Sequence record: PZ445410.1
DNA: 51,474 nt
Origin: a phage
Reading direction: 5' to 3' (one strand)
Part shown: positions 1 to 51,474 of the stretch, piece after piece
Layout: each line of letters opens with the position of its first letter
How positions within the stretch are numbered: the first letter of the stretch is position 1
The notes under the pieces: model-generated
Seen by the model: the letters and a program-made list of their open reading frames with translations, nothing else
Told to the model about the DNA's origin: nothing
The model's database searches: none
Program-made: the position numbers and the translations under genes

Positions 1-362
1 TTGGAGATGCGCCAATTGGCGGCGGGAAGACGTCAATTCAGCAAATCATTGGCGAGGAGATCCACAAGGCAGCCGTTAAAATGAAAGCACCTGTAGGCTG
101 GCGTATTGACAAGAGCGCCTTTGCATATCAAGAAATCGTAACGCAGGGCAAAATTGAAGATATGCCGCTTGGCGCTTCAATCATCGGCATCAGAGACAAT
201 AACGGCGACTGGAATGATGTTTCATTCCCTGTCAAGCGGATCGAGTTGCACGAAGACCTGATTTGCATCCTGGCGCATCATGGCAGCTATAAGGACAAGC
301 CATTCGCCGCCGAGCTTAACATCAAGCGCGGAACTATGGTTAAGTGGAAAGTCAAAGTGTAA
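1..362 (+). CDS. hypothetical protein, 3' portion (5' end outside window or continuous with the ORF at 50946..51474)
   Basis: Frame of track ORF 81..362 is open back to nt 3; no convincing RBS before the ATG at 81; same phase as the ORF running off the window end. Confidence 0.4.
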   Translation, partial: GDAPIGGGKTSIQQIIGEEIHKAAVKMKAPVGWRIDKSAFAYQEIVTQGKIEDMPLGASIIGIRDNNGDWNDVSFPVKRIELHEDLICILAHHGSYKDKPFAAELNIKRGTMVKWKVKV

Positions 363-363
363 A

Positions 364-405
364 TAGCACGAATTGTTAAAACTCAAATGTGGGGCCAGGT
401 ATAAT
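364..405 (+). promoter_or_regulatory. TAGCAC-box promoter-like cassette (TAGCACGAATTGTTAAAAC, spacer, TATAAT at 400-405)
   Basis: Conserved 19-nt element directly after upstream stop; GGCC..GGCC inverted repeat flanks the TATAAT; gene start 31 nt downstream. Confidence 0.5.
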
Positions 406-435
406 GGCCTCACTTTCAACGAAGGAGATAAAACG

Positions 436-654
436 ATGTACATTAGCAAGAAGATGAAATGCGTTTCCGTTAATTATGGTTGTGCTGGAATGTTCAAGCC
501 TGGCGAAATCTATACGGCGCAAAAACTGAAATCATCAACCGGATCCTTTTACGTCAGCAACAGCAAAGGGCATCGCATGTTCCTGAACGGAGGTGAAGGC
601 ACTAAGGTTATGGCACACGCTATGGTAATTGCTGAATTTGAGGAAGTGAAATAA
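436..654 (+). CDS. hypothetical protein (73 aa)
   Basis: Internal ATG of track ORF 373..654 preceded by AAGGAGA RBS; lies downstream of the promoter-like cassette. Confidence 0.55.
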   Translation: MYISKKMKCVSVNYGCAGMFKPGEIYTAQKLKSSTGSFYVSNSKGHRMFLNGGEGTKVMAHAMVIAEFEEVK

Positions 655-1193
655 TGAAAAAATACGAATTTGAACTTTGGGGCAGCAAATACCATTTTTC
701 CACTAGCAAGCCGATTGTTATCGTTGACCTGGACGGAACGTTATCAGACGGAACGCATCGCTTACACCTTCTTCCGACAGAGGATTTACACCTTACAGAA
801 AGCTGGTCTGAGTTCAATAAGGCGGCTGTTGGCGATTCGCCGATTAAGAGCACTGTTGCAGTGGTTAACGGTTTGTGGATGTCAGGATTTGCCATCGTTA
901 TCCTGACCGGACGTAGCGATGAAGTGATGGAGGACACCTGCAAATGGATTAACGAAAACGGCATCAAGTACGATGCGTTAATCATGCGCCGCAAGGAAGA
1001 CAACCGCAAAGACACAATCATCAAAGAAGAAGTCTTGCGCGCTATCGGACTGGAAAACATTGTGTGCGCTTTTGATGATTCGCCGAACGTGGTTAAGCAC
1101 TTCCGAAGCCTGGGAATCACAACCTATCAGGTCACGGAATACGACAAGCCACACAATCATATCCAATCGCATGGCGTGGAGGAATTGAAATGA
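654..1193 (+). CDS. polynucleotide 3'-phosphatase, HAD superfamily (T4 Pnk C-terminal domain-like), stand-alone
   Basis: VIVDLDGTL (DxDGT HAD motif I), IVILTGRSD, RKDTIIKEEV, CAFDDSPNVV match the order and spacing of the T4 Pnk phosphatase domain motifs as I recall them. Confidence 0.7.
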   Translation: MKKYEFELWGSKYHFSTSKPIVIVDLDGTLSDGTHRLHLLPTEDLHLTESWSEFNKAAVGDSPIKSTVAVVNGLWMSGFAIVILTGRSDEVMEDTCKWINENGIKYDALIMRRKEDNRKDTIIKEEVLRAIGLENIVCAFDDSPNVVKHFRSLGITTYQVTEYDKPHNHIQSHGVEELK

Positions 1194-1351
1194 CCTGGAT
1201 TCTATTTGTGATTATCACAAGCTACAATTCAGCCGCCATTGAGTCTCGCGAGTTCCACGGTGAATCAAGATGTCAGGCCGCGAGAGAGCAAGTAATTTTG
1301 CATATGTCAGATAACGATAAAGAAGTTGAAGTATTCTGCATTCGTAAATAG
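1190..1351 (+). CDS. small hypothetical protein (53 aa), not in ORF track
   Basis: ATGA overlap with phosphatase stop, GGAGG RBS; stop TAG is the first triplet of the next TAGCAC-box. Confidence 0.35.
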   Translation: MTWILFVIITSYNSAAIESREFHGESRCQAAREQVILHMSDNDKEVEVFCIRK

Positions 1352-1391
1352 CACTTTTTGCAAAAACAGATTGTCGGGCTTGCGGTATAGT
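1349..1391 (+). promoter_or_regulatory. TAGCAC-box promoter-like cassette (variant TAGCACTTTTTGCAAAAAC; TATAGT at 1386-1391)
   Basis: Motif plus GGGCTT..AAGCCC inverted repeat around the -10-like hexamer; gene start at 1423. Confidence 0.45.
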
Positions 1392-1422
1392 AAGCCCATC
1401 GACAACAAACGAGGATTAAATC

Positions 1423-1686
1423 ATGGTTAATAAAGTTGAGTTTTTCAAAGCGGTAGACAAGATTGACGGCGCGCCAAGTTTCTTTGCTATCCATTCCATT
1501 GACGGCGAAGACGTTGAATACAACGTGATTAGTCGAGACGGTATATCAAAACTTAGTGACCTGGTGGGTTATATTGTGGCGAACGGGAAATGTGCATGGC
1601 CCGATTCACCACGAGAGCCGCGCCGCCGCGACATGCAAAATCCAGTTCTGCTTTACACGCTGGTAATTGAAGTAGTCAACAAATGA
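1423..1686 (+). CDS. hypothetical protein (87 aa)
   Basis: ORF with GAGGA RBS. Confidence 0.55.
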   Translation: MVNKVEFFKAVDKIDGAPSFFAIHSIDGEDVEYNVISRDGISKLSDLVGYIVANGKCAWPDSPREPRRRDMQNPVLLYTLVIEVVNK

Positions 1687-1868
1687 TTTGGTTACTTGTA
1701 TTTTTAGTAGTTTTCTTTTATATTTCAGGCTTATTCATCTTCCGCGCATTGGTTAAAGAGTGTGATTGCACTGATAAAGATCAGCCTCTTGTTCTGATGT
1801 TCTGGTTTGTGTGGTTTTGGGTGGCGCTTTACCAGATTGTACGGGATGAAAGCGGTTTTAAGTGGTGA
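1683..1868 (+). CDS. small membrane protein (61 aa)
   Basis: Hydrophobic N-terminus LLVFLVVFFYISGLFIF; ATGA-type overlap with upstream gene. Confidence 0.45.
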   Translation: MIWLLVFLVVFFYISGLFIFRALVKECDCTDKDQPLVLMFWFVWFWVALYQIVRDESGFKW

Positions 1869-1923
1869 TTCTTACTATAGCGCATTCACGCAGTGCGCTA
1901 TGTTGAGATAACAACAGGAGTTC

Positions 1924-2061
1924 ATGAAGATGCGAAACTTCGAAAAAATCGTAACCAAGAAAAAGCGCTACAGCTACGACGAGCACCGCGAGATGAATCA
2001 ACGCTATCGCAAGAAGCGCCAGCGCACAGGTAAACATTCAAGCAGATATGGAGAAAACTAA
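1924..2061 (+). CDS. small basic protein (45 aa), not in ORF track
   Basis: ACAGGAG RBS then ATG; Lys/Arg-rich; stop 1 nt before next gene. Confidence 0.3.
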   Translation: MKMRNFEKIVTKKKRYSYDEHREMNQRYRKKRQRTGKHSSRYGEN

Positions 2062-2062
2062 T

Positions 2063-2653
2063 ATGAAGCGAGACATTATCATCCTTAACGGACCGCCAGG
2101 AGTTGGCAAGGATACGCTTGCGGCATACTTAACTGGCCATCGTTACGCAGCCGTTAAAGCGTCGTTTAAGCAACCGATGTTTGATATTGCATTCTCCATG
2201 CTTGGCGTTTACCTATATGACGAGTTCATTGATCTGTATAACGACCGCGAGCAGAAAGAAAAGCCTCAAGCAATCTTGCAAGGCAATTCGCCTCGCAAGT
2301 TCATGATCTGGATTAGCGAAGAAGTCATGAAGCCAGCTTTTGGCGAGCAATATTTCGGAAATCGCATGGTTGAGCAAGTACACGAGATGTACAGAGATTT
2401 GGCTGTTGTAATTAGTGATGGCGGATTCCCTGAAGAAATCAAGCCGCTCGTTAAGGCAGGCCATGAAGTTCACATTTGCCGACTGCATCGCGAAGGATTC
2501 ACGTTTGATGGCGATTCGCGAAACTATATTGACCTGAGCGGATACCATCACCGAGTCAAGCATTACGACTTCACAATGATTGATGGCGAGCCAGAAAAGA
2601 CTGTTGACGAGATCATCAAAACGGTGCAGTGGAAACACACAAAGATTGAATAG
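2063..2653 (+). CDS. P-loop nucleotide kinase (T4 gp1 dNMP kinase-like)
   Basis: Walker A GPPGVGKDT near N-terminus; GKDT..A..Y.AVK pattern resembles dNMP kinase as I recall it; start chosen at internal ATG with GGAG RBS. Confidence 0.5.
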   Translation: MKRDIIILNGPPGVGKDTLAAYLTGHRYAAVKASFKQPMFDIAFSMLGVYLYDEFIDLYNDREQKEKPQAILQGNSPRKFMIWISEEVMKPAFGEQYFGNRMVEQVHEMYRDLAVVISDGGFPEEIKPLVKAGHEVHICRLHREGFTFDGDSRNYIDLSGYHHRVKHYDFTMIDGEPEKTVDEIIKTVQWKHTKIE

Positions 2654-2693
2654 CACGAATTGCTAAAAGCGGGGCACAATGCCTCGCTATAAT
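2651..2693 (+). promoter_or_regulatory. TAGCAC-box promoter-like cassette (variant TAGCACGAATTGCTAAAAG; TATAAT at 2688-2693)
   Basis: TAG of motif is the kinase stop codon. Confidence 0.45.
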
Positions 2694-2723
2694 ACAAACA
2701 CCAATCAACGAGAGGAAATCATC

Positions 2724-3125
2724 ATGGTAGAGTTAAACGACATTCGCGTTGGGACAAAATTTCGCGTAACCTGGGCAGATAAATATTGCGGAGTTAGCAA
2801 GGGCCAGATTGTTACTGTGGATAGTATTTATCGCGGATGCAGCAAAGACTTTCGGCGCCCACGCATCAAGAATGGCTATATCATTACTCGCCGTTTTGGG
2901 TTTGATCATTATTGCGTAGTGTCAACTCAAGGCGCTTTGATTGAGCTTAAGCGAATAAGCGATCATCGCGGCTGTCATGTTAAGACAATGAAAACACCAT
3001 TTCAGCGAGCGCGATACGATGCGCGACGGATGCGCCGACTTGCTCGAAATGCGATCAAGTTCAAAAAGCCTGGCAGTAATTTTTACAGAATGTACAAAGG
3101 GATTGCGCGAAATGCTGGGAAATAA
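2724..3125 (+). CDS. hypothetical protein (133 aa), basic C-terminus
   Basis: Internal ATG with GAGAGGAAA RBS. Confidence 0.55.
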   Translation: MVELNDIRVGTKFRVTWADKYCGVSKGQIVTVDSIYRGCSKDFRRPRIKNGYIITRRFGFDHYCVVSTQGALIELKRISDHRGCHVKTMKTPFQRARYDARRMRRLARNAIKFKKPGSNFYRMYKGIARNAGK

Positions 3126-3224
3126 CAACAACGCAACCAATCCAAAGCCGCCATTTGATTTTCATGAAATCATGATTGTGTTATTCTTGATTCTCTTAGT
3201 TGTTTATTCAGTGAGGGCCGCAAT

Positions 3225-3488
3225 ATGGTTTTTAATGCACTAAAACGAATCTTTAAACCTGAATACCGGATCGTTGCTTGCACAGAATGTAAGATTTATT
3301 ACCTGCAACGCCGCCGCGTTATTAGTGGGGATTGTGAATATCTAACTGATGATGCTTTCGGATTTTGGGCTATGGAGTTCAATAGCTACAGCGAAGCGCG
3401 TGAATACGCTAAAAAGTTGCACAAGTTCAGACCTTACAAGCTGCGTTTGCTGGTTGTCAAAAAATGCGATGTGTGGGATCACGAATGA
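3225..3488 (+). CDS. hypothetical protein (87 aa), Cys pairs suggest a zinc ribbon
   Basis: ORF; CTEC...C motif. Confidence 0.45.
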   Translation: MVFNALKRIFKPEYRIVACTECKIYYLQRRRVISGDCEYLTDDAFGFWAMEFNSYSEAREYAKKLHKFRPYKLRLLVVKKCDVWDHE

Positions 3489-3664
3489 AAAGAGTAATTA
3501 TCATTTTTATTGCCGTTATCGCTGGTTGTTACCTGGCTTATAATTATAGCGGCATTGTTGAGTCAATCGGCGGGTTGATTATCTTCATGGCTGGTGGGTA
3601 TGCTGGCTATTGTGATGGATTCGAGAACGGAAAGCGTTACGTGCTGACCGGAAAAAAGAAGTAA
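3485..3664 (+). CDS. small membrane protein (59 aa)
   Basis: ATGA overlap with upstream stop; hydrophobic segment VIIIFIAVIAGCYLAY. Confidence 0.45.
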   Translation: MKRVIIIFIAVIAGCYLAYNYSGIVESIGGLIIFMAGGYAGYCDGFENGKRYVLTGKKK

Positions 3665-3707
3665 TGTTAACCGCGCCGCTTCGGTGGCGCTAAAAGGAGG
3701 AAACAAA

Positions 3708-3995
3708 ATGGCTAAAAGCAATCGTAAAATGTTGATTAACGCATTCGAAAAGGAAGCGCTTGAGCGTGGTTGGAATGACTCATTTCACACAGCAAACTGT
3801 ATCCGCCGTTACGGATTCAAGGATTGCCGATCCTGGGCGCGTCAAATGGCTTCATGGTATGATCTTGATGCGCATTACCTTGATATGGATTGCGCCCTGG
3901 TTGAAATGATTGAGCAGGCCGCACTAGAGGATCGACCATTAACGCAATCTGATTTTGACGATTTTGTGCGCGATGAAATCTATTACATGAGCTAA
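3708..3995 (+). CDS. hypothetical protein (95 aa)
   Basis: AAAGGAGGAAA RBS before ATG. Confidence 0.55.
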   Translation: MAKSNRKMLINAFEKEALERGWNDSFHTANCIRRYGFKDCRSWARQMASWYDLDAHYLDMDCALVEMIEQAALEDRPLTQSDFDDFVRDEIYYMS

Positions 3996-4039
3996 TAGCA
4001 CTTTTTGTTAAAACTTCCGCGAGGGCATTTGTTAAAGTG
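3996..4039 (+). promoter_or_regulatory. TAGCAC-box promoter-like cassette (weak -10-like TAAAGT)
   Basis: Exact 19-nt motif directly after stop codon; gene start at 4071. Confidence 0.35.
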
Positions 4040-4070
4040 TCCTCATTGAAGCGAAACAGAGTAAATCAAA

Positions 4071-4283
4071 ATGAAAATTCGAATCACCAGGGTTGACATT
4101 GACCGTAACGACGGAAGCATTACCCTTGAACAATGTGGATTCAAAGTTGGTGACATTGTAGAGGTTGACGGATTCTTTCGCGATGGTTCTTACTGCGTGT
4201 TAGCAATCCGCAACACGGAAGAAATTCGAATCGGTGATAACATCGGCGTAAACCATGACGAATGCGAGGTAGTAGAGGAATGA
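4071..4283 (+). CDS. hypothetical protein (70 aa)
   Basis: ORF downstream of motif. Confidence 0.5.
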   Translation: MKIRITRVDIDRNDGSITLEQCGFKVGDIVEVDGFFRDGSYCVLAIRNTEEIRIGDNIGVNHDECEVVEE

Positions 4284-4588
4284 TCACGATTAACCTTTCA
4301 GAAGAGCAAGCAAAGAAACTCCTGCATGCTGTAGGTTCTCGTGCGCTTTGCGGATCAACTGATGAAATGATGATTGATCATGAGGTTGCAAGAGAGCTTT
4401 TTACTCAGCTTGAGCAAAAATTCTCACCACGTCCGACTGACGCGGCAGAAACCGCAAAATGGCTTGCTGAGAATGGATACACGGCTTTAAAAGTTCATAA
4501 CTGGAAGCGAAAGAATGAAAGCATGGAGTCGGCATTTGCCAATTACGCCAAATCAGTTGCAAAGCAGGTAACGGAGAAATATAAATGA
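4280..4588 (+). CDS. hypothetical protein (102 aa)
   Basis: ATGA overlap, GAGGTAGTAGAGGA RBS. Confidence 0.5.
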   Translation: MITINLSEEQAKKLLHAVGSRALCGSTDEMMIDHEVARELFTQLEQKFSPRPTDAAETAKWLAENGYTALKVHNWKRKNESMESAFANYAKSVAKQVTEKYK

Positions 4589-4899
4589 TTTACATTCACT
4601 ACTACCATATCGGGACAAACGAAAACAAGCAGGAGCGCAGAACAATTTGTGACACACTCGACGATGCTAAAGCACAGCAACGCGTTTTGGGTGGTGTAAT
4701 TCAGGCTTTTGAGCCAGTGGAAGACATAGAGCACCGAGAGCATTTGAAAGAGATTATTGTTGATGAAATTTCATCACTAATCGACGACATGACAAATCAC
4801 GGTCCTGGTTCTACGTGGGAAGAAGCTGGATCGACGGAGTGGGATTGTGCTAAGGTTGCAACGCTTAACAACTTTCGTGAGTTGCTCGACGATTTTTAA
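4585..4899 (+). CDS. hypothetical protein (104 aa)
   Basis: ATGA overlap with upstream gene. Confidence 0.5.
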   Translation: MIYIHYYHIGTNENKQERRTICDTLDDAKAQQRVLGGVIQAFEPVEDIEHREHLKEIIVDEISSLIDDMTNHGPGSTWEEAGSTEWDCAKVATLNNFRELLDDF

Positions 4900-4969
4900 T
4901 TAAAATTGAATGCCTCATACAGCGAACAGGACGCATTTTGACGAGGCATTTTTTAGGTAAGGTGATTCA

Positions 4970-5098
4970 ATGGATAGCTACATAAAACCGTCGCAGTGGT
5001 GCGCACAGAAGCAAGAGGAAGCATTGGAGCGCGGCGATACTGAAACAGCAATGCACTATTTCGAAATGTACAACTTGTGGAAGGGTAGAGGTCTGTAA
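4970..5098 (+). CDS. small hypothetical protein (42 aa), not in ORF track
   Basis: AGGTGA RBS; TAATG overlap with next gene. Confidence 0.3.
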   Translation: MDSYIKPSQWCAQKQEEALERGDTETAMHYFEMYNLWKGRGL

Positions 5099-5328
5099 TG
5101 TTTGGAATGAATGAGGCGCAATTCAACGCTGCAAAACGCCAGGCTAAGAAGTGCGGCGAGGCAATGAAGGCGGATGTTGAAAAGCGCGGGAAGTATGTTG
5201 ATGAAGTCATGAAGGGCATTATTGCCGAACATTATCAGCCAGTTGCGCCAATGCTGACAATTACCCAATTCATCTGGTTGTGTGGTTATCTTCGTGGGAG
5301 ATGGGGAAACGCATTTGACCGCGAATGA
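5098..5328 (+). CDS. hypothetical protein (76 aa)
   Basis: ORF. Confidence 0.5.
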   Translation: MFGMNEAQFNAAKRQAKKCGEAMKADVEKRGKYVDEVMKGIIAEHYQPVAPMLTITQFIWLCGYLRGRWGNAFDRE

Positions 5329-5357
5329 TTGACAACGATTTCCTGATTGGTTAGCAT
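5329..5357 (+). promoter_or_regulatory. sigma70-type promoter (TTGACA, 17 nt, TAGCAT)
   Basis: Near-consensus -35 and -10 with 17-nt spacer. Confidence 0.5.
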
Positions 5358-5363
5358 ATTCAA

Positions 5364-5464
5364 CGTTTACATAAGAGCGGCATTAGTGCCGAACGGGTGG
5401 CGCGGTTGCCACGCAACAACGGCGATATGCAGGTTTTTACCGTAAGACGTATCGCCTTTTTTTT
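5364..5464 (+). ncRNA. candidate small non-coding RNA (~100 nt) between promoter and intrinsic terminator
   Basis: No ORF longer than 14 codons; GTGGC..GCCAC stem and terminal GGCGATA..TATCGCC stem followed by T8. Confidence 0.25.
5421..5464 (+). terminator. intrinsic terminator
   Basis: GGCGATA...TATCGCC stem then TTTTTTTT. Confidence 0.5.
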
Positions 5465-5476
5465 ATAGGTGAATAT

Positions 5477-5710
5477 ATGGAAAAGTACAAATTAACTTTC
5501 ATGTTTAATAGCATGGTGATGAATCCATTAAATGGTTACGCTTGCAATAGCTTTTCTGTTACCGTTAATGAGGATGAAATTGATGATGATGGAAAACTCA
5601 TTCGAATTGGTGAATACTTGTACCCCGTTCACAATATCAATTGCATCAAACGCGAGATCGTAAAAGATGAAGTACAAGGTAAGGTTGACGATCAGGCGAA
5701 TGGGGCGTAA
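5477..5710 (+). CDS. hypothetical protein (77 aa)
   Basis: ORF. Confidence 0.45.
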   Translation: MEKYKLTFMFNSMVMNPLNGYACNSFSVTVNEDEIDDDGKLIRIGEYLYPVHNINCIKREIVKDEVQGKVDDQANGA

Positions 5711-5852
5711 TTGCTCGTCATGTAGACAAAGTTTTGAATGTGAGGTTGAAGCGCGCGGAGAGCTTGAGGCAGCAGCAAGAGCAAAAGAGTTGTCCGGCGC
5801 TAATCAAGACACTCACCAGTTTTCAATAGATCTTGTAAGGAAAATGTCATGA
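5667..5852 (+). CDS. small Cys-rich hypothetical protein (start uncertain)
   Basis: Track ORF; CSSCRQSFEC. Confidence 0.3.
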   Translation: MKYKVRLTIRRMGRNCSSCRQSFECEVEARGELEAAARAKELSGANQDTHQFSIDLVRKMS

Positions 5853-6088
5853 GTTCTGTAATTATTGGTTTGGTTGCTTTAATCATTGGTGTTCTAATCG
5901 GCTTTGTTGCTGTATCTTTCGTGGTGGCTGTCGGTGTTCGCTATAAGTCAAAAAAAGGTGAATTTGCTTTAGCGTTTTGGGATGAAGAACAGAAAGTTTG
6001 GCAGGTTCGCGGTCACTATTTATCAATCGGTGGCAGGATTCACAGCACTATGAAGACAAATCCAGAAAAAGTAAAATACAAGTATTGA
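5849..6088 (+). CDS. membrane protein (79 aa, one TMD)
   Basis: IIGLVALIIGVLIGFVAVSFVVAV hydrophobic stretch. Confidence 0.5.
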   Translation: MSSVIIGLVALIIGVLIGFVAVSFVVAVGVRYKSKKGEFALAFWDEEQKVWQVRGHYLSIGGRIHSTMKTNPEKVKYKY

Positions 6089-6094
6089 ACAACT

Positions 6095-6118
6095 ACCCGC
6101 CAAATGGCGGGTTTTTTA
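6095..6118 (+). terminator. intrinsic terminator
   Basis: CCCGCC-AAAT-GGCGGG then TTTTTT. Confidence 0.55.
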
Positions 6119-6168
6119 TTGCCTGCAATTTGTCTATAATGAGGCTTTGTTATAAAGGAGGGCGCATT

Positions 6169-6690
6169 ATGGCTAAAAACGTTGAGCCAGCAGTAAAGGC
6201 TTGCAATTTTAAAAAACTATATAATAAGAAATATGGCGATATAGCAAAAATGACAAAGGCGCACAAGTACACGCCGGAGCAGGTATTTGATCTGGCTGTT
6301 CGTTACTTTACGTGGGCTGAGGAAAACCATATACAGGCTGCGGAAACGGCATCCTTTCAGGGTGACGTATACGAAAGCAAGATTCACAAGCCGCGCGTGT
6401 TCACCTTAAACGGATTCCGATTATTCGCTGGCCTTTCTGCTTCCGTGCTTGAAAAATGGCGACGTGAGCCAGGATTCAGCGATGTTATGGACTTTATCGA
6501 CGGCGTTGTTTACGAGCAAAAATTCCAGCTTGCCGCAAACAATATTGTTAACGCCGGATTCATTGGTAAAGAGATCGGCATTGAAAAGCCAGCTACCGTT
6601 ACCATTGAGAATAACACAAGCGCCAGCGTTGACGCTGTAACGGCGGAGGAAGTCAAAGAGGCGGTAATTGACATTCTGGAGAAGATATAA
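6169..6690 (+). CDS. terminase small subunit (putative)
   Basis: 173-aa ORF immediately upstream of and overlapping the large terminase; AAAGGAGGG RBS; track N-terminal extension rejected. Confidence 0.55.
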   Translation: MAKNVEPAVKACNFKKLYNKKYGDIAKMTKAHKYTPEQVFDLAVRYFTWAEENHIQAAETASFQGDVYESKIHKPRVFTLNGFRLFAGLSASVLEKWRREPGFSDVMDFIDGVVYEQKFQLAANNIVNAGFIGKEIGIEKPATVTIENNTSASVDAVTAEEVKEAVIDILEKI

Positions 6691-8258
6691 TGCTGATTTG
6701 GGAAGACTTAACAGCGGCGCAAAAACGCGCCATTAAGGAAATGAGCGAATATTCATTCGAAAAGATGATCCGCATTTGGTTTCAACTTCTCCAGGGGCAA
6801 AGGTTCTTAGGAAACTGGCATTTCAGTTACCTATGCAGCGAAGTTGAAAAAATCATCAAAGGCGAGTCACAGAATGTAATTTTCAACATAACGCCAGGCA
6901 GCGGTAAAACAGAGATATTCTCGATCCACATGTCACCTTATGCGTCATTGAAAAGTAAGAAGGTGAGAAATCTTAATTTGTCGTTTAGTGATGGCCTTGT
7001 CCAGCAGAACAGCAACCGCATCAAAGAGATTATTGGTTCTCCAGAATGGCAGGAGCTATGGCCTGGAAAGCTGGCAAAGGCGAGCGCAAAGGATTTGATT
7101 GTAACCGATGGCGGCAAGGTTAAATTGCAAGTTAACTCGCGATCAATTGGTGGTCAGGTTACTGGTCTGCGTGGCGGCTACATGGACGATGGTTTTACTG
7201 GTATGTTGGTTCTTGATGATCCAGACAAGCCGGATGACATGCTTTCTAAGGTGAAGCGCGAAGCCGGACACATGCGCCTAAAGAACACGGTGCGATCGCG
7301 TCGAATGAAAGACACTACGCCAATTGTGATGGTTCAGCAACGTCTACACGTCAATGATTCAACATGGTTCATGACAAACGGCGGCATGGGCGGCATCCAG
7401 TTTAAGGTGGTCAGTATTCCAGCGCTCGTTACTAAGGAATATCGCGAAACTCTTCCTGATTGGTTAAAGCCTGAGTTTGATCGCGATGTTTTGTCCAGTA
7501 AGCCAGTGATGATTGATGGCGTTGCTCATTATTCATTCTGGCCTGCTAAGGAAAGCGCTGAGGAATTACTTGCACTTCGCAATGCTGATCCGTACACGTT
7601 CGCTAGTCAGTATCAGCAACAGCCTGTTGCGCTTGGCGGTAACGTGTTTAAAACAGAGTGGTTTCAGTATTACGGCAGCAGCGAGAAATGCACGCTACCA
7701 AAACCGGATCGCTTTGAATATACATTTATCACGGTTGATACCGCGCAGAAAACAGGTGAGCTTAACGACTACTCCGTGATCTGTTATTGGGGGATGTATA
7801 AAGATCGCGTTTACTTCATTGATGGTGTTCGCGGAAAATGGGAAGCACCAGACCTTGAGAATAATTTTGTTGCGTTCGTTAATCAGTGCTGGAAGCGCAA
7901 TAAAGAATGCGGAACGTTGCGAAGGATTCATGTTGAAGATAAGTCATCTGGCACTGGCTTGATTCAGAGTGCAGCGAAAAAAATCATGATCAAGATCAAT
8001 CCCGTTCAGCGCGATAAAGACAAGGTTACTCGCGCAATGGACGCAGCGCCAGTAATGCGCGCCGGACGCGTAGCACTTCCAGAATCGCATCCTATGCTGG
8101 CTGAGATACTAGCTGAAGTTGCGGCGTTTACATTCGATGATAGCCATCCTCATGATGATATTGTTGATAACATCATTGATGCGGTTAACATTGAAATGAA
8201 CATGGCAGATGATCCGGTTGGAAGAATGAAAAAATTGGCAGGTTTGCGGAACAAATAG
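6690..8258 (+). CDS. terminase large subunit
   Basis: 522 aa, GSGKT P-loop-like motif, directly upstream of portal. Confidence 0.75.
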   Translation: MLIWEDLTAAQKRAIKEMSEYSFEKMIRIWFQLLQGQRFLGNWHFSYLCSEVEKIIKGESQNVIFNITPGSGKTEIFSIHMSPYASLKSKKVRNLNLSFSDGLVQQNSNRIKEIIGSPEWQELWPGKLAKASAKDLIVTDGGKVKLQVNSRSIGGQVTGLRGGYMDDGFTGMLVLDDPDKPDDMLSKVKREAGHMRLKNTVRSRRMKDTTPIVMVQQRLHVNDSTWFMTNGGMGGIQFKVVSIPALVTKEYRETLPDWLKPEFDRDVLSSKPVMIDGVAHYSFWPAKESAEELLALRNADPYTFASQYQQQPVALGGNVFKTEWFQYYGSSEKCTLPKPDRFEYTFITVDTAQKTGELNDYSVICYWGMYKDRVYFIDGVRGKWEAPDLENNFVAFVNQCWKRNKECGTLRRIHVEDKSSGTGLIQSAAKKIMIKINPVQRDKDKVTRAMDAAPVMRAGRVALPESHPMLAEILAEVAAFTFDDSHPHDDIVDNIIDAVNIEMNMADDPVGRMKKLAGLRNK

Positions 8259-8284
8259 CACGAATCGACAAACCAATATATAAT
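8256..8284 (+). promoter_or_regulatory. TAGCAC-box variant (TAGCACGAATCGACAAACC) with TATAAT at 8279-8284
   Basis: TAG is the terminase stop; followed directly by a terminator-like hairpin. Confidence 0.4.
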
Positions 8285-8285
8285 C

Positions 8286-8312
8286 AAAGGCTGGTAAATC
8301 CAGCCTTTTTTA
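8286..8312 (+). terminator. intrinsic terminator-like hairpin (possible attenuator)
   Basis: AAAGGCTGG-TAAAT-CCAGCCTTT then TTTTT. Confidence 0.5.
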
Positions 8313-8326
8313 TTGGAGGAAAGATA

Positions 8327-9607
8327 ATGAGTAAATCACGAATCGTTAAGGCTGATGGCTATAACGAGATCTTTAAAGGCGAGAATTGCAAATCGCGAGT
8401 AGAGCAACCATTCTACATGCAATCAATGCCATACAAGACACTTGCTGACTTTTACGAAAAAGACGGCCTGGCAAAAAGGGTTATTGACGTAGTACCAGAG
8501 GAAATGGTTTCCCCTGGCTTCACGGTTGACGGCGTGGCAGACGAGGCAGCATTCCGTTCTTTGTGGGATGAGAAGCGATTGAATGCAAAAATTATTGATG
8601 CGCTTTGCTGGTCGCGTTTGTTTGGCGGATCTGCAATCATTGCTCTTGTTCAGGATGGTCGGGCGCTCAAATCACCTGTAAAACCTGGTGCCATGCTGGA
8701 AGACGTGCGCGTTTACGATCGTTATCAGATTCGCGTTGAAGCGCGAGAAACAAATCCCCGCAAGGTTCGCTATGGTGAGCCAGTGCTTTACACTGTAACG
8801 CCAGGCGGAGACTTGCCGGAATACCAGGTACACTACACGCGCGTTTGCATTATCGACGGCGAGCGGATACCTAACGCAAAGCGACGCAGCAATGATGGCT
8901 GGGGTGAGTCAGTTCTTAACAAGCGACTTGTTGAGGCTATTGTTGATTATAACTATTGTGAAACATTGGCAACGCAATTATTGCGGCGGAAGCAACAGGC
9001 TGTATGGAAGGCTAAAGGACTCGCTGACTTGTGCGATGATGAGGAAGGTGTTAGCGCGGCACGCCTGAGACTTGCGCAGGTTGACGACGAGGGCGGTGTT
9101 GGCAAAGCAATTGGTATTGATGCTGAGGATGAGGAATATGATGTTCTTAATTCTGACATCAGCGGCGTTGATTCTTTCTTGGAAAAGAAAATGGATCGCA
9201 TCGTTTCCCTTTCAGGTATTCATGAAATCATCCTGAAAAATAAAAACGTTGGCGGCGTTAGCGCAAGCCAAAACACGGCGCTTGAAACATTCTATAAGCT
9301 GATTGAACGAAAACGCATTGAGGATTACAAGCCTATCCTTGAATTTCTATTACCGTTCATCATTAGTGAGCAAGAGTGGAGCATTGAGTTTTCACCTTTG
9401 AGCGTACCTAGCGATAAAGATCAGGCTGAAATTCTGAATAAGAATATCGACTCAATCAGCAAGGCTATTGATGGTCAGTTCCTTGATGTTGAAGAAGCGC
9501 GAGACACGTTGCGAGCAATCGCCCCAAGCGTTAAACTAAAGGACACTAATAAAATCAAGCTGCCGGAGCCAGCGGAGCCGGAGCCAGGCACACAGGGGAA
9601 TGAGTAA
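8327..9607 (+). CDS. portal protein
   Basis: 426 aa; position after large terminase; acidic C-terminus. Confidence 0.7.
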   Translation: MSKSRIVKADGYNEIFKGENCKSRVEQPFYMQSMPYKTLADFYEKDGLAKRVIDVVPEEMVSPGFTVDGVADEAAFRSLWDEKRLNAKIIDALCWSRLFGGSAIIALVQDGRALKSPVKPGAMLEDVRVYDRYQIRVEARETNPRKVRYGEPVLYTVTPGGDLPEYQVHYTRVCIIDGERIPNAKRRSNDGWGESVLNKRLVEAIVDYNYCETLATQLLRRKQQAVWKAKGLADLCDDEEGVSAARLRLAQVDDEGGVGKAIGIDAEDEEYDVLNSDISGVDSFLEKKMDRIVSLSGIHEIILKNKNVGGVSASQNTALETFYKLIERKRIEDYKPILEFLLPFIISEQEWSIEFSPLSVPSDKDQAEILNKNIDSISKAIDGQFLDVEEARDTLRAIAPSVKLKDTNKIKLPEPAEPEPGTQGNE

Positions 9608-10371
9608 TGAAAGTGAAGGGCGTCGTTAAACAATGGCGCTTTCCTGAAGCAAGCGAGCGGCAATTTAGCCGCTCAATTCAGGAGGCAATTAGAGATCTTG
9701 TGGTTCTCATGCGCAAGCGAACAAAAGCGATGAAGTTTGACGCAACAGATAATGAGATCAACATCGCAGAAGATGAAATTAACAGCCTGGCAACTGACCT
9801 TATAGCTGGCATTGTTTCAGCTCTTCCTGCAATCGCGTTGACCATTTATAAATTCAATGCGAAGCAGTTTATCAATGTTGCCAAGTCAACTGGCGGAAAG
9901 GATAACACGGCGGTAATTGTTTTGATCGCGGTTGGCGCTAACGCTAACGAGGATTGGTATCAGACGCTATACGGTCAATGGCACGGGCTTACAGAATCAT
10001 CGCTAAGGAAGTTATTCACAAATATTGTGTCTGACTGGTCAACAAACATTCGCAATGCAAACTTTCGCGGAAGCAATGATAAACAGGTTAATGATCTTGC
10101 AGAAAAGAGATTTGCTGTTTATAGCTCCTGGGGTAAAACTAGATCAGAAAACATTATCGGCGCGTGGAATAGTCGCCTTATGCGCCAGCGCCTTTATGAT
10201 GCTAAGGTGACTCATTATTTCTGGCATGGAATGTTAGATGATAGAGAGCGCTTGCAGCATGTGTTATGGGAAGGTAAAAGAATAGCGCTTGATGCAATTC
10301 ATGATTTCCCTGGTGAGCCGTGGGGTTGCCGTTGCTGGGCGATTCCAGACTGGAATAATAAAGGAGAGTAA
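9607..10371 (+). CDS. head morphogenesis / minor capsid protein
   Basis: 254 aa directly after portal, ATGA overlap; assignment by gene order. Confidence 0.5.
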   Translation: MKVKGVVKQWRFPEASERQFSRSIQEAIRDLVVLMRKRTKAMKFDATDNEINIAEDEINSLATDLIAGIVSALPAIALTIYKFNAKQFINVAKSTGGKDNTAVIVLIAVGANANEDWYQTLYGQWHGLTESSLRKLFTNIVSDWSTNIRNANFRGSNDKQVNDLAEKRFAVYSSWGKTRSENIIGAWNSRLMRQRLYDAKVTHYFWHGMLDDRERLQHVLWEGKRIALDAIHDFPGEPWGCRCWAIPDWNNKGE

Positions 10372-10374
10372 TTA

Positions 10375-11487
10375 ATGAAGTCAAAACAAAGATTTGATAG
10401 CGTCCAGGTTAAGGCGCATTTTGATGATAATGGCTTTTTAGTGGATCGCCCAATTGTGGCGCGAATTGGTTTGCAGGAGTACCGCACACCGTATGGAATC
10501 AGACGAGAGTTCCGACCAGCGTCAGAGGTGTTTAAGGCTGATTCGCTTGCTACGTTCGCAGGCAAGCCGATCACTATCGGTCACGTCACAGTGACGCCAG
10601 ACAATGCGGATCAGGTTGTTGTTGGTTCATGCGCTGGCGCTGGTGTTCCAAATGGGATTGGCGTTGAAGTTCCGTTAAGCATTTACTCAAAGAGAGCAAT
10701 TGAGAGCGCAAAAAAGAAAGACACGGCGGAAATTTCAGTCGGTTACACATCGGTTGATATTGATAAGCCAGGATGGGGTAATAATAAAACTGGTGATTAC
10801 TTGTTTGAGGAAGACCTTAAGGAAGACTGGAAGCCTGATTCTCCTGATTGGGTTAAATTTGACGCCATTCAGACGAATATTCGTGTTAATCACATTGCGC
10901 TCGTCTTTCGTGGTCGTGCTGGAATTGCCAAATTAAATCTTGATAGCGAACAGGATTTTCCGTATAGTGACGAGGTTTCAAATGACAAAGGAGATGAGGA
11001 AATGACAGTAAAAATCAAACTTGATGGCGCGGTAGAATTTGATGTTCCAAAGGCCGTTGCTGATCATATTGAGGCGCTAAAGGCTGACGCAAAAGCTGCA
11101 ACCGAAAAAGCTGATGGCCTTGAGGCAGAGCGCGACGCCCTGAAAACTAAAGTCGATGGCATTCCGGCGCAGATTGCAGAAGCTGTTAAGAAGGCGAAGA
11201 CTGACGCAGAAGAACACGCCAAGCTGGTTGCAGATGCAACTGAAATTGGCATCAAGTGTGACGGCTTGGACGCTAAAGCGATCAAGGTTGCTTACGTCAA
11301 AGAAGTCACTGGCGCTGATATTTCAGAAAAAGCCGATGCATATATTGAAACAGCTTTTGACCTTGCGAAGCAGTCTGATAAAATGGCGGCGCAGCGTAAA
11401 TCTGTTAAGGGCGATTCTTTCGAGTCTGGCAAGAGTGAAAAAACCGACTCCCTTGATCCGACTGCGCGTTTGAAAAAACTTAAATAA
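10375..11487 (+). CDS. putative prohead protease and/or scaffolding protein
   Basis: 370 aa; C-terminal coiled-coil-like Ala/Lys/Glu-rich region; position before capsid genes. Confidence 0.4.
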   Translation: MKSKQRFDSVQVKAHFDDNGFLVDRPIVARIGLQEYRTPYGIRREFRPASEVFKADSLATFAGKPITIGHVTVTPDNADQVVVGSCAGAGVPNGIGVEVPLSIYSKRAIESAKKKDTAEISVGYTSVDIDKPGWGNNKTGDYLFEEDLKEDWKPDSPDWVKFDAIQTNIRVNHIALVFRGRAGIAKLNLDSEQDFPYSDEVSNDKGDEEMTVKIKLDGAVEFDVPKAVADHIEALKADAKAATEKADGLEAERDALKTKVDGIPAQIAEAVKKAKTDAEEHAKLVADATEIGIKCDGLDAKAIKVAYVKEVTGADISEKADAYIETAFDLAKQSDKMAAQRKSVKGDSFESGKSEKTDSLDPTARLKKLK

Positions 11488-11499
11488 GGAGAAATAAAC

Positions 11500-12012
11500 A
11501 TGGCTACAATTGGAGCAAGTTATTTTGCTGTAATGTCTCGTGCGTTACCTGGTCAGGTTTCTGACACTTCAGCTTATAATATTGATAGCGCTTGTGTTCT
11601 TGAGAATGCGGCAGGCAATCAGAATCAGTCTGTTTTTGTTGGTGTGGCGGTCCAGCATGGCGGCGTTGATGCGATGGGTAATAAACTGATCAAGCCCATG
11701 GCGGCAAGCGGCAAGGCTTACGGCGTTGCAATTCGATCTCACTTTCAGACAACTTCGTCTGACGGTCGAATGATTTATGAATCTGGCGGCGGGATCAACG
11801 TAATGACTGAAGGGCGTGTTTGGATGTTGGCTAAAGACGCATCCGCGCCAGCGTTCGGCGCTACAATCAAACTTTCTGATGATGGTCAGGTTGATACCGC
11901 GTCTGGCACTATCGAAACAAACTGGATCGCGACTGGTGATTTCACCGAGTTTCAAGGCTTGAAGCTGGTAGAGGTTCAGGTGCAAAAAGTTCCGGCAGTT
12001 TCAGCAGGTTAA
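11500..12012 (+). CDS. structural protein, paralog 1 (possible head decoration protein)
   Basis: Shares GVAV...VW.L...AP..G...DG....G...W(I)..TG pattern with the next ORF. Confidence 0.5.
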   Translation: MATIGASYFAVMSRALPGQVSDTSAYNIDSACVLENAAGNQNQSVFVGVAVQHGGVDAMGNKLIKPMAASGKAYGVAIRSHFQTTSSDGRMIYESGGGINVMTEGRVWMLAKDASAPAFGATIKLSDDGQVDTASGTIETNWIATGDFTEFQGLKLVEVQVQKVPAVSAG

Positions 12013-12019
12013 TAAATAT

Positions 12020-12042
12020 GGCGCTCACTGAGCGCCTTTTTT
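12020..12042 (+). terminator. intrinsic terminator
   Basis: GGCGCTC-ACTG-AGCGCC then TTTTTT. Confidence 0.55.
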
Positions 12043-12057
12043 ATATTTGGGGTTATC

Positions 12058-12492
12058 ATGAGTGATTATTCAGTCATTGTTGGCGCTGAGTCGCCAGGGT
12101 GCATGGTCGATTCTTCAATAATGGTGATTAACGGATCTTTCGTGTGCGGAGATGAATTTATTGCGCCAGGTAAGATTGTGCGACTATCACATATAACAAA
12201 TGGATACAAAATAGCAAGTGTTAATGGGGATCTTGTTATTGGCGTGGCAGTAAGGCCGCCGGACTCGTGCATATATGAGGAGTGTGATCCCGTCAATGTG
12301 GTTAGTAGAGGTAGTGTGTGGTGCTTAACTTCTGAGAGCGAAGCGCCAGAATATGGAGATAAAGTATTTGTAACGCAAGATGGAGATGCGGCATACAGTG
12401 AAGGCGACTTGCTGACTGGTTGGATCTTTACTGGCGAACATGTAAAGATTGATCATGATTCATATATTGTCGGGGTAAGCATTATCGCATAA
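12058..12492 (+). CDS. structural protein, paralog 2
   Basis: Tandem paralog of 11500..12012. Confidence 0.5.
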   Translation: MSDYSVIVGAESPGCMVDSSIMVINGSFVCGDEFIAPGKIVRLSHITNGYKIASVNGDLVIGVAVRPPDSCIYEECDPVNVVSRGSVWCLTSESEAPEYGDKVFVTQDGDAAYSEGDLLTGWIFTGEHVKIDHDSYIVGVSIIA

Positions 12493-12504
12493 CACAAAAT
12501 TATG

Positions 12505-12532
12505 TTGCACGTTTAACAAAAAATGCTATCAT
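12505..12532 (+). promoter_or_regulatory. sigma70-type promoter (TTGCAC, 16 nt, TATCAT)
   Basis: Hexamers with 16-nt spacer; spacer contains a reverse-oriented partial TAGCAC-box (TTAACAAAAAATGCTA). Confidence 0.4.
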
Positions 12533-12575
12533 TGTGGCGTTACATACTAACAGCCTTTATATATGGAGGAAGAAA

Positions 12576-13550
12576 ATGGAAAAAGAAAAATTTGATCAGC
12601 TAGATGCAGATATTGTTTCTAGTTATCTGGCTACTCGCGGCGTTAAAGGTGATGCGTCCGATATGGGTATTTGGACCGCTCAAGAGCTACACAAGATTCG
12701 CTCTAATGCTTACGAGAAAGAGTATCCGGCAGGTTCGGCGCTTCGTGTGTTCCCTGTAACTAATGAGCTTTCTGATACTGATAAGACTTTTGAATACCAG
12801 ACTTTTGATAAAGTTGGTTACGCAAAAATTATCGCTGATTATACCGACGACCTGCCAACTGTTGACGCTTTAATGTCCAGCGAGTTTGGTAAGGTGTTCC
12901 GACTTGGTAACGCGTTCTTGATCTCCATTGACGAAATCAAGGCTGGTCAGCGTACTGGTAAGAGCCTTTCCACTCGCAAGGCAAACGCAGCGCAAAACGC
13001 TCATGATCAGGAAGTTAACCGCCTGGTGTTTAAGGGTTCAAAGCCGCATAAGATTCTTTCGGTGTTTGAGCACCCTAACCTGACAAAGATCGTGTCAACT
13101 GGCTGGTTAAGTGCTGATGAAAACACTAAGTTCCCGCAGGCGGCATCTGATGAACTGGAAAAGGCTATTGAAACAATTCAGACCATCACCAATGGTCAGC
13201 ATCGAGCAACCAACATCCTGATTCCGCCGTCTATGCGCAAGGTTCTTTCCGTTCGAATGGAAAACACCACTGAAAGTTATCTGGAATACTTCCAGAAACA
13301 AAACAGCGGAATCACCATTGACTCAATCGCAGAGCTTGAGGATATTGATGGCACAGGAACGAAAGGTTGCCTGGTATATGAGAAAGACCCGATGAACATG
13401 TCGATCGAAATTCCAGAAGCATTTAACATGCTTCCGGCGCAACCAAAAGATCTGCATTTCAAAGTTCCGTGCACTTCAAAATGTACTGGCCTGACGATTT
13501 ACCGTCCGTTTACGCTAGTGCTTATTACTGGCTTGAAAAAATCAGGTTAA
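12576..13550 (+). CDS. major capsid protein (putative)
   Basis: 324 aa, GGAGGAAGAAA RBS, own promoter and strong terminator downstream; assignment by position and size. Confidence 0.55.
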   Translation: MEKEKFDQLDADIVSSYLATRGVKGDASDMGIWTAQELHKIRSNAYEKEYPAGSALRVFPVTNELSDTDKTFEYQTFDKVGYAKIIADYTDDLPTVDALMSSEFGKVFRLGNAFLISIDEIKAGQRTGKSLSTRKANAAQNAHDQEVNRLVFKGSKPHKILSVFEHPNLTKIVSTGWLSADENTKFPQAASDELEKAIETIQTITNGQHRATNILIPPSMRKVLSVRMENTTESYLEYFQKQNSGITIDSIAELEDIDGTGTKGCLVYEKDPMNMSIEIPEAFNMLPAQPKDLHFKVPCTSKCTGLTIYRPFTLVLITGLKKSG

Positions 13551-13563
13551 TCGTATAACATTG

Positions 13564-13593
13564 GGGAATCCTTAACTGGATTCCCTTTTTTTA
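13564..13593 (+). terminator. intrinsic terminator
   Basis: GGGAATCC-TTAACT-GGATTCCC then T8. Confidence 0.7.
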
Positions 13594-13607
13594 TTGGAGG
13601 TTATGAA

Positions 13608-13880
13608 ATGGCTAAAGAAAAAACTGTAACGCTAAAGGTTTCCGGCGTGTGCCTTATCATTGTTGATGGTGAGCATTATCATCCAGGCAAAGAGTTTGAC
13701 GTAGAAGAATCAAAATTGAAAACAAGCGCGTTTGAATATCTAATTGCAAAAGGCGATCTGGAGGTTAAAGACAACTCCGCATTGAATGAAGAAATCAAAC
13801 AGAGCGCAGCAAGCAAACGTAAAAAAGACCCGCGAGAGGGCAAGAGCAAAGCCGAACTTGAAGACGGCGGCATCTATTAA
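13608..13880 (+). CDS. hypothetical structural protein (90 aa)
   Basis: ORF with GGAGG RBS. Confidence 0.5.
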   Translation: MAKEKTVTLKVSGVCLIIVDGEHYHPGKEFDVEESKLKTSAFEYLIAKGDLEVKDNSALNEEIKQSAASKRKKDPREGKSKAELEDGGIY

Positions 13881-13927
13881 TAAAGAGGGCGCTATAAGCG
13901 CCCTTTGTCATATCTGGAGGAAACACA

Positions 13928-14344
13928 ATGGTTGATGAATTTTTCACTGACGCAGAAATCACGCAGCAAATCGTGAAATTAGCTCCACCGATGAAACAGA
14001 TTGATCCAGATTTAATGGTGGCATGGATTGATCTGGCAAAGGAATTTGTTTGCAAGAAGCGGTTTAAAGAATCATATCCAAAAGCGGTTGCCCTTTATAC
14101 GTTGCACCTTATGACGCTTGACGGAGCTATGAAGCAAGAAGGGGAAAGCGTAGAGAGTTACTCGCGGCGCGTGGCGTCATTTTCCCTGACTGGTGAATTT
14201 AGTCAGACATTTGATCGCGTGTCAGGCGATTCAAGCGGAAAAGAGATTAGACAAACTCCGTGGGGCAAAATGTATGAGACGTTAAATAGAAAAAAAGGCG
14301 GTGGATTTGGCCTTGTGACTGGATTTCGGAGGCGCTGCAAATGA
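13928..14344 (+). CDS. head-tail connector / adaptor protein (putative)
   Basis: Position between capsid and tail genes. Confidence 0.4.
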
Positions 14345-14712
14345 ACTATAACGAGATCGCAAGAATGGCAACCGAAGGAATTAACTTCTTTAGTGATGGC
14401 AACGGTGAGTTTAAGTGCATAACGCAGCGCGGAAGCGTTGAAATCATCGGAGGCGAAGAAGTAGAAAAGCCAGAGATTAGTGTAATGATTAAGGGTTTAA
14501 TTAGATCCCCCAAAGTCAGAGAGGTTGACGGCGAGACAATACGAGTAACCGATAAGTTGGGAGTTTTTAACAATAAAGTTGAAATTAAGAACGGGTATCA
14601 TATTGATGTTGATGGTGAATTATATGTTGTAGTTGAAGCAAGACCAATCAGACAAACCAATGTCACTGTTGCTTATCGGCCTATTTTGAGAAGGATTTCT
14701 GTACATGGCTAA
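14341..14712 (+). CDS. head closure / neck protein (putative)
   Basis: ATGA overlap; gene order. Confidence 0.4.
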
Positions 14713-15148
14713 AAACTACACGATAAGGGAATTTCACGGCAACATTGATGCGTGGATAAACGCCGTTGATAATGGCCTGAAAGATTGCGTTGAGTTGTTC
14801 GCCGAAAAAGTGCATACAGATCTTGTTAAGCGTTCTCCGGTTGATACTGGTCGTTACCGTGCAAACTGGCAGGTAACAGCAAACAAGCCGCCATTGTATG
14901 CGCTTAACCAGTACGATAAGCACGGAGACAAAACGATCGCGGAAGGCAAGCGAGCCATATACGCGATTTTACGAGGTGGCGGCGCAGTAAGAGCCATTTA
15001 TTTTTCTAACATGCTTATTTATGCTAACGCGCTTGAGTACGGTCATTCAAAACAAGCGCCAGCGGGTGTGCTTGGGGTTGTAGCGGTTAAGTTGAGATCT
15101 TATATGGCTGAAGCAATAAAAGAGTCGAGGGCTAAAAATGCACTATGA
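14705..15148 (+). CDS. tail completion protein (putative)
   Basis: Gene order. Confidence 0.4.
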   Translation: MAKNYTIREFHGNIDAWINAVDNGLKDCVELFAEKVHTDLVKRSPVDTGRYRANWQVTANKPPLYALNQYDKHGDKTIAEGKRAIYAILRGGGAVRAIYFSNMLIYANALEYGHSKQAPAGVLGVVAVKLRSYMAEAIKESRAKNAL

Positions 15149-15536
15149 ATTAATGCTATCGGCGCGTAAGGCGCTGGCGACTGAATACGAAAGCAGATTC
15201 ATGATCGCTTATGAAAACGTAGAGTTTACGCCACCTGGTGACGGTTCGCCGTGGTTGAAGTTTGACTATGCCGAAGTTGACACAGAATACTTGTCATTGG
15301 ATCGCAAATGCGTTTCTTATATCGGAATGATTCAGGTTGGTATTGTGTTTCCACCAGGTTACGGAACTGACAGGCCGCGCGTTCTAGCTAAAGAGATTGC
15401 GCAATTCTTTTACGATGGTAAAATGCTGGAGCATGGTTATATATATGAGGGTGCAAGAGTTCACAAGCCGCTCAAGAGTGAAAGCGGTTGGATTCTCCCA
15501 ATAAGGTTTTATGTTCGAATTGAAACAAAGGAGTAA
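15138..15536 (+). CDS. tail terminator protein (putative)
   Basis: Gene order, immediately before major tail protein. Confidence 0.4.
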   Translation: MHYELMLSARKALATEYESRFMIAYENVEFTPPGDGSPWLKFDYAEVDTEYLSLDRKCVSYIGMIQVGIVFPPGYGTDRPRVLAKEIAQFFYDGKMLEHGYIYEGARVHKPLKSESGWILPIRFYVRIETKE

Positions 15537-15541
15537 AAATT

Positions 15542-16204
15542 ATGCATTTACCAAATGGATCGCAAATTTTCGTTGAGAGCAATCGCGGAAGCGAAATCCA
15601 AGCAACAGCAGTGTCAAACGCCAAAGATCCTGTTTTCACTGTTGCATCTGGCGGCACTGCGTACAAGAAAGGTGATTATGTGATCATCACTGCGTCTTCT
15701 TGGGGTAAGCTGATTGATCGTGTTATGCGTGTAAAGGCTAACGGTGAAGAAACAAGCGTAACTCTTGAAGGCGTAGATACTACTGATCAGAACGTTTTCC
15801 CGTCTGGCGGTACTGCATCTTTTGCCAAAATTGATGCATGGACTGAGATCCCTTGCGTTCAGGATTTGTCGCAGGACGGCGGCGAACAGCAATACTACAC
15901 TTATCAGTGTTTGGCAGACGATCAGGAACAGCAGTTACCTACCTATAAGAGCGCAGTTTCTCTGACATACACTTTTGCTCACGAATACGATAACGCGATC
16001 TATCCGCTATTGCGTTCAGCAGATGAATCAGGCGCTGTAACGGCGCTTCGTATGTATGTACCAAAAGCAAAAGAGATGCGTTGCTGGGCTGGTGTACTTT
16101 CGTTTAACGAAATCCCGCAGACCACAGTTAACGAAATGGAAACTGTTTCCCTTTCTGTATCACTGAAAGGTCGATTCACCTTTCTACCTTCTCAAGTAGA
16201 GTAA
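15542..16204 (+). CDS. major tail protein
   Basis: 220 aa, strong terminator after it, directly upstream of G/GT chaperone and tape measure. Confidence 0.6.
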   Translation: MHLPNGSQIFVESNRGSEIQATAVSNAKDPVFTVASGGTAYKKGDYVIITASSWGKLIDRVMRVKANGEETSVTLEGVDTTDQNVFPSGGTASFAKIDAWTEIPCVQDLSQDGGEQQYYTYQCLADDQEQQLPTYKSAVSLTYTFAHEYDNAIYPLLRSADESGAVTALRMYVPKAKEMRCWAGVLSFNEIPQTTVNEMETVSLSVSLKGRFTFLPSQVE

Positions 16205-16207
16205 TAA

Positions 16208-16232
16208 CAAGGGGCGTTGCGCCCCTTTTTTT
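16208..16232 (+). terminator. intrinsic terminator
   Basis: GGGGCG-TTG-CGCCCC then T7. Confidence 0.7.
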
Positions 16233-16246
16233 GTTACTGTACAATC

Positions 16247-16289
16247 ATGATACACGATTCATAATCAATTCTTTTAACAAAAAGTGCTA
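16247..16289 (-). promoter_or_regulatory. TAGCAC-box cassette in reverse orientation (TATCAT at canonical spacing)
   Basis: Exact reverse complement of the motif 15 nt upstream of the G gene ATG; points into the 16208-16232 terminator. Confidence 0.3.
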
Positions 16290-16303
16290 TCAAGGAGAAA
16301 GAA

Positions 16304-16621
16304 ATGTCAAAAATGAAATTGACGATTGGGCCGCTTCCTGACTTTAAATTACCAGTGAAATTTGCAATGCCTAACGGAGAAGATCAAACAATTATCTTCA
16401 CAGTTCGCCACCGCAAAACAAGTGAGATTCACGAGCGCTACACGTCAGATACTCCAATGAGCGATGTTGAAATGATCACCTTCCTTGCTTCTGGTTGGAA
16501 TCTTGATGATGAATTTAACGAAGAAAATATTAAACAGCTTCTTGATTACTACCCAGCAACAGCAATCGGATTAACTAGCGCATACATGAAAGCGCTTGCG
16601 GGGCAGCGAGTAAAAAACTAA
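16304..16621 (+). CDS. tail assembly chaperone (gpG-like)
   Basis: 105 aa ORF before tape measure, ends just after slippery heptamer. Confidence 0.65.
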   Translation: MSKMKLTIGPLPDFKLPVKFAMPNGEDQTIIFTVRHRKTSEIHERYTSDTPMSDVEMITFLASGWNLDDEFNEENIKQLLDYYPATAIGLTSAYMKALAGQRVKN

Positions 16622-16932
16622 AAAGGGCGGTTTACCTGTTTTATCAGAAACCGCCGACAGATGCAGAGCTTGAGGCTGTTGGCCTTACAAGGGCAGACTA
16701 TGAAGGAGAAGATCCGCCAGAGGTTATATTTGATGAAAGCATGATGCAATCATGGGATATATTTTGCGCAATGCAAACGCAATGGAGATGTTCTGGCGGT
16801 GGAGCTTACGGATTTGATTATAATGTCTTGCCTATGCTTTTTGAGATTTACAAGGTTGAGGATCGCGAGATGGCGCTAAACGACTTGCGAATCATGGAGC
16901 AAAAAGCACTTGAAATGATGCATTCAAAATAA
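16304..16932 (+). CDS. tail assembly chaperone G-T fusion via programmed -1 frameshift at A_AAA_AAC (16612-16618)
   Basis: -1 frame is open from 16579 to 16932; canonical X_XXY_YYZ heptamer 2 codons before G stop. Confidence 0.55.
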
Positions 16933-16953
16933 GCGCCTACGGGCGCTTTTTTA
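16932..16953 (+). terminator. intrinsic terminator
   Basis: AGCGCC-TACG-GGCGCT then TTTTTT. Confidence 0.6.
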
Positions 16954-16971
16954 TTACCTGGAGGATTAATA

Positions 16972-19644
16972 ATGTCAGAACAATACGCAGGCTTGACGCT
17001 TGGGGTTGATGTATCTCAACTCAACAATGCTGTAAAGTCTTTGCAGCAATTCAAGAAGGCAAACGACGACGCAAAGGGAAGCGTTGAGAGTTTTGTTGAT
17101 TCAGAGGTTGTTGCAAGACAAAGAGCCAAACAACTGGCTGAGGAATTGGCAAAGCAGAAGCAAGAATTTAAAGCAATTCAGTCGGCAATAGATCCGACAG
17201 CAAGCAAAATGGATAAGTTGCGCCAGGCTGCGACACAGCTTGATGCACTATGGAAAAAAGGAATTGTGCCGGATGATACATTCTTTGAATTAGGTTCAAT
17301 TCTTGAGACACAGCAAAACAAGCTGATCGCAACGAAAAAGGCGCTAACAGAAGAAGGCCGAGCGGCGATTGAGGAAGCAAAGAATAAAGCCAGGGCAGAG
17401 GCTGAGGCCAGAAAGTTCATTGCGGCATTACAGGCACAAGCAGACGCAGCAGAAAAGACAAAATCAGAACTTGTTGAAATGAGAGCCGCACAACTTGGAG
17501 TTAGTGCGGAGGCCGCGCCATTTATTGCAAAAATGAAGGAGCAGGAAAAACAAGCCTCAAAACTTGGCGTTTCTATGGGGCAGTACAAGCAAGCAATGGC
17601 GCAATTGCCAATGCAGATCACTGACGTTGTTACTTCTCTTGCTTCAGGAATGCCAGTATGGATGATCGCAATCCAGCAGGGCGGGCAGATCAAGGACTCA
17701 TTCGGCGGTGTTGCTAATACTTTTAAAGCGCTAATGACATTTGTCACGCCGCTAAGTGTTGGAATGACGGCGCTGACTGGTGCTCTTGGGTATGCAGCAT
17801 ATAACGCTTACAAAGCCAACGCACAACTGAAGGAGATCACAAAAACCGTTCAGGATGTAACAGGTCTTTCCGGTGAGTTTGCAGAGCGGATCGCAACTGG
17901 AATCCAGGCGCTATCTGACAAGACAGGAGAGAGCGCAGACAATATCGCAAAGGCTTACATAAGCACTAAGGATGGAGCAAGCGAGGCTATACAAAAACTC
18001 GTCGATGTTGGATTTACCTATGACGAAGCAAAGGCAAAAGTAAACGAATACAAAAACGCATCAAGTTTTGTAAGTCTTAACAATGAAATTGCTGATCACA
18101 AAAACAAAGTTCTTGAGCTTGGCGATTCATGGTATGCGGTCTTAAAAGCAAAACGTGATTATGCTTCACCGTCCGGCGGGCTGTTGGGGAAAGAGCTTGG
18201 TTATGTGAATCCAATGCTGCAATTTGCGAAGAACACCTATGAGGATATAGGAAAGATCGTAAAAGATGCGAATAAGGATATGGCGGAACGAGCAGCACGC
18301 ATCGACAGAGAAAACCTTTCCTTAAACAGAGTTCGAGCGGCGCAAGAGGCTTTAAACAAAGCCATAGAGGATCAGAAGAACGTAGCAAGGACAGCAGACG
18401 AAGAGTTGAAAAAACGAGCGGCTGAGAACGTGGAGTTCAGGAGAAAAGAGCTTGAAGAGGCGAAGAAGGCGCAGCAGCAAAAGGAAAAAGTTGGTGGAGT
18501 TGTAAAAGCACCAACAGAGCAGCTTGATAAGGAGCTATATGTTCTCAAAGCGCAACTTGAAACTCTGAAAGAGCACCGAACTGTAAATGATGTTATTTCA
18601 CGCCAGAGGCAATCTTTGTGGAGTATTGAAAAGCAGATCCAGATCCTGGAGGAAGCGCAAAGCAAACGTAAGCTGACAAAAGCGGAACAGGCGTTACTAA
18701 ACGAGCAAAAAACAGTTCTTGCCATGGCAAAAGAAAAGGCCGAGATAGGCGATCAGATTGTTTTGCAACAGAGAAAGAACAAGCAATACCAGGAAGGGCT
18801 AAAGTTCATTCAGCAAACTTCAGATGCCATTGATGCTATGAACTTGCGACAGTCTGGAGCTACAGATCTGCAAATCCAGCGAGAGCTTGAATTGAAAAAG
18901 TTGCGAACTGATTATGTTGCTGGCGGAGGTAGTATCGACGATGAAATTTATCAGCAGATGGAAGAAAAGCTGAAGGAGTATTACGCCACTGAGGATCAGC
19001 TAAGAAATAACTGGATTGCAGGAGCAAAAAACGCATGGGAGGTTTACGGACAAGATGCAATGGATATGTACGGAAACGTGCAAGATATTGCAAGCGAGGC
19101 GCTCAACGGTCTAACCAACCAAATGGCTACATTCCTTGCAACAGGCAAGGCAAACTTTAAGAGCTTCGCAACGTCAATCATCCAAATGATTATCCAGATG
19201 ATCACGAAGATGGTTATCTTTAATGCCATATCTGGTGCGATTGGCGGTGACACTTGGACGATTGGAAGCCTTCTTAAAAATGTTGGATTTGCAACTGGTG
19301 GATACACTGGCGACGGCGGGAAGTATGAGCCAGCAGGTGTTGTCCATAAAGGCGAGTTTGTCATGACGAAGGAGGCCACGAAGCGGATCGGAGTTGGAAA
19401 TCTTTACAAAATGATGCGCGGTTATGCAAATGGCGGCGTTGTTGGCGGAACTTCATACACTGGCGGCGGAGTTTCATCTGGAGCAACAAATCTTAATATT
19501 GGTGGGATCAGCGTTGATATTAACAACGGAAACGATCCGAAAGGGTTGGAGACTGGCGTAAAAATGATTTTCACTGATATGATTAAGCGTTCCTGTACGC
19601 AGGGTGGGGAAGTTTACGAATTTGTTATGTCTAAGCGGGGGTGA
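16972..19644 (+). CDS. tail tape measure protein
   Basis: 890 aa, long Ala/Glu/Lys/Gln-rich coiled-coil-like stretches, Gly-rich C-terminal part; position after G/GT. Confidence 0.8.
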
Positions 19645-19700
19645 TAGTGAAACTTGAGCAATTCAAATGGTGCACGCAAACGCAAGGAGGCGGCGGCACT

Positions 19701-19997
19701 ATGACCACATCAAATAACGACAGGGAAATCTCATTTGGTAATGGTTACACGCAGGTTGCGTCAGGAGGGTTTAACACTGTACGCAGGGAGTTTTCCATTG
19801 TCTATGTGGGTAATGATTACCGAGATGTTGTTGACTTCCTGAATGGTCACAGGTTGAAGCCGTTTTTATGGTTTATGCCTGACGGTCAACCTGGTCTATT
19901 CAGGGTGAAATCTGGTAGCGTTGGATTGACTCCAATATCAGCAACTGTTCAGGAAGTGAAAGCAACATTTACTGAGCAATTTACATCAATGCAATAA
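19701..19997 (+). CDS. minor tail protein (lambda gpM-like)
   Basis: FGNGYTQ...FLWFMPDG resembles lambda M as I recall it; AAGGAGG RBS at internal ATG. Confidence 0.6.
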   Translation: MTTSNNDREISFGNGYTQVASGGFNTVRREFSIVYVGNDYRDVVDFLNGHRLKPFLWFMPDGQPGLFRVKSGSVGLTPISATVQEVKATFTEQFTSMQ

Positions 19998-20002
19998 TTC
20001 AA

Positions 20003-20027
20003 GCCGCCTTTGTGCGGCTTTTTTATT
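20003..20027 (+). terminator. intrinsic terminator
   Basis: AGCCGC-CTTTGT-GCGGCT then TTTTTT. Confidence 0.6.
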
Positions 20028-20058
20028 GATGATACAATGCACGAAAGGAGGTGCAATT

Positions 20059-20820
20059 ATGGCTAATGAAACAACAGGTCGCGCGGATCTTGAAAATTGT
20101 CTGCAAAGCCTTTACCCTGGCGAGATTATCACGCTAATTGAGATTGACGGCACAAAGTTTGGCGCAAACATTTACCGCATACACAATGAGAATATCTCAT
20201 ACACTGCGGAAGAATTATTACAGGCGCGAGAAACTGGAGTTCTTCCGCCGAAAGAGATTACATTCCGTGGTGAGGTTTACGGCGCTCGCCCGTTCGGAAT
20301 ATCTGGAATAAACTTCACAAGCAACGGAAAGGCTGATAAGCCACAATTGATACTATCAAACCTTGATAGCCAGGTGAGCGCGATGATTCGTAACTTTAAC
20401 GGCATGATGCAAGCAAAGGTGACAATATGGATCACGCCAGCCGAATTGATGGGAAAAGATGGTAGCATTAAAGATGGTGCTTCAAGAAGGCTGGTTTATT
20501 ACATTGAACGACCAAGCCATTACAATAGAATGATGGCAAAATTTGATCTGACATCGCCTTATGATATGGATGGAATAATGATTCCTCCGCGAATAACTCA
20601 AAGCGTTTGTTATTGGGCGCAGCGTGGATGGTATCGAAGCGGAAAAGGTTGCGGATACAATGGATCGCGAATGTTTGATAAAGACAACAATCCTGTAACA
20701 GATCCATCTCAAGACTTTTGCGCCGGAACTGTAACAGCGTGCAAACTTCGTTTTGGTGCAGATCAGCAGCTTGATTTTGGCGGCGCACCAGTAGCAAGCC
20801 TGTTAAGGAGAAGTCAGTGA
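20059..20820 (+). CDS. minor tail protein (lambda gpL-like)
   Basis: CYWAQRGWYRSGKGCGY and C-terminal Cys cluster resemble lambda L as I recall it; AGGAGG RBS. Confidence 0.6.
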   Translation: MANETTGRADLENCLQSLYPGEIITLIEIDGTKFGANIYRIHNENISYTAEELLQARETGVLPPKEITFRGEVYGARPFGISGINFTSNGKADKPQLILSNLDSQVSAMIRNFNGMMQAKVTIWITPAELMGKDGSIKDGASRRLVYYIERPSHYNRMMAKFDLTSPYDMDGIMIPPRITQSVCYWAQRGWYRSGKGCGYNGSRMFDKDNNPVTDPSQDFCAGTVTACKLRFGADQQLDFGGAPVASLLRRSQ

Positions 20821-21551
20821 TGATTAGTGCAAAAATAAAACTTGAAATAATGCAGCACGTAAAAGATGAATACCCGCGCGAGGCGTGCGGTGTTATCACT
20901 CAAAAGTCGCGGGTACAGAAATATCACCGCATCACCAACGTGCATGATGATCCTGAAAATCATTTTGAAATGGATGCGGTTGAATACGTTGAAGCGTGTG
21001 AAAGTGGAGAGCTTATTGCTGTTGTGCATAGCCATACTGGAGACGGGGCAAGCACAATTCCAAGCGCACATGATACATGCATGTGTGATGAAATGGGCGT
21101 TTCATGGATTATTGTTTCATGGCCTGAAGGCGACATGAGAATCATTGAGCCTGAATCTCGTCCATTGATTGGTCGTCCGTGGTCGCTTGGGGCATATGAT
21201 TGCTGGGGTCTTATTATGGCATGGCACAAGCAACATGGCGTTATCCTGAATGATTTCAGGAAACCATATGAATGGTGGAAGCCTGAGCACGGCGAAAATC
21301 TTTACCAGGAAAATTATCTGAAAGAGGGTTTTGTTGAAACAGGAGAGCCGCCAAAACCTGGTGATATGGTTATCTTCCAGCTTTCCGCGCCAGTGTGGAA
21401 TCATGCAGGCATTTATCTTGGCAACAATCAGTTGCTTCATCATGCCTTTGGTAAGTTGTCGAGGGTTGATTTGTATTCTGGATGGTATCAGGAACATGCA
21501 AAAATGGTTTGTAGACATAAGGATCTGAAATATGACTTTGAAGGTAATTAA
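20817..21551 (+). CDS. tail tip assembly protein (lambda gpK-like; JAB/MPN plus NlpC/P60 domains)
   Basis: JAMM motif HSHTGDGASTIPSAHD; NlpC/P60-like Cys in YDCWGL and downstream His. Confidence 0.7.
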   Translation: MMISAKIKLEIMQHVKDEYPREACGVITQKSRVQKYHRITNVHDDPENHFEMDAVEYVEACESGELIAVVHSHTGDGASTIPSAHDTCMCDEMGVSWIIVSWPEGDMRIIEPESRPLIGRPWSLGAYDCWGLIMAWHKQHGVILNDFRKPYEWWKPEHGENLYQENYLKEGFVETGEPPKPGDMVIFQLSAPVWNHAGIYLGNNQLLHHAFGKLSRVDLYSGWYQEHAKMVCRHKDLKYDFEGN

Positions 21552-22128
21552 ATTATCTGGATCTTTAGGCCGAAGATTTGGAGTATTTCATAAGCTGGCT
21601 GTTGATTCATACCCCGAAGCAATACGCGCACTATCTTCGCAGGTGGAAGGATTCAAGGACTACATGCAAAGCGAAGTAGGATCGCGAATGCGTTATGCTG
21701 TATTTGTTGACGGTAATAATGTAGGACAGCACGATGAAAAATCGTGGCAATGCGCAAAGGAAGTGAGGATTATTCCAATCCCAACAGGTTCAAAGTCTGG
21801 CGGGTTGTTTCAGGTTGTTCTTGGCGCGGTTATTATGGCGACTGCATTTTTCACTGGCGGCGCTTCACTTGCTTTGATGGGCGCTTTTGCATCTTCTGCT
21901 TTCATGATGGGTGGTGCTATGGTGCTTGGCGGAGTAATGCAAATGATTTCACCGCAGCAAGGAGGATCAAGATTGTCCTCACAGTCAGCAGAAAACAAAC
22001 CGTCTTATGCTTTCGGTGGCGCTGTTAACACAACGGCAGCAGGATACCCAATACCATTGCCATATGGTCAAAGGACCGTTGGGGGAGCTATCTGGTCGGC
22101 TGGCAGCTATGCAGAAGATAAGGCTTAA
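21532..22128 (+). CDS. tail assembly protein (lambda gpI-like)
   Basis: 198 aa, Gly/Ala-rich hydrophobic C-terminal half, between K and J. Confidence 0.55.
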   Translation: MTLKVIKLSGSLGRRFGVFHKLAVDSYPEAIRALSSQVEGFKDYMQSEVGSRMRYAVFVDGNNVGQHDEKSWQCAKEVRIIPIPTGSKSGGLFQVVLGAVIMATAFFTGGASLALMGAFASSAFMMGGAMVLGGVMQMISPQQGGSRLSSQSAENKPSYAFGGAVNTTAAGYPIPLPYGQRTVGGAIWSAGSYAEDKA

Positions 22129-22146
22129 TATAAAAGAGTCGCGCGT

Positions 22147-22174
22147 TGCGCGGCTTTTTTTTTGCCCGTATAAT
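22147..22174 (+). terminator. intrinsic terminator
   Basis: GTCGCGCG-TTG-CGCGCGGC then T9. Confidence 0.6.
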
Positions 22175-22208
22175 TCAACAAATCAAATAGCACAAAAGGT
22201 GAAAAAGC

Positions 22209-25200
22209 ATGGCTGAAAATATGATAACGGGCAGTAAGGGTGGATCATCAAAACCTTATGTGCCGAAAGAGATGGAAGATAACCTGATCTCAATCAACAA
22301 AATCAAAATCCTTCTTGCCGTTTCCGATGGTGAGTGCGATCCAGATTTCACGCTTCGCGATCTGTATCTCGATGATGTTCCGGTAATTGCAGATGATGGA
22401 ACTGTTAACTATCAGGGTGTGAAAGCTGAATTTCGACCCGGAACGCAGACGCAAGATTACATCCAGGGGTTTACTGACACATCAAGCGAAGTGACGCTGG
22501 CGCGTGACATTACGACGACAAATCCTTATGTAATTTCCGTAACCAACAAAACATTATCGGCTATCAGAATCAAAATGCTAATGCCAACAGGCATTAAGCA
22601 AGAGGATAACGGCGATCTTGTCGGCGTTAAGGTTACTTATGCTGTTGATATGGCTGTTGACGGAGACTCTTACAAAGAGGTATTGCTAGACACTATCGAA
22701 GGTAAAACGCGTTCCGGTTACGACAGAAGCCGGAGGATTGACCTTCCGGCATTTAATGATCGCGTATTACTTAGGGTTAGAAGGGTTACGGCAGACAGCA
22801 CATCTTCTCGTGTTACTGATCTGATTAAACTACAAAGTTACGCTGAGGTTATTGATGCAAAATTCCGTTATCCTCTGACTGGTCTTGTTTACGTTGAATT
22901 TGACAGCGAATTGTTCCCAAATCAGATCCCTAACATTTCAATCAAGAAGAAATGGAAGCTGATTAACGTTCCGAGTAACTACGATCCTGTTTTGAGAGAG
23001 TATCACGGTTCATGGGATGGAACATTCAAAAAAGCATGGTCAAATAATCCAGCATGGGTGCTTTATGACATTATCACAAACCAGCGATATGGATTAGATC
23101 AGCGAGAGCTTGGTGTGCAGGTTGACAAATGGAGTCTTTACGAAGCGGCGCAATACTGCGATCAGAAAGTGCCGGACGGAAAAGGCGGCACAGAGCCGCG
23201 TTATCTATGCGACGTTGTGATTCAAAGCCAGATTGAGGCTTATCAGCTTATTCGTGATATTTGCTCAATCTTCAGAGGCATGAGCTTTTGGAATGGAGAG
23301 AGCTTGTCAATCGTCATTGATAAGCCGCGCGATCCGTCGTACATCTTCACAAATGACAATGTTGTTGATGGTGATTTTCAGTACACAACAGCAAGTGAAA
23401 AGAGCATGTACACGCAGTGCAACGTGACGTTCGATGACGAACAAAACATGTATCAACAGGACGTAGAGGGTGTATTCGACACAGAGGCCGCATTGCGATT
23501 TGGATACAATCCTACAAGCATAACCGCGATCGGATGTACACGCAGGAGTGAGGCTAATCGGCGCGGTCGATGGATACTAAAAACCAACTTGCGCAGCACT
23601 ACGGTAAACTTTGCTACTGGACTGGAAGGCATGATCCCATCAATAGGTGATGTGATTGCTATTGCTGACAATTTTCACAGCAGCAACCTTAAATTAAACC
23701 TATCAGGGCGCGTGATGGAAGTTTCCGGCTTGCAGGTGTTCGTTCCGTTTAAGATTGACGCGCGACCAGGTGATTTCATTATCATCAACAAGCCGGACGG
23801 AAAGCCAGTTAAGCGCACAATCTCAAAAGTAAGCGGTGACGGAAAAACCATTGAACTAAACATTGGGTTTGGGTTTGAAGTTAAACCTGACACGGTTTTT
23901 GCAATCGACCGCACTGATATTGCATTGCAGCAATACGTTGTAACGAGTATCGGCAAAGGTGATGATGATGATGAATTTACATACTCCATCACGGCTGTTG
24001 AATATGACCCTAACAAATACGACGAGATTGATTATGGAGTAAACATTGACGACAGGCCAACTTCAATTGTCCAGCCTGACACAATGGCAGCGCCTGAAAA
24101 TGTGCAAATATCCTCATACTCGCGAATTGTCCAGGGTGCAAGCGTTGAGACAATGGTTGTGTCGTGGGATAAAGTACCTTACGCATCGCTGTATGAAATG
24201 CAATGGCGAAAAGGTGATGGCAACTGGCTGAATACACCACAGACCGCAAACAAAGAAATTGAGGTTGAAGGTATTTATTCAGGAAACTACCAGGTAAGGG
24301 TTAGATCTGTTTCCGCTTCAGGTTCTACGTCTCCGTGGTCCAGAATTGTGACAGCATCACTGACTGGTAAGGTAGGAGAGCCAGGCGCGCCAGTTAACTT
24401 AACCGCATCCGACAATGAAGTGTTTGGCATTCGTGTTAAGTGGGGGATGCCAGAAGGGAGCGGAGACACGGCATACATTGAGCTTCATCAGTCGCCGGAT
24501 GGAACGGCTGAAAACTCAAGCCTGCTAACGCTGATCCCGTATCCACAATATGAATACTGGCACGGTACGCTTCCGGCTGGTCATGTTGTATGGTATCGGA
24601 TCAGGAGCGTAGACAGGATCGGCAACGTTTCCGGTTGGACTGATTTTGTTAGAGGTATGGCTTCAGATGATGTGGAGGCTGTTTTAGGAGATATTCTTGA
24701 TAAGATTTTTGATACTGAAGCAGGTCAGGATCTTAAAGAGAACGCCATTGACAGTGCAAACAAGATAAAGGACCAGGCGCAAGCAATCATCCAGAATGCT
24801 CTTGCTAATGATGCTGATATTAAGTGGACGCGAGTACAAAATGGAAAGCGAAAGGCTGAATATGGTCACGCGCTTGAGCTTATCGCCACAGAGACTGAGG
24901 CGCGAGTTACGCAGATTGAAGAATTGAGGGCGTCAATCGACGAGGATATTGTTTCAAGCATAAAGACAGTGCAGGAGGCTATCGCCACAGAATCTGAAAC
25001 GCGAGCAACTCAAATAAATGCTTTGGATTCAAAATTCACAACTGAAATTGACGGTGTAAAACGCGATACAGCCGCAAGCATTAATCAGGTTAATCAAACC
25101 ATTGCCAATGAGTCAGAAGCGCGCGCGCAGGCCGTTAACGCGCTTGATGCGAAGTTCACAAAGGAGATCGAAGATTTAAACGGAGTCATTAAGACTGAGG

Positions 25201-25787
25201 TTGAGGCTAACATCTCTGAAGTGAAACAGGCTATCGCTAACGAGACAGAGGCAAGGGTGCAGGCTGACCAGGCGTTAACAGCTAAGTTTGGAGACGTTGA
25301 ATCTGCATTAGCTCAAAAACTTGATTCGTGGGCTGGCGTTGATTCGGTTGGCGCTAAGTACGCCATGAAATTGGGCCTTACTTACAACGGGCAGAAGTAC
25401 AGCGCAGGAATGGTAATGCAGCTTTCTCAGAGTTCATCCGGCCTTATCTCGCAAATTTTGTTTGATGCGAATAGGTTTGCGATTATGACTAGCTCGACTG
25501 GCGGAGTGTATACGCTGCCTTTCGTTGTTGAAAATAACCAGGTATTCATCAATAGCTTGTTAGTTAAAAACGGATCAATAAACAATGCGATGATCGGTAA
25601 CTTCATCCAATCAAACAATTACGTTTGGAATCAAACAGGATGGAGGTTGGATAAAAACGGCACGTTTGAAAATTATGGTTCTACTCCTGGAGAGGGAGCC
25701 ATGAAAATGACAAACGAAACGATCAGCGTTAGGGATGCAAACGGCGTTTTGCGTGTTCAGATTGGGCGTATCACAGGTTATTGGTAA
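22209..25787 (+). CDS. central tail fibre / host specificity protein (lambda gpJ-like)
   Basis: 1192 aa after M-L-K-I; FN3-like segments; C-terminal tandem ~35-aa repeats. Confidence 0.8.
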   Translation: MAENMITGSKGGSSKPYVPKEMEDNLISINKIKILLAVSDGECDPDFTLRDLYLDDVPVIADDGTVNYQGVKAEFRPGTQTQDYIQGFTDTSSEVTLARDITTTNPYVISVTNKTLSAIRIKMLMPTGIKQEDNGDLVGVKVTYAVDMAVDGDSYKEVLLDTIEGKTRSGYDRSRRIDLPAFNDRVLLRVRRVTADSTSSRVTDLIKLQSYAEVIDAKFRYPLTGLVYVEFDSELFPNQIPNISIKKKWKLINVPSNYDPVLREYHGSWDGTFKKAWSNNPAWVLYDIITNQRYGLDQRELGVQVDKWSLYEAAQYCDQKVPDGKGGTEPRYLCDVVIQSQIEAYQLIRDICSIFRGMSFWNGESLSIVIDKPRDPSYIFTNDNVVDGDFQYTTASEKSMYTQCNVTFDDEQNMYQQDVEGVFDTEAALRFGYNPTSITAIGCTRRSEANRRGRWILKTNLRSTTVNFATGLEGMIPSIGDVIAIADNFHSSNLKLNLSGRVMEVSGLQVFVPFKIDARPGDFIIINKPDGKPVKRTISKVSGDGKTIELNIGFGFEVKPDTVFAIDRTDIALQQYVVTSIGKGDDDDEFTYSITAVEYDPNKYDEIDYGVNIDDRPTSIVQPDTMAAPENVQISSYSRIVQGASVETMVVSWDKVPYASLYEMQWRKGDGNWLNTPQTANKEIEVEGIYSGNYQVRVRSVSASGSTSPWSRIVTASLTGKVGEPGAPVNLTASDNEVFGIRVKWGMPEGSGDTAYIELHQSPDGTAENSSLLTLIPYPQYEYWHGTLPAGHVVWYRIRSVDRIGNVSGWTDFVRGMASDDVEAVLGDILDKIFDTEAGQDLKENAIDSANKIKDQAQAIIQNALANDADIKWTRVQNGKRKAEYGHALELIATETEARVTQIEELRASIDEDIVSSIKTVQEAIATESETRATQINALDSKFTTEIDGVKRDTAASINQVNQTIANESEARAQAVNALDAKFTKEIEDLNGVIKTEVEANISEVKQAIANETEARVQADQALTAKFGDVESALAQKLDSWAGVDSVGAKYAMKLGLTYNGQKYSAGMVMQLSQSSSGLISQILFDANRFAIMTSSTGGVYTLPFVVENNQVFINSLLVKNGSINNAMIGNFIQSNNYVWNQTGWRLDKNGTFENYGSTPGEGAMKMTNETISVRDANGVLRVQIGRITGYW

Positions 25788-25794
25788 AAGCAAA

Positions 25795-25821
25795 GGGAGG
25801 CGCATTGCCTCCCTTTTTTTA
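25795..25821. terminator. bidirectional intrinsic terminator
   Basis: GGGAGGC-GCATT-GCCTCCC flanked by A-run and T-run. Confidence 0.7.
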
Positions 25822-26713
25822 TTAGTCATATTTTGATGCGTCTATAGCAAGTATTGATGAAGAATAATAAACCCCAAGCGGACCAGGCGTTTGAGCAACC
25901 TGCTTTGATATTGAGTAAATATTTGATCCAGATGCGCCGGATTGTGATTCAAATATCATGTGACCGCCAAGTTGAGGATTTGGAACGGAGTTTATTGCCG
26001 TTTGAAATGGCGTTACAGCGCATGTATAACCCAAATAAACATCAAATGTTATTCCGCTAACTGGTATTTGGTGAGCCTCTAAAGGCTTCATTTTTCCGTG
26101 GTATGTCATTTGACCAGCGGAATTATAAAACGCTATTCCGTGACTACCAGGACTTGTTACCATATCGCTAAAAGCGTAAACCCTAATCCATCCAGGGTTG
26201 TCCGTCCTATCAATCCTAAGTGCATGATAACCACCATTATTTATGTGAGAAAAAGCAGTGTATGCACGAGATCCCATTCTCACAAAGAAAAAGCATACAC
26301 GATCAAATGGTATTGATGTTTGATAAATGGAGCCGTTATAAACCCCCATATCACCTCGATTAATTAAATTCACAGGCGTAAAATCAGGACTTAGCCAAAT
26401 TGACCCATCCGGCTTTGTGATCTGCATTCCGTACATGTTACCCCCAAAACGTATATATATATCTTGACTCGCCAGCATTAAGACCAGACCACGAAACAGT
26501 ATTCCCGCTAACGTTTATTGTTGGTGCTCCCCAGTTAACTCCAGCCCACGTCTGCGTTCCAATATATCCAGCCTTTAATGTTTTTCCTGGCGGCTGATTG
26601 TAATATGTCTTGCTTCCTGATGGTTGTGTGAATCTATCCAGGAAGAATACAGGAGTTAATAAACCAGTAACATCCCTTCCTTGTTCGTCGTAAATTGCGT
26701 AACCGTATGCCAT
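25822..26713 (-). pseudogene. frameshift-interrupted gene (fragments 26438..26713 and 25822..26478); function unknown
   Basis: Two ORFs overlap by 41 nt in different frames at a C5/G5 tract (26441-26445); removing one G fuses them into about 299 aa; upstream fragment is coupled (TAATG) to the lipoprotein gene. Confidence 0.4.
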
Positions 26714-26982
26714 TATTTGCACTCCACATAATCAAAATTATCCTCGCTTTGCCACCTGTGAACGAAAGTTACATATTTTTGTGATGGAGCTACGCGATAG
26801 TGTTTTTCACCGAATCTGTTTTCGCGCACAGCGTTTATTTTCACAGGATAGCTATCATTTACAGGGAATGTTTTCACCATGTATGAGCCAACGCAATCAA
26901 CCTCTTTATAGCCCCCATCCATTGACGCAGAACAACCAGTCAGGGCAACGGCGGCAATCAAAACGGCTATTAACTTTTTCAT
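26713..26982 (-). CDS. outer-membrane lipoprotein, Cor/Llp-like superinfection exclusion candidate
   Basis: Signal peptide MKKLIAVLIAAVALTGC with lipobox; 89 aa; just downstream of the J gene on the opposite strand. Confidence 0.5.
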   Translation of the reverse strand: MKKLIAVLIAAVALTGCSASMDGGYKEVDCVGSYMVKTFPVNDSYPVKINAVRENRFGEKHYRVAPSQKYVTFVHRWQSEDNFDYVECK

Positions 26983-27013
26983 TTTGGTGTCTCCTTAGTT
27001 GTTGTTGGTTGCA

Positions 27014-27055
27014 ACTATACACGATCTTGCGGTGGGCGTTTAGCAAAAAGTGCCA
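27014..27055 (-). promoter_or_regulatory. TAGCAC-box variant (TGGCACTTTTTGCTAAACG) with TATAGT
   Basis: Motif at canonical spacing, oriented toward the lipoprotein gene. Confidence 0.4.
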
Positions 27056-27119
27056 TTCTGTTCTTTTTGTTCTCCTGCGTTCTCAAATCTGCGGAGGCTT
27101 AAATTTAGCTCAAAATGTG

Positions 27120-27330
27120 AGCAACAATAGAGCGATATACATACAGATAAATATATATACATACATATAAATCAATAAGTTAGTAGTATATATATTTATA
27201 TTTGTTCTTTATTGTTATCTATGTTTTGTGTGATTTTGTGTGTCTGGTGATTTTTCTGTGATTATGTATGTGTCAGTGGTTGTGTGTGTCTATATATCTA
27301 TATCCGGCGCAAATTGAGGAACAAGAGAAC
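27120..27330. repeat. AT-rich, C-depleted iteron-like element, copy A
   Basis: Shares AAATCAATAAGTTAGT...TATTTATATTTGTT core and GT-rich GGTGAT/GTGAT word repeats with 49265-49480. Confidence 0.6.
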
Positions 27331-27359
27331 AAAAAGACAACAAAGATATTTATCAATCA

Positions 27360-27373
27360 CTTACATGTAAGTT
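27360..27373. promoter_or_regulatory. perfect 14-bp palindrome ACTTACATGTAAGT (operator-like)
   Basis: Perfect dyad 55 nt upstream of the exonuclease promoter -35. Confidence 0.35.
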
Positions 27374-27427
27374 TTGTTATCAAAGATGTCTAGAACGTTG
27401 TTAGAACAGAAAAAACAAAATAACTAT

Positions 27428-27455
27428 TGACTAAACGCATCAAATAGCTACAATG
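27428..27455 (+). promoter_or_regulatory. sigma70-type promoter (TTGACT, 16 nt, TACAAT)
   Basis: Near-consensus hexamers; A/T-rich upstream region. Confidence 0.55.
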
Positions 27456-27483
27456 CAGACATACCAACCAATGAGGGCAAATC

Positions 27484-28545
27484 ATGAATAAGTTTATGGC
27501 GTACACCAGCGAAGAAATGAGCAACGAGCTTTATCACAATCCAGAAGCGTGGACTGCTGATTATGTTAGCGGTTCAAGCCTGGCAGAGATTTACAGCACA
27601 TGCCCGGCAGCGTGGAAGTTCAAGCCGCGTGACGACAAGAGCAAGGCGCTAGTTTTTGGTACGCAGTCGCATACCAATTTTGAAAGCAAGGAGCTTTTCG
27701 AAAAAACCTATCGCCGTGCGCCAGCGCCAGAAGACTTTAAGGATCTGATAACCAGCCAAACGGCGCTTGCTGCAAAGCTAAAATCATTTGGCCTGAAAGG
27801 TACAACAGGAAAGACTTACCCTGAACTTATAAAAATGTTGGTTGACTGCGGAGAAGACCTTAACGTCATGTGGTTAATCGACATGATCGCAGAAAGTCAA
27901 GCCAGGGCCGATGGGGTTCAGTTAATCGAAGCTAAAGATTACGATGCGTGCGTGGCAATGCGCCAGGTTCTGGAATCAATACCGGAACATAACGCATGTA
28001 TGAATAGCAAGACGGCACAACGTGAATTATCGTTATTCGGTGAAATCAACGGCGTAAAAGTCAAAGTGCGATGCGATCACGTTGACGTAACAAAGAACGT
28101 GACAGCAACTCTTATTGATGGTTACGATGAAAAAGGTCAGCCGATTTGCCGCGATATTATTTATCCAGAAGCTATTGTGATCACTGACTACAAAACAACA
28201 ATGAGCGCTAATCCGGTTGAGTTTATGCGCCTGGCTTACAATCACGGCTATTATTTGAAAATGGCGTTGCAATGTGATTTATTCAGAAAAGCGTATCCAG
28301 AAGAAAAGCGACCTATAGTTGTGCGACTGTTAGCGCAAGAGAAGAAAGAGCCTTATTTGCCGTTGGCTTTTCGCATGAATAGCGAGCAATTAAAGATCGG
28401 GCGCATTCAGTACATGAGCGTGATTAACCAGTTTGCCATGTGCCAGCAGCATGACGTTTGGCCTTCGTATTCAAACGGTGAGCCGGAGGTTTGCCTTGAT
28501 ACTCCTGATTGGGTGCGCCGCCAGTTTAAGCAATATCTTATTTAA
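27484..28545 (+). CDS. RecB-family PD-(D/E)XK exonuclease (recombination exonuclease)
   Basis: RCDHVDV and VITDYKTT nuclease motifs; followed by Erf-like and SSB genes. Confidence 0.6.
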   Translation: MNKFMAYTSEEMSNELYHNPEAWTADYVSGSSLAEIYSTCPAAWKFKPRDDKSKALVFGTQSHTNFESKELFEKTYRRAPAPEDFKDLITSQTALAAKLKSFGLKGTTGKTYPELIKMLVDCGEDLNVMWLIDMIAESQARADGVQLIEAKDYDACVAMRQVLESIPEHNACMNSKTAQRELSLFGEINGVKVKVRCDHVDVTKNVTATLIDGYDEKGQPICRDIIYPEAIVITDYKTTMSANPVEFMRLAYNHGYYLKMALQCDLFRKAYPEEKRPIVVRLLAQEKKEPYLPLAFRMNSEQLKIGRIQYMSVINQFAMCQQHDVWPSYSNGEPEVCLDTPDWVRRQFKQYLI

Positions 28546-28626
28546 ACAGCACAAATAGCTAAACAAATGAAAAATGCGGTGTTATAATTCACAGCATAAG
28601 TTAACAGTAAACGAGAGGAAATAAAT

Positions 28627-28908
28627 ATGGAAAACAATAAATCAGTATCAGCGGTAGCAGTTCACATCAATAATTTTGCCACTGGCATGGCTATGTTGCT
28701 TCGTGATTTTGTAGCGCCGCTTGACCCAACGGCAGGCGCAGAAGAAATGGAGTACATCAGAAAAGTAATGGATGCAGTCGATAACGTCATACTTATTGCA
28801 ACAATGAGCGAAGACAACGAGGAAGCAATCAAGGCGGTAAAAGAAAGTTCCGATCGCATGATGGAAAATCTGATTAAATTACACACCAAAGAAGAAACAA
28901 AACATTAA
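28627..28908 (+). CDS. hypothetical protein (93 aa)
   Basis: ORF with GAGAGGAAATAAAT RBS. Confidence 0.5.
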   Translation: MENNKSVSAVAVHINNFATGMAMLLRDFVAPLDPTAGAEEMEYIRKVMDAVDNVILIATMSEDNEEAIKAVKESSDRMMENLIKLHTKEETKH

Positions 28909-28953
28909 CAGCAATAAGGCGGCGAAAGCCGCCATTAATTACGGGAATTAATC

Positions 28954-29610
28954 ATGAAACTATCAGAGCAATTCGACAAGGTTTTACCAGCACTGCATAA
29001 GGCGCGTAGTTTGTTTGTAAAGGTGAAGAAGGATAAGCAAAATACGCACCTTAAAAACCGTTACGCAACACTTGATGCCGTACTTGATGCAATCACTCCA
29101 GCATTGAACGATAACGAGCTAATGTTGATGCAGGATATGATTGAAAGCGAACAACCTAACAGAATCAAGGTTGAGACAACAGTTCTTCATGTTTCTGGTC
29201 AGTGGGTTAAATTTTACGCAGAGCTACCAATCGTCAAAAACGATCCTCAAGGCGTCGGATCTGCATTCACATACGCGCGTCGTTATGCAGCCGCAGCAGC
29301 ATTTGGCTTAAGCCAGGCAGACGATGATGCACAAATTGCTGTTAAATCTGCAAACGACTGGAAACGTGACATTGAGAAATGCGAGAGCGTAAACGAATTG
29401 CAAGAAGTGCTAAAATCAGCATGGAAGGCAAGCGATCCGGCAAGCAAGCAGGTAATTAAAGAGCATTACGAAAAGCGCAAGGCAGAGCTTGAGATCGGCA
29501 AAGCACGAGGATTTAATCCAGCGCAACCAAAGCAAAATCTTGCCTCGCCAGAAGTTGACACAAAAAACGACGAGCAAGTAAAATCACAAAGTATCACTGA
29601 TTTTGAATAA
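28954..29610 (+). CDS. ERF-family single-strand annealing protein (putative)
   Basis: [12 protein letters not shown] motif as recalled for Erf proteins; between exonuclease and SSB. Confidence 0.55.
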
Positions 29611-29654
29611 TTGACATGGGGCGCTTGCGCCCCTTTCTTACAGGAGTATAAAAC

Positions 29655-30107
29655 ATGCATATTATTACTGGTGAGATCCGAAAAGAGCCGCGAGTAAAGC
29701 AAATGCCTAACGGCAGCACACTTTATGTAGTTGAACTTCCAGAGCGATACAAAGATAAAGATGGAAACTGGCAATATACAAACTACAGTTTCTTTTTTAA
29801 TGCTAAAACAGAAGGTATTAAGGGTTGGTATGATGAGGCGTTCCAGGTTGGCAAGGTTATTTCTGTATCTTGCGACACTCTGCGCATTGAAACGCGAGAA
29901 TACAACGGAAAGATGTATTCAAGTTTAATGCCAGGAGGATTTGCAAATCTTATCTTCAGTCAGCGCGGGGAAAGCCAGCAACAATATCAGCAGCGAACGC
30001 AATGGGGATGGGGCCAACCACAACAACAGAATCAACCGCAACAACCGCAACAGCCAAGACAAAGCAATCAGCCACCTATGGATTTTGACGACGACATCCC
30101 TTTTTGA
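29655..30107 (+). CDS. ssb: single-stranded DNA-binding protein
   Basis: OB-fold-like N-terminal region, Gln/Pro-rich linker, C-terminal tip DFDDDIPF as in E. coli SSB. Confidence 0.85.
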   Translation: MHIITGEIRKEPRVKQMPNGSTLYVVELPERYKDKDGNWQYTNYSFFFNAKTEGIKGWYDEAFQVGKVISVSCDTLRIETREYNGKMYSSLMPGGFANLIFSQRGESQQQYQQRTQWGWGQPQQQNQPQQPQQPRQSNQPPMDFDDDIPF

Positions 30108-30111
30108 TCAG

Positions 30112-30136
30112 TAAAGGGGCATTACGCCCCTTTTTC
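30112..30136. terminator. bidirectional intrinsic terminator
   Basis: AGGGGC-ATTAC-GCCCCT flanked by A/T runs. Confidence 0.65.
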
Positions 30137-30379
30137 ACCCTCAGCCATCCCAAGAACAGCAATCACCTTAACAGCAATTCGCTTTGCAAGTTCAGTTTGA
30201 TGAGCGTTCAGCTTTCCAGTGGTCATTATTGACAACATTCCGCTCATACTTCCAAGCCCGTTAAAATCTGACATTGCCGATTTCATGATTGATATTGGTG
30301 AGTGACCCTCATCAGCTATTGTGTGCGCTCTCTCTGACAGGTCTTTAACTACCTGAGCAATTCCTTCACTTTTCGTCAT
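30122..30379 (-). CDS. hypothetical protein (85 aa)
   Basis: ORF, last gene of a minus-strand operon. Confidence 0.45.
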   Translation of the reverse strand: MTKSEGIAQVVKDLSERAHTIADEGHSPISIMKSAMSDFNGLGSMSGMLSIMTTGKLNAHQTELAKRIAVKVIAVLGMAEGEKGA

Positions 30380-30857
30380 TTGCTTTTCCTTCAGGAGTTG
30401 ATTGCTGTTCTGGCATTACAGGCCACGGGCTAATTGATTCCCTTTCTGCTACTGGCTTTTCAGGTTCAATTCCTAAAAACTTTCCTACAAACTCACCAAC
30501 AAAATTTGAGCTATCGCTTACATAAACATGCATCCTGTCTAGATCTGCAACAGTAACGCTATTTGGTGCGATCATGATCCTCTGTTGGTGAAAACCGATA
30601 TACATCACATTAGCCGGACGCTCAAGAGTCCCCATATTTGGCGCAATTACGCCCATTATCCAACAATAATGAATGTTGCCATCAAGCGGCTCACATCCAG
30701 CGTTAAGCCAGTTTACTTTCTGGTGAGGAAACGCCATTGATGAATCAGTAGCATCACGCCGTAACGACCATTTAACTCCGCCAATCTCAATGATTTGTTT
30801 CGGCCTCATCCCGTTGAATTGAGTCACGCCAGCGCCATTTTGATTAATGTTTTGCAT
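30366..30857 (-). CDS. hypothetical protein (163 aa)
   Basis: ORF. Confidence 0.5.
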   Translation of the reverse strand: MQNINQNGAGVTQFNGMRPKQIIEIGGVKWSLRRDATDSSMAFPHQKVNWLNAGCEPLDGNIHYCWIMGVIAPNMGTLERPANVMYIGFHQQRIMIAPNSVTVADLDRMHVYVSDSSNFVGEFVGKFLGIEPEKPVAERESISPWPVMPEQQSTPEGKANDEK

Positions 30858-30871
30858 ATCGGTTAACCTTT

Positions 30872-31195
30872 TTACATTGATTTCATTTTACGCAATGCGC
30901 AGATACAAGCGGCAGCAAGATCGGTTAATTCTTTCTCAATGCCATGATGCGAGCCGTCTGCCTTTTCGGTCATTAGCTCTTTGTATTCCATTTCTACAAT
31001 CGACATTAAGCCGCCTGGCTTGTCAATGTGCGCGTCCCAGGTTTTAGGATAGTGCTTAGTTCTTTCCATAACACTTCCCATAACTGAATCATGTTTGCTA
31101 TCTCGCTCATAATCATCATCATGATCATCACTCCCGATTGAAACTCGCGGCAAATGAATGCGCGGTATTTTATAGCCAGCATAACGGATCTTCAT
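30872..31195 (-). CDS. hypothetical protein (107 aa); weak MazG-like resemblance
   Basis: GAGGGTGAGATA RBS; EMEYKEL...IEKELTDL pattern; preceded by a hairpin. Confidence 0.45.
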   Translation of the reverse strand: MKIRYAGYKIPRIHLPRVSIGSDDHDDDYERDSKHDSVMGSVMERTKHYPKTWDAHIDKPGGLMSIVEMEYKELMTEKADGSHHGIEKELTDLAAACICALRKMKSM

Positions 31196-31244
31196 TATCT
31201 CACCCTCTTGATGAAAAGCGCCCCGAAAGGCGCTTGATTTATTA

Positions 31245-31946
31245 TCAGCCGCAACAGCCAGTAGGCGGAGTCTGAGGAGTAGGCAACTTGAAGTTTACCA
31301 ATTGCTCTACCTGGTTGATTTTGCAATTCAGTGCGGCGGTCTGGTTTGCCTGAGATAGAGCAAAACGCGCTTCCTGCAACTGAGCTTTCATATCGCAAAT
31401 CAAAACAGCCTGAGAATCAGCAAACTGTTGACGAATCAGATCTCGCGTTGCGTTACCTTGTCGCTCAATGTTCAGGTTAGTCTCGCAGCAACATCTTTCG
31501 GCTGCAATCTGCGCCTGATAGGAACGCTCAAGAGCATTAACATCAGCAGCATTAATCGCAGCAACTGTCTGGTTAGTACCGCTAACAATCGCGGTATTCA
31601 GTCCGGCAAAACCTTGCACCGATGCAAGCAGGCTTTGCGTATTCTGGCTGGTAATGCCGTTAAATGTTGATGCGGCGGAGCGCTCAACGGTAAGGTTTGT
31701 GGAGTTTTGGCCTTGCAGAGTTTGCAGCCCCAGGTTGTTTACGCCTGTCTGGATGTTATTAATACCATCAAGAACAGCGTTAGCACCGACAGCAACAGCA
31801 GCACCATCACCACCATAACCACCACGACCATTAAAGCCATTACCAAACCAAGACCCAATCAGGCCACCAACAGCACCGCCAAGACCAGCCGCGCCAGCTT
31901 CGCCACCAAAACCACCACCAGTAGGGAGTAAAGTCATATCTGACAT
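31245..31946 (-). CDS. glycine-zipper protein with Cys-rich C-terminus (233 aa)
   Basis: N-terminal GGGFGGEAGAAGLGGAVGGLIG; Q/N/T-rich middle; CCCE and terminal TGCCG; own AT-rich upstream region. Confidence 0.5.
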   Translation of the reverse strand: MSDMTLLPTGGGFGGEAGAAGLGGAVGGLIGSWFGNGFNGRGGYGGDGAAVAVGANAVLDGINNIQTGVNNLGLQTLQGQNSTNLTVERSAASTFNGITSQNTQSLLASVQGFAGLNTAIVSGTNQTVAAINAADVNALERSYQAQIAAERCCCETNLNIERQGNATRDLIRQQFADSQAVLICDMKAQLQEARFALSQANQTAALNCKINQVEQLVNFKLPTPQTPPTGCCG

Positions 31947-32115
31947 AGTAAATTCCTCTTTGACGTTAAAAAAATTAAAAAAAAGTTTGTAACATTTGCG
32001 TTACGACAAATAGTATGCGCCTAACTGTCAGGAATAGATATAAAGAATTTGTAAGCGATATGTCAGCAACTGGCATAAAGGCGAAAAAAGGCGCAGCCTG
32101 AGCCGCGCCTTGTGA

Positions 32116-32793
32116 TTAAATGTTGTTATTTTTTATTGATTCAATTTGGCTTTTTAATTGCTCTATTTCTTCTTTCATCCGTTTCACATGATGAATTAGC
32201 GGAACAACCAAACGCTCATACATAACGCCTTCTGCAACCATGCCATTGCTTGAGGCGATTTCTGGATCATCACCTTCTTGTAATGGCCTCCAGTGAACGT
32301 ATTCAGACGCAATCTCTCCAACTTCTTCGGCGATCAGTCCATACCAACCCCAATCTTTTCTGTCATTCTCGCAAATCGACCGATACCAGACAGGACGCAT
32401 GTCAAACATTCGATCTGCATATTCATCCATAACAGTTTCAACAGATCTTTTGTATCTTTCGGAAGACGTTGAACGAAGAACGCTTGACACTGCGGCATCT
32501 GGATTGAGATACAAGTTTGCGCCAGCGGTTGTTGTTCCAAGTCTAAAAAAGTAAACGGCCTCTTGTGCTGTTAATGGGTAAAAGTTTCCGCTATGTGTTC
32601 CGCCCTCTAATTCATTTGAAAGCTCGCTTTTCTTCATGTACGTCTTTAACTTGTTGTCAACGTCAGAGCTTGATGGCTTTGTGTTAACTTCTTGCTGCAA
32701 CGTGGAAACATTGCCTTGCAACGTGGAAACATTGCCTTTTAAAGCAGTTATATCAGCCGGAATATTTGTTACGGTAGCCATGATTAAGCCCAC
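32116..32793 (-). CDS. short tail-fibre-like protein carrying a C-terminal S74 intramolecular-chaperone domain
   Basis: SSERYKRSVE (compare SDERLK-type cleavage motif), WGWYGLIAEEVGEI and terminal coiled coil resemble the fibre chaperone domain as I recall it; only ~110 aa precede it. Confidence 0.5.
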   Translation of the reverse strand: MGLIMATVTNIPADITALKGNVSTLQGNVSTLQQEVNTKPSSSDVDNKLKTYMKKSELSNELEGGTHSGNFYPLTAQEAVYFFRLGTTTAGANLYLNPDAAVSSVLRSTSSERYKRSVETVMDEYADRMFDMRPVWYRSICENDRKDWGWYGLIAEEVGEIASEYVHWRPLQEGDDPEIASSNGMVAEGVMYERLVVPLIHHVKRMKEEIEQLKSQIESIKNNNI

Positions 32794-33062
32794 TCCCTAA
32801 GTTTTTGATCCGTCACAACGGTTCTGCTATTGAATAATTTCGCATCGTAATTATCATTAATGATGCGAGCGTTCACAAAATAACCATCATTTTTCTCTAC
32901 AATTTCCTCTCCTTCTTCCGTTACAGATACAACAGTGTAAGTGTTCCCGATAACGTCGAGAAGAATTGCATCCTGAATGGATTCGTTTTCGTTCCATTCA
33001 ATTTCTTCAAGAAAGGCAGAAAACTCTGCCTTGTCTGCAAATTTCAGTGTTAAATCTCTCAT
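32784..33062 (-). CDS. hypothetical protein (92 aa), possible fibre assembly factor
   Basis: ORF coupled between fibre gene and S74-domain gene. Confidence 0.4.
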   Translation of the reverse strand: MRDLTLKFADKAEFSAFLEEIEWNENESIQDAILLDVIGNTYTVVSVTEEGEEIVEKNDGYFVNARIINDNYDAKLFNSRTVVTDQKLREWA

Positions 33063-35017
33063 TATACAATTTCCCCCAATTGATGATCTGTTAATGCCTT
33101 ATGCCAGATCCTAAAGTTTCTAATGTGTCCAAACAAATGGCGCTCTCCAGTTCCTGTTTGTCCGCCAAACCTGATATTTTTATCTCCTGTTACGCCTATG
33201 TAATCGCAGTATGAATCAGACACTGCTATAGCATTGGTGACAACATGAAATTTGCCATCAGATTTTGCAATGCATCCAAAAGTGGATTTTTTTGCAAACA
33301 CATCAGATGCCGCGCTATTAATATATGCCCCAGCAGGCGTTGATAAACTCATGTATAATTTTCCACTTCCTCTATTTATTGCCGCAATTGCTGATTGACC
33401 AGTATTTGCAGCAGCTATATCCCAAACACGAGGGGCAGAATTTGGAGCAACATCCCAACACTTACTAACCTCAAGCAAAAAAGTAAACGGCAATTTATAT
33501 AGGTTGTTTTTTGTTGGAATGCTAACAAGATCGCTAGCTCTCGTTGTTGGCATTGAAGTTATAATAAATGACGATGCTGTATTTCCAAGTTCAATTTGCG
33601 GCGTAGCCATCGTTAACGTTGAATCAGAATAAAATGGTTCGTTGTTAATTTTATTAGTCATGTAAAATGCACAATTAACAGTGTCAACATTTGTATTGGC
33701 TGTATATGTCGCTTGATAATACATCCATTCGCCATCCTGTTCCACTTTAGCGGTTATAAGTGAAGTGTCTCCACTTACCGATGCAACCAAAGTATCAAGA
33801 TCCAAATAAGAATCAGCAGAAAATGTATCTACTCCATCAATAATTGTAGACACTCGAAGCCTGCATCTTGCTTTAGCACCTTTAACCCTACAAGAAAAGG
33901 TGAAACTTTCACCTGACACCAAAGGGAATCTATCGGCTGTAACAACTCCATGAACGGTATAACCTCCAGTAGTACCAACAATACTTTCTACAGGGGTGAC
34001 TGTAGCGTAGTTAAAACCACGATCATCCGTTCCGAAAGTTTTATTTAAAGAAGAATGAATAGTCCAAGAATCTGTTTTATTTGAGTTTCTTAGATAGTTA
34101 GTTCTTTGCCCTTCGATTAAAAGACCTTCTTTTTCAAAACGAGGTTCGTCAATCTCCGCAACAGTCAATACACCTGATTTGTTAATATAAGTTGCTGTTG
34201 AAGCGCGTGAAAATGTAACTACTTTATCTGTTGGCATAGTTATAACATCATTACCAACTGTTATTTTTTTGTAACCAGGTGCAAAGCCTGTAATCATCTC
34301 AAGAGAATCATTAAACGGTATCCACACGTCGGGCAGCGGTTGCAATAAATCTTTGTAAGGTTCTGCGGCCTGCCTTGCGTATTCCTCCGCTTGATCTCGC
34401 GCACTTTCAGCTCCTGCCTTTGCAGTGTTCGCAGCGTTACGCGCGGATTCAGCGCCAGACTTTGCTGTTTCAGCGCCAGTCTTTGCAGTGTTTGCAGCGT
34501 CGCGCGCGGATTCAGCAGCGGTCTTTGCAGTATCAGCGCCTTTCTTGCTGTTTTCTGCATTTGTTGCGCTTTTCTTCGCGTTATTCTCGCTAGTTTTAGC
34601 GGCCTTCTGGCTTGCTGCGGCCGCAGCAGCATCGCTCTTTACGTCAGCCTGTATCTGTTGAAGTTTATCCCAATCAAATGTTTCGATGATCTCAATGAAT
34701 CTGGCAAATTCAGTTTCTTTACCCTGGTAATATCGCAGTGTTTCAGCGACATCTTGCGCCAGGCCATCAACAGTTATTGAATCATGAAGCATGATCAGAT
34801 AGTTTGTCTTTGCTACAACAGCGCCGCCAGTAGTAATGGCGCGAATGCTTGTGTCGCTAATAACCTCAGTGATTACAGCGGCTTGCATTGGATTTGTTAA
34901 GAAAAATATTGTTGCACCAGGGCGAATGAGTGTTAGCTGTTCGCGCCATTTTGTGCCGTATCCAGTTATATAACCTTGCGCGTCCATTGACGCCTGTCCG
35001 GTTCTGTAAATTGCCAT
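33062..35017 (-). CDS. side tail fibre protein
   Basis: T7 gp17-like N-terminal virion-attachment region, Ala-rich tandem repeats, C-terminal lectin-like region; GGGAG RBS at chosen ATG. Confidence 0.65.
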
Positions 35018-35073
35018 GCGTTTTCTCCCATGTTGTATGTTAATGTCAATGCAGATAATAGCATTTGACAAGG

Positions 35074-35098
35074 CAAAAAAAAACCCCGCAATGCGGGG
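35074..35098 (-). terminator. intrinsic terminator (minus strand)
   Basis: CCCCGC-AAT-GCGGGG preceded on the plus strand by A9. Confidence 0.65.
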
Positions 35099-35115
35099 TA
35101 AAGTAGCAGTGACAT

Positions 35116-36048
35116 TTAGAGAATTGATTCAGGTTTGAAAACCTTCCTCTCTATCCCTTGCCTGTAATTATCATTAATCGGCATCATAATTTCAAGTCCT
35201 CTTTCCTCGGCAGCAATGATCGCGTCACGGTCTGTACTCTTACAGACAACTCTCATTCTTCTGTTTCCCTTATACCTGTAAGCCACAATCTCAATGTTAG
35301 TTGCATCAAAGCAGGCCCAGACCTCTTGACCAGTTGCAAGGTGGATGTGTTGCGCATCAATCCAGTCAACGCAAAGATAGATCGTCTTATCTGTACTTCC
35401 TGTTCTCACAATCGACCCTCGCGTGTAGTCCTTTGCGAGAAAAGACTGATTGCCGTCTTCATCAATGAAAAGCACATTGCACATTTCATCATCAATCTCA
35501 TCTGAGTGTACCAGGTGACACGGTAACGCGTGAATGTATCGGCCATCTTTTACGCCGCAATCATAATGACCATCTTCAGGCGGGTATATTCCTTCATATG
35601 TGCTTAACGGCGTGCGATCAAATTTTAGTGTTTTTGACATAACGCGCTCGCAGCATTCATGGCTTGCCTGTTTCCCAAACGAATAACCAGAATCACGAGA
35701 TACTCGCTTATTTGCCTTGATCCTATAGTCCTGCGGAACTTTTCCAAGAAAACGGCCCAAAATATTGATCACTTCGCTGTAAGGTTCTCCGGTTAGCTTC
35801 ATGATCCAACCAATTCCGGTATCATTACCGCACACGTTGCAGATCGCACCGCCATCGCCTTTTTTATCGCCAAGTTTATCCGTCCATCTGAAGCGATCCT
35901 TTCCGCCGCAGTGTGGGCAAGATTGATGCTTTCCGTTAAAAACTTCATTTGGAAGACCGCAAATACTTTGTAGCGCCTCACGCCACAATCCTTGCATATA
36001 TGGGAGAACATCTTCCTTTTGATAAACCATAAAGTTTTCGTTATTCAT
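35116..36048 (-). CDS. DNA primase (zinc-binding)
   Basis: CPHCGG...CNVCG zinc-binding motif; acidic DEIDDE / DEDG region; GAGGTG RBS. Confidence 0.6.
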
Positions 36049-36103
36049 ATACACCTCAAACAAAAAAGCCTGACAGATGATAACATCATGCCAGGCATTG
36101 TTT

Positions 36104-36577
36104 TTAGCAATTAGTGCTTTCAGGTTTATACAGGAATCCGCCAGGTTCATAATCTGACATTCTTACCACTCGCAACATTTCACGCTTATCACATCTCTTT
36201 GTGAGCGGTTTGCCATTGGAATCAAATCGCAGGTCTGGACGACAGAATGATGCGCGATAGCCTTGACATCCATATTTTTTGTAATCGTTATGCACCTTTT
36301 GAGCGCCAGCGGCTGAAATCATACCGCGAACGCGCCACTGATTTACAGTTTGCTGGCTAACGTTAAGACGTTTTGCCATTGCTGACACGCTTCCGTAATA
36401 CTCAATAAGGATGTCAAGTCGCGCTTTTAGTCCGGCGCGCACTTCATCTTTTAAAACATAGTATCCCGTAGGGCGCTTGCGCTTCTTCTTATCCTTTCCT
36501 CTTCGAGTTCCGTTATTGCCATTAATTGTGCGCTTGTCAATCTTGCCTGTTGATACTGCGATTCGTTGCTCTTTCAT
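36104..36577 (-). CDS. HTH DNA-binding protein (Cro/YdaS-like)
   Basis: SVSAMAKRLNVSQQTVNQWRVRG helix-turn-helix; basic N-terminus; divergent from helicase gene. Confidence 0.5.
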   Translation of the reverse strand: MKEQRIAVSTGKIDKRTINGNNGTRRGKDKKKRKRPTGYYVLKDEVRAGLKARLDILIEYYGSVSAMAKRLNVSQQTVNQWRVRGMISAAGAQKVHNDYKKYGCQGYRASFCRPDLRFDSNGKPLTKRCDKREMLRVVRMSDYEPGGFLYKPESTNC

Positions 36578-36591
36578 TATTCATTCTCCAA

Positions 36592-36633
36592 TAGCATTTT
36601 TTGTTAAACGATGATTTAATGATTGTGTATTAT
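36592..36633 (+). promoter_or_regulatory. TAGCAC-box variant (TAGCATTTTTTGTTAAACG) with TATTAT
   Basis: Motif at canonical spacing upstream of helicase. Confidence 0.45.
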
Positions 36634-36666
36634 ACACGCCAAATGGCATTACTCAAAGGTTTTAGA

Positions 36667-38706
36667 ATGATTCCAAACATTGAAAAGCAAATATCAACAC
36701 TTGGTGAAACGGTAATTAAATCCATTCAGGAGCGATTCACTGTTGGCGAGATTGTGCCTTACCATTACCAGTGCGTTGCATACGCTGAGATCGCAAAGCG
36801 TATGAAAAATTATGAGCATCCATTCTTTGTTAAAGCGTCCGTATCGGCTGGCAAAACATTGATGTTTGCAATGGTTGCTCACCAGTGCCGGAAAATGGGC
36901 TTGAAAATGATGGTCCTTGCTCGCCAGGCTGAGATTGTGGATCAGGATTCTGAAGAGATAACAAATCTTGGTGTGCCGAACTCCATCTATTGTGCAGGAC
37001 TGAAGACAAAAAGCGCATACTTTCCGATCGTTGTTGGTTCTGAGGGAACTGTAGTTAATGGACTGTTTAAAGCGCTTGGCGACTATGTTCCGCACGTTAT
37101 CGGGATTGACGAGTGTCACCAGGTGGATTGGGAAGACCTTGCCGACGCAATAGAGAAAGACGAATCATTTTTACAAATGACAACGAAGAAAGGCGAAAAA
37201 GTACCAAATCCAGATTATGACATAACGAGCGATAACGAATGCGAAGAGTTCCTGATTGGTGAGGATGGCTTGCCAATGGAGGGAACAGGCCGCACACAAT
37301 ACACTGTCATTATCATGGAAATGATGCGCCGCTGCCGGAAAACATATGGTCATGAACTGCGCATATTTGGCATGACTGGATCGGAGTTTCGCGGCGTAGT
37401 CCCGATCCTGGTAGAAGACAAAAAACAGAAAGGATTCTGGCGTGAACAGGTTACTAATATTGACACCAACTACCTGATCAAATTCGGTTCTGTTGTGCCA
37501 ACAAATTTTGGCGACGTTGGCGATCTAGGGTATGACCTTTCAGAGTTTGAGGCATCCAGTGAGGATGGAGTTGCAGACTTTGACGCTAAAACGCTTCGCA
37601 GGATGGAACAAAAAATTCATGAAGAAGCGACCATGACAAAGCGCATCATGGCGAAAGTTCACGAGATCTGTAAAAACCGCAACGGCGTACTTGTGACATG
37701 TGCAGGAGAAAGGCATTGCAAAGAGGCAGCGGCAGCGTTGCCACCTGGAACTACTTACAGGATCATTACTGGTAAGACTGGCGACAATCAGCGCAAGGAG
37801 TGGTTGAGGGAAGCATACGAAGGGAAGGTAAAATACATCTTCCAGGTTCAGGCGCTAACTACTGGCGTTAACGTGCCGTTTTGGGATACGTCTGTTATTC
37901 TGCGTAAGATTGGATCGCTAACTTTGCTGATTCAGCTTTTAGGACGCGGAATGCGACTTCTTAAGAAATGGCATAAGGAACAAGGCTTCAAGAAAGATGA
38001 TCACCTGGTTATGGATTTTTCAGGAACGATGGACGAGTTAGGTGAGCTTTATTTTGATCCGATACTGGAACAGGCGCAACATCAGAAGCGATTCAGGAAC
38101 GGTAAAGATCCGAAGCCTTGTCCTGTTTGCGGAACTCTTAATAGCTATTATGCTCGTCGTTGTATGCACGTAGACGAAAACGGCAACAGATGCGAGTGGT
38201 TCTTTAAATTCAGGACATGTGATGATCAGATTGACCCGCGCACTAAAAAGATTATTCAGCGCGGTTGTGGAACGAAAAATGATATTGCGGCCAGGGTATG
38301 CAGACATTGCGACATGTCATTGATTGACCCTAACGAGAAGTTAAGCGGAAAGCACTACACAAAAAACGACTGGTTTCAGGTGCAATCTTTCTCGGTTGAC
38401 ATGACGAAAAACCAGAAAGGGATAATATTTAATTATGAGCTTTCCGATGGCATAGATACTTTCAGGGCGAGAGAGATATTTTTCCCTGAATCTGAGAGCC
38501 AAATTTGCCGCGCAAAATGGCGAAGCGTTGCTCTTAAGCACATACCAGATCGCCGTGTTGCTGGCATGGTGGCGAGCTATCGTAATGCACGAAAAATAAT
38601 GCAATATGTTAATCACATTATGCCGCCATCGCGTGTTACTCACAGAAAGACTAGCAATGGCGAAGATAATTTATACAAGAAGGACTTTAATTATGGCAAT
38701 GACTGA
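36667..38706 (+). CDS. superfamily 2 DEAD/DEAH-type helicase with zinc ribbon
   Basis: Walker A SAGKT, DECH box, C-terminal CPVCG...C...C; start chosen at ATG with AAAGG RBS. Confidence 0.7.
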   Translation: MIPNIEKQISTLGETVIKSIQERFTVGEIVPYHYQCVAYAEIAKRMKNYEHPFFVKASVSAGKTLMFAMVAHQCRKMGLKMMVLARQAEIVDQDSEEITNLGVPNSIYCAGLKTKSAYFPIVVGSEGTVVNGLFKALGDYVPHVIGIDECHQVDWEDLADAIEKDESFLQMTTKKGEKVPNPDYDITSDNECEEFLIGEDGLPMEGTGRTQYTVIIMEMMRRCRKTYGHELRIFGMTGSEFRGVVPILVEDKKQKGFWREQVTNIDTNYLIKFGSVVPTNFGDVGDLGYDLSEFEASSEDGVADFDAKTLRRMEQKIHEEATMTKRIMAKVHEICKNRNGVLVTCAGERHCKEAAAALPPGTTYRIITGKTGDNQRKEWLREAYEGKVKYIFQVQALTTGVNVPFWDTSVILRKIGSLTLLIQLLGRGMRLLKKWHKEQGFKKDDHLVMDFSGTMDELGELYFDPILEQAQHQKRFRNGKDPKPCPVCGTLNSYYARRCMHVDENGNRCEWFFKFRTCDDQIDPRTKKIIQRGCGTKNDIAARVCRHCDMSLIDPNEKLSGKHYTKNDWFQVQSFSVDMTKNQKGIIFNYELSDGIDTFRAREIFFPESESQICRAKWRSVALKHIPDRRVAGMVASYRNARKIMQYVNHIMPPSRVTHRKTSNGEDNLYKKDFNYGND

Positions 38707-39112
38707 TAAAGGCGATTATCTTGAGTTTTACGAAAGAGATCCGACGGATACGCTAAAAGAGGAATCACACCAGATTGGGGCGTTTCAATGGTTAACTTAT
38801 GCTCATCCTGAATTGCTGGCATGGCATACGAAAAACGAGGGCGACAAGGGAATCGCCACAGCAATGATGGATCAGCAAGCTGGACTTGTTAAGGGAGTAA
38901 GTGATTTTATCATCCTGATTGGATTAAAAGGCCGTTACCCGTTCGCGGCAATAGAGATGAAGCGCGTCAATAAGTCCGGCAAGGGGAAGGCTTCACCAGT
39001 CAGCAAGGAGCAAAAAGCCTTCTTGCGCCGCGTGCGTGAGCTTGGCGGATTCGCTGCCGTAACATACGGATATAAGCAATTCATGATCGCGGTAGAATAC
39101 ATGATGAAATAG
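38693..39112 (+). CDS. VRR-NUC domain nuclease (putative)
   Basis: PD-(D/E)XK-like VSDFIIL...AAIEMKR; SKEQKAFL...G pattern; overlaps helicase stop. Confidence 0.5.
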   Translation: MAMTDKGDYLEFYERDPTDTLKEESHQIGAFQWLTYAHPELLAWHTKNEGDKGIATAMMDQQAGLVKGVSDFIILIGLKGRYPFAAIEMKRVNKSGKGKASPVSKEQKAFLRRVRELGGFAAVTYGYKQFMIAVEYMMK

Positions 39113-39152
39113 CACTTTTTGTTAAAACAGGCGCGAAGGATTGCGCCATAAT
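39110..39152 (+). promoter_or_regulatory. TAGCAC-box promoter-like cassette (CATAAT at 39147-39152)
   Basis: TAG is the upstream stop; GGCGC..GCGCC inverted repeat in spacer. Confidence 0.5.
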
Positions 39153-39186
39153 AACACAAGTTCAACAAGCAACAGGTAATTAAGAA

Positions 39187-39888
39187 ATGAGTAAAGAAAC
39201 TGAAGTGACATTTGAACAAATAGAACGAGAAACATTCATTGGCAATGCTCTTGCTACTGGAGGCCATTACCAGGCTGTTAAACCAAATCAATATTTCAAA
39301 GTGACTGGCAACCGCTATAACGGCAGCAATACGCCTGACATTGTGCGCGATTTGTGGTCTACGCCGTATGAACTTGTCGCATGGATGGAAAGCGAATACG
39401 GTGATTATGACATCGACGCGGCGGCAAGCAAAGAAAATGCTGTATGTGAAAAATTCTACAGCAAGGAAACAAATTGCTTAAAGCGTTGGTGGGGTAGTAA
39501 CAAGCATATATGGCTGAATCCGCCGTACAGCAATATAACGCCTTTCGTTAAGAAAGCGATTGAGCAAATGGAGCACAATAACCAGATCGACATTCTGTTA
39601 CCTTGCGACACATCAACAGGATGGTTTTATGAAGCGCAGCAGCGCGCAGCGGAAATCATCTGGATCACTGGCGAAGTTTACCAGGAGGACGGAACAGAAT
39701 ATTCCCGCACAGGACGCCTTGCGTTTACCTCTGCTCTTACAGGTAAACCAGTACAGGGAAACAACAAAGGAAGCGTTATTTTCATCATGCGCGAACTTAA
39801 AGAAGGTGAGCAGCAGAAAACTCGATACGTTAAAATCAGCGACATTTGCCCTTCGGTGGCAGACCGTCGCGCACGGAAACGGAGCTAA
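39187..39888 (+). CDS. dam: DNA N6-adenine methyltransferase (Dam-like)
   Basis: NPPY catalytic motif in WLNPPYSNITPF; 233 aa. Confidence 0.7.
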   Translation: MSKETEVTFEQIERETFIGNALATGGHYQAVKPNQYFKVTGNRYNGSNTPDIVRDLWSTPYELVAWMESEYGDYDIDAAASKENAVCEKFYSKETNCLKRWWGSNKHIWLNPPYSNITPFVKKAIEQMEHNNQIDILLPCDTSTGWFYEAQQRAAEIIWITGEVYQEDGTEYSRTGRLAFTSALTGKPVQGNNKGSVIFIMRELKEGEQQKTRYVKISDICPSVADRRARKRS

Positions 39889-39892
39889 AACA

Positions 39893-40153
39893 ATGCAGAA
39901 AGAAAGAAGAGTTGTACTTAATGAAGATGGCGAATTTCTTTTGTATCGCGCTATGGTATGCGATGCACTTGATAAAAACCCTAACGTGAAAAAGATGATT
40001 GATTGCGATCCGTGGGAATTTTCAAGCGCATTAGATATGAGCTTTGAGGAGACAAAAAAACTCCCACTTGAAAAATGGCACGAACAAATCAGAAATGACA
40101 TGCAAGAATTTGTCGATTCGTGGAATTTTCAGAACGGAATGATCCACCAATAG
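39893..40153 (+). CDS. hypothetical protein (86 aa)
   Basis: GGAG RBS then ATG; track ORF 39560..40153 extends this frame back over the methylase and is rejected. Confidence 0.45.
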   Translation: MQKERRVVLNEDGEFLLYRAMVCDALDKNPNVKKMIDCDPWEFSSALDMSFEETKKLPLEKWHEQIRNDMQEFVDSWNFQNGMIHQ

Positions 40154-40193
40154 CACTTTTTGTTAAAACGCCCGACCTTGTGTCGGGCATAAT
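40151..40193 (+). promoter_or_regulatory. TAGCAC-box promoter-like cassette (CATAAT at 40188-40193)
   Basis: TAG is the upstream stop; GCCCGAC..GTCGGGC inverted repeat in spacer. Confidence 0.5.
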
Positions 40194-40225
40194 TATTTCA
40201 TCAAAACGAACAAGAGGAAAACAAA

Positions 40226-40405
40226 ATGGTTGTTTACGATCCACGCGCTTTTAAAATTGCTCAAGAAGTTTCACGCGAATCTGTTGCTGGCGGTTCGGTT
40301 AACGGATATCAGTTTGATTGGTCGGCAGCAATGACCCTGCTTAAGGTTGCATATGGTCACGCGCCAATTGAAACAGCGGAGGAATATTATAAGCATGAAG
40401 GTTGA
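40226..40405 (+). CDS. small hypothetical protein (59 aa), not in ORF track
   Basis: AGAGGAAAACAAA RBS. Confidence 0.4.
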   Translation: MVVYDPRAFKIAQEVSRESVAGGSVNGYQFDWSAAMTLLKVAYGHAPIETAEEYYKHEG

Positions 40406-40637
40406 ACAAGGTAGGCAGGCCGTATGGGATCACGCAAAGGAGTGCGGGATCTCTGAAGACATAGCCATGATAGCAAAATATTTTGATATTGCTGACATAA
40501 GCATTATCAGCGGCGACAAAATGACATTTCTCAATGAACGACCGCGCAAGATGCATCGCGTACCAGCAATACCAACAAAGATTGATTTCAAAGAGGCTAT
40601 GGCGAAAATTCGCGAGCCGCGCAAATACTACAAATGA
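40395..40637 (+). CDS. hypothetical protein (80 aa)
   Basis: GGAGG RBS before internal ATG of track ORF. Confidence 0.45.
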   Translation: MKVEQGRQAVWDHAKECGISEDIAMIAKYFDIADISIISGDKMTFLNERPRKMHRVPAIPTKIDFKEAMAKIREPRKYYK

Positions 40638-40732
40638 GGATTATTATCATGTGGCGTTTGTTACTTTTGCCCTTACCTGTTATGATGGCGATCTCTATTG
40701 TATACGTTGTCATAATGAGATAAGGAGAATTT

Positions 40733-41851
40733 TTGATGAAGCAAATCAAAATCACAGATGAACAATTTATCAATGAGCGCAAGCAGGGAAAGACATATAA
40801 GCAGATCGCTAATGAGTATGGCATGAACGTTCGCAGCATTGAGCGCCGCGCGGCACGATTAGCAAAGCAAGGTAAAGTTACAACCATCGGATCGCCTGGT
40901 TTTGGTGTTACTGGAGAATCAAAGCTAATTGATAAAGATGGCAATGTGGTTATGACATGGATTAAGACAAGTAAGGACCGCGAACAGCTAGAAGCATTAA
41001 TGCAGGCCGCTATTGATGCATTTAGCGAAGAAGTCCCTCGACTTGATCCGCAGCCAGAATCACAAAAGGATTATAGCGAGACGTTATCACTGTATCCGAT
41101 CTTTGATATGCACTTGGGCGCAATGGCGCATAAGCATGAATGCGGCGAGAACTGGGATACAGCAACAGCAGAGCGCGTAATGAATAATTTCATTGATTAT
41201 TCCATCCAGTGCGCGCCGGATAGCGAAAATGCTGTTTTGCTGATTGGTGGTGACATGCTGCATAGTGACGGCCTGGAAGCGGTGACACCTGCAAGCGGTC
41301 ACGTATTGGATCAAGATAGTCGATACGCAAAACTTGTTTATGTTGCCATCCGGTCAGTGCGTAGAGCAATTACAAAGCTGTTATCAAAACACAAAAACGT
41401 CGAGATTCAGATCATTGAAGGCAACCACGACCAAAGCGGCATGATCTGGTTGCGCGCAGCAATGGCGGCAGCATATGAGAATGAGCCACGAGTGCATGTT
41501 GATGTGTCTCCGCGAGTAGTTCATCACACACAATATGGCAAAACATTCCTGGCATACCATCACGGGCACACTATCCGCAAGCCTGAAACATTGCTCATGA
41601 TGTGCGCAGCAGACTGGCGCGAAGACTTCGGCAATTCAAAAATGATGTATGCTCACGTAGGGCATTGGCATCATCAAACAGTAACCGAAACAAGCCTGGG
41701 AATTGTTGAAGTGCATAGCACTATGGCGGCAAAAGATGCATATGCGGCGCGCGGTGGATGGCGTTCTCGCCGCCGTGCGGCTGTTATTGTTTATGATAAA
41801 GAATACGGAGAAGTGGGGCGATTTATGCATTATCCAGAAATTGCTGGTTGA
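40733..41851 (+). CDS. HTH domain fused to calcineurin-like metallophosphoesterase
   Basis: N-terminal HTH KTYKQIANEYGMNVRSIERR; phosphoesterase motifs DMH, GGDMLHSDG, EGNHD, HHGH. Confidence 0.55.
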   Translation: MMKQIKITDEQFINERKQGKTYKQIANEYGMNVRSIERRAARLAKQGKVTTIGSPGFGVTGESKLIDKDGNVVMTWIKTSKDREQLEALMQAAIDAFSEEVPRLDPQPESQKDYSETLSLYPIFDMHLGAMAHKHECGENWDTATAERVMNNFIDYSIQCAPDSENAVLLIGGDMLHSDGLEAVTPASGHVLDQDSRYAKLVYVAIRSVRRAITKLLSKHKNVEIQIIEGNHDQSGMIWLRAAMAAAYENEPRVHVDVSPRVVHHTQYGKTFLAYHHGHTIRKPETLLMMCAADWREDFGNSKMMYAHVGHWHHQTVTETSLGIVEVHSTMAAKDAYAARGGWRSRRRAAVIVYDKEYGEVGRFMHYPEIAG

Positions 41852-41894
41852 ACTTTTAATCATTAAAATATAAATATAAATCATCAATTTAATT

Positions 41895-41925
41895 GGGCGT
41901 GGCATTTTGCTTCGCCCTTTTTTTA
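41895..41925 (+). terminator. intrinsic terminator
   Basis: GGGCG...CGCCC then T8. Confidence 0.5.
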
Positions 41926-41997
41926 TTCCTTTTTGTGCGTTCAATGGTTAGGATACAAACAATTAATTGTTGACTTTTATATACAGGAGATCTAATC

Positions 41998-42213
41998 ATG
42001 AAAGATTTTTTAAACGCTGCAACTTCCGGCACTGGCGGCGCGTCAATCACTGGCGCGGTAACTGGTCAAACAACTATTGCAATAGCCAGCTTCGTTTTGA
42101 TGGCTGCATTTGGTATGTGGGGCGCTTATCTTCGCTGGCGTGATAGTAAGGCGCTACGTGACGCGCTTGAATGCGGTGATATTAAGAAAGCTATTGAGAT
42201 CAGAGGGAAATAA
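41998..42213 (+). CDS. holin (probable pinholin)
   Basis: 71 aa, hydrophobic TMD, charged C-terminus, immediately upstream of SAR endolysin. Confidence 0.6.
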
Positions 42214-42701
42214 TGAGTATAAAACAAAGAGTGACCGCTGCGGCTTTTGGCGTTGCTCTTGCCCTTACTTCTCCGCTACTGGAGGAAATAGAAGGAGTAA
42301 AACATAAGCCGTACAAAGATATTGCTGGGATATGGACGGTTTGCGCCGGAATAACTGGACCTGACGTAATACAAGGCAAAACGTACACACAAAGAGAGTG
42401 CGATGCACTACTGGCAAAGCATATCAAGATCGCAAAGGATGAAGTTGATAAGCGTGTAAAGGTTGACATTCCTGATACAATGCGCGCAGCAATGTATTCA
42501 TTCACATACAATGCTGGAACTGGAGCTTTTAGAAATTCAACCATGCTTAAGCTGATTAATAACGGTCGTTATATGGAAGCGTGCAATCAGTTATGGCGAT
42601 GGACAAAATACACCAATCCAAAAACAGGAAAGAAAGAAACGTCTAAAGGACTGCGCAACCGCCGCGCGGTGGAATTTAAATATTGCATTAAGGATCTGTA
42701 A
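42213..42701 (+). CDS. SAR endolysin (T4-type lysozyme fold)
   Basis: N-terminal Gly/Ala-rich SAR-like segment then [23 protein letters not shown], close to P21 R-type catalytic region as I recall it. Confidence 0.75.
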
Positions 42702-42703
42702 TC

Positions 42704-43102
42704 ATGAGAAAGTTATCAGCAATCGCGATCGCTGTTATTTTGTCTGGATGTTCAAGCGTTACGCCACTGACCGGATTAATCGGTAGTAAGCCGGAAATCA
42801 CAGCACAGGCAGGAGCGGAGAACGTAAAGCAGACCGTTGGCGTTACCGCAAAGCAGGACACCAGCACAAAACAGGAAACTACAATAAAGGAATCTGCGGT
42901 TGATAAGGTGGACACTTCCAGCAAGAAGGATTTCACTACGTCAACCATTCAGGCTAACACCATCAAGGCTGATAAAATCCAGGTTGTGCAGGGTGAGCAA
43001 AGTAAGTGGTACGATCCTATAATCTATTGCGCTGCAATTTTCAGTGGTCTTTTGTCAATGCTTTACTTTTCCTACCGCAAAGGCAACAAAAAGGAGGCTT
43101 AA
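42704..43102 (+). CDS. unimolecular spanin (T1 gp11-type)
   Basis: Lipoprotein signal with lipobox LSGC plus C-terminal TMD; 132 aa; last gene of lysis cassette. Confidence 0.7.
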   Translation: MRKLSAIAIAVILSGCSSVTPLTGLIGSKPEITAQAGAENVKQTVGVTAKQDTSTKQETTIKESAVDKVDTSSKKDFTTSTIQANTIKADKIQVVQGEQSKWYDPIIYCAAIFSGLLSMLYFSYRKGNKKEA

Positions 43103-43117
43103 CGCCTCCTTTGTTTT
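43093..43117. terminator. bidirectional terminator-like hairpin
   Basis: GGAGGC-TTAAC-GCCTCC then TTTGTTTT. Confidence 0.5.
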
Positions 43118-43352
43118 ATAGTGAATCCATCAAATCTTGAAAGCTGTTTCCGCTATAATCATTCTCGACAAGAATGTAAGCACCTTTCTTCTTTATATCC
43201 CATAGCATTTCATTGTATTCGTAACGATTTATTTCAAACGTGCTGCCATCTTCTCTTGTCGCAGTTCCTTTGTCGTTGAAAACATCAAAAGTTACATTGA
43301 TGATTTTTGTCTCTTTCTTTGTTACTTTGATAGCCATTTTTAAAATCCTCAT
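43116..43352 (-). CDS. hypothetical protein (78 aa)
   Basis: ORF downstream of minus-strand promoter-like cassette. Confidence 0.5.
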   Translation of the reverse strand: MRILKMAIKVTKKETKIINVTFDVFNDKGTATREDGSTFEINRYEYNEMLWDIKKKGAYILVENDYSGNSFQDLMDSL

Positions 43353-43370
43353 ATTCGTTCCGATGAAACA

Positions 43371-43413
43371 AATATACCCGATACGAGATCGGGAGTTTTA
43401 ACAAAAAGTGCTA
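43371..43413 (-). promoter_or_regulatory. TAGCAC-box promoter-like cassette (TATATT)
   Basis: Exact motif on minus strand; its TAG is the stop of ORF 43411..43605. Confidence 0.5.
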
Positions 43414-43605
43414 TTCAATACGCTTTACAGTAACCAACAAAACGCCGTCCTCATCACACAAATTATGCTCTGATATATCAAACGCTCGCATGTCAGAATG
43501 AATGAGCGTTAACATTGCGTGCATGAAGTCGTCATGTGAGATTGAACTTACGGCGCAGAACTTCAATATTTTGTCTATTAGCATTTGACGTAAACAATTC
43601 TTCAT
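43411..43605 (-). CDS. hypothetical protein (start uncertain)
   Basis: Track ORF; overlaps the next ORF by 74 nt so the true start may be internal. Confidence 0.35.
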   Translation of the reverse strand: MKNCLRQMLIDKILKFCAVSSISHDDFMHAMLTLIHSDMRAFDISEHNLCDEDGVLLVTVKRIE

Positions 43606-43924
43606 CGCTCATTTCTCCGATCCTTAAAACATCCCTTACCCATTCGTTTTGCATACCTTCCAGGCTGTAAAGTTCAAACGAGAAAGGGCGATTTGCTGAT
43701 CCTTTCTTACACCAGAACTTTCCACCAACTCCATCAAGATAACCAGCGGTCATCATTCTTGCGCAAAACTCTTTTGAAACGGCGGTTGCAAACATTCTCG
43801 GCGTAAATCCTGCGGCCCTTGCGAGCCGCTCACATTCTCTATGCTGAAATATAAATTTTGCGATATGTTGACGTGTAAACCATTCGAATGACTCACACCA
43901 GCGATACAGATCCAGAAGAAACAT
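43532..43924 (-). CDS. hypothetical protein (130 aa)
   Basis: ORF coupled to upstream ATPase gene. Confidence 0.5.
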   Translation of the reverse strand: MFLLDLYRWCESFEWFTRQHIAKFIFQHRECERLARAAGFTPRMFATAVSKEFCARMMTAGYLDGVGGKFWCKKGSANRPFSFELYSLEGMQNEWVRDVLRIGEMSDEELFTSNANRQNIEVLRRKFNLT

Positions 43925-43926
43925 AA

Positions 43927-45510
43927 TTACCCCAGCAATGTTGGATTTACGAAAACAACGCCATTAATCACACAAATATAATTTCTTTCCTCAAGCATCG
44001 GAAGCAGTTGCGTTTCCATGCGCTTCATTACGCCAGCCTGACCAACAAACGGCTTAACTTTTCGTGCAGCCTCATATATGGCGCGAACATTCAAGATTCC
44101 CTTATTAGCCTTTCCGTGTCGAGTGATGATCTCGATTAGTTTACCCATTTCAGCATCATCACCAGCGTAGCCAGAAGCGTTGGCGGCGCTAATGTATGTT
44201 TTGCTCAACTCGCTAAACATCAACAATGCTTCCTGAACGGTTTCAACCTCAATTTCTTTCGACTTCTGAGGGTATCCACCAGGATTAAACCAGTTGCGGA
44301 TAGTGTGCAAAACTGAAGCAATCCTGATCACCTGCTTATCCATTTTGCCAAGCGCGCCGCGCAGCATTGTATGCGAATACTTTCCGCCATCGGCAAGGTG
44401 CGGTTCCATCTCCTGACGAGCCATGTTAAGAACTCGCATTGCTGATTTGCTGATCTTAAGCTGGATGTTTGATTCGCTCATTATGTTATGGATCAGCTTG
44501 AAATATTGGCTTTTCAGTTCCCCGTCAACAGGTTCATAAGTAGAATCACCGTTATCATCAACAAACTTTCTACGGCCTAAAAATGATTCCTCACGCACAA
44601 GCAAATAACGCTCACTTACACCGATACCGCGCGATCCTGCATCCATGATGGCATTGATTGTTTCATCCTGGGCAATTACCGCCATACAGCCAAGAGCTTT
44701 AAAACTCATATTGTTGTCAGCGTTTGCACGAGCTATAGAAACATGACCATGATCCCAGGCTTTTAATACAAGTTCGCTGTTGGTTTTACGTTCGCTATTG
44801 GCATATGTCAGACCTAAAAGGCTGTTAATACTCGTTGCCTCGTCTGAAATTACAGCAAAGTTTCCCTGGCGGTTGTTGATTCTTGCAAGTCCTTCCGGCG
44901 TGGTGTCGGAGACAGGGAAAACAATGTCACACATCTTTTCCAGTTTTTCTTCCAGATCTTCTTTCTCCTGGTATAGCGATTCCATATCAGCGCCGGAACG
45001 CTCGCTTTTCATCTCTTTTGCAAGACCTGCCAACTTTGCCTGAATCTTTTTTCTTTCCTTCTTTCGCTGATCGTTAATTCTTTCCACTTCTGCAACCATT
45101 GGAGCAAGTGCCAGGCTGTTAACGGCAGACTTACCAGTTGAAGGAGGCTGGCTTGTAACAACGTACAGAGCGGTTGGTTGATCCGTTCCGTGATACTCAA
45201 CCGTGAAGCGTCCAAGCATTGCAGCAGACACGCAGCCGATAAAATGCATATATGCCGATGATTCAGGGAATTGAACAGATCGAGCAATGTTGCGCGCCAA
45301 CTTTCCAACAACATCAACATCATTGCCAAGAGAAATTATAGGGTAGCGATCGTTTCCGTTATTAACATCATTAACCTCACCCCAAAAGCTGGACGATTGA
45401 CGGTATCCGTTTGCCTGAATGGACACGCGCACCGGAGACAATCCTTGTGCATCAGCTAATTCGATAATTTGTTTTGGTGTTAGTTTATTGGTTTCAAACG
45501 AAAAATTCAT
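43927..45510 (-). CDS. P-loop ATPase, putative replication protein
   Basis: Walker A PPSTGKS, Walker B FAVISDEA; 527 aa; AGGAG RBS. Confidence 0.55.
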   Translation of the reverse strand: MNFSFETNKLTPKQIIELADAQGLSPVRVSIQANGYRQSSSFWGEVNDVNNGNDRYPIISLGNDVDVVGKLARNIARSVQFPESSAYMHFIGCVSAAMLGRFTVEYHGTDQPTALYVVTSQPPSTGKSAVNSLALAPMVAEVERINDQRKKERKKIQAKLAGLAKEMKSERSGADMESLYQEKEDLEEKLEKMCDIVFPVSDTTPEGLARINNRQGNFAVISDEATSINSLLGLTYANSERKTNSELVLKAWDHGHVSIARANADNNMSFKALGCMAVIAQDETINAIMDAGSRGIGVSERYLLVREESFLGRRKFVDDNGDSTYEPVDGELKSQYFKLIHNIMSESNIQLKISKSAMRVLNMARQEMEPHLADGGKYSHTMLRGALGKMDKQVIRIASVLHTIRNWFNPGGYPQKSKEIEVETVQEALLMFSELSKTYISAANASGYAGDDAEMGKLIEIITRHGKANKGILNVRAIYEAARKVKPFVGQAGVMKRMETQLLPMLEERNYICVINGVVFVNPTLLG

Positions 45511-45538
45511 TAATGATAACTCCTTTTTTGATGCGGCA

Positions 45539-45581
45539 ATAATACCGCACCAATGCTACCCGCATTTAACAAAAAATGCTA
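45539..45581 (-). promoter_or_regulatory. TAGCAC-box variant (TAGCATTTTTTGTTAAATG) with TATTAT
   Basis: TAG is the stop of ORF 45579..45800. Confidence 0.45.
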
Positions 45582-45800
45582 TTTGATCCGCTCTATGCTA
45601 ACTAAGATTTTTTCTGGTTCCCTTGCGCTATAGCAATTCGCGGTTACGGAATCAGCAAAATCAAAATAAAGTGATTTGTGGTAAGAAAGACCAATCAGCC
45701 ATCCAACCATCGTTTTCTTTATTGGCCTGACTATATCGCCAGGCTTGAAGGTTTTTGTTGCTGAATGAGTCACCTTATAGCGATATTCAGCCTTGATCAC
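45579..45800 (-). CDS. hypothetical protein (73 aa)
   Basis: ORF. Confidence 0.5.
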   Translation of the reverse strand: MIKAEYRYKVTHSATKTFKPGDIVRPIKKTMVGWLIGLSYHKSLYFDFADSVTANCYSAREPEKILVSIERIK

Positions 45801-46183
45801 TTATACATAGCCTCAAACAAATGACATCCACCAGCGGAAAAGCCTACTTCTTCGCGGTATAGCGTCCAGCGGTCGCCAGCTTCATCAAACACATAACCAG
45901 CAACAGCGCCAAGCGCGCGGCCTTGCTCAATCTGGTAGCGCTTTCCTTCTTTGAAATGCTTTTTGCACGGGATCTTGTGATCTACAAAGGTGCATTTAAT
46001 TGTTTTTGTCTTGATATGACGATAGTCAGACTCAACAGCGTTTTGCCACTTGCTACCCTTTGTAATGCTCTTTACCTGGAATTGTTCCAATTCGATCACA
46101 TCATCGCTACCAGCAATTTTTTCGTATACAGCTATATAACGACCGTTCATCAAAACATTGGTTTTATTGCAGATAACTTTCAT
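45797..46183 (-). CDS. hypothetical protein (128 aa)
   Basis: AGGAGAAATAAA RBS. Confidence 0.55.
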   Translation of the reverse strand: MKVICNKTNVLMNGRYIAVYEKIAGSDDVIELEQFQVKSITKGSKWQNAVESDYRHIKTKTIKCTFVDHKIPCKKHFKEGKRYQIEQGRALGAVAGYVFDEAGDRWTLYREEVGFSAGGCHLFEAMYK

Positions 46184-46214
46184 CGTTTATTTCTCCTTTC
46201 GTTCCGGTGAAGTG

Positions 46215-46257
46215 ATTATGCCAGGCTTTTACACCTGGCTTTTAACAAAAAGTGCTA
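46215..46257 (-). promoter_or_regulatory. TAGCAC-box promoter-like cassette (CATAAT)
   Basis: TAG is the stop of the methyltransferase-like gene; CCAGG..CCTGG inverted repeat in spacer. Confidence 0.5.
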
Positions 46258-46965
46258 TTTTGCGTTTGCTTCAAAGACGGCGCGAGCAAAACCGCGCGGT
46301 GTGAGGGAGCGGATCATCTTTGTGCGAGATGATTTTCCGCCAGTTTTGGCCCAACCAGGATTATCCTTGTCGTCCTCTTTCGGAAGGATTGTTGCGCGCG
46401 GAGGAATAACAAAACCGTTTCCAGTCCAAAGACATGTTTTCTTAAAGTACCGATCCCGCGCCGGAATAATATCAGGGAAGTCGGGATGCTTATCATCTTC
46501 CGGCAGATAGCCAGCATAATCGCACGGATGGAACGTATAATCAGGCTTGCGCCATAACGTTGACAGCTTGCCTACAGGATTCTCTATCATGTACGGAACA
46601 CCGAAATAATCAGCGATATGCGACGCAATTTTGCAAGTGTCGGCGGCCTCATCCTGGAAAGATGGATTCTCAAGGCGTTTTTTGGCCCAATGGCGAGATC
46701 CGCTATTTGCAAGGTCAGTGCATGGAGGGAATGCCATAATAAAATCAGGCTTACCCCAATTTTCAAGTTTTGCGGTATATTTGAATAGCTCATCAATCCA
46801 CACATTAACGTAAAAAATATTGTCGTGGATTATGCGCACTGATTGGTAGTCGCCATGATCTGCATCATCGTAATTAAAGCAAATGCACTTATATCCAGCG
46901 TCGGCCCAATCTTTAACAGCCTTTCCAGATCCATCAAACAAAGAGAAAATTAAACCTTTATACAT
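46255..46965 (-). CDS. compact C5-cytosine methyltransferase-like protein
   Basis: FDGSGK (motif I-like), FPPCTD (PC motif), MIENPVG (ENV-like) in canonical order; only 236 aa, no obvious target-recognition domain. Confidence 0.45.
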   Translation of the reverse strand: MYKGLIFSLFDGSGKAVKDWADAGYKCICFNYDDADHGDYQSVRIIHDNIFYVNVWIDELFKYTAKLENWGKPDFIMAFPPCTDLANSGSRHWAKKRLENPSFQDEAADTCKIASHIADYFGVPYMIENPVGKLSTLWRKPDYTFHPCDYAGYLPEDDKHPDFPDIIPARDRYFKKTCLWTGNGFVIPPRATILPKEDDKDNPGWAKTGGKSSRTKMIRSLTPRGFARAVFEANAK

Positions 46966-46974
46966 TTCATTACC

Positions 46975-47199
46975 TCAAAACGGAAAGCATCTAGGACAGT
47001 TCGGATCAAAATTGCAACCACAATCATTAACAATCATAGTTGGATCTGCAAATGCAGCGCCGCATTCATGGTTCATATCCATTTCACCCAACGCATCATC
47101 AAGCGTCCTGATTTTATATGCGACTTCAAGCGCTGCCTCTTTATTCAGTCCGGCATCTTCTGCTTTTTGCAGTCGCTCAAAAAAACCGTCTTGACTCAT
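46975..47199 (-). CDS. small Cys-rich protein (74 aa)
   Basis: C-terminal CGCNFDPNCPRC. Confidence 0.5.
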   Translation of the reverse strand: MSQDGFFERLQKAEDAGLNKEAALEVAYKIRTLDDALGEMDMNHECGAAFADPTMIVNDCGCNFDPNCPRCFPF

Positions 47200-47309
47200 T
47201 TAATAAACTCCTTAACAACAGCAAGAATAATCACAAGCCCAGCAGTAAAAACAAGCAAACCGACAAGGCCAATCATAACACCAAATAAAATATCAAGCGT
47301 CTTAATCAT
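47196..47309 (-). CDS. small hydrophobic peptide (37 aa), not in ORF track
   Basis: Minus-strand ATG to TGA reading MIKTLDILFGVMIGLVGLLVFTAGLVIILAVVKEFIK; 4-nt overlap with downstream gene; weak RBS. Confidence 0.3.
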   Translation of the reverse strand: MIKTLDILFGVMIGLVGLLVFTAGLVIILAVVKEFIK

Positions 47310-47356
47310 TTATTCACCATTGATAAAACGGGAGTCGGAAACCTCCCATTGATTAA

Positions 47357-47617
47357 TCATACAGCCTTCCAGCTTTCAATAAACATGCTGTTTTCTTCCA
47401 GCAGTTTAATCAATTCTTCGCGCGTATATTTGCGGATTTTACTACCTGGATGTGAGCCAACAACAAACACACCTTTACCACTCGTGATTGTTAACTGGTT
47501 GATTCCGCAAGATTTATCCATCTTAATGGCGACGCGGTGATGTGCATCAACAGTGTGCATGATGTTAGTGACTTTAGCTTTCATTATGCGATCCTCATTG
47601 TACTTAGTGTAGGACAT
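47357..47617 (-). CDS. hypothetical protein (86 aa)
   Basis: ORF. Confidence 0.5.
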   Translation of the reverse strand: MSYTKYNEDRIMKAKVTNIMHTVDAHHRVAIKMDKSCGINQLTITSGKGVFVVGSHPGSKIRKYTREELIKLLEENSMFIESWKAV

Positions 47618-47622
47618 TATAT

Positions 47623-47856
47623 TTACTTCAAATTCTCGATCTTGTTATTGCCAATTGAAGAATGAACGCAACGCTCTTGCGACTCCTTGTCGCCATGAAC
47701 ATCAATATAATAACCAGGTATGACAGTAAAAAACCAATTGCCACGCCAGAAGAAATAAAGGCCATGCTTGCTTCCTTTCGCGCATTTATTAGCATTTTTA
47801 GGTATTGGAAGTCCGTGTACTCTACGCAATTCTACATTCTTGTTAAAATTTGGCAT
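47623..47856 (-). CDS. hypothetical protein (77 aa)
   Basis: ORF. Confidence 0.5.
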   Translation of the reverse strand: MPNFNKNVELRRVHGLPIPKNANKCAKGSKHGLYFFWRGNWFFTVIPGYYIDVHGDKESQERCVHSSIGNNKIENLK

Positions 47857-48050
47857 TACACAACCTCCATAATAGTATTGAATCCACGCAGTTTGAAAGC
47901 ATTTCCATGTTTAACAACGTTCCATGTCAGGCCGGAGTGATACGCAACCATATCCTCAAGATCAATGGTGATGATAGCGCCTTTCTTAAAGATTCCTTTC
48001 TCGTGAGTAGTGTCACGCTGTACAACTTTAACATCAACTTGATTTTCCAT
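47856..48050 (-). CDS. hypothetical protein (64 aa)
   Basis: ORF downstream of promoter-like cassette. Confidence 0.5.
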   Translation of the reverse strand: MENQVDVKVVQRDTTHEKGIFKKGAIITIDLEDMVAYHSGLTWNVVKHGNAFKLRGFNTIMEVV

Positions 48051-48081
48051 TTTTAAATCCTCGTTCGTTGTCGATGCGCAT

Positions 48082-48124
48082 AATATACCAATCAGAGGCG
48101 CATCGGTTTTAACAAAAAGTGCTA
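48082..48124 (-). promoter_or_regulatory. TAGCAC-box promoter-like cassette (TATATT)
   Basis: Motif follows TAA stop of ORF 48126..; CGATGCGC..GCGCATCG inverted repeat flanks the -10-like box. Confidence 0.5.
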
Positions 48125-48125
48125 T

Positions 48126-48392
48126 TTAGTCCAGGAGTTCGATTTCGCGCTCGCCAGTTAACGGATCTTTAATCCAGAATCCAAGCGCCTCACCGTAAAT
48201 ACCGCCATAGAATCCAAGCGCCGACAGTTCCTCACCTTTAACAAATACCAGATCACCGCTACGGCTTACGTGAGACACGTTAACGATAACCGGAAATGTG
48301 CGGTTTTTAAATGCAGGCCGCAGGGCGTAACACCCGTTATTGAGAAAACGTGCTTTGCGCTTAACTGGAATAGGTGCATTGATTCGCGCCAT
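48126..48392 (-). CDS. hypothetical protein (88 aa)
   Basis: Internal ATG with AAGGAGAAATAAAG RBS; track start at 48431 is TTG. Confidence 0.5.
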   Translation of the reverse strand: MARINAPIPVKRKARFLNNGCYALRPAFKNRTFPVIVNVSHVSRSGDLVFVKGEELSALGFYGGIYGEALGFWIKDPLTGEREIELLD

Positions 48393-48405
48393 CTTTATTT
48401 CTCCT

Positions 48406-48651
48406 TCATTGTTGATCGTGTTTAACGGCAATCAGAACATCACAGGACTCGTTAATAAATTTTGCCATGCGCTTATCATCACCAACAGGGATTAGCGCAT
48501 TACACTCGCGCTTGCTACTGAATACCGTCACTTTATGAAACGATGCGAACGGCATCGACGGGAACTCGACTGTTTGCGTCAAGATCCGCAATCCCATCTT
48601 TTTGGCCCTTACCTGGGCCTCGGCAAGTTCAAAATCCACTTCATTAATCAT
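48406..48651 (-). CDS. hypothetical protein (81 aa)
   Basis: ORF. Confidence 0.5.
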   Translation of the reverse strand: MINEVDFELAEAQVRAKKMGLRILTQTVEFPSMPFASFHKVTVFSSKRECNALIPVGDDKRMAKFINESCDVLIAVKHDQQ

Positions 48652-48920
48652 TTCTTGATCTCCTCAGCAATAAATTTCAGGACTTTGCGCAAAAACACTT
48701 CATTATTGATGGTCGCTGGCAATTCCTCTTTCACTTCTTGCGGCAGGTAAACGTTGCCATGCCAGGTCAAGCAATCGTAGTTGATACGATAAGAGCAAAG
48801 CCACTCGCAATCGTTATCCGCTTCCCAAATGCAGAGTTGCAGAACATCGCCGAAGTCTTCAACAGTCAGGTCCAGACCGTGACGCTTTGCAAAGTTGAAA
48901 GTGGTTTTGCTGATGTTCAT
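48648..48920 (-). CDS. hypothetical protein (90 aa)
   Basis: First gene of leftward early operon. Confidence 0.5.
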   Translation of the reverse strand: MNISKTTFNFAKRHGLDLTVEDFGDVLQLCIWEADNDCEWLCSYRINYDCLTWHGNVYLPQEVKEELPATINNEVFLRKVLKFIAEEIKK

Positions 48921-48958
48921 TTGCTTTCTCCTGATGGGTATCTCGTTTCGATGGGATA

Positions 48959-49001
48959 ACTATACCAGGTTATCCCGATCGTGCTTTAACAAAAAGTGCT
49001 A
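48959..49001 (-). promoter_or_regulatory. TAGCAC-box promoter-like cassette (TATAGT inside GGGATAAC..GTTATCCC hairpin loop)
   Basis: Motif on minus strand at canonical spacing; first promoter of the leftward early operon. Confidence 0.5.
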
Positions 49002-49264
49002 TTTGCTGACTGGTCATTATTCCACATATTCCATTAATCAGGAATAACAGGAATAATTCATTCGCGATCACCTGGATTGTGAGACTTTGAGTTTGATCAA
49101 TTTTAATCAGTTGATTAACTTTTTGTGTGGAGGGGATAGAGAAATGCGGCCCTCTTGCATCCTTTCCGGCAATCCTGGCGCGCACATCTGTTATTTCTGT
49201 TCCCCGTGTTATCTCAAATAAGCCTCCGCACTTTTAGATAACAGAATCGGCGTTCATCAACAAA

Positions 49265-49480
49265 AAGAACAAAATAAAATTTATATATATACCCATAAAA
49301 TCAATAAGTTAGTTATATATGTATTTATATTTGTTATTTACTGTTGAGCTTGTTCTATTGGTATATGGTGGGGTGGTATTGTTTGTGGTGATATGTATGT
49401 GTGATTGTATATTTTTTAATCAATGGTGATGTGTGGTGATTTTTGTATGTATATATATGGGTATGGGGCAATCCTCCGTC
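49265..49480. repeat. AT-rich, C-depleted iteron-like element, copy B
   Basis: Shares core with copy A; three GGTGAT words; about 110 nt with almost no C on the plus strand. Confidence 0.6.
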
Positions 49481-49593
49481 AACCAAGTCAACAAGGTCAT
49501 TTTTAACAGAAAAACCAATGGCTTAACTGAAGCATTTTGTTATCTTTAAACACGCCATGCGCCAAAAATTGTTATTAAAACACAAAAATACAT

Positions 49594-49621
49594 TGACATG
49601 CAGGAAGGGCAAGGCAATAAT
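49594..49621 (+). promoter_or_regulatory. sigma70-type promoter (TTGACA, 16 nt, AATAAT)
   Basis: Consensus -35; A/T-rich upstream region. Confidence 0.5.
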
Positions 49622-49657
49622 GCATTAAGTTTAAACGCAACAAAAGGAGTAGATGCC

Positions 49658-50128
49658 ATGATCGAAGAAAATATTAGCACCATGTCGCGTAGTGAGTTCT
49701 GCGATATGCTTCGCGACCTGGGCGCGGCAATTGGTAGTGGTGAGCGTAATAATGTATTCATGCCAGCGCTTTTTTTGTGCGCTAATGTGGAGAACGGCGA
49801 AGCAATTACGGCATCGTACATGCGCCAGGTTGTCAACCGCGTACCTGAAGTAAAGCAAAAAGGCGTGATCAGCATTAAGCGAAAGGTGACTGATGAGGGT
49901 GATGGCTTTGTGTTTGCGCTCACTGAAGCCAAAAGCAAACCTCGTGTTCTGACTGGGGATGATATAGCGAAACTTGAAATCAAGTGGCGAGCAAAGTTTA
50001 TTGCTCAACTACTGAAAACACAGCCGCGAATCAGTGATCTGGAAGGTGAGCGCCTGGAGGGTGCGGCAATCGCACTTGAGCGAATGAATGAAATGCTCAA
50101 CGAGATGGTAAAGGTGGGGGATGAATAA
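49658..50128 (+). CDS. hypothetical early protein (157 aa)
   Basis: AAAAGGAG RBS before internal ATG of track ORF. Confidence 0.5.
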   Translation: MIEENISTMSRSEFCDMLRDLGAAIGSGERNNVFMPALFLCANVENGEAITASYMRQVVNRVPEVKQKGVISIKRKVTDEGDGFVFALTEAKSKPRVLTGDDIAKLEIKWRAKFIAQLLKTQPRISDLEGERLEGAAIALERMNEMLNEMVKVGDE

Positions 50129-50388
50129 TGAATAAGGCATTAATTGGAGTTTTGATTGCAATTGCTACCCTGACCGGATGCGAAAAGGCATCTGAATCAA
50201 CGGTAGTCGTAGGCGTGGAGTCAGATTTTAAAGTCGGTCGCCTGTTTACTGTTGATGGATGCACTGCGTACCGATTCTATGACAACGGTCGGGCAATCTA
50301 TTACACCAATTGTAAGGGCGCAACGGATAGCACATACCGCAGCGGCAAAAACGTAATGCACCAACAAGTCACAACAGATATGAAATAG
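50128..50388 (+). CDS. lipoprotein (86 aa), early-expressed
   Basis: Signal peptide MNKALIGVLIAIATLTGC with lipobox. Confidence 0.55.
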   Translation: MNKALIGVLIAIATLTGCEKASESTVVVGVESDFKVGRLFTVDGCTAYRFYDNGRAIYYTNCKGATDSTYRSGKNVMHQQVTTDMK

Positions 50389-50428
50389 CACTTTTTGTTA
50401 AAACGCCAGGTGCAAATCCTGGCATAAT
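50386..50428 (+). promoter_or_regulatory. TAGCAC-box promoter-like cassette (CATAAT at 50423-50428)
   Basis: TAG is the lipoprotein stop; GCCAGG..CCTGGC inverted repeat in spacer. Confidence 0.5.
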
Positions 50429-50460
50429 AGCCTCATCGAAACGAGATTGAGGAAAACAAA

Positions 50461-50646
50461 ATGGCACGTCGCATTACCAAAGACCTTAAAGTACTGAACA
50501 AAGAAAACGTAGTTAAAATCCTGGTAATCTGGGGATACAACGAAGAAACAGCAAAGCAGAAGGTAGATGCGGGTTATGACCTGGCTGTAAAAGCAATGCC
50601 AAACGACGACGCCAAAGGCATTGCAAACTATGTAGCTTTCTTTTAA
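50461..50646 (+). CDS. hypothetical protein (61 aa)
   Basis: GAGGAAAACAAA RBS. Confidence 0.5.
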   Translation: MARRITKDLKVLNKENVVKILVIWGYNEETAKQKVDAGYDLAVKAMPNDDAKGIANYVAFF

Positions 50647-50661
50647 TTAGCAGGTGAATAA

Positions 50662-50847
50662 ATGAAAACGAAATTAGTCCATAAATCAGAAATCAAGATC
50701 GGCGATACTGTGATTCACAACGGAGAGCTTAGAACGGTTGGCAAAGAGTCAATAAGCCGCGATGAATTTATGGGGATCTTGTTGTTCGGTGACTCTTATC
50801 GGCTGGGTTATAAAATGGTTGAGCTTGTGGAAGAGGTAAAATTCTAA
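50662..50847 (+). CDS. hypothetical protein (61 aa)
   Basis: ORF. Confidence 0.5.
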   Translation: MKTKLVHKSEIKIGDTVIHNGELRTVGKESISRDEFMGILLFGDSYRLGYKMVELVEEVKF

Positions 50848-50848
50848 A

Positions 50849-50891
50849 TAGCACTTTTTGTTAAAACTCAAAAACGATAACCAGGCATAAT
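50849..50891 (+). promoter_or_regulatory. TAGCAC-box promoter-like cassette (CATAAT at 50886-50891)
   Basis: Motif directly after TAA stop. Confidence 0.5.
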
Positions 50892-50945
50892 ACACACATA
50901 GGGCGGCACGGCGTCGCCCAGTTAAACCAATCAGGAGAAAGCACT

Positions 50946-51474
50946 ATGTTAAAACTTGCTAACATTAAATTCCCGATCACCTTCGAATCTCGCGGCGTTG
51001 GTCACTTCATGTTTTCCGACAAAAATACATGCACTAAGTTTAACGAATACGGAAAGCCTGATGTTTCAACAATGGAGATTGAGCACCTCATTGATGCGCA
51101 CAATAAGCACTACAACTCGCTTAAAGACTATGGCTACGCAATGCCAGGCTATACATGTTTTCACTACAAGCCATATAAGGGCCAGGTGTTACCAGTGCGC
51201 TCACCGGAACGCGCAGAGATTCCGATGGTCGAGATGAAAACCTGCGACTATAAAAAATTGTGGTGCTTAAGAGTGGATAACATCAAGTATCCGATCACGT
51301 TCTACACGGCTGGTAATTCAACGATTCGCTTCACATCGCGCGAAAATGGCGTTTATAGCGATGGTACGAAATCAGAGTTGAAAGTTGATTTCTTTGTCAA
51401 TGGTCACAACAAATTCAATCCGCACAACGAAGAGGATAAGGTTTACTACGTGGAAGACATTACAAAACACTTGT
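50946..51474 (+). CDS. hypothetical protein with internally duplicated domain, 3' end beyond window (possibly continuing at 1..362)
   Basis: AGGAGAAAG RBS then ATG at 50946; frame open to last base; two similar segments (IKFPITFESRG... / IKYPITFYTAG...). Confidence 0.5.
   Translation, partial: MLKLANIKFPITFESRGVGHFMFSDKNTCTKFNEYGKPDVSTMEIEHLIDAHNKHYNSLKDYGYAMPGYTCFHYKPYKGQVLPVRSPERAEIPMVEMKTCDYKKLWCLRVDNIKYPITFYTAGNSTIRFTSRENGVYSDGTKSELKVDFFVNGHNKFNPHNEEDKVYYVEDITKHL

Follow-up and report, generated by a model that had tools for sequence, protein, structure and literature searches.

A candidate BtuB-directed exclusion lipoprotein in a phage receptor cassette with a junction at the lipobox codon

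The window, which is the whole stretch of 51,474 nucleotides of phage DNA analysed here (sequence record PZ445410.1), encodes a small lipoprotein that is probably, with a likelihood we put at about 70%, the cognate BtuB-directed superinfection-exclusion (lytic-conversion) lipoprotein of its phage, acting from the periplasmic side in a Cor/Llp-like manner and belonging to a sequence family of its own. This proposal is made by analogy with characterised receptor-blocking lipoproteins, and the strongest evidence that the lipoprotein stands in for Cor is a cassette swap relative to a FhuA-using sister phage with a junction at the lipobox codon of the lipoprotein gene. BtuB is the importer of vitamin B12, and serves as the receptor for many phages and for E-type colicins.

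The lipoprotein gene, its operon and its promoter

The lipoprotein precursor gene (26713..26982, minus strand) starts with ATG and encodes 89 residues, as judged from the open reading frame list and the sequence, Pfam LPAM_1, an alignment of the family and an AF2 model. Its product reads MKKLIAVLIAAVALTGC followed by SASMDGGYKEVDC...VECK (beginning SAS...), with the lipobox LTG|C. On the minus strand there are, in order of translation, a signal peptide of residues 1–16 (26935..26982), a predicted lipid-modified Cys17 (26932..26934) and a mature domain of 72 residues (26716..26931), and a strong ribosome-binding site, AAGGAG (26991..26996, minus strand), lies 8 nt 5′ of the ATG. The LPAM_1 lipid attachment site scores 21.2 bits, which passes the gathering score of 20, and MKKLIAVLIAAVALTG followed by C matches the lipobox pattern [LVI][ASTVI][GAS]C. 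The open reading frame, signal peptide and lipobox proposed in the sequence-only reading are thus confirmed, and the J-like gene does lie on the other strand. The lipobox is kept in nearly all of 30 aligned family members, two distant ones having the atypical versions LNGC and LFGC. Sorting of lipoproteins is governed by the residue at +2 from the lipid-modified Cys, with Ser at this position leading to the outer membrane; the +2 residue here is Ser and not Asp, and outer-membrane sorting is therefore predicted.

Related genes are present in 82 phage records (tblastn), and 27 positions are invariant across homologues with 47–98% identity, among them Cys30, Cys88 and those of the VKTFP-N, AVRENRF and RWQ motifs; this is therefore a conserved gene and not a chance ORF. 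The two cysteines, at mature positions 14 and 72 (of 73), do not vary in a 17-sequence alignment, and all of the distant lipoprotein homologues that were retrieved have them. By position they correspond to the two further cysteines of Cor/Llp-type proteins, where the ends are tied together (as by Cys11–Cys58 in Llp), and a Cys30–Cys88 disulfide probably clamps the mature domain. We found no experimental work on this family in the literature.

An o-spanin-like or other lysis lipoprotein, or alternatively a non-functional ORF, would be an extremely improbable identity for this product. There are weak PHROG matches to Rz-like spanins (E=0.036–0.097), but these cover only the signal peptide, and the lysis cassette is located elsewhere, with an endolysin gene at 42213..42701 followed by a T1-type u-spanin gene at 42704..43102 (phrog_1804, E=2.9e-49). 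A non-functional ORF is at odds with the invariant motifs and with the presence of a ribosome-binding site and promoter. We rejected both readings on the basis of the family conservation and the separate lysis cassette.

The J-like central tail fibre or tail tip gene (22209..25787, plus strand; Pfam Phage_Tail_Tip and FNIII-A_GpJ), to whose product the receptor-binding protein (RBP) is thought to attach, is not immediately adjacent to the lipoprotein gene, and the description of the latter as directly downstream of J needs correcting. Two minus-strand genes intervene: an accessory protein gene (26438..26713; 91 aa, phrog_557, N15 gp22-like) and the RBP gene (25822..26436; 204 aa, phrog_425, N15 gp23-like). 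The accessory gene ATG overlaps the lipoprotein stop codon (TAATG), and the 204-aa RBP gene begins 1 nt past the stop codon of the 91-aa gene, such that the lipoprotein gene is, from its sequence context, the first and promoter-proximal gene of a translationally coupled minus-strand operon encoding the lipoprotein, the 91-aa protein and the 204-aa protein. This operon and J are convergent and meet at a G+C-rich hairpin, AAAGGGAGGCGCATTGCCTCCCTTT (25792..25816), which is a probable bidirectional terminator.

The coupling of the lipoprotein gene with structural RBP genes departs from the arrangements in T1, JakobBernoulli (Bas07) and T5 and speaks against the BtuB-exclusion reading; it is also unexpected if a strict separation of early and late timing matters. 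The same co-transcription and coupling, which neither cor nor llp has, favours a different role tied to the receptor cassette, in which an outer-membrane or periplasmic lipoprotein would not prevent adsorption but might, for instance, condition BtuB or the envelope for entry or release of the phage's own DNA, protect against colicins or have modulation of B12 uptake as its main task. We regard such a role as unlikely, although it deserves more weight than a lysis function. An exported lipoprotein is excluded from virion assembly in the cytoplasm, and wherever such a locus has been characterised it carries an exclusion lipoprotein (FhuA/Cor, FhuA/Llp, LptD/Rtp45 and BtuB/BF23).

A recurrent 19-mer box, TAGCACTTTTTGTTAAAAC, occurs at 16 sites in the window (counted at up to 4 mismatches), each followed after 17–18 nt by a TATAAT-like hexamer, and nearly all of the sites precede non-structural genes; by our estimate, which assumes uniform composition, about 0.13 sites of such quality are expected by chance in the window. 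Upstream of the lipoprotein gene there is a 15/19 variant of the box, TGGCACTTTTTGCTAAACG (27037..27055, minus strand), with the −10 hexamer TATAGT (27014..27019, minus strand) at the canonical spacing of 17 nt past the box and 31 nt before the lipoprotein ATG. An exact TAGCAC hexamer is absent upstream of the gene, so that the TAGCAC-type box noted earlier is better described as a variant in the correct register that is one base off in the hexamer; phage JakobBernoulli has an exact ATAGCAC at the equivalent position 5′ of its cor gene. A generic sigma-70 scan called no promoter upstream of the lipoprotein gene, since promoters of this class have no canonical −35. From the promoter class we infer early expression of the lipoprotein, and a box class that otherwise precedes non-structural genes favours the BtuB-exclusion reading.

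A BtuB-type locus and a cassette junction at the lipobox codon

The window is from a T1-like coliphage of the genus Hanrivervirus (Drexlerviridae, Tempevirinae), the region sharing 99.8% identity with Escherichia phage phiE31-2 of that genus. Phage FritzSarasin (Bas04), for which dependence on BtuB has been shown experimentally (BASEL supplementary table), has counterparts of the three genes, identically arranged, with identities of 56% for the lipoprotein, 73% for the 91-aa protein (bas04_0024) and 66% for the 204-aa protein (bas04_0023). BtuB is also the terminal receptor of the Hanrivervirus KarlJaspers (Bas06, MZ501090; BASEL supplementary table), which is the example of a BtuB RBP in a recent preprint (bioRxiv 10.64898/2026.04.02.716166). 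The preprint threshold for assigning RBPs to one family is >30% identity. The gp31 and gp32 proteins of the FhuA-using phage T1 are barely similar to the 91-aa/204-aa pair. The window thus has an RBP locus 3′ of gpJ whose RBP is homologous to those of BtuB-dependent phages, and by these comparisons the 204-aa protein is a bona fide RBP of a BtuB-type locus. We infer that the phage uses BtuB.

RBPs with at least 60% identity are present in 81 records, against 82 for the lipoprotein. In all five of the records checked (tonijn, atuna, BEK2-2, mar001J1 and SECphi27) the lipoprotein and RBP genes are on the same strand and about 280 bp apart, and gene calls in FritzSarasin and in six metagenomic contigs show the complete trio in the window's order. 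Loci of this kind 3′ of gpJ have been described as carrying an RBP together with a cognate superinfection exclusion protein (PMC8594841, PMC9586334).

Phage BubbaBully has an RBP near-identical to the window's over its full length, and its lipoprotein is only 47% identical and has another signal peptide. This pairing indicates that the match between lipoprotein and RBP alleles is loose and that the modules reassort within the BtuB class. The divergence of the lipoprotein next to a near-identical RBP counts against BtuB exclusion, and the loose pairing within the BtuB class favours the other envelope roles considered above.

Phage JakobBernoulli (Bas07) belongs to the same genus and uses FhuA as its receptor (BASEL supplementary table). 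Its locus has the T1 arrangement, with J, two plus-strand genes and then cor on the minus strand. The two genomes are 84–88% identical (blastn) through J up to position 25817 of the window, have no DNA homology between 25817 and 26932, and are 93.6% identical from 26932 onward (blastn and pairwise alignment). The second of these positions, 26932, is where the lipobox Cys codon of the lipoprotein gene ends. The promoter region, ribosome-binding site and signal-peptide codons are consequently common to the window's lipoprotein gene and the true cor of JakobBernoulli, whose product reads MKKLIAVLIATVTLTGC followed by ANMPKRECTAIYE... and has a mature domain unrelated to that of the window. What has been exchanged is a cassette (25818..26931), delimited by blastn and pairwise alignment, that contains the RBP gene, the accessory gene and the portion of the lipoprotein gene for the mature domain.

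A natural cassette junction at the lipobox codon is among the new elements here, as judged from these alignments. The lipoprotein is encoded in an operon with the RBP genes and is swapped together with them, between boundaries at 25817 and 26932, which suggests that it plays the part of Cor and that its specificity is carried along with the RBP genes. That it occupies precisely the position of cor, signal peptide included, also argues for the same kind of job rather than another role in the envelope. The receptor blocking proposed in the sequence-only reading is supported to this extent, by the cor slot, the cor promoter, ribosome-binding site and signal peptide, and a mature domain swapped with the RBP genes; what does not carry over is the link to FhuA, as the locus is of the BtuB type and not the FhuA type. 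FhuA-dependent phages are therefore probably unaffected by the lipoprotein, which would not speak against receptor blocking as its mechanism.

There is, as had been noted, a second lipoprotein ORF at 50128..50388, and its signal peptide and lipobox (MNKALIGVLIAIATLTGC) are genuine. It has weak matches to DUF4884 and phrog_6360 and is 97.7% identical in the FhuA-using JakobBernoulli; relatives also occur in phages of Pseudomonas, Xanthomonas and Erwinia. We rejected it as a receptor-specific exclusion factor on account of its near-identity in the FhuA-type sister phage; it tracks the phage backbone and not the receptor, and is therefore a poor exclusion candidate.

Relationship of the mature domain to Cor and Llp

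PHROG 1119 ('Cor superinfection exclusion protein') includes both T1 Cor and T5 Llp, and the full-length lipoprotein matches it with 44.1 bits (E=4.3e-11). Together with the location in the cor slot and the cor promoter and signal peptide, this match would fit a canonical Cor with FhuA as its target, of the kind found in T1, phi80 and N15, which was implied by the earlier proposal to assay FhuA-dependent phages. We consider a canonical Cor very improbable. The PHROG score derives mostly from the signal peptide: the mature part scores 15.8 bits (E=0.028) in a match that is colinear over the entire domain, and the window's u-spanin, used as a control, scores 25 bits on the same family from its signal peptide alone. 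With the NCBIfam Cor model (NF047972) the lipoprotein scores 19.5 bits (E=7.4e-4), below the cut-off of 31, whereas T1 Cor scores 55.8 in the same search; the lipoprotein fails the curated cut-off and is therefore not filed as a member of the Cor family. BLASTP against T1 Cor gives a convincing alignment across the signal peptide only. The neighbouring RBP genes are of the BtuB type rather than the FhuA type, and the FhuA-using sister phage carries a different mature domain, that of a true Cor. Profile searches label the lipoprotein 'Cor' because its signal peptide is common to true cor, and where members of this family are annotated automatically as 'Cor', it is mainly on the strength of that signal peptide.

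Comparisons of mature domains were made by hhalign and by HMM searches against shuffled sequences. A profile of the narrow family aligned to Cor gives 1.2% probability and a single local match of 15 columns. With a wider profile the gain is slight: alignment to the Cor family gives E=0.014 (local) and 0.0026 (global) at 3% probability, the two cysteines and a SExNF motif near the C-terminus fall in register, and 4/2000 shuffles score as high in the HMM comparison. The wider profile aligns to T5 Llp with E=2.7e-4 and 42% probability, a score reached by 0/60 shuffles, with 38/2000 shuffles scoring as high in the HMM comparison. For the exclusion lipoprotein of TrudiRoth (bas30_0205), a T5-like phage that uses BtuB, the wider profile gives E=0.029 with 2/60 shuffles as good and an HMM p of ~0.01, and neither hhalign nor HMM reveals significant similarity to this protein. 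The mature domain thus has at most a faint and marginal sequence signal to Cor and Llp. Its marginal similarity to Cor, Llp and the T5-like BtuB exclusion protein is a further point against the BtuB-exclusion reading, and the lack of significant homology to any of the exclusion proteins tested favours some other envelope function.

An HMM of the mature family returned only 18 matches among 1.84 billion representatives, mostly lipoproteins of 87–108 aa alongside a small number of long repeat proteins in which only short stretches match. The lipoprotein matches share DC..Y..TF...V.I..R.DRFG...F.G.WQ..F...C, and no Cor or Llp is recognisable among the 18, the library carrying no names. Some relatives adjoin J in Providencia phages. 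A profile search of all PDB sequences yielded no Llp or other relevant match. By sequence, the lipoprotein is part of a small, separate family, and is not a Cor by curated criteria; the Cor/Llp-like homology suggested earlier, for which an HMM search was the proposed check, is seen in the full-length match, is marginal for the mature part and falls short of the curated model.

The AF2 model has a mean pLDDT of 77.4 for the whole chain and 78–90 across blocks of the mature domain, and contains five beta strands. A Foldseek search of PDB gave nothing below E=0.3, and Rtp45 is absent from the matches listed (top 50–60). Fold matches in BFVD include phage lipoproteins and the 'receptor-blocking protein' of Yersinia phage phiR2-01, the latter a weak match (E=0.031, TM 0.46). 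The predicted small beta-barrel is compatible with the Llp fold, but non-specifically.

Proposed action and comparison with known systems

If the lipoprotein is a BtuB-directed exclusion protein, its gene would be transcribed by host RNA polymerase from the early-type phage promoter, and the precursor would be exported, lipidated at Cys17 and cleaved. The Lol system would then move the lipoprotein, with Ser at +2, to the inner leaflet of the outer membrane. By analogy with the known systems, the 72-residue mature beta-barrel, probably clamped by Cys30–Cys88, would bind the periplasmic face of BtuB and lock it in a state that the 204-aa RBP cannot bind, as for T5 Llp with FhuA and Rtp45 with LptD. 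Infected cells and debris would stop adsorbing the phage itself as well as other BtuB-dependent phages.

A more far-reaching possibility, which we advance only tentatively, is that these proteins constitute a third receptor-blocking lipoprotein family beside Cor and Llp, either a very deep lineage within one superfamily or one that arose independently, that silences BtuB from the periplasm. The cor promoter and signal peptide would form a fixed 'socket', with the mature domain and the RBP genes swapped as a unit by recombination with one breakpoint at the lipobox codon and the other past J. Such an arrangement would explain how matched receptor specificity and self-exclusion are maintained during horizontal transfer.

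Confirmation of BtuB exclusion would provide a defined periplasmic ligand of 72 residues that switches BtuB off, and would extend exclusion by 'reverse allostery', a mechanism characterised structurally, from FhuA to a second TonB-dependent transporter. It could be used in predicting cross-exclusion among therapeutic phages that share BtuB, and in engineering receptor-swap cassettes, as the lipobox-codon junction marks where natural swaps occur. The concept, and the presence of such proteins at loci of this kind, are already in the literature, and the gain is incremental.

Cor (T1 gp30, and also in phi80, N15 and HK022; NF047972, PHROG 1119) is similarly a small outer-membrane lipoprotein encoded on the minus strand at the end of a receptor locus downstream of J, and within the genus the two have one and the same DNA for promoter, ribosome-binding site and signal peptide (93.6% identical as far as the lipobox Cys codon). 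Both proteins have one Cys shortly past the lipid-modified Cys and another 2–4 residues from the C-terminus, and both contain a C-terminal SExNF...C motif. In contrast to Cor, the mature domain of the window's lipoprotein is 14 residues longer and has no homology detectable by BLASTP, and its gene is linked to RBP genes of the BtuB type and not the FhuA type. The cor gene is convergent on the RBP genes, whereas the lipoprotein gene is co-directional and translationally coupled with them.

T5 Llp (PDB 8A60, the FhuA–Llp complex) is also encoded beside an RBP gene, and its target, FhuA, is a TonB-dependent transporter, as is BtuB, the presumed target here. Llp binds FhuA at the periplasmic face, with allosteric refolding of the extracellular loops, and has a Cys11–Cys58 disulfide (PMC9586334). 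Its small beta-rich fold with termini tied by a disulfide resembles, though not specifically, the layout predicted for the window's lipoprotein. The receptors differ, and the sequence signal is below accepted thresholds for homology; llp is transcribed divergently from oad, whereas the lipoprotein gene is co-directional with the RBP genes.

Rtp45 and SE_Oeko, which are directed against LptD, occur in the same phage group and are likewise encoded 3′ of gpJ next to the RBP gene. LptD is not a TonB-dependent transporter, however, and these proteins are smaller (~6 kDa). Cryo-EM has shown that Rtp45 binds the periplasmic side of LptD, where it acts by steric displacement (10.1101/2025.07.07.663478).

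The proteins presumed to share BtuB as a target with the window's lipoprotein are BF23 Llp, TrudiRoth bas30_0205 and the phiR2-01 'receptor-blocking protein'. The TrudiRoth protein is in the same size class (an 88-aa precursor) and has a lipobox and the two-Cys layout; its lack of significant similarity suggests that the family is either independent in origin or very far diverged. The BF23 protein is referred to as a BtuB 'receptor blocking lipoprotein' (Mondigler 2006, as cited in PMC10644984). Exclusion lipoproteins against other TonB-dependent transporters have been predicted and are expected to be common (PMC9586334), and a Cor-like protein has been noted in a BtuB-using Tempevirinae phage of the BASEL collection, for which the same inference was drawn (PMC13164509, 2026).

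Lipoprotein genes outside the operon and the Cor label

The window encodes a second lipoprotein of 86 aa (50128..50388, plus strand), the N-terminus of which reads MNKALIGVLIAIATLTGC followed by EKA, and which has matches to DUF4884 and phrog_6360, both of them weak. Its counterpart in JakobBernoulli, the FhuA-using sister phage, is 97.7% identical, relatives are also carried by Pseudomonas, Xanthomonas, and Erwinia phages, and this lipoprotein is linked to the phage backbone. The T1-type u-spanin (42704..43102, plus strand; phrog_1804, E=2.9e-49) is matched by the Cor PHROG (PHROG 1119, 'Cor superinfection exclusion protein') with 25 bits and E=3.8e-5, a score that comes from the lipoprotein signal peptide alone. 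When a 'Cor' label is assigned through this PHROG, the mature domain must be checked too.

A recurrent promoter-like box

The 19-mer TAGCACTTTTTGTTAAAAC is present in 16 copies in the window when up to four mismatches are allowed, with plus-strand copies at 364, 1349, 3996, 36592, 39110, 40151, 50386, and 50849, and minus-strand copies at 12528, 16289, 27055, 43413, 45581, 46257, 48124, and 49001. A TATAAT, CATAAT, or TATATT motif follows 17–18 nt downstream of the boxes, and in many copies the spacer contains a hairpin, the sequence of which varies. The start of the box is frequently at a stop codon or directly past one. These boxes look like a promoter class of the phage's own that is used by the host RNA polymerase. 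The copies at 12528 and 16289 (both minus strand) are in antisense orientation, pointing into the structural gene block.

The J locus in related phages

DNA homology within J, the J-like central tail fibre gene (22209..25787, plus strand), is lost at 25010..25227 (approximately residues 934–1006) in all three comparisons, i.e. with FritzSarasin, JakobBernoulli, and BubbaBully. The gap is about 220 bp, or about 260 bp relative to FritzSarasin, and corresponds to a coiled-coil-like, repeat-rich segment just N-terminal to the Phage_Tail_Tip domain, which may be a variable linker or may contribute to RBP-docking specificity.

BubbaBully (OR896831) contains, within 1290..1940, an intact minus-strand gene for the 204-aa RBP that is absent from the deposited annotation, which instead shows two small 'hypothetical' ORFs on the plus strand. 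Its product is near-identical to the window RBP (25822..26436, minus strand) over the full length; the adjoining lipoprotein shares only 47% identity with the window lipoprotein (26713..26982, minus strand), and its signal peptide and upstream region also differ. Several unannotated MG0656xx records that carry a Campylobacter jejuni phage label match this T1-like phage of E. coli with 96% identity across the locus, and these genomes are probably mislabelled or contaminants.

The phrog_557 and phrog_425 pair of the window (25822..26713) is also found in 933W (NC_000924, 2268..3118), where the counterpart of the 204-aa protein is 43% identical, and in short-tailed Stx phages such as this the two genes lie immediately 3′ of the tail fibre gene. 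Virions of very different types thus use the same RBP-like pair. In 933W the pair is followed by lom without a lipoprotein gene.

Follow-up and report, generated by a model that had tools for sequence, protein, structure and literature searches.

Iteron-type theta origins, such as lambda ori, pSC101 and the gamma ori of R6K, depend on iterons whose sequence co-evolves with a specificity protein encoded by the element itself, and plasmid Rep proteins both initiate at iterons and autoregulate. In the Bacillus phage SPP1, a pac-type headful siphovirus, oriL and oriR combine boxes for one phage protein with an AT-rich region. Arrays of sites for HTH regulators are also found between divergent promoters, together with an IHF bend, in O1–O3 of Mu and in OR/OL of lambda, with a Cro-like gene near the replication genes. 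In P4, type I repeats (TGTTCACC) lie 9–11 nt apart in two elements, ori and crr (GenBank NC_001609 annotation). For the T1 family, the literature searched contained nothing relevant on an origin, on IHF dependence or on the transcriptome: no origin was found in TLS, for which a 21-nt repeat was described and the elements reported here were not (2024; PMC11447400), none was found in SU57 (2020), and the one proposed for Sfin-1 (2019) is a guess from GC skew only. Judged from their sequence, the two intergenic elements described below, each of about 450 bp, are so far the leading candidates for origins of replication in T1-like phages and for regions that control their early promoters.

Two paralogous elements in a T1-like phage

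The window, that is, the whole stretch of 51,474 nt analyzed here (PZ445410.1), derives from a T1-like siphovirus (Drexlerviridae, Tempevirinae, Hanrivervirus). The 1.5 kb around the first element (copy A) are 99.7% identical to Escherichia phage phiE31-2 and 85–95% identical to other Hanriverviruses. Reading across the circular-permutation point, rightward genes (early, terminase, and virion) occupy the stretch from about 49.6 kb to 25.8 kb, beyond which the genes form short blocks of alternating direction. GC skew tracks this gene orientation and was discarded as evidence for an origin. The original prediction had pointed to a non-coding block of about 500 nt between the lipoprotein and exonuclease operons, and copy A does reside in a gap of 501 nt, flanked by the lipoprotein gene, which starts at 26982 and reads leftward, and by the exonuclease/Erf/SSB operon, which starts at 27484 and reads rightward. 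This gap contains no tRNA and no plausible ORF, only junk ORFs, and Rfam returns no match at the gathering threshold in the whole window and none at E ≤ 1 in either element region; a non-coding RNA or a small ORF was rejected on these results. Copy A comprises the following features:

27014–27057, minus strand: leftward promoter of the lipoprotein operon and left boundary of copy A (from sequence and repeat search), with a 21-nt family repeat (reverse complement of 27037–27057, aATGGCACtttTTGcTAAAc) and TATAGT at 27014–27019
27059–27083, plus strand: outer direct iteron array, TGTTCT at 27059, TGTTCT at 27068 and CGTTCT at 27078, spaced 9–10 nt
27091–27098, no strand: left GC-rich clamp GCGGAGGC, at the edge of the low-stability region
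27123–27272, no strand: AT-rich core, candidate DNA unwinding element (DUE), from duplex stability
27170–27182, plus strand: IHF consensus site AATCAATAAGTTA (consensus WATCAANNNNTTR) in the core, by motif match
27203–27227, plus strand: inner direct iteron array, TGTTCT at 27203, TGTTAT at 27213 and TGTTTT at 27222
27222–27300, plus strand: GT-rich, C-poor tract (5 C in 79 nt) with alternating TG/TA steps and GTGAT words
27304–27310, no strand: right GC clamp CCGGCGC
27318–27341, minus strand: inverted iteron array, GGAACA / AGAACA / AGACAACA (block conservation 0.75)
27351–27363, plus strand: second IHF consensus site TATCAATCACTTA, by motif match
27372–27424, no strand: promoter-proximal words, TTTTGTTATC at 27372–27381, AGAACG at 27392, AGAACA at 27403 and AAAACA at 27412 (conservation 0.79)
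27427–27454, plus strand: near-consensus sigma-70 early promoter TTGACT-16-TACAAT of the exonuclease/Erf/SSB operon

The predicted succession of an AT-rich core and a GT-rich, C-poor tract is thus present. Part of the GT-rich tract is annotated, unexplained, as a repeat_region in the GenBank record of haarsle. The core of copy A holds tandem 20-mers (27135–27174) and a 14-nt perfect inverted repeat (27147–27160 and 27186–27199), and the segment 27322–27337 on the promoter side is 94% complementary to 27062–27077 in the outer array. A conserved cruciform was considered for the AT palindrome and rejected: hairpin z-scores are −2.5 in copy A and −1.0 in copy B, and the palindrome is not kept, being weak or absent in T1 (z of −1.7 and +0.6).

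The second element (copy B) lies 22 kb away, upstream of the rightward early operon, where the core and the GT-rich flavor of copy A had been predicted to recur (49265–49480). Its features, together with those of the segment to its left, are as follows:

49060–49135, no strand: region homologous to the T1 pac end, outside the repeated unit; T1 coordinate 1 aligns to about 49090
49189–49212, plus strand: outer direct iteron array, TGTTAT at 49189, TGTTCC at 49198 and TGTTAT at 49207
49222–49275, no strand: GC clamp GCCTCCGC (49222–49229) and inverted words, ATAACA at 49238 and AACAAAAAGAACAAAAT at 49259–49275
49262–49341, no strand: AT-rich core, candidate DUE (second least stable 80-mer)
49299–49311, plus strand: IHF consensus site AATCAATAAGTTA, the same as in copy A
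49332–49356, plus strand: inner direct iteron array, TGTTAT at 49332, TGTTGA at about 49342 and TGTTCT at 49351
49356–49468, plus strand: GT-rich tract with one C in 113 nt
49469–49582, no strand: GC clamp CAATCCTCCG, GTCAAC twice, TTAACA words and TTTTGTTATC at 49535–49544
49570–49582: TGTTAT/AAAACA words abutting the promoter
49593–49621, plus strand: near-consensus sigma-70 early promoter TTGACA-17-AATAAT of the rightward early operon

The two copies are real paralogues, and their likeness goes far beyond shared AT-richness. Local alignment of copy A against copy B scores 105, as compared with 28.8 ± 4.7 when copy B is shuffled inside 20-nt blocks so that local composition is kept (z about 16), and a repeat search recovers the pair as a 110-nt repeat with 71% identity; a common core of 50 nt is about 90% identical. 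An exact 16-mer shared by both copies (AAATCAATAAGTTAGT) contains the perfect IHF consensus, TTTTGTTATC is the same in both, and the 10-mer of the GCGGAGGC clamp of copy A reappears inverted in copy B; in relatives, the clamps have counterparts in CCGGCG(T/C)AAA blocks. The C-depletion noted in the original prediction is exclusive to these elements, since 27165–27289 and 49294–49476 are the only stretches of the whole window with 5 or fewer C per 100 nt, and the longest C-free runs of the genome (65 and 47 nt) both fall in copy B.

Duplex stability singles out the same two places. By nearest-neighbor stability, the least stable 80-mers genome-wide are 27147–27226 (−77.8 kcal/mol) and 49262–49341 (−79.7 kcal/mol), against a mean of −108.7 (sd 5.7) and a next-lowest segment of −90.7, and the least stable 150-mer of the genome is the core of copy A (−164.2 kcal/mol against a mean of −203.9, sd 8.4). 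The two cores are the two lowest-stability segments at both 80 and 150 bp, and they deviate from the mean by more than 5 sd. On the plus strand, the sequence passes at the core from lacking G to lacking C. Only 3 nt separate the end of each element from the −35 hexamer of its near-consensus sigma-70 promoter, and all flanking transcription leaves the elements, given that a rightward sigma-70 promoter stands on one side and a leftward promoter of the 21-nt-repeat type on the other.

The surroundings of copy B bear on packaging, one of the roles originally proposed. With the start of the T1 record taken as pac, as inferred from the annotation of its 1–2800 terminal repeat, copy B lies about 100–200 nt from the aligned pac position, which falls about 100 nt to the left of its first iteron array; an IHF consensus (49104–49116, minus strand) is found inside the pac-homologous region. 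The GT-rich (G)GTGAT(T) tract could accordingly be read as a binding array for the small terminase, akin to the pac surroundings of T1 and TLS, where TGATT words are abundant. The GTGAT/GGTGAT words of the original prediction do outnumber what the base composition of the tract predicts (3 vs. 0.20 and 4 vs. 0.54; P about 0.001), but they are not clearly enriched on the genome scale: GTGAT occurs 149 times genome-wide, the densest 500-nt windows for plain GTGAT lie outside the elements, and GTGATT and GGTGAT peak at copies A and B by a narrow margin (4 vs. 3). Inspection by eye reveals no regular spacing, and the words do not persist in other lineages, which share just the alternating TA/TG steps; on these three counts GTGAT/GGTGAT were rejected as iterons. 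Moreover, 22 kb separate copy A from pac, and the pac-homologous region has no counterpart there; the pac-proximal segment (49005–49185) is the sole part of the B intergenic region missing from copy A, and the first terminase cut, as mapped by the T1 alignment, does not coincide with the repeated unit. Since the T1 pac end aligns to a segment that copy A lacks, packaging is disfavored for the repeated unit, and we regard a terminase-binding array as highly improbable.

Phased repeat words and their conservation

An unbiased k-mer comparison identifies TGTTCT/AGAACA in copy A and TGTTAT/ATAACA in copy B as the enriched words that are not simply AT-rich. The combined word, TGTTMT/AKAACA, is present 7 times in copy A and 8 times in copy B, where the genome rate predicts 0.73; in 3000 shuffles preserving local composition these counts were never reached, and both elements are the top windows genome-wide. 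The original prediction, which bounded the first element at 27120–27330, has to be amended in this respect, for the real words, TGTT(C/A)T and A(G/T)AACA, carry it to about 27037–27454, and copy B to about 49189–49621. In copy A, the words form direct triplets 9–10 nt apart and inverted arrays at 27318–27341 and 27392–27417, and the layout of copy B is alike, with slightly different words (TGTTCT in A vs. TGTTAT in B). Same-orientation words in the Tempevirinae peak at spacings of 9–10, 19–20, and 27 nt, and TGTAA in T1-like phages at 9, 11, 18, and 19 nt, so that the interval is close to a helical turn in both major lineages, the z-values of these statistics being inflated by the relatedness of the sequences.

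The words found in the different phages and loci are these:

Window: TGTTCT
TLS: TGTTCAC / TGTTCCA, with TGTTCACG twice and TGTTCCAT in its copy B
T1, copy A: TGTAAC (7 of its 24 genomic copies there)
T1, copy B: GATTAAC / ATTACG
Related locus L041: TGTAAT (10 vs. 3 in 5.5 kb)
Related locus L028: TGTATA / TGTAAC
Four further DUF3987 phages: TGTTTC, GGGCGAA, TGTTACC and TGGGGG

The word varies by lineage while the phased architecture stays. A short, lineage-variable word within a fixed, phased architecture points to a sequence-specific binder encoded by the phage, rather than to a host factor. Phylogeny is a confounder of this co-variation between word and lineage. DnaA boxes are found in neither element, and the window holds 3 where 7 are expected; this absence is neutral for a phage that has an initiator of its own.

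Conservation was assessed on 44 related loci, gathered via the exonuclease gene (62–99% protein identity) and each spanning roughly 6 kb. Copy A occupies the same position in all 44, and in every locus the C-poorest 100-mer and the least stable 80-mer lie upstream of the exonuclease gene; in 43 of them, both start 255–397 nt before its ATG, and the least stable 80-mer by itself starts between −318 and −382. Both copies are present in TLS and in T1. The complete genome of T1 has just two C-poor regions, which are also its two stability minima (198–345 and about 29991–30125); their positions match those of the window, one immediately to the right of the pac end, the other in the interval from cor to the exonuclease gene. 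Sampling for copy B and for the HTH gene described below was thinner, with 2 close relatives retrieved through the first early gene and 6 through the primase. Within the Tempevirinae, the conservation of the core, the inverted array, and the promoter-proximal block (0.70–0.79) approaches that of the exonuclease CDS (0.75–0.85) and stands far above that of the leftward gene (0.4–0.5). In haarsle, a 241-nt core is 95.4% identical, as opposed to 85.8% over the surrounding 1.5 kb.

Predicted IHF sites follow the same pattern. Four of the ten perfect IHF consensus matches in the window (27170, 27351, 49299, and 49104 on the minus strand) fall within about 1.1 kb, and across the 44 loci the density of the consensus, as predicted sites, is 10-fold higher in the element than in its flanks. 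The copy A site at 27351 has a counterpart at this position (−133/−141 relative to the exonuclease ATG) in most relatives; among T1-like phages, it stands at −141 on the opposite strand, with its consensus positions invariant and its N4 variable.

The association extends to four further phages with a DUF3987 helicase, namely a Klebsiella Webervirus, two metagenomic Drexlerviridae-like contigs, and a 78-kb myovirus-like contig, the most distant of the four (38% helicase identity). In all four, the locus has its stability minimum in the divergent intergenic region lying upstream of the helicase operon, and this region carries a private word. The element adjoins the DUF3987 operon in two of these loci (L139 and L141) and lies about 2–3 kb upstream in the other two (L138 and L140). 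An IHF consensus is found in two of the four, one of them the same as in the window, and alternating TA/TG steps are the sole compositional feature kept in all lineages.

The persistence of these steps, together with promoters that fire outward on both sides and the adjacency of copy A to the exonuclease/Erf/SSB operon, would suit a topological or recombinational role, whether as a supercoil sink or insulator, as a site for H-NS, Fis, or IHF, or as an entry point of Exo/Erf for recombination-dependent replication. Such a role leaves the lineage-specific phased words and the conserved spacing of their arrays unexplained, and the element is absent from other places in the window where opposed gene blocks meet (e.g., 36577/36601 and about 43100–43530). 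We consider it improbable.

A candidate word reader and a proposed mechanism

Three genes of the window are of interest with regard to replication and to the reading of the words:

35116–36150, minus strand: DnaG-type primase with a T7/P4-type zinc ribbon
36104–36577, minus strand: 157-aa Cro/YdaS-type HTH protein (T1 gp23 family), candidate word reader
43927–45510, minus strand: DUF3987 (SF6, MCM-related) replicative helicase with a C-terminal winged helix

DUF3987 proteins are SF6 replicative helicases with a C-terminal wHTH (PMC4889955), and 5′–3′ helicase activity has been demonstrated for one member (PMC11724360). The AF2 model of the window's helicase (pLDDT 88.7) has a fold closest to MCM subunits and Cdc6/Orc1. 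A 5′–3′ helicase leaving the core outward would ride the GT-rich strand on both sides, a speculative notion that fits the composition switch of the elements. The winged helix of the helicase was evaluated as the reader of the words and rejected, since domain identity does not track word class. Phages with TGTTCT words and phages with GGGCGAA words resemble each other in the putative DNA-contact region, and a winged helix that does not follow word class is an unlikely reader.

The HTH protein appears to be the likeliest reader and is at present the best candidate on sequence grounds. Its gene lies upstream of the primase gene, on the same strand and slightly overlapping it, and its homologues are found in 842 phage records, nearly all from phages of Enterobacterales. 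The model of the protein (pLDDT 85) is closest in fold to Xfaso1 and to N15 Cro. The recognition helix (aa 75–84) is its most variable segment, with a column identity of 0.33 vs. 0.58–0.72 elsewhere, and the N- and C-terminal regions are strongly conserved; the helix reads QQTVNQW in proteins of the window type and NQTVQGW in those of the T1 type. In the 78-kb contig, a homologue (BLASTP E 3e-7) is encoded directly between the iteron element and the helicase gene. The Cro-type fold is typical of transcription regulators, and the order of element, Cro-like gene, and replication genes is also that of lambda OR-cro-O-P; both observations count against an origin.

The short repeats of the elements are phased, exceed the genome rate, and adjoin an AT-rich candidate unwinding element, as in iteron-type origins. 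Instability bounded by GC-rich clamps, phased private iterons, IHF sites, divergent transcription, and a primase and a helicase of the phage's own all fit an origin of this type. Among the possible functions, a coupled one in replication origin and early-promoter control is the most likely, and we put the probability that each copy is a cis-acting assembly site of the replication-origin type, also wired to an early promoter, at about one in two. Of the roles initially suggested, replication origin or packaging/regulatory hub, it is the origin-like site that the stability minima, phased words, IHF sites, and conservation fit, and packaging is not supported for the repeated unit.

Under this coupled reading, we infer a process of protein binding, IHF binding, melting, helicase loading, and replication activity. 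A phage-encoded protein, for which the Cro/YdaS-type HTH protein is the best candidate, would bind the helically phased TGTT(C/A)T words, both in the direct arrays flanking the AT core and in the inverted arrays on the promoter side. Host IHF would bend the DNA at the core site and at the second site, nearer the promoter. Negative supercoiling generated by the outward-firing promoters on both sides would help melt the AT/TG-rich core between the GC clamps, and the MCM-like DUF3987 helicase and the DnaG-type primase would be loaded at the melted core. At the promoter-proximal words, the same protein may modulate the neighboring sigma-70 early promoter. The two copies could then represent two origins, as in SPP1 oriL/oriR, or an origin and a cis-acting partner, as in P4 ori/crr.

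The arrays can also be interpreted in purely transcriptional terms, as operators for a Cro-type HTH protein with IHF as an architectural cofactor, in the manner of Mu O1–O3/IHF, which would switch the two sigma-70 early promoters off (or on) in the passage from early to middle expression, with the AT core acting as a curved upstream element. The two strongest intergenic sigma-70 promoters each have a copy directly upstream, with words abutting the −35, and a purely regulatory role explains the duplication equally well, because both copies are upstream of early promoters. The Cro fold of the candidate reader agrees with such a role, and IHF sites are frequent in phage early control regions. In the copy B of T1, the words appear by eye to overlap the promoter spacer and start region, as Cro/CI operators would, but those of the window stop 3 nt before the −35 and are mostly direct, forming repeats about one helical turn apart rather than palindromic operators. 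Furthermore, the words reach 370–400 bp upstream and bracket a stability minimum more than 5 sd below the mean, and a promoter needs neither. The HTH gene's own promoter region has no word cluster, with one TGTT-type word nearby, inside a 21-nt repeat, and the gene is linked to the primase or the helicase gene in two very different genome types. On balance, we regard purely transcriptional control as the main rival of the coupled reading, possible but less likely.

The coupled origin and early-promoter reading admits a broader version, in which the T1 family and the wider set of DUF3987 phages share an unrecognized origin system, with a Cro-fold HTH protein of hypervariable recognition helix reading private iterons at two cooperating, IHF-bent origins and early-promoter switches. 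In this extended form the proposal is tentative and, taken as a whole, unlikely.

T1 is one of the seven classical T phages, and the present analysis provides a testable map of two elements that sets out their iterons, unwinding cores, and IHF sites and names a candidate for the protein that reads them. If confirmed, the elements could aid phage engineering (minimal replicons, ori-based plasmids, attenuation) and inform the control of T1-type contaminants of fermentation, and a Cro-fold origin-specificity factor paired with an MCM-like helicase would be an added way to start phage replication. Should the Cro-fold reader system hold true, rapid co-diversification of iteron and reader could give rise to replication incompatibility groups among co-infecting T1-like phages.

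Comparison with known systems

Among known systems, P4 ori/crr offers a likeness in general design: there are two separated cis elements, sharing one short iteron in direct and inverted copies 9–11 nt apart. The zinc ribbon of the primase is of the same type, and the Tempevirinae word resembles TGTTCACC, as seen in copy B of TLS. Unlike P4, the window has no alpha-type SF3 helicase or origin-binding domain, its primase and DUF3987/SF6 helicase are separate proteins, and its elements lie 22 kb apart, each with its own AT core and promoter. When the helicase and the HTH protein were compared with PDB sequences, no P4 alpha chain was among the matches. Homology to the TGTTCACC-reading alpha primase-helicase was thus not found, and the winged helix is similar across unrelated words. 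Given that the words of other lineages are unrelated, the likeness of the word to TGTTCACC is probably a coincidence.

The elements resemble lambda ori, pSC101, and R6K gamma ori in the placement of phased iterons beside an AT-rich unwinding region, with an IHF site between modules. They differ from them in the absence of DnaA boxes, in their duplication, in their location, which is neither in nor beside the initiator gene, and in the candidate initiator, a Cro-type HTH protein instead of a winged-helix Rep or an O protein. With SPP1 oriL/oriR they have in common two elements of repeated boxes next to an AT-rich region, in the absence of sequence or protein homology. The site arrays of Mu and lambda differ in that those of the window consist of direct repeats at intervals of one helical turn, extend over about 400 bp, and have the genome's stability minimum inside them, and in that the phage is virulent, with no repressor or immunity module.

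An element composed of iterons, a DUE, and IHF sites is hence of a well-known kind. What appears to be new is that such an element occurs in the T1 family, that it is present twice, each time at an early promoter, that it recurs next to DUF3987 helicase operons of contigs outside the typical Drexlerviridae, and that it is paired with a Cro-fold protein whose recognition helix is hypervariable.

Variation within the origin-like elements

The two paralogous non-coding elements, copy A and copy B, differ in the orientation of a short segment: copy A has the 10-mer GCGGAGGCTT (27091-27100), and copy B has the reverse complement of this 10-mer, AAGCCTCCGC (49220-49229), between flanks that are identical in both copies (TCTCAAAT ... 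TTTAG). This arrangement could reflect either a small inversion or a GC clamp that is independent of orientation. Copy A is interrupted by an insertion in some relatives, and in Shigella phage 2019SD1 (L045) a 241-nt copy A query spans about 430 nt. In morffagbaw and A118, the match to copy B is confined to its left 40-45%. Because some relatives carry the copy A insertion and others match only the left of copy B, the right halves of the elements appear to be exchangeable between relatives.

In the regions compared, some 18-20 GenBank records (MG0656xx) that are named 'Campylobacter phage', with C. jejuni as host, share 93-97% identity with the present E. coli Hanrivervirus. They probably carry an incorrect host label, or else they derive from coliphage contaminants.

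Sequences flanking copy B

Positions 49018-49062, which lie between the leftward promoter and the segment homologous to pac, hold an inverted motif, ATTATTCC ... GGAATA(N)GGAATAAT, that is conserved. The motif recurs in T1 (48766-48806) and in two contexts of further phages with the DUF3987 helicase (L138 and L140); it is carried by Hanrivervirus, T1, Webervirus and one metagenomic relative. It may serve as a site for a terminase or a regulator.

To the right of copy B, the mechanical start of the 49598-50128 ORF, ATG 49598, falls within the -35 hexamer TTGACATG. This DUF7174 gene probably has its true start at one of the ATGs that follow AAAAGGAG, 49655 or 49661. The Pfam match begins at residue 29.

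The Cro-type protein and a module with its homologue

Outside its HTH, the Cro-type protein (36104-36577, minus strand) presents a strongly conserved basic N-terminal motif of low pLDDT, DKRxxNGNNGTxRGxDKKxRK, and a conserved C-terminal segment, GYRASFCRPDLxFDxNGK...C. Tlsvirus-type homologues are extended at the C terminus by a lysine-rich stretch of about 45 aa. In a 78-kb, myovirus-like contig (Logan ERR13868529; L141, 9059-11569), an iteron (TGGGGG)/AT-rich element with an IHF consensus is followed, in this order, by a homologue of this protein, the DUF3987 helicase and an SF2 helicase. This gene order in a myovirus-like contig suggests that the module can move from one phage type to another.

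Repeat families

Within the 669-aa fibre-like gene (minus strand), a 63-nt tandem duplication (83% identity) occupies 34405-34530. About 20 copies of a 21-nt repeat, aaATAGCACnnnTTGnTAAAA, already known from phage TLS (PMC11447400), are spread across the window.

Copies of the 21-nt repeat
361, 1346, 2648, 3993, 8253, 22185, 28544, 36590, 39107, 40148, 50383, 50846; plus strand
12512, 16273, 27037, 43397, 45565, 46241, 48108, 48985; minus strand

In the longer copies aligned, the repeat is followed by variable sequence, which in some of them includes a GC-rich hairpin. In these copies, CATAAT/TATAAT lies some 19-22 nt downstream of TTGnTA, a distance that exceeds the standard sigma-70 spacer. 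In TLS, the repeat is described as 'always in the direction of transcription' (PMC11447400), a rule broken here by the copies at 12512 and 16273, which are oriented opposite to the surrounding rightward late genes.

Follow-up and report, generated by a model that had tools for sequence, protein, structure and literature searches.

A probable standard lateral tail fibre locus of a T1-like phage, with recombination of its distal segment

Gene Organization of the Locus

The DNA analysed, called the window here, was a stretch of 51,474 nucleotides (PZ445410.1) from a T1-like phage (Drexlerviridae, Tempevirinae, Hanrivervirus). The region of interest was 98.2% identical to that of Escherichia phage phiE31-2, the closest GenBank phage, which also belongs to Hanrivervirus. 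An earlier note on this DNA had claimed three adjacent ORFs on the minus strand, and the ORF list contained all three of them in place. The genes and hairpins of the region were as follows:

35073-35099, minus strand, intrinsic-terminator-like hairpin (7-bp GC stem, 9 U; -12.5 kcal/mol, z -2.8)
33062-35017, minus strand, fibre gene (ATG at 35017; encodes a lateral tail fibre protein of 651 aa)
32784-33062, minus strand, 92-aa ORF (acidic protein, phrog_1361)
32116-32781, minus strand, gene of the S74-domain protein (221 aa, most likely ATG at 32781)
32082-32111, minus strand, intrinsic-terminator-like hairpin (10-bp stem, 6 U; -18.8 kcal/mol, z -4.25)
31245-31946, minus strand, 233-aa ORF of a second minus-strand unit
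30872-31195, minus strand, 107-aa ORF of the second minus-strand unit
30366-30857, minus strand, 163-aa ORF of the second minus-strand unit
30122-30379, minus strand, 85-aa ORF of the second minus-strand unit
30113-30133, no strand given, GC-rich hairpin that lies between the stop of ssb (30107) and the 85-aa ORF's end

The open frame of the fibre gene extended 5' to a TTG at 35071, and translation from the ATG at 35017 gave 651 aa. A GGGAG Shine-Dalgarno sequence was located 7 nt 5' of this ATG, and the fibre homologues began with MA(I/L)YR. The TTG at 35071 was rejected as the start because it lay inside the U-tail of the terminator behind the primase gene and had no Shine-Dalgarno sequence. 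The start of the 92-aa ORF overlapped the fibre stop by 1 nt (TAATG), and the ATG of the S74 ORF was 2 nt past the 92-aa stop. Against phage morffagbaw, fibre residues 1-300 had a dN/dS of 0.11, the S74 protein one of 0.18, and the 92-aa ORF one of 0.37. These low values indicated that all three were genes under purifying selection and not chance ORFs.

The hairpin at 35073-35099 was directly 3' of the primase stop and separated the primase gene from the fibre unit. The hairpin at 32082-32111, which was absent from the output of the consensus terminator scan, was directly 3' of the S74 stop and closed the three-gene unit. Furthermore, the hairpin at 30113-30133 was found where the convergent units meet, and bidirectional terminators were annotated at the equivalent place in T1 and AHP42. 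The sigma-70 promoter scan found 15 candidates, compared with 14.4 expected in shuffled sequence; therefore, no promoter was assigned to the fibre unit. The earlier placement of the module between ssb and primase was correct for the fibre unit, but four more minus-strand ORFs (30122-31946) separated the S74 gene from ssb.

Position of the Locus in T1-like Phages

The three genes were annotated in phiE31-2 as tail fiber protein, hypothetical protein, and peptidase S74 protein, respectively. This annotation and the family anchor domain of the first gene were in agreement with the previous description of the region as a side (lateral) tail-fibre module. The fibre gene directly followed the primase gene on the same strand and was convergent with ssb in T1, BrunoManser, PeterMerian, phiE31-2, and morffagbaw, and this arrangement was also present in Rogunavirus AHP42, Kyungwonvirus CS01, and LF82-10. 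The wider order regulator-primase-fibre, convergent with ssb-erf-exoVIII, was shared by T1, BrunoManser, PeterMerian, AHP42, CS01, LF82-10, and morffagbaw. All inspected Drexlerviridae genomes of Escherichia or Cronobacter phages shared this synteny, and they represented at least four subfamilies or genera. Webervirus GH-K3 was an exception, with the fibre gene adjoining ssb on one strand and the recombination genes between fibre and primase. A previous study indicated that the flanks of the Drexlerviridae fibre locus were conserved and syntenic, and that the fibre gene had just its 5' end in common (BASEL, PMC8594841, S1C Fig legend).

The lateral tail fibres of Drexlerviridae (ST26 of T1; Bas01-Bas13 of BASEL) were similar to that of the window in position, N-terminal anchor, and variable distal part. 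PeterMerian (bas05_0029-0031) possessed the same three-gene set of 655, 92, and 231 aa. In contrast, T1 and BrunoManser had a single fibre gene, whose C-terminus was unrelated to that of the window. In addition, the window carried the four-gene unit before ssb, whereas PeterMerian had no such unit.

One alternative takes all three genes together as a host-range cassette of foreign origin that entered the replication region, with its unusual location and strand as the sign of this. The module was indeed far from the main tail operon, on the opposite strand, and bounded by two terminator-like hairpins. However, T1 and every Escherichia or Cronobacter Drexlerviridae genome inspected had it in the same position and orientation. 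Because the place and orientation were the same across T1-like genomes, the position was considered ancestral to the family, and a family-wide position means that placement and strand are no evidence of acquisition. The earlier argument from placement and strand was thus contradicted by the same position in T1 and in members of four further subfamilies or genera. Universal conservation at this position, named at that time as a finding that would speak against acquisition, was observed for the position by the synteny comparison and in PMC8594841.

Anchor and Stalk of the Fibre

34643-35017, minus strand, virion-anchor domain (fibre residues 1-125), conserved across Drexlerviridae
34373-34672, minus strand, Ala-rich helical stalk (fibre residues ~116-215) with a tandem repeat inside; AF2 helix of low confidence

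The family-conserved part of the fibre was only residues 1 to ~125-130, corresponding to the 5' ~390 bp of the gene. The anchor was found by tblastn in 896 phage records, mostly of Drexlerviridae, and 770 of them covered at least 80% of the query. ST26 of T1 matched fibre residues 1-179 only, with 47% identity. The PDB search matched the fibre N-terminus to residues 1-175 of Depo32 (PDB 7LZJ) with an E of 7e-53, and the matched part has been named an N-terminal anchor domain that is conserved (PMC10581125). Depo32, from Klebsiella phage GH-K3 (Webervirus), was therefore homologous to the window fibre in its N-terminal anchor and helical bundle (residues 1-175), but its distal part was a beta-helix capsule depolymerase, unlike that of the window. 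The N-terminal part common to the two proteins was invisible in the cryo-EM map of Depo32.

The fibre had been said to possess a T7 gp17-like N-terminus. This was not borne out: residues 1-130 had no Pfam match at E<=10, including the T7 gp17-type N-terminus (PF03906), and no T7 gp17 chain was found in the PDB at E<=1. For PF08400 (phage_tail_N), no match at E<=10 was obtained with the N-terminus of the window or T1, and 1H12 scored 229.7 bits. The tblastn similarity of the anchor to some lambdoid fibre N-termini was weak (30-33%). The Ala-rich tandem repeats, on the other hand, were confirmed by Tandem Repeats Finder as a 63-bp unit (21 aa, or three heptads) repeated 2.2 times at 34401-34540. 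The full-length AF2 model, which was of low confidence, had a long helix at residues 116-215. Fibre residues 1-~125 would be the anchor specific to the family, by which the fibre, presumably a trimer, is plugged into the tail, and the Ala-rich coiled coil of ~100 residues would be the stalk.

Exchange of the Distal Segment

34097-34342, minus strand, conserved junction (fibre residues 226-307), with invariant alignment columns and common to all alleles of this fibre type
33170-34096, minus strand, exchangeable cassette (fibre residues 308-616) with most of the GTA_spike_fiber/CBM_4_9-like and LamG-like domains
33065-33169, minus strand, conserved C-terminal strands (fibre residues 617-651), from the alignment

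The stretch 33170-34096 had no nucleotide match to the 92%-identical sister phage morffagbaw, and the flanks were 91-93% identical. The protein identity to morffagbaw was also sparse across fibre residues 308-616. The GC content of this cassette was 0.381, at the 1.2th percentile of the genome, compared with 0.440 for the whole genome. Moreover, 33030-34342 (1.3 kb) was 82.5% identical in DNA to a Queuovirinae-like metagenomic contig, L012, whose neighbouring genes were 47-74% identical in protein. The Stf of the lambda-like phage 1H12 aligned over fibre residues 132-651 only, with 60% protein identity. The modular composition proposed before was thus well founded, with a family anchor joined to a distal part that had relatives in other phage families.

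These data also bear on the insertion of the whole module as a foreign cassette. The three genes recurred together in other phage families, and part of the module was low in GC. However, a foreign composition of the whole block was rejected, since its GC content was 0.431 compared with 0.440 for the genome and the low GC was limited to the swapped core. Furthermore, the fibre gene began with 390 bp that were family-specific and co-linear with the flanks, and the identity to morffagbaw was broken at 33170-34096 only. Insertion of the entire module is considered highly improbable. Very likely, the region is the lateral tail fibre locus usual for T1-like phages, in which the distal segment has been recombined; such a locus, with its place and its mosaicism, has already been documented for these phages. 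What is exchanged is the 3' portion of the fibre gene (~0.9-1.3 kb) rather than the module of three genes, so horizontal acquisition held for the distal part of the fibre but not for the three genes as a unit. Homologous recombination in the conserved flanks (residues 226-307 and 617-651) would swap the core of residues 308-616, the presumed glycan-binding part, also between families. For retargeting such fibres, the swap boundaries at ~308-616 and the coupled 92-aa gene define what moves together.

The side tail fibres of lambdoid phages and prophages of E. coli (Jouyvirus 1H12 gp23-gp24) were 60-68% identical to the window fibre in the C-terminal ~430 residues and were followed by the same 92-aa gene with an overlapping start. 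A lambdoid relative of 673 aa was named 'prophage tail fiber N-terminal domain-containing protein'. The N-terminus of the lambdoid side fibres was PF08400, unlike that of the window. The Queuovirinae block (Nonagvirus JenP1 gp23-gp29 and L012) contained all seven genes in the same order as the window. The fibre C-terminus of L012 reached 90% protein and 82% DNA identity to the window, compared with 47-74% protein identity for the other genes. Unlike in the window, the Queuovirinae block followed gpJ in the structural region, and the fibre anchor of L012 was PF08400.

C-Terminal Domains of the Fibre

The NCBIfam model GTA_spike_fiber (NF048003) matched fibre residues 300-494 at 68 bits, against a cut-off of 36, over profile positions 1-181 of 182. 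The GTA_spike_fiber/CBM_4_9-like domain was assigned to residues 300-494 and the LamG-like domain to residues 523-646. Laminin_G_3 (PF13385) scored 21.4 bits in the window fibre, below the cut-off of 27.6. Among 15 fibre homologues, Laminin_G_3 matched in 10 (best E 6.6e-7) and CBM_4_9 in 12, and a 67%-identical protein was named 'LamG-like jellyroll fold domain-containing' by NCBI. Accordingly, the lectin-like C-terminus described in the earlier note was supported by the LamG and CBM matches of the homologues, but the window protein itself was under the Laminin_G_3 cut-off. The AF2 model of the full 651-aa fibre, from a 15-sequence alignment, had a pLDDT of 50 and a pTM of 0.30, which was too poor for a fold search.

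The C-terminal ~420 residues would consist of beta-sandwich domains of the carbohydrate-binding type, first a GTA-head-spike/CBM-like one and then a LamG-like one. The domain layout suggests that the 651-aa fibre is located in the virion and binds a glycan. Its C-terminus probably binds a surface glycan (O-antigen or LPS core) as a reversible first contact, and irreversible binding would be the task of the J-tip receptor-binding locus, which is in another part of the genome.

The 92-aa Protein

The 92-aa protein gene was immediately 3' of the fibre gene in 167 phage records. KarlJaspers encoded an identical 92-aa protein. Its start overlapped the fibre stop by 4 nt in all four loci fetched (1H12, L6jm, VogelGryff, and JenP1). 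Lambdoid phages carried the fibre and 92-aa pair, and 1H12 had it without the third gene. Judging from this co-occurrence, the 92-aa protein is an apparent obligate partner of the fibre C-terminus in several phage families. AF2 predicted an alpha/beta fold with a pLDDT of 83. The model had no significant PDB match, with no known chaperone or adaptor among the hits, and the sequence had no homology to known fibre chaperone families (Tfa / gp38 / gp57-type). The protein is predicted, with middling confidence, to be an assembly factor or adaptor that is translationally coupled to the fibre. It would most likely help the fibre C-terminus fold and assemble, or stay bound to it as an adaptor.

The S74-Domain Protein

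32734-32781, minus strand, N-terminal motif MATVTNIPADITALKG at the start of the S74 protein
32119-32466, minus strand, S74 intramolecular-chaperone domain from S106, by Pfam and PHROG

The S74 protein consisted of the N-terminal motif, a heptad coiled coil, a short beta region, and the S74 domain. PF13884 matched residues 110-166 of the 225-aa ORF translation at 22.4 bits, which was marginal against the gathering score of 22. The match to phrog_3299 had an E of 2e-91, and phrog_454, phrog_1699, and other fibre C-termini were also matched. The S74 motif S106-S-E-R109-Y-K111 (S-x-x-R-x-K) was present, together with the G-x-I-A-(Q/E) helix. R109, K111, G148, I150, and A151 were invariant in a six-sequence alignment, and the position of S106 was Ser in five of the six rows and Cys in L6jm. 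We take S106 and K111 to be the catalytic dyad, as assigned from the K1F endosialidase. The phmmer search of the S74 protein against the PDB gave only chance-level coiled-coil matches (P22 gp26 and fibritin, E 0.02-0.4).

The 15-aa N-terminal motif was common to the S74-ended proteins of 351-576 aa from JenP1, L6jm, and VogelGryff (T5-like and Queuovirinae). Its versions, (M)ATVTNIPADITALKG, MVTKTVIPADITKLKN, AKTITNIPKDITNLKN, and MVTKTIIPTDITTLKS, stood before bodies of 221-576 aa. The third gene of Queuovirinae encoded 351 aa with a real passenger domain, compared with 221 aa in the window. The L-shaped fibres of T5-like phages (DT57C LtfA/LtfB, AKFV33-type, and L6jm ORF134-132) comprised a tail-anchored main fibre and a downstream second protein, whose N-terminal segment for attachment was conserved and whose C-terminus was a self-cleaving chaperone, similar to the layout predicted for the window. 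L6jm had the 92-aa gene and the N-terminal motif in common with the window, and also the C-terminus of the fibre, at 47%. However, the T5-type anchor was different (LtfA N-terminus and LtfC collar), and the second subunit of L6jm had 576 aa instead of 221. As with LtfA/LtfB, the second fibre-protein gene of the window was downstream and had a conserved N-terminal segment independent of the variable body. Branched lateral tail fibres of two proteins with an N-terminal docking segment have been described (PMC4728585, PMC10713586), and the attachment of the second protein in DT57C is itself a genetic inference.

In view of this layout, there is about an even chance that the product of the third gene is a second, small subunit of the fibre. 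The S74 protein would dock on the main fibre through its conserved N-terminal motif of 15 residues. The S74 domain would trimerise the protein and then self-cleave at T105|S106, leaving a stub of ~105 residues. Such a short mature part leaves little room for a receptor-binding domain. Both the docking and the self-cleavage are inferred from sequence.

The S74 protein might instead act in trans to help the 651-aa fibre fold, as a chaperone, and be no component of the virion. The fibre had no S74 domain of its own by Pfam, the S74 gene was in its transcription unit, and the passenger part of the S74 protein was very short. In line with such a role, the homologues of PeterMerian and VogelGryff carried the name 'putative lateral tail fiber chaperone' in the BASEL annotation. 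However, characterised S74 domains (K1F endosialidase and T5 pb1) work in cis, each on its own polypeptide. Moreover, the homologous third genes of 351-576 aa had large, variable, fibre-like passengers, and the N-terminal motif was conserved independently of the passenger. In addition, 1H12 had a 60%-identical fibre C-terminus, yet no S74 gene. A role in trans is regarded as rather unlikely, and a second fibre subunit is preferred.

Another explanation is that the S74 ORF is the functionless, decaying stump of a longer, LtfB-like second fibre gene. Its match to a PHROG profile of 1385 positions was limited to the final ~220, and a 21-bp duplication polymorphism was found within it. The homologue was split in two in orkinos, AV105, JLBYU19, ityhuna, brachmannus, and JLBYU10, by frameshift in several relatives. 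On the contrary, the start codon was intact, as were both the N-terminal and the catalytic motif, and the dN/dS against morffagbaw given above was low (0.18). The protein was full-length in ~45 coliphages, and 47 records covered at least 80% of the query, most with 64-70% identity. Decay of the gene therefore seems improbable.

Genes Travelling with the Fibre

The fibre C-terminus, the 92-aa protein, and the 15-residue motif of the third gene might form a cross-family 'socket and plug', accompanied by four travelling genes of fibre- or adsorption-linked function, but this is a tentative proposal that we think less probable than its opposite. If true, siphophages that are unrelated (T1-like, T5-like, and Queuovirinae) hang interchangeable second subunits on a common main fibre, and the 221-aa protein is the minimal plug.

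Neither the 163-aa nor the 107-aa ORF had a phmmer match in the PDB. The PDB matches of the 233-aa ORF to influenza HA2 and MlaD had E>=0.04 only and were treated as compositional. In both Hanrivervirus and Queuovirinae, the four-gene unit (30122-31946) accompanied the fibre genes, and one of its genes was also present in T5-like phages. The four conserved genes may have an unrecognised role connected with lateral fibres or with adsorption. Together with the N-terminal motif of the third gene, they are modest leads for work on fibre assembly.

Position and Strand of the Fibre Locus

Along its entire length, the 2.9-kb region shared 98.2% identity with Escherichia phage phiE31-2 (Drexlerviridae; Tempevirinae; Hanrivervirus), in which the three genes are annotated as "tail fiber protein", "hypothetical protein", and "peptidase S74 domain-containing protein". 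Furthermore, bas06_0036 of the BASEL phage KarlJaspers was 100% identical to the 92-aa protein of the window, and the genes of the whole window were arranged as in a T1-like siphophage (terminase, head, tail, tape measure, J, exoVIII/Erf/SSB, primase/helicase, and lysis). Records named "Campylobacter phage" or "Listeria phage" among the phage database matches carried coliphage-typical sequence (T1-like, T5-like, and rV5-like) and look mislabelled or contaminant.

The earlier note took the three genes for a horizontally acquired host-range cassette, mainly on account of their place and strand. The observation itself was correct. In the relatives listed, the genes run regulator, primase, fibre and converge with exoVIII, erf, ssb.

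Relatives with the same order
T1: fibre ST26, 32695-34881, minus strand, flanked by ST27 and primase ST24; bidirectional terminators annotated
BrunoManser: Tunavirinae
PeterMerian: Tempevirinae
morffagbaw
AHP42: Rogunavirinae
CS01: Kyungwonvirus
LF82-10

Placement and strand were therefore no sign of acquisition; the earlier note regarded universal conservation of the module at this place as contrary to its reading, and, as to where the locus lies, such conservation was found. The fibre of Webervirus GH-K3 adjoins ssb likewise, but the two share one strand, and recombination genes lie between primase and fibre. The interpretation held in its gist (the fibre is modular and horizontal exchange took place) but erred in its main argument and misjudged how large the exchanged unit is. 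All central points are already in the literature and the GenBank annotation; mild novelty is confined to three points: where exactly the swap begins and ends, the N-terminal motif that the third gene shares across families, and the unit of four genes that travels along. In morffagbaw (locus L002, 4551-4991), an extra "endonuclease" ORF of ~460 bp, probably a homing-endonuclease insertion, lay just after ssb; it was absent at 30104-30113 of the window.

Gene Boundaries and Hairpins

The three minus-strand ORFs were found as described, with a hairpin at either end.

Features of the locus
35099-35073, minus: terminator-like hairpin, 7-bp GC stem and nine U, directly 3' of the primase stop
33062-35017, minus: fibre, 651 aa
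32784-33062, minus: 92-aa ORF
32116-32781, minus: S74-domain protein
32111-32082, minus: terminator-like hairpin, 10-bp GC stem and six U, directly 3' of the S74 stop

The open frame of the fibre begins at TTG 35071, which was ruled out as the start because it is covered by the hairpin following the primase stop, while ATG 35017 has a GGGAG Shine-Dalgarno sequence 7 nt upstream. Therefore, the 651-aa reading is correct. The start of the 92-aa ORF overlapped the stop of the fibre by 1 nt (TAATG). For the S74 ORF, ATG 32781, 2 nt past the 92-aa stop, is the most likely start and gives a product of 221 aa. The hairpin at 32111-32082 had a free energy of -18.8 kcal/mol (z -4.25), and no shuffled sequence was equally stable. 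Since such hairpins stand at both ends, the three genes form one bracketed unit. The longest primase ORF (35116-36150, 344 aa) overlapped the upstream regulator ORF (36104-36577) by 47 nt. The same long form is annotated in phiE31-2; the true start is probably internal, because morffagbaw, T1, and PeterMerian annotate ~310 aa.

Mosaic Structure of the Fibre

The fibre is a three-part mosaic. "T7 gp17-like N-terminus" was the sole descriptor that failed: residues 1-130 had no Pfam match at E<=10, and no T7 gp17 chain appeared in the PDB sequence search at E<=1. The N-terminus instead matched the anchor found in fibres and tailspikes of other Drexlerviridae (896 phage records), with 47% identity to T1 ST26 and an E of 7e-53 to residues 1-175 of Depo32, the GH-K3 tailspike (PDB 7LZJ). 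The N-terminal part of Depo32 was named a conserved anchor domain at the N-terminus and is invisible in the map (PMC10581125). The Ala-rich repeats were present: at 34401-34540, a 63-bp unit, which encodes 21 residues or three heptads, occurs in 2.2 copies. Against morffagbaw (92% identical), dN/dS was 0.11 for fibre residues 1-300, 0.37 for the 92-aa ORF, and 0.18 for the S74 protein; all three are under purifying selection.

In the distal part, residues 300-494 matched the NCBIfam "phage head spike fiber domain" NF048003 (GTA_spike_fiber) with 68 bits (cut-off 36), and CBM_4_9 was also touched there in 12 of 15 homologues. Residues 523-646 of the window protein scored 21.4 bits against Laminin_G_3, below the cut-off of 27.6; ten of the 15 homologues matched this family (best E 6.6e-7), and a protein with 67% identity bears the NCBI name "LamG-like jellyroll fold domain-containing". 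Because of these matches and this naming, "lectin-like" seems a reasonable label. With a pLDDT of 50, the AF2 model of the entire fibre could not be used.

The T1 fibre matched residues 1-179 only. The side tail fibre of the lambda-like Jouyvirus 1H12 aligned only over residues 132-651 (60% overall), with very high identity from ~residue 224 to ~520. Morffagbaw was 91-93% identical in nucleotides on both flanks of 33169-34095 and had no nucleotide match across it (fibre residues ~308-616); protein identity there was sparse, rising again in the last ~35 residues. The GC content of the swapped segment was 0.381 compared with 0.440 for the genome, and only 1.2% of equal-sized windows were as low. 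For the C-terminal 427 residues, the best relatives outside the clade were 693-aa proteins (90% and 85%) with a PF08400 N-terminus on ~60-kb contigs, followed, at 68%, by a 673-aa side tail fibre that is very common in E. coli prophages. The contig with the 90% match (L012) was Queuovirinae-like; 33030-34342 of the window was 82.5% identical to it in nucleotides, whereas the adjoining genes reached only 47-74% in protein. The morffagbaw break, the low GC, and the L012, 1H12, and prophage matches indicate a real and recent inter-family exchange, whose unit is 0.9-1.3 kb of 3' sequence in the fibre gene. Thus, the modularity and exchange proposed earlier stood, and the three-gene module as the exchanged unit did not. 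The conserved residues 226-307 and 617-651 (invariant alignment columns) could act as recombination arms. The same general conclusion was drawn in 2026 from incongruent fibre and genome trees (PMC13164509).

The S74-Domain Protein

In long fibre profiles, the match of the S74 protein was confined to the final ~220 positions (phrog_3299, 1164-1384 of 1385), which first suggested a remnant. Four observations were against this. At least 80% of the protein was covered in 47 phage records, nearly all coliphages and most at 64-70% identity; its dN/dS was low, as given; the S106-S-E-R109-Y-K111 motif and the G-x-I-A helix were intact; and its N-terminal 15 residues (MATVTNIPADITALKG) also begin much longer S74-ended proteins in third position.

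Proteins with a MATVTNIPADITALKG-type N-terminus and an unrelated body
L6jm ORF132: T5-like, 576 aa
VogelGryff bas25_0024: 388 aa
JenP1 gp25: 351 aa

In tblastn, the full L6jm N-terminal segment was present in AKFV33-type T5-like phages. For DT57C/DT571-2 and phiEco32, genetic arguments have been made for lateral fibres of two proteins, the second of which is attached to the first through a conserved N-terminal segment (PMC4728585, PMC10713586). The BASEL annotation makes the S74 protein a trans-acting chaperone, which is the alternative. Because of the evidence against a remnant, the shared motif, and the two-protein precedent, the favoured reading is a minimal second fibre subunit, which would dock by its N-terminus and shed its chaperone.

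A perfect 21-bp tandem duplication at 32696-32738 added one heptad (GNVSTLQ GNVSTLQ) to the S74 coiled coil; morffagbaw had a single copy. In orkinos, AV105, JLBYU19, ityhuna, brachmannus, and JLBYU10, the homologue came in two pieces or as two annotated ORFs, which may be frameshifts, pseudogenes, or sequencing errors. In the alignment of six S74-domain sequences (A3), ORF132 of Salmonella phage L6jm (L008), its second fibre protein, had a cysteine (ICDERLK) where the nucleophile serine would stand.

The 92-aa Protein

The 92-aa gene accompanied this fibre C-terminus in 167 phage records, from Drexlerviridae, lambda-like, Dhillonvirus, Queuovirinae, T5-like, and rV5-like phages. The start/stop overlap was 4 nt in all four loci fetched (1H12, L6jm, VogelGryff, and JenP1), and 1H12 had this gene without the third. 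No Pfam or NCBIfam family was matched, and the PHROG was of the function-unknown class. The model was good (pLDDT 83) and showed a small alpha/beta fold for which no significant structural neighbour was found. From its coupling, the protein is a putative assembly factor or adaptor. In 1H12 (L007, 5906-9230), the fibre locus was followed by a 97-aa hydrophobic ORF and the sitABCD manganese/iron transporter cargo operon.

The Four-ORF Unit before ssb

Past the terminator at 32111-32082, a second unit was found.

Features of the second unit
31946-30122, minus: four ORFs (233, 107, 163, and 85 aa), before ssb
31245-31946, minus: 233-aa protein, Gly-rich at the N-terminus (GGGFGGEAGAAGLGGAVGG...) and Q/N-rich in its helical body, with the motifs CCCE and, C-terminally, GCCG

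The unit ended in a hairpin common to the convergent ssb gene. Nonagvirus JenP1 (gp23-gp29) and L012 had counterparts, identically ordered, of each of the seven genes that run from the fibre through the 85-aa ORF, the four-ORF unit being syntenic with JenP1 gp26-gp29 and L012 at 47-74% protein identity. The four genes were absent from PeterMerian, BrunoManser, and T1. Against the PDB, the 233-aa protein gave only chance-level matches (E>=0.04, influenza HA2 and MlaD). Its homologues adjoined lateral fibre genes in Queuovirinae, and one, split in two ORFs, lay right after the L-shaped tail fibre gene in the T5-like vB_SenS-3. The 163-aa protein was 100% identical to that of morffagbaw, though dS was 0.27.

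What the first reader, a model, noticed from the sequence alone, without database searches (positions are those of the whole stretch)
32116..32793. Stand-alone mini protein carrying an S74 intramolecular-chaperone-like domain
The last ~115 aa of this 225-aa protein (SSERYKRSVE..., WGWYGLIAEEVGEI..., terminal coiled coil) look like the autocleaving C-terminal chaperone domain normally fused to the end of long fibres or tailspikes. Here it is attached to only ~110 aa with a short NVSTLQ repeat, while the adjacent 651-aa fibre lacks such a domain. It may be a trans-acting chaperone for the neighbouring fibre or a minimal trimeric fibre.
Basis: partly seen in the sequence, partly recalled or inferred. 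Interest (0 to 1): 0.6.

Follow-up and report, generated by a model that had tools for sequence, protein, structure and literature searches.

The report
Minimal distal tail-fibre subunit with self-cleaving chaperone
This small gene in a T1-like coliphage most likely encodes the shortest known version of the outer piece of a multi-part side tail fibre, carrying its own self-cleaving folding domain; the family is common and already annotated, so the finding is real but fairly ordinary.

Summary
Window 32116-32781 (-) encodes a 221-aa protein; the true start is the ATG at 32781, not the GTG at 32793. Its C-terminal ~116 aa form a Peptidase_S74 intramolecular chaperone (IMC), with the Ser106/Lys111 dyad and the GLIAE trimerisation motif. 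The 651-aa fibre upstream has no S74 domain.

The gene is not a curiosity. Full-length homologues occur in 47 phage records, mostly Drexlerviridae, and in thousands of E. coli prophage copies. GenBank already labels them 'peptidase S74 domain-containing protein' or 'putative lateral tail fiber chaperone'.

It is the third gene of a conserved module: proximal fibre with a lectin-like C-terminus, a 92-aa protein, then a distal protein. The same module occurs in T5-like, Queuovirinae, Dhillonvirus and lambdoid phages. All distal proteins examined share the N-terminal motif M(A/V)TxTxIPxDITxLK, and all but Dhillonvirus KarlBarth's end in S74. One is IrisVonRoten Gp24, which published AlphaFold-Multimer models place on the proximal fibre Gp22.

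The best reading is a minimal distal fibre subunit: anchor, heptad coiled coil, generic ~45-aa tip, then an IMC that acts in cis and cleaves at Thr105-Ser106. dN/dS is about 0.18. A trans-chaperone role is less likely but not excluded.

Verdict: new member of a known kind, with modest interest.

The parts
32116..32781 (-). Gene for the 221-aa mini S74 protein (stop codon 32116-32118). It is the distal subunit of the lateral tail fibre module.
   Evidence: ORF. Start and RBS. Homologues begin at the same Met. dN/dS 0.18.
32793..32797 (-). Shine-Dalgarno GGGAG, 11 nt upstream of the ATG. The upstream gene's TAA lies at 32784-32786, so the two genes are translationally coupled.
   Evidence: Read directly from the sequence.
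32737..32781 (-). Residues 1-15, MATVTNIPADITALK: the N-terminal anchor motif shared by all third-gene products of this module. Its role in docking to the proximal fibre is inferred.
   Evidence: Alignments of Hanrivervirus, Warwickvirus, E. coli prophage, JenP1, VogelGryff, KurtStettler, IrisVonRoten, EC100 and KarlBarth proteins. Attachment of Gp24 to the proximal fibre is taken from PMC11990801.
32696..32738 (-). Perfect 21-bp tandem repeat, two copies, encoding the heptad GNVSTLQ twice. Copy number and coiled-coil length vary among homologues.
   Evidence: TRF. One heptad is missing in morffagbaw and extra repeats are present in orkinos, AV105, P0014 and P0016.
32608..32781 (-). Residues 1-58: anchor plus heptad-repeat segment, predicted helical and probably a trimeric coiled-coil stalk.
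   Evidence: Heptad register. AF2 helices 12-32, 38-48 and 51-58, at low confidence in a monomer model. Weak similarity to the P22 gp26 needle and T4 fibritin coiled coils, E 0.02-0.4.
32467..32607 (-). Residues 59-105: short beta-rich tip module (…GNFYPLT…GTTTAGANLYLNP…VLRST). It would be the C-terminal end of the mature fibre.
   Evidence: Homologous to the last ~65 residues before the cleavage site in long E. coli prophage fibres P0060, P0061, P0065 and P0068. The TTxxxAN motif is conserved family-wide.
32449..32475 (-). Residues 103-111, RST|SSERYK: predicted autocleavage site Thr105-Ser106 with Ser106 and Lys111 as the catalytic dyad.
   Evidence: Pfam profile position 1 aligns to Ser106. 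S104, S106, S107, Y110 and K111 are invariant or nearly invariant. The pattern matches T5 pb1 Thr1263-Ser1264/Lys1269 (PMC4690869) and MYRF S587/K592 (PMC3742440).
32119..32466 (-). Residues 106-221: S74 intramolecular chaperone domain (13.7 kDa), including the GLIAE trimerisation motif (148-152) and the C-terminal helix 188-219.
   Evidence: The GVIAQ motif is described in PMC3742440.
32084..32111 (-). Intrinsic terminator: 10-bp stem, 4-nt loop and a U-run, immediately after the stop codon. It marks the end of the fibre operon.
   Evidence: RNA fold -20 kcal/mol, z = -2.1. Sequence.
32784..33062 (-). 92-aa acidic protein (phrog_1361), the middle gene of the module. It travels with the proximal-fibre C-terminal module, and its function is unknown.
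33062..35017 (-). 651-aa proximal lateral tail fibre: lineage-specific N-terminus, Ala-rich coiled coil, then a hypervariable GTA-head-spike-like and ConA/lectin-like C-terminal half. It has no S74 domain.
   Evidence: Pfam, NCBIfam and PHROG results. Mosaic identity profile. 37% identical to the C-terminal half of IrisVonRoten gp22.

Best explanation
The gene encodes the minimal form of the distal subunit of a multi-part lateral tail fibre.

The operon at 35017-32084 (-) makes three proteins:
- a 651-aa proximal fibre, whose N-terminus fixes it to the virion and whose C-terminal half carries hypervariable lectin-like domains;
- a 92-aa accessory protein;
- this 221-aa protein.

Proposed mechanism, all steps inferred. 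Three copies of the 221-aa chain are brought into register by the C-terminal S74 intramolecular chaperone, which acts in cis on its own N-terminal half. Once the short tip (residues 59-105) and the heptad coiled coil (residues ~9-58) have trimerised, Ser106 and Lys111 cut the Thr105-Ser106 bond. The 13.7-kDa chaperone leaves. What remains is an 11.2-kDa-per-chain trimeric stub, which docks by its conserved N-terminal motif MATVTNIPADITALK onto the distal end of the proximal fibre and forms the fibre's outermost tip.

In relatives, the same anchor and the same C-terminal chaperone flank large receptor-binding bodies (351-576 aa). Here that body is absent. Host-glycan specificity therefore probably resides mainly in the proximal fibre's lectin-like domains, and the stub is a small generic T5-like tip or cap.

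Shown here: domain identity, dyad conservation, synteny, the shared anchor motif and purifying selection. Inferred: trimerisation, cleavage, docking and presence in virions.
For: (1) S74 identity:
- Pfam PF13884 just above its gathering score and PHROG tail-fibre C-termini.
- 2689 representative homologues; in the 150 best listed the match is nearly always C-terminal.
- AF2 confident for residues 115-221, with Foldseek hits to MyRF ICA 7dc3 and, far more weakly (E 3.8-7.3), endoNF IMC 3gw6.

(2) Catalytic and trimerisation motifs are invariant or nearly invariant across homologues: S106, K111 and G148-xIAE. They match T5 pb1 Thr1263-Ser1264/Lys1269 (PMC4690869) and the MYRF S587/K592 dyad plus GVIAQ (PMC3742440).

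(3) The three-gene order fibre, ~92-aa gene, S74 protein is conserved in:
- phiE31-2, morffagbaw, JLBYU16 and PeterMerian;
- an E. coli prophage;
- IrisVonRoten and EC100, T5-like;
- VogelGryff, KurtStettler and JenP1, Queuovirinae.

(4) All third-gene products share M(A/V)TxTxIPxDITxLK at the N-terminus, and the six relatives scanned have a Pfam S74 domain towards the C-terminus.

(5) IrisVonRoten Gp24, one of these, is modelled by AlphaFold-Multimer as a distal fibre attached to proximal fibre Gp22, which has a protruding galectin-like C-terminal domain (PMC11990801). The window fibre's C-terminal half is 37% identical to that region of Gp22.

(6) Residues 39-105 are homologous to the terminal tip segment of 588-1243-aa E. 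coli prophage fibres. The N-half is therefore fibre-tip material, not a chaperone-specific domain.

(7) The gene is under purifying selection: dN/dS is 0.18 in two independent close pairs, and dS is saturated at dN 0.24 between genera. It has an RBS, is translationally coupled, and is followed by a terminator.

(8) Cryo-EM of BASEL phages shows that S74 domains are absent from mature virions (bioRxiv 10.1101/2024.10.28.620165), consistent with cis action followed by release.
Against:
- The monomer AF2 model is unreliable for residues 1-114 (pLDDT <50).
- The Pfam score is only 0.4 bits above threshold.
- The mature part would be very small, with only ~27 non-generic, non-coiled-coil residues, so it is unclear what a distal stub adds.
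- 6 of 47 phage records carry frameshifted copies, all Warwickvirus phages and most isolated on E. coli K-12. The protein is therefore dispensable at least on rough laboratory hosts.
- The Harms lab annotated the PeterMerian orthologue as 'putative lateral tail fiber chaperone'.
Confidence: 0.65

Rival explanations
1. Trans-acting chaperone or assembly clamp. The protein is never a lasting virion component. Its S74 domain, or the trimer it nucleates, helps the neighbouring 651-aa fibre, which lacks its own IMC, to trimerise or fold, and is then discarded.
For: The adjacent fibre has no S74 domain. GenBank annotators named orthologues 'putative lateral tail fiber chaperone' and 'chaperone of endosialidase'. 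The mature part is very small, so a purely structural or receptor role is not obvious. The gene is tightly co-transcribed with the fibre.
Against: - Homologous proximal fibres with the 92-aa gene occur without any S74 third gene in lambdoid ev058 and ev207 and in rV5-like FFH2.
- The same 'chaperone' label was applied to 388- and 510-aa orthologues that clearly have fibre bodies, and a 574-aa orthologue, IrisVonRoten Gp24, is modelled as a distal fibre.
- The N-half is homologous to fibre-tip segments of long fibres.
- The proximal fibre's C-terminal half consists of globular lectin-like and beta-sandwich domains rather than the triple-beta-helix tip that IMCs are known to fold (PMC4690869).
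- The mini protein is 95% conserved between the window and morffagbaw, while fibre residues 301-600 are only 24-40% identical.
- There is no similarity to known trans fibre chaperones in Pfam or NCBIfam.
Confidence: 0.15
2. Independent short fibre or whisker. A self-sufficient mini trimer attaches elsewhere on the tail or baseplate, not to the 651-aa fibre, and acts as a second, separate receptor-binding protein.
For: The protein has all the elements of a trimeric fibre: coiled coil, tip and IMC. Other unrelated short S74 proteins of 190-290 aa exist in metagenomes.
Against: It is always encoded directly after the proximal fibre and the 92-aa gene, across five phage groups with unrelated tails. 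The anchor motif is conserved across siphoviruses with very different baseplates, which argues that the partner is the co-transferred proximal fibre module rather than a lineage-specific tail protein.
Confidence: 0.1
3. Evolutionary remnant. The gene is a decaying leftover of a longer S74 fibre, truncated by recombination, and is no longer functional.
For: PHROG and representative-search hits align it to the C-terminal ends of 600-1400-aa fibres. Frameshifted copies occur in 6 of 47 phage records, and truncated copies occur in prophages.
Against: - dN/dS is 0.18, and the reading frame is intact across two genera and in prophages.
- It has a dedicated N-terminal motif that is not an internal fragment of long fibres.
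- It has a proper RBS, translational coupling and a terminator.
- The frameshifts are independent, lie mostly in short homopolymer runs, and sit in otherwise undecayed sequence. They are therefore recent events or sequencing errors.
Confidence: 0.05

Closest known systems
Distal lateral-tail-fibre subunit of T5-like phage IrisVonRoten (Gp24, the 'T-shaped' fibre) with proximal fibre Gp22 and Gp23 (PMC11990801)
   Same: - Same three-gene order.
- The proximal fibre C-terminal half is 37% identical, and the 92-aa protein is 42% identical.
- Same N-terminal motif: MVTKTVIPTDITKLK versus MATVTNIPADITALK.
- Both have a C-terminal Pfam S74 domain followed by a coiled coil.
   Different: Gp24 is 574 aa and carries two receptor-binding domains, one Gp12-like and one T5-like. 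The window protein is 221 aa and has no such body. Their IMCs are only ~25% identical overall, and the window's tip and IMC are closer (51-60%) to E. coli prophage side-tail-fibre ends.
Phage T5 L-shaped tail fibre pb1 C-terminal domain with intramolecular chaperone (PDB 4UW7/4UW8; PMC4690869)
   Same: A C-terminal chaperone of ~115-133 aa that trimerises and is auto-cleaved at a Thr-Ser bond, with a Lys five residues after the Ser. A central coiled coil is present. The mature tip lies immediately upstream.
   Different: pb1 is a single 1396-aa polypeptide with a ~290-aa bullet-shaped receptor-binding domain. Here the substrate is ~105 aa, on a separate polypeptide from the main fibre. No sequence hit to PDB entries was obtained.
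K1F endosialidase C-terminal intramolecular chaperone (Peptidase_S74, PDB 3GW6) and the MYRF ICA domain (PDB 7DC3)
   Same: Same Pfam family, the same Ser/Lys dyad spacing, a G(V/L)IA(Q/E) trimerisation motif, and a matching predicted fold.
   Different: Those domains chaperone large tailspike stalks or a eukaryotic transcription factor. Foldseek TM-scores are modest, 0.39 on the query and 0.59 on the target, because only half of the model is confident.
Orthologues already in GenBank: phiE31-2 gp018 'peptidase S74 domain-containing protein', PeterMerian bas05_0029 'putative lateral tail fiber chaperone', Jahat_MG145/JK16/SECphi27 'chaperone of endosialidase', and E. coli 'tail fiber domain-containing protein'
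   Same: 64-97% identical full-length proteins of 215-245 aa in the same gene context.
   Different: None of substance. One heptad more or fewer, and a different last ~10 residues in phiE31-2 caused by a 1-nt deletion.
Trans-acting tail-fibre assembly proteins (lambda/Mu Tfa, T4 gp38/gp57A)
   Same: A small gene downstream of a fibre gene.
   Different: No sequence similarity in Pfam or NCBIfam. The S74 fold is unrelated.

Membership tests
Peptidase_S74 / intramolecular chaperone auto-processing domain (Pfam PF13884) | Profile match at or above the curated gathering score | tested here: met
   22.4 bits against a cut-off of 22.0, profile positions 1-57 of 58. This is marginal, but orthologues score 26.7-55 bits, and phmmer finds 2689 representative relatives.
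Peptidase_S74 / intramolecular chaperone auto-processing domain (Pfam PF13884) | Catalytic Ser-Lys dyad with the Lys five residues after the scissile Ser, preceded by Thr/Ser | tested here: met
   T105-S106…K111 in RSTSSERYK. S106 and K111 are invariant in alignment A6 and invariant or nearly invariant in A2. The pattern is as in T5 pb1 and MYRF.
Peptidase_S74 / intramolecular chaperone auto-processing domain (Pfam PF13884) | G(V/L)IA(Q/E) trimerisation motif and a C-terminal helical coiled coil | tested here: met
   G148-LIAE152 is invariant or nearly invariant. AF2 helix 188-219 has pLDDT 78-91. The motif is described in PMC3742440.
Peptidase_S74 / intramolecular chaperone auto-processing domain (Pfam PF13884) | Fold of solved IMC domains | tested here: met
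   Foldseek top hits are 7dc3 (MyRF ICA; probability 1.00, E 5e-3, TM 0.39 on query and 0.59 on target), and much more weakly 3gw6. Only residues 115-221 of the model are confident.
Peptidase_S74 / intramolecular chaperone auto-processing domain (Pfam PF13884) | Autoproteolytic release after trimer folding | not testable with these tools
   Needs expression with S106A and K111A mutants. Expected fragments are 11.2 and 13.7 kDa.
Distal subunit of the bipartite/tripartite lateral tail fibre (IrisVonRoten Gp22-Gp23-Gp24 type) | Encoded directly downstream of a proximal fibre with a lectin-like C-terminus and a ~92-aa gene | tested here: met
   Window 35017-32116, and identical order in 10+ loci from five phage groups.
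Distal subunit of the bipartite/tripartite lateral tail fibre (IrisVonRoten Gp22-Gp23-Gp24 type) | Shared N-terminal anchor motif M(A/V)TxTxIPxDITxLK | tested here: met
   9 of 15 residues are identical to IrisVonRoten Gp24, against ~25% identity overall.
Distal subunit of the bipartite/tripartite lateral tail fibre (IrisVonRoten Gp22-Gp23-Gp24 type) | Physical attachment to the proximal fibre in the virion | not testable with these tools
   Only single-chain AF2 was available. For Gp24 the attachment is itself an AlphaFold-Multimer prediction in PMC11990801.
Distal subunit of the bipartite/tripartite lateral tail fibre (IrisVonRoten Gp22-Gp23-Gp24 type) | A sizeable receptor-binding body between the anchor and the IMC | tested here: not met
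   Only ~90 residues, coiled coil plus a generic tip, lie between the anchor and Ser106, compared with 190-450 in JenP1, VogelGryff, KurtStettler, EC100 and IrisVonRoten. It is therefore a reduced variant, not a typical member.
Trans-acting tail fibre assembly/chaperone proteins (Caudo_TAP/Tfa, gp38, gp57A) | Sequence membership in a known Tfa/gp38/gp57A family | tested here: not met
   No such hit in Pfam at E<=1, in NCBIfam at E<=0.1, or in PHROGs at E<=0.01.

The most novel reading that the evidence does not exclude
An 'intramolecular' chaperone used between molecules. The mini protein would act as a detachable trimerisation clamp. Its IMC-driven trimer docks through the N-terminal anchor onto the C-terminal end of the IMC-less proximal fibre and nucleates or locks that fibre's trimer from the distal end. 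It then self-cleaves, leaving only an 11-kDa cap. This would be a natural split of fibre and IMC across two genes.
Probability: 0.12. Interest if true: 0.65.

Novelty: new member of a known kind. Interest (0 to 1): 0.3.

Why it matters
The finding clarifies an annotation problem. Orthologues are variously labelled 'chaperone', 'tail fiber protein' or 'hypothetical'. The comparative evidence shows that they are one gene family, the distal subunit of a mobile three-gene lateral-fibre module. That module is exchanged among Drexlerviridae, Queuovirinae, Dhillonvirus, T5-like and lambdoid phages.

The 221-aa form is the smallest natural substrate-plus-IMC unit seen in this family here, with ~105 mature residues. 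That could make it a convenient model for studying IMC-driven trimer folding and cleavage, and a compact anchor-plus-IMC scaffold for grafting receptor-binding domains onto these fibres.

It does not reveal a new mechanism unless the trans-clamp reading proves true.

Tried and rejected
- Sequence search of the PDB with the protein found only weak coiled-coil hits to P22 gp26 and T4 fibritin, E 0.02-0.4. A profile built from alignment A2 found nothing, probably because of its heterogeneous N-terminal columns. The link to solved IMCs therefore rests on Pfam and Foldseek.
- NCBIfam gave nothing for the mini or the 92-aa protein.
- Monomer AF2 gives no usable model for residues 1-114. No multimer prediction was available, so docking could not be tested.
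- The pseudogene/remnant idea was rejected on dN/dS, the conserved start and the anchor motif.
- I considered that the frameshifted copies might reflect programmed slippage in the heptad repeat. This was rejected. The indels lie elsewhere: +C in a C-run in orkinos and AV105, +CC in JLBYU10, and -G in ityhuna. Those in orkinos/AV105, JLBYU10 and ityhuna are at three different positions.
- The primary endosialidase IMC paper (PMC2666599) could not be retrieved, so I make no claim about published trans-complementation tests.
Full report
**Context.** The window is a T1-like coliphage genome of the family Drexlerviridae, subfamily Tempevirinae. The 4.2-kb region around the finding is 98.2% identical to Escherichia phage phiE31-2 (Hanrivervirus). 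In that phage the orthologous gene is already annotated 'peptidase S74 domain-containing protein'.

**The observation.**
- The ORF at 32116-32793 (-) is intact.
- Its real start is almost certainly the ATG at 32781, giving 221 aa and 24.9 kDa. A GGGAG lies 11 nt upstream, the stop codon of the preceding 92-aa gene lies 2 nt upstream, and all homologues begin MATVT or MVTKT.
- A 10-bp-stem intrinsic terminator follows the stop codon.
- Pfam Peptidase_S74 matches residues 106-162 of the 221-aa protein at 22.4 bits, just above the 22.0 gathering score.
- This marginal score is backed by several results. PHROG matches fall on the C-terminal ends of tail-fibre families. There are 2689 representative homologues at E<=1e-3, and in the 150 best the match nearly always sits at the extreme C-terminus of 300-1400-aa proteins. 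AF2 is confident for residues 115-221, and Foldseek's top hit is the MyRF ICA domain 7dc3, with the endoNF chaperone 3gw6 appearing only as a weak, non-significant hit (E 3.8-7.3).
- The sequence RST|SSERYK places a Thr105-Ser106 bond and Lys111 exactly as in T5 pb1 (Thr1263-Ser1264, Lys1269; PMC4690869) and MYRF (S587/K592; PMC3742440).
- G148-LIAE matches the GVIAQ trimerisation motif. These residues are invariant or nearly invariant among homologues.
- The 'NVSTLQ repeat' is a perfect 21-bp tandem duplication encoding the heptad GNVSTLQ twice.
- The 651-aa neighbour has no S74 domain. It carries a GTA-head-spike-like domain and a ConA/lectin-like C-terminal domain.

**How common it is.**
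- Full-length homologues (57-97% identity) occur in 47 phage records. Nearly all are Tempevirinae, with a few lambdoid phages.
- They also occur in large E. coli prophage clusters, with 650 and 2928 member sequences.
- Existing names include 'putative lateral tail fiber chaperone' (PeterMerian), 'chaperone of endosialidase' and 'tail fiber domain-containing protein'.
- The gene is under purifying selection. dN/dS is 0.18 for window versus morffagbaw and for JLBYU16 versus PeterMerian. Between genera dS is saturated at dN 0.24.
- The mature half evolves somewhat faster than the chaperone half, with dN 0.30 versus 0.19.

**Gene context is the key evidence.**
- The operon is fibre (651 aa), then a 92-aa protein, then the mini protein, then a terminator.
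- The same order occurs in an E. coli prophage, in T5-like IrisVonRoten and EC100, and in Queuovirinae VogelGryff, KurtStettler and JenP1. Dhillonvirus KarlBarth has it with a non-S74 third gene.
- The fibre's C-terminal half is found in 204 phage records and the 92-aa gene in 167.
- All third-gene products examined begin with M(A/V)TxTxIPxDITxLK.
- The six relatives scanned contain a Pfam S74 domain, C-terminal in all but KurtStettler, where it is internal because of the gene fusion described under 'Side observations'. Their lengths form a series: 221-231, 227, 351, 388, 510, 574 and 576 aa.
- For IrisVonRoten, the BASEL-2 paper models Gp24 as a T-shaped distal fibre attached to the proximal fibre Gp22. 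Gp22's galectin-like domain protrudes from its C-terminus (PMC11990801).
- The window fibre's residues 301-651 are 37% identical to that part of Gp22, and the 92-aa protein is 42% identical to Gp23.
- The window protein is therefore the shortest allele of this distal-subunit gene.

**Anatomy of the mini protein.**
- Residues 1-15 form the anchor motif.
- Residues ~9-58 are heptad repeats, with weak similarity to the coiled coils of P22 gp26 and T4 fibritin. Repeat number varies between homologues.
- Residues 39-105 are homologous to the last ~65 residues before the cleavage site of 588-1243-aa E. coli prophage fibres.
- The stretch from about residue 70-83 onward (GTTxxxANxYL…LRSTS) is conserved across the whole S74 fibre family. 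This suggests it is the generic element that the chaperone folds.
- Only about 27 residues are neither coiled coil nor generic.
- After cleavage, the mature chain would be 11.2 kDa and the released chaperone 13.7 kDa.

**Where specificity probably lies.**
- The proximal fibre is mosaic. Residues 1-250 are lineage-specific.
- Residues 251-300 are 72-80% identical in every lineage compared.
- Residues 301-600 are hypervariable: 6-52% identical in most comparisons, but 80-88% identical to lambdoid Lambda_ev058 over residues 301-500.
- Residues 601-651 are 50-66% conserved.
- Between the window and morffagbaw, the mini and 92-aa proteins are 95% and 93% identical, while the fibre's residues 301-600 are 24-40% identical.
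- The variable, receptor-facing element is therefore the proximal fibre's lectin-like region, not the mini protein.

**Trans-chaperone rival.** There is no positive evidence for it.
- Proximal fibres with the 92-aa gene occur without an S74 third gene in lambdoid ev058 and ev207 and in rV5-like FFH2.
- The 'chaperone' label has also been given to 388- and 510-aa orthologues that have obvious fibre bodies.
- IMCs are known as cis-acting folding caps for intertwined beta tips (PMC4690869). Cryo-EM shows they are absent from mature virions.
- The rival cannot be excluded without experiments, because the mature stub is so small. I give it 0.15, which includes a more novel 'trimerisation clamp' variant.

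**Remnant rival.**
- Six of 47 records have frameshifts. The four loci examined carry +C in a C-run (orkinos and AV105), +CC (JLBYU10) and -G (ityhuna).
- The indels in orkinos/AV105, JLBYU10 and ityhuna lie at three different positions in otherwise undecayed sequence.
- All six are Warwickvirus phages, and most were isolated on rough E. coli K-12, where lateral fibres are reported to be dispensable (PMC8594841).
- These are recent events or sequencing errors, and they show dispensability in the laboratory rather than decay.

**The 92-aa protein.**
- It tracks the proximal fibre even where the distal gene is absent. Its function, chaperone or connector for the proximal fibre, is therefore probably tied to that fibre. 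This is inference.

**Side observations.**
- The next gene, 31245-31946 (-), encodes a 233-aa protein with a Gly-rich N-terminus and a Cys-rich C-terminus. It is 69% identical over 181 aa to the C-terminal part of KurtStettler's third-gene product. There it is fused in frame directly after the IMC core.
- This suggests that the gene is a fourth, conserved neighbour of the module.

**Verdict.**
- The family is common and already annotated, and similar distal fibres have been described.
- Novelty is therefore 'new member of a known kind', and interest is modest (0.3).

Noticed in passing
window 31245-31946 (-): This 233-aa protein (phrog_9288, unknown function; Gly-zipper-like N-terminus, Cys-rich C-terminus ending in CCG) is 69% identical over 181 aa to the C-terminal part of the KurtStettler third-gene product (510 aa). 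There it is fused in frame right after the S74 core. It may be a fourth conserved member of the fibre module.
   Followed up: partly
L011:2501-3239, L012:2373-3070, L013:2501-3174, L014:2501-3239 (orkinos, JLBYU10, ityhuna, AV105): tblastn splits the mini S74 gene into two pieces in 6 of 47 phage records. The four examined carry small frameshifting indels: +C in a C5 run (orkinos, AV105), +CC (JLBYU10) and -G (ityhuna). The sequence is otherwise conserved. All are Warwickvirus phages, most isolated on E. coli K-12. The indels could be real loss on rough hosts or sequencing errors.
   Followed up: partly
window 32125-32150 vs L001:4133-4160: phiE31-2 differs from the window by a 1-nt deletion in an A-run near the 3' end of the gene. 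This changes the last ~10 residues (…LKAKLNQ* versus …LKSQIESIKNNNI*) and explains its shorter annotated protein of 215 aa.
   Followed up: yes
window 33062-35017 (-), fibre residues 301-500: The fibre is mosaic. Its residues 301-500 are 80-88% identical to the fibre of temperate lambdoid phage Lambda_ev058, but only 28-40% identical to the same-genus-like phage morffagbaw. This indicates recent exchange of the lectin-like module between virulent Drexlerviridae and lambdoid prophages. Residues 251-300 are 72-80% conserved in all lineages compared.
   Followed up: partly
window 34401-34540: A 63-bp tandem repeat (2.2 copies, 81% match) lies inside the Ala-rich coiled-coil part of the fibre gene. 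Related phages have annotated repeat_regions at the same place.
   Followed up: no
search results: Records named 'Campylobacter phage' (A116, A12a, C2) and 'Listeria phage' carry this E. coli-type fibre module, in matches that fall among those of rV5-like coliphages at the same identity. They look like mislabelled or contaminant records.
   Followed up: no
P0130 (representative library): This 116-aa homologue ends exactly at …VLRSTS, the predicted cleavage point. It may be a contig-end fragment, or a natural copy lacking the chaperone. Its source was not checked.
   Followed up: no
L009:5323-5616, L018:4292-4585, L005:2957-3244: In lambdoid phages and prophages, a ~95-97-aa hydrophobic protein (MDISPLLHALCAVAAQ…) follows the fibre module. 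In ev058 and ev207 it directly follows the 92-aa gene, with no S74 gene, and is itself followed by sitABCD cargo genes.
   Followed up: no

Follow-up and report, generated by a model that had tools for sequence, protein, structure and literature searches.

Is a phage protein that appears to join a DNA-binding domain to a phosphoesterase, and whose gene stands immediately before the lysis genes, an enzyme of lysis, of signaling, or of DNA? The gene lies in PZ445410.1; the window, i.e., the whole stretch of DNA analyzed (51,474 nucleotides), is the entire genome of a T1-like phage (Drexlerviridae, Hanrivervirus). The initial annotation proposed a helix-turn-helix (HTH) fused to a calcineurin-like metallophosphoesterase (MPE), a description that our analysis bears out. 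We conclude that, on balance, the product is probably a metallo-nuclease tethered to DNA that serves the DNA metabolism of the phage, acting on DNA as a stand-alone binuclear-metal phosphodiesterase.

Results

The coordinates of the locus are collected in Table 1. An in-frame TAA at 40721 excludes starts further upstream, and ATG at 40736 is more likely to be the start than TTG at 40733 (371 versus 372 residues). The promoter-like site upstream is considered weak, since such sites are no more common around this gene than expected from shuffled sequence.

Table 1. Features of the HTH-MPE locus, by position in the window.
Feature	Coordinates	Strand	Basis or remark
Promoter-like site, TTGTTA, 17 nt, TG-TATGAT	40658..40686	+	Consensus match only; within the 98-nt gap 5' of the gene
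Shine-Dalgarno AAGGAGA	40722..40728	+	Read from sequence; 7 nt 5' of ATG 40736
HTH-MPE coding sequence	40736..41851	+	371 aa plus stop; ortholog of T1 gp16 (ST16) and TLS gp66, phrog_704 member
Tri-helical HTH domain (aa 1-46)	40736..40873	+	Basic; family-wide HTH matches and AlphaFold helices
Beta-hairpin (aa 56-80) and long helix (aa 82-99)	40901..41032	+	AlphaFold secondary structure; packs with catalytic domain
MPE catalytic domain (aa 114-371)	41075..41848	+	Five ordered motifs
Motif I, D124-M-H126 (DMH)	41105-41113	+	Sequence
Motif II, G171-GDMLHSDG-G179 (GGDMLHSDG)	41246-41272	+	Sequence
Motif III, E228-GNHD-D232 (EGNHD)	41417-41431	+	Sequence
Motif IV, H275-HGH-H278 (HHGH)	41558-41569	+	Sequence
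Motif V, G309-HWHH-H313 (GHWHH)	41660-41674	+	Sequence; absent from the initial annotation
Intrinsic terminator, hairpin GGGCG-UGGCAUUUUGCU-UCGCCC then seven T	41895..41924	+	Between the gene and holin (41998)

All four catalytic motifs listed initially are present, and the one that had been missed, motif V, completes the superfamily series DxH, GD, GNH(D/E), H, and GHxH, which occurs in order within a double beta-sheet sandwich fold. Residues D124, H126, D173, N230, H231, H276, and H312 are invariant in 122 homologs with 31-58% identity to the protein, H310 is conserved in at least 90% of the same set, and across the family every metal ligand is 94-100% conserved. The ligands are thus kept on alignment; the metal site is intact, and the domain is predicted to be catalytically competent. 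It also carries a conserved loop specific to this family (T184-P-x-S-G-H-x-L-D192-x-D194-x-R196).

The Pfam Metallophos model (PF00149), to which the initial annotation had looked for confirmation, scored the protein at 15.3 bits, under its gathering cut-off of 21.5 (E 0.029), and reached E <= 0.01 in just 28 of the 122 family members, but with phrog_704 there was a full-length match far beyond chance (E 1.4e-150), in which residues 5-368 aligned with positions 3-387 of the 390 in the profile. Judged by sequence, the family is a divergent clade outside the reach of the Pfam model, and what places it among the phosphoesterases is therefore its motifs, conservation, and fold. The nearest solved folds are PolD DP1, Mre11, and SbcD; no sequence homolog of the domain was found in the PDB by single sequence or by family profile, and the NCBIfam cut-off for the ligase-associated nuclease PdeM (TIGR04123) was not reached. 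Among the options offered initially, a DNA-targeted phosphoesterase or nuclease would fit these modeled structural relationships best.

Taken alone, the N-terminal domain of this protein is weakly recognizable (HTH_28, E 0.0026, under the Pfam cut-off), though the HTH is real: the 122 members include matches to HTH_1 (23), HTH_8 (16), HTH_50 (14), and Sigma70_r4_2 (12), the best with an E of 1.5e-9. AlphaFold places its helices at residues 8-16, 21-28, and 32-46, with mean pLDDT of 76-95 per 10-residue block over residues 1-40, and a linker of lower confidence (residues ~47-55) joins it to the remainder. Residues 1-50 carry a net charge of +7, and the helix-3 region is at least +2 in 89% of 150 family representatives. 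A search of the PDB with the family profile gave only weak HTH matches here, to GerE, RhlR, and DesR. The HTH is the least conserved part of the protein, and the catalytic residues are the most constrained. The intervening hairpin-helix module is predicted with good confidence (pLDDT per 10-residue block 84-94 for residues 61-100, 76 for residues 51-60) and contains W75, conserved in at least 90%, and K77, conserved in 80%.

The fusion had been called unusual; it is in fact the standard architecture. Relatives turned up in 2037 phage records and in about 4600 50%-identity clusters; nearly all have the same N-terminal extension (at least 46 residues in 143 of 150 representatives). Several deposited proteins are 99% identical to this one. 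The full-length profile match, together with Drexlerviridae synteny in which the gene takes the place of G29-2 gp67 and T1 ST16, puts it in the T1 gp16/phrog_704 orthologous group. Within the T1-like phages it is a core gene that already carries an annotation, and as a sequence feature it is nothing new. Its automatic names conflict, however: "phosphoesterase", "DNA repair exonuclease", and "DNA polymerase II small subunit / proof-reading exonuclease" are all in use (phrog_704 itself is labeled "DNA repair exonuclease" or "putative phosphoesterase"), and in the searchable literature we found no biochemical or genetic experiment on the family behind any of them. In Salmonella phage JD02 the gene was suspected of being split by an intron or homing insertion; it is actually intact, and a local partial duplication lies after it.

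The gene closes a plus-strand block of a helicase, a VRR-NUC-like protein, Dam, and small ORFs, and, as initially noted, the lysis genes follow just downstream (holin at 41998, endolysin at 42213, spanin at 42704). A functional link to lysis does not follow from this position, because an intrinsic terminator intervenes (dG -14.6 kcal/mol, z -3.86, with none of 200 shuffles equally stable). The terminator is identical in G29-2, and T1 has an annotated one at the equivalent position. We therefore reject an operonic link with the lysis genes; the gene belongs to the early/middle DNA-metabolism set, outside the lysis cassette.

In other phages and prophages the surroundings are more varied. In E. 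coli lambdoid prophages, 19 bp separate a 65%-identical ortholog from the DnaB-type helicase downstream, and the gene adjoins a dNMP kinase in Yersinia 281, Thermus Lalka27b, and a Mesorhizobium prophage. Elsewhere it neighbors PNK, a nucleotidase, a MazG-like dATP/dGTP pyrophosphohydrolase, or thymidylate synthase, in some cases NinG/Rap, Endo VII, or a primase/polymerase, and in two prophages it lies 3' of a NinG or Q-like gene (nin region). Orthologs are frequent in temperate prophages, in or beside the early replication and nin regions. No single conserved partner gene emerged: neighbor families were heterogeneous and differed across lineages, and a neighbor-gene scan with narrower alignments covered only 9 loci. 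With a neighborhood that changes from lineage to lineage, guilt by association is a weak argument. Genes for PNK and a dNMP kinase are present in the window phage, and its ORFs of more than 400 residues are the terminase, portal, tape measure, tail tip, tail fiber, and two helicases.

Discussion

In the mechanism that we favor, the basic N-terminal HTH, on its flexible linker, would hold the enzyme on duplex DNA while the C-terminal MPE domain, with an Mre11-like motif II and a two-metal site (D124, H126, D173, N230, H231, H276, H310, and H312), cleaved phosphodiester linkages at DNA ends or at nicks. Like Mre11, SbcD, and DP1, it would be expected to release 5'-dNMPs, and it would work without a Rad50/SbcC or polymerase partner. 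The ORF, motifs, conservation, fold, family size, synteny, and terminator are results of the analysis; that the substrate is DNA, that the HTH binds it, and what the enzyme does for the phage are inferred. What such an enzyme would be for is a more tentative matter. It may break down the host chromosome and so supply the salvage route of the phage (dNMP kinase and PNK), as T5 A1 might suggest by analogy; we lend slightly less credence to a part in replication or recombination, where it would process intermediates together with the phage helicases and RecE/Erf. The orthologs in temperate prophages are awkward for an indiscriminate destroyer of the host chromosome. T1-like genomes also encode rival nuclease candidates, i.e., a RecE-like exonuclease VIII, VRR-NUC, an HKD nuclease-helicase, and HNH proteins.

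Classical T1 high-transduction mutants have lost the dismantling of the host chromosome and the recycling of its nucleotides, and the classical host-degradation mutants are those of T1 "gene 2.5". The searchable literature held nothing specific on the mapping of gene 2.5, on Drexlerviridae essentiality screens, or on escape mutants. Both T1 and TLS break down the genome of their host and use its nucleotides again, through gene products yet to be assigned (PMC11447400). The family, which occurs in over 2000 sequenced phages and in many prophages, is a pointer to a candidate for the T1-like host-DNA-degrading enzyme. If gp16 were that enzyme, the generalized-transduction behavior of T1 would be explained, as would the source of degradation products (e.g., m6dAMP) sensed by newly described defense systems, and the gene would become a deletion target for cleaner transduction or safer therapeutic phages.

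Several other functions were considered. A small-molecule phosphodiesterase, acting on cyclic (oligo)nucleotide immune signals (in anti-CBASS, Pycsar, or type III CRISPR style), Ap4A, or dNTP/dNDP and using its HTH for autoregulation or localization, is unlikely when considering that the top structural matches are DNA nucleases, that motif II is of the Mre11 type, that PADLOC defense and anti-defense models gave no match, and that a soluble enzyme that degrades signals would hardly be expected to keep an HTH through thousands of diverged members. Another function would be that of a replisome accessory or scaffold, analogous to the archaeal and eukaryotic polymerase B-subunits (DP1, Pol delta p50); DP1, the small subunit of archaeal PolD, is a 3'-5' proofreading exonuclease, and its eukaryotic counterparts are inactive. 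Such a protein might bridge the phage helicase/primase and a hijacked host polymerase, and it might also proofread in the 3'-5' direction or remove primers. However, DP1 shares only 14% sequence identity with the protein and works in a different biological setting. Among the genes of the window phage there is neither a DNA polymerase nor a DP2-like partner, the AlphaFold model has a hairpin and helix with no OB fold evident between HTH and MPE core, and adjacency to replication genes is confined to a minority of lineages, so we hold this role to be improbable. That the protein is a transcription factor, with the HTH on specific phage or host promoters and the MPE as a sensor or regulatory module, would agree with the regulator families matched by its HTH (LysR, Fis, sigma-70 region 4, and GerE/LuxR) and with homologs named "Rrf2 family transcriptional regulator" (one, in NCBI) or "winged helix-turn-helix domain-containing protein". 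Those names are automatic annotations, though, and constraint is strongest on the catalytic residues and weakest on the HTH, whereas the reverse would be expected of a sequence-specific regulator whose enzyme domain is degenerate; we find this function quite improbable.

The two readings suggested by gene position fare worse. The likeness to the lambda phosphatase drawn in the initial annotation, which would make the protein a Ser/Thr/Tyr phosphatase acting on host proteins late in infection, holds as regards superfamily and position: lambda NinI (lambda-PP) is also an MPE encoded upstream of Q and the lysis genes (ninI-Q-S-R-Rz), and the two prophages in which our gene follows NinG or a Q-like gene recall the same nin region. 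It fails on closer comparison. Lambda-PP has no HTH and belongs to another subfamily, the PPP-family Ser/Thr phosphatases, whose signature motifs are GDxHG, GDxVDRG, and GNHE, whereas our protein has FDMHLG, GGDMLHSDG, and GNHD. Neither profile nor fold is nearer to PPP than to other MPE subfamilies, with no profile similarity to NinI and a low fold rank. We thus reject identity with lambda-PP on motifs, profile comparison, and fold rank, and consider a phosphatase of this type very improbable. A lysis-associated role, in which the enzyme would be co-regulated with holin and endolysin and would either degrade DNA and so lower lysate viscosity or attack, in the manner of LpxH, a lipid or cell-wall pyrophosphate precursor, is scarcely credible. 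The terminator separates gene and holin in both this phage and T1, the holin/endolysin neighbors come mostly from T1-like lineages and represent inherited synteny, many lineages have the gene distant from any lysis gene, and the HTH points to DNA.

Comparison with known systems

T1 gp16 (ST16, YP_003929.1) and TLS gp66 are orthologs of equal architecture and similar length. Their genes likewise lie 3' of the helicase/VRR-NUC/Dam block and 5' of the lysis cassette, and a terminator follows them; in T1, an HNH gene and a small ORF stand between gene 16 and the holin. The last C-terminal residues vary (371 versus 376 residues), and nothing material separates our protein from this group.

The Mre11/SbcD nucleases, of which phages have versions such as T4 gp47 and T5 D13, carry GDLFH as motif II, which the G-D-M-L-H of our protein resembles; a nuclease-type core with a motif II of the form GD(L/I/V)(F/Y)(H/D) was scored as present. 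However, the 59 residues after motif V leave no room for their capping domain, no Rad50/SbcC-type ATPase partner is encoded among the window ORFs or in T1, and Mre11 lacks the N-terminal HTH and hairpin module. E. coli SbcD aligned with the family profile in its GNHD segment alone (hhalign, Prob 2.5%); indeed, for SbcD, T5 A1, and lambda NinI alike, no sequence-level homology to the family was found beyond single motifs. Membership in Mre11/SbcD is thus rejected for want of capping domain, partner, and profile homology.

To our knowledge, T5 A1 and Gp48 of mycobacteriophage A10ZJ24 are the only phage MPE-superfamily enzymes with genetic evidence, and both destroy host DNA. Gp48, a cluster A MPE with all five motifs, early expression, and phosphodiesterase activity, reportedly damages the genomic DNA of the host and thereby disables defense gene expression (PMC12287305). 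Unlike our protein it has no described HTH, and no kinship beyond the superfamily was seen in the tblastn summary, where Mycobacterium phages fall outside the ten commonest organism names.

In T5, A1 is a predicted metallophosphatase that is both required for the degradation of host DNA and sufficient to cause it, and its authors describe as its structural neighbors DSB-repair nucleases and polymerase proofreading subunits (bioRxiv 10.64898/2026.04.02.716235). Both A1 and our protein are divergent phage MPEs missed by Pfam Metallophos, with similar structural neighbors and the same order of five motifs, including H-G-H as motif IV and GH-x-H as motif V. In sequence, the similarity is not significant: BLASTP gave an E of 0.31, the family profile aligned with A1 over 20 columns around motif III (hhalign, Prob 21%), and profile against profile aligned the HTH region only (Prob 28%). 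A1 is also longer (556 versus 371 residues), with a long extra region between N-terminus and MPE core, and its gene is pre-early, essential, and also needed for second-step DNA transfer. Membership in the A1 family is rejected on the profile-profile result. Nevertheless, many A1 relatives have an N-terminal HTH (several Pfam HTH families among 32, most commonly HTH_23, in 7 of 32), and T5 encodes the DNA-binding protein A2 beside A1 as a separate protein, so that a DNA-binding module accompanies a divergent MPE in both families. This is a common architecture and not proof of common descent. We would venture, as speculation, that T1 gp16-type proteins are the T1-like host-chromosome nuclease, a single-chain counterpart of A1 plus A2, and that HTH plus divergent MPE is a general, repeatedly evolved device for host-genome destruction in thousands of phages. 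We retain A1 as an analog of the architecture and of a plausible function.

Results

Between nucleotides 40000 and 43200, the window is 94–97% identical to its best matches, which are Hanrivervirus phages (Drexlerviridae, T1-like) of Escherichia, Shigella, and Salmonella (e.g., JLBYU41, phiE31-2, G29-2, and pSf-1), and because these genomes are also close to it in length, it appears to be an essentially complete T1-like (Hanrivervirus) phage genome. The helix-turn-helix metallophosphoesterase (HTH-MPE) gene lies in a single long plus-strand ORF (40733–41851), which is bounded by an in-frame TAA at 40721 and can start only at TTG 40733 or ATG 40736; AAGGAGA at 40722–40728 suits the ATG, giving a 371-aa protein. 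The gene is already known and catalogued: its product matches phrog_704 (PHROG) over the whole length (E 1.4e-150), the most similar deposited proteins reach 99% identity, and its orthologs are T1 gene 16 (gp16, ST16; 40822–41955) and TLS gp66, whose gene immediately precedes that of the TLS holin gp67 and which a 2024 re-annotation named "proof-reading exonuclease" (PMC11447400). Hanrivervirus records call it "putative phosphoesterase," "calcineurin-like phosphoesterase domain-containing protein," "DNA repair exonuclease," or "hypothetical protein." No experimental study of the family was found in the literature searched.

Features of the window and of the HTH-MPE protein
Feature	Position	Strand	Remark
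PNK	654-1193		
dNMP kinase	2048-2653		
RecE-like exonuclease VIII	27484-28545		
Erf	28954-29610		
SSB	29655-30107		
Primase	35116-36150	-	
Helicase	36601-38706	+	block ending with HTH-MPE gene
VRR-NUC-like protein	about 38690-39112	+	same block; VRR-NUC in G29-2 annotation
Dam methyltransferase	39187-39888	+	same block
Three small ORFs	between Dam and HTH-MPE genes	+	same block
HTH-MPE gene	40736-41851	+	last of block
Hairpin with T-run	41895-41924		dG -14.6 kcal/mol, z -3.86; 3' of HTH-MPE stop, before holin start at 41998
Three N-terminal helices	aa 8-46		AlphaFold model
Long beta-hairpin	aa 56-80		AlphaFold model
Helix after hairpin	aa 82-99		AlphaFold model
MPE sandwich	aa 114-365		AlphaFold model
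DMH	aa 124-126		in initial annotation
GGDMLHSDG	aa 171-179		in initial annotation
EGNHD	aa 228-232		in initial annotation
HHGH	aa 275-278		in initial annotation
GHWHH	aa 309-313		fifth canonical MPE motif; found here

By tblastn, the protein matched 2037 of 50,697 phage records (1951 with at least 80% coverage), with hosts including Escherichia, Klebsiella, Salmonella, Vibrio, Flavobacterium, Rhodobacter, Ruegeria, and Thermus, and HMMER, run exhaustively on 1.84 billion cluster representatives, returned 4624 clusters at E ≤ 1e-3, of which 1040 reached E ≤ 1e-30. The best 150 clusters are almost all 370–420 aa long, and when these are aligned, 143 have an extension of 46 residues or more before the first conserved beta-hairpin. 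Pfam scans of 122 members, run one by one, gave scattered N-terminal HTH matches: LysR-type HTH_1 (23), Fis-type HTH_8 (16), HTH_50 (14), and sigma-70 region 4 (12, best E 1.5e-9), as well as GerE, HTH_23, and HTH_28. The extension and these matches indicate that the predicted HTH-MPE fusion, considered unusual in the initial annotation, is the family norm and no peculiarity of this phage. Three homologs (P0067 from E. coli, 380 aa; gp052 of Yersinia phage 281; and that of Salmonella phage JD02) are publicly named "Rrf2 family transcriptional regulator" or "winged helix-turn-helix domain-containing protein," the HTH having overridden an undetected phosphoesterase domain.

All four MPE motifs named in the initial annotation were found in the ORF, together with a fifth (Table). 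Across the 122 sequences, which are 31–58% identical to the window protein, the metal-ligand residues are kept: D124, H126, D173, N230, H231, H276, and H312 are invariant, as is G277, and H310 is at least 90% conserved, as are G172, G229, and D232. Residues conserved specifically in this family are H176 and D178 of motif II, a loop with T184, L191, D192, D194, and R196, and also E135, R252, D334, and W75 in the hairpin. In the HMM check proposed with the motifs, the window protein scored 15.3 bits against a Pfam Metallophos cut-off of 21.5, and only 28 of the 122 members matched at E ≤ 0.01; the catalytic domain is a divergent clade outside the reach of that model. Conservation is lowest in the HTH, which is nevertheless basic: the first 50 residues of the window protein carry a net charge of +7, and the helix-3 segment is at least +2 in 89% of members.

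Sequence searches detected no solved structure for the protein. An AlphaFold model based on a shallow alignment had a pLDDT of 74.5, and the diverse 122-sequence alignment raised this to 93.5 (pTM 0.78), with lower confidence in the linker after the N-terminal helices. The closest fold matches were the archaeal PolD DP1 proofreading exonuclease (score 15.9, 208 aligned residues), T. maritima Mre11 (14.8), S. aureus SbcD (14.6), MJ0936 (14.1), and LpxH (13.6), with another five Mre11 and one SbcD at ranks 6–11 (13.0–13.5) and the PPP-family phosphatase PP5 near rank 55 (9.2); the lower-confidence first model gave a similar pattern. Foldseek against viral models found numerous phage proteins built in the same way, all uncharacterised.

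The window encodes two helicases and no DNA polymerase. The longest VRR-NUC-like ORF (38606–39112) overlaps the helicase 3' end by ∼100 nt; since the overlap annotated in G29-2 is only 14 nt, the true start is probably near 38690. The hairpin downstream of the HTH-MPE gene is identical in G29-2, and at the equivalent place T1 has an annotated terminator followed by an HNH gene and a small ORF, and then the holin. The closeness of the gene to the lysis cassette is thus positional, and a functional link to lysis is not supported. HNH homing-endonuclease genes lie directly 3' of the MPE gene in T1 (42028–42510) and in the unrelated Vibrio phage 95E28-1 (6064–6573), and within three genes downstream in 2 of 30 dereplicated loci; the window has none just downstream of the gene.

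Elsewhere, the surroundings vary. A 65%-identical ortholog carried by E. coli lambdoid prophages belongs to the early-right replication module, where an antirepressor gene precedes it and a DnaB-type helicase begins 19 bp after it. In four such E. coli contigs (L002–L005; ortholog at 10001–11119 of each locus), the genes run from a cI-like repressor through a cro-like gene, Lin1244_N protein, ANT/Bro antirepressor, HTH-MPE, and DnaB-type helicase to NinB further on, which places the ortholog in the usual slot of lambda O or P22 gp18-type replication genes. The gene sits in a small island amid tail genes in Jerseyviruses, after holin and endolysin in RcIroh, between two endolysin genes with an HNH gene downstream in Vibrio phages, after dCTP deaminase, dATP/dGTP pyrophosphohydrolase, and thymidylate synthase in the N4-like phage DFL12phi1, before PNK and dNMP kinase in Yersinia phage 281, and before a nucleotidase and dNMP kinase in Thermus phage Lalka27b. 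Prophage neighbours include NinG (Marinobacter), a Q-like gene (Pseudoxanthomonas), a MazG-like enzyme (Stenotrophomonas), and dNMP kinase (Mesorhizobium). When three genes on each side were counted in 30 dereplicated IMG/VR loci, about one quarter had a holin or endolysin, the others being a mixture of PNK, dNMP kinase, Endo VII, HNH, exonuclease, primase, polymerase, helicase, and ligase. No single partner gene is conserved across the lineages examined; what the surroundings share is a theme of DNA and nucleotide metabolism, with dNMP-pool enzymes recurring.

In Salmonella phage JD02 (1489–3833), the MPE gene is intact (384 aa) and is followed by a local duplication comprising a truncated Rha-family gene, a 108-aa ORF repeating the MPE C-terminal part, and a second copy of the small ORF and of the Rha gene. 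Twenty records labelled "Campylobacter phage" match this T1-like region in a DNA search, and tblastn finds the protein in 60 (A121, MG065670.1, at 91% identity); Streptococcus phage MBBL140 carries a 78%-identical protein. Neither host is plausible for an enterobacterial T1-like phage, which suggests that the deposited records are contaminated or mislabelled.

Discussion

The best-supported mechanism, and in our judgment a fairly probable one, is that of a nuclease acting on DNA, in which the HTH would tether the enzyme to DNA and the binuclear-metal center would work without a partner. The initial annotation's suggestion of a DNA-directed phosphoesterase or nuclease is supported, while its unusual fusion and lambda phosphatase analogy, and a link to lysis, are not. 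As to its role, we tentatively favour host-DNA breakdown feeding dNMP salvage, a possible rather than an established assignment, because of the precedents of T5 A1 and mycobacteriophage Gp48, the recurring dNMP-kinase and nucleotide-pool neighbours, and an unassigned activity of T1: according to the TLS paper, T1 and TLS break down the host genome and reuse its nucleotides through early gene products yet to be assigned (PMC11447400). Our second and somewhat more doubtful choice is the processing of replication or recombination intermediates. Neighbours such as DnaB, primase, NinG, and Endo VII point to it, as does the fact that temperate prophages often carry the gene, since destroying the entire chromosome from an early operon would ill suit them. 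The protein is very common in phages and a reasonable candidate for an unassigned classical T1 function.

Less likely than a DNA-directed nuclease are, in descending order, a small-molecule phosphodiesterase; a replisome accessory like the polymerase B-subunits, which with DP1 include the top fold match, but the window phage lacks any polymerase; a regulator, as the HTH and some public names would have it; a lambda-PP-like phosphatase; and, lowest, a lysis function, with the hairpin standing between gene and holin. Likeness to the lambda phosphatase NinI is limited to gene position (ninI-Q-S-R-Rz in lambda), and this identity was rejected because the PPP motifs are unmatched and the profile comparison with NinI was null. 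The protein agrees with Mre11/SbcD in fold and in motif II (G-D-M-L-H), but with only 59 residues after motif V it lacks their capping domain; neither the window nor T1 has a Rad50/SbcC-like ORF, and in profile comparison with E. coli SbcD the GNHD segment alone aligned, so membership in this group was rejected as well. From these comparisons, HTH-MPE is a separate clade of the superfamily, most like its nuclease branches and a member of none.

Gp48 of mycobacteriophage A10ZJ24 is an MPE with phosphodiesterase activity that, according to its authors, compromises the integrity of the host genome (PMC12287305). [quoted passage not shown] A1 relatives outside T5-like phages (∼46–48% identical to A1, ∼530 aa) often have N-terminal HTH matches in Pfam, most commonly HTH_23 (7 of 32), and none of the 32 scanned matched Metallophos, so that their architecture, an HTH and a divergent MPE, is that of the HTH-MPE family. 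In an alignment of A1 relatives (A8), the HTH-bearing members (P0342, P0344–P0346, P0348, P0372, and P0384) matched HTH_23, HTH_38, HTH_7, CENP-B_N, and HTH_3. Profile–profile comparison of the two families was not significant (Prob 28%, HTH region only), and A1 against the HTH-MPE profile aligned around motif III only (Prob 21%). The combination thus recurs in two or more phage families between which no sequence relationship could be detected, and A1 and HTH-MPE are architectural analogues, their homology not demonstrable below the superfamily level, and perhaps functional analogues as well.
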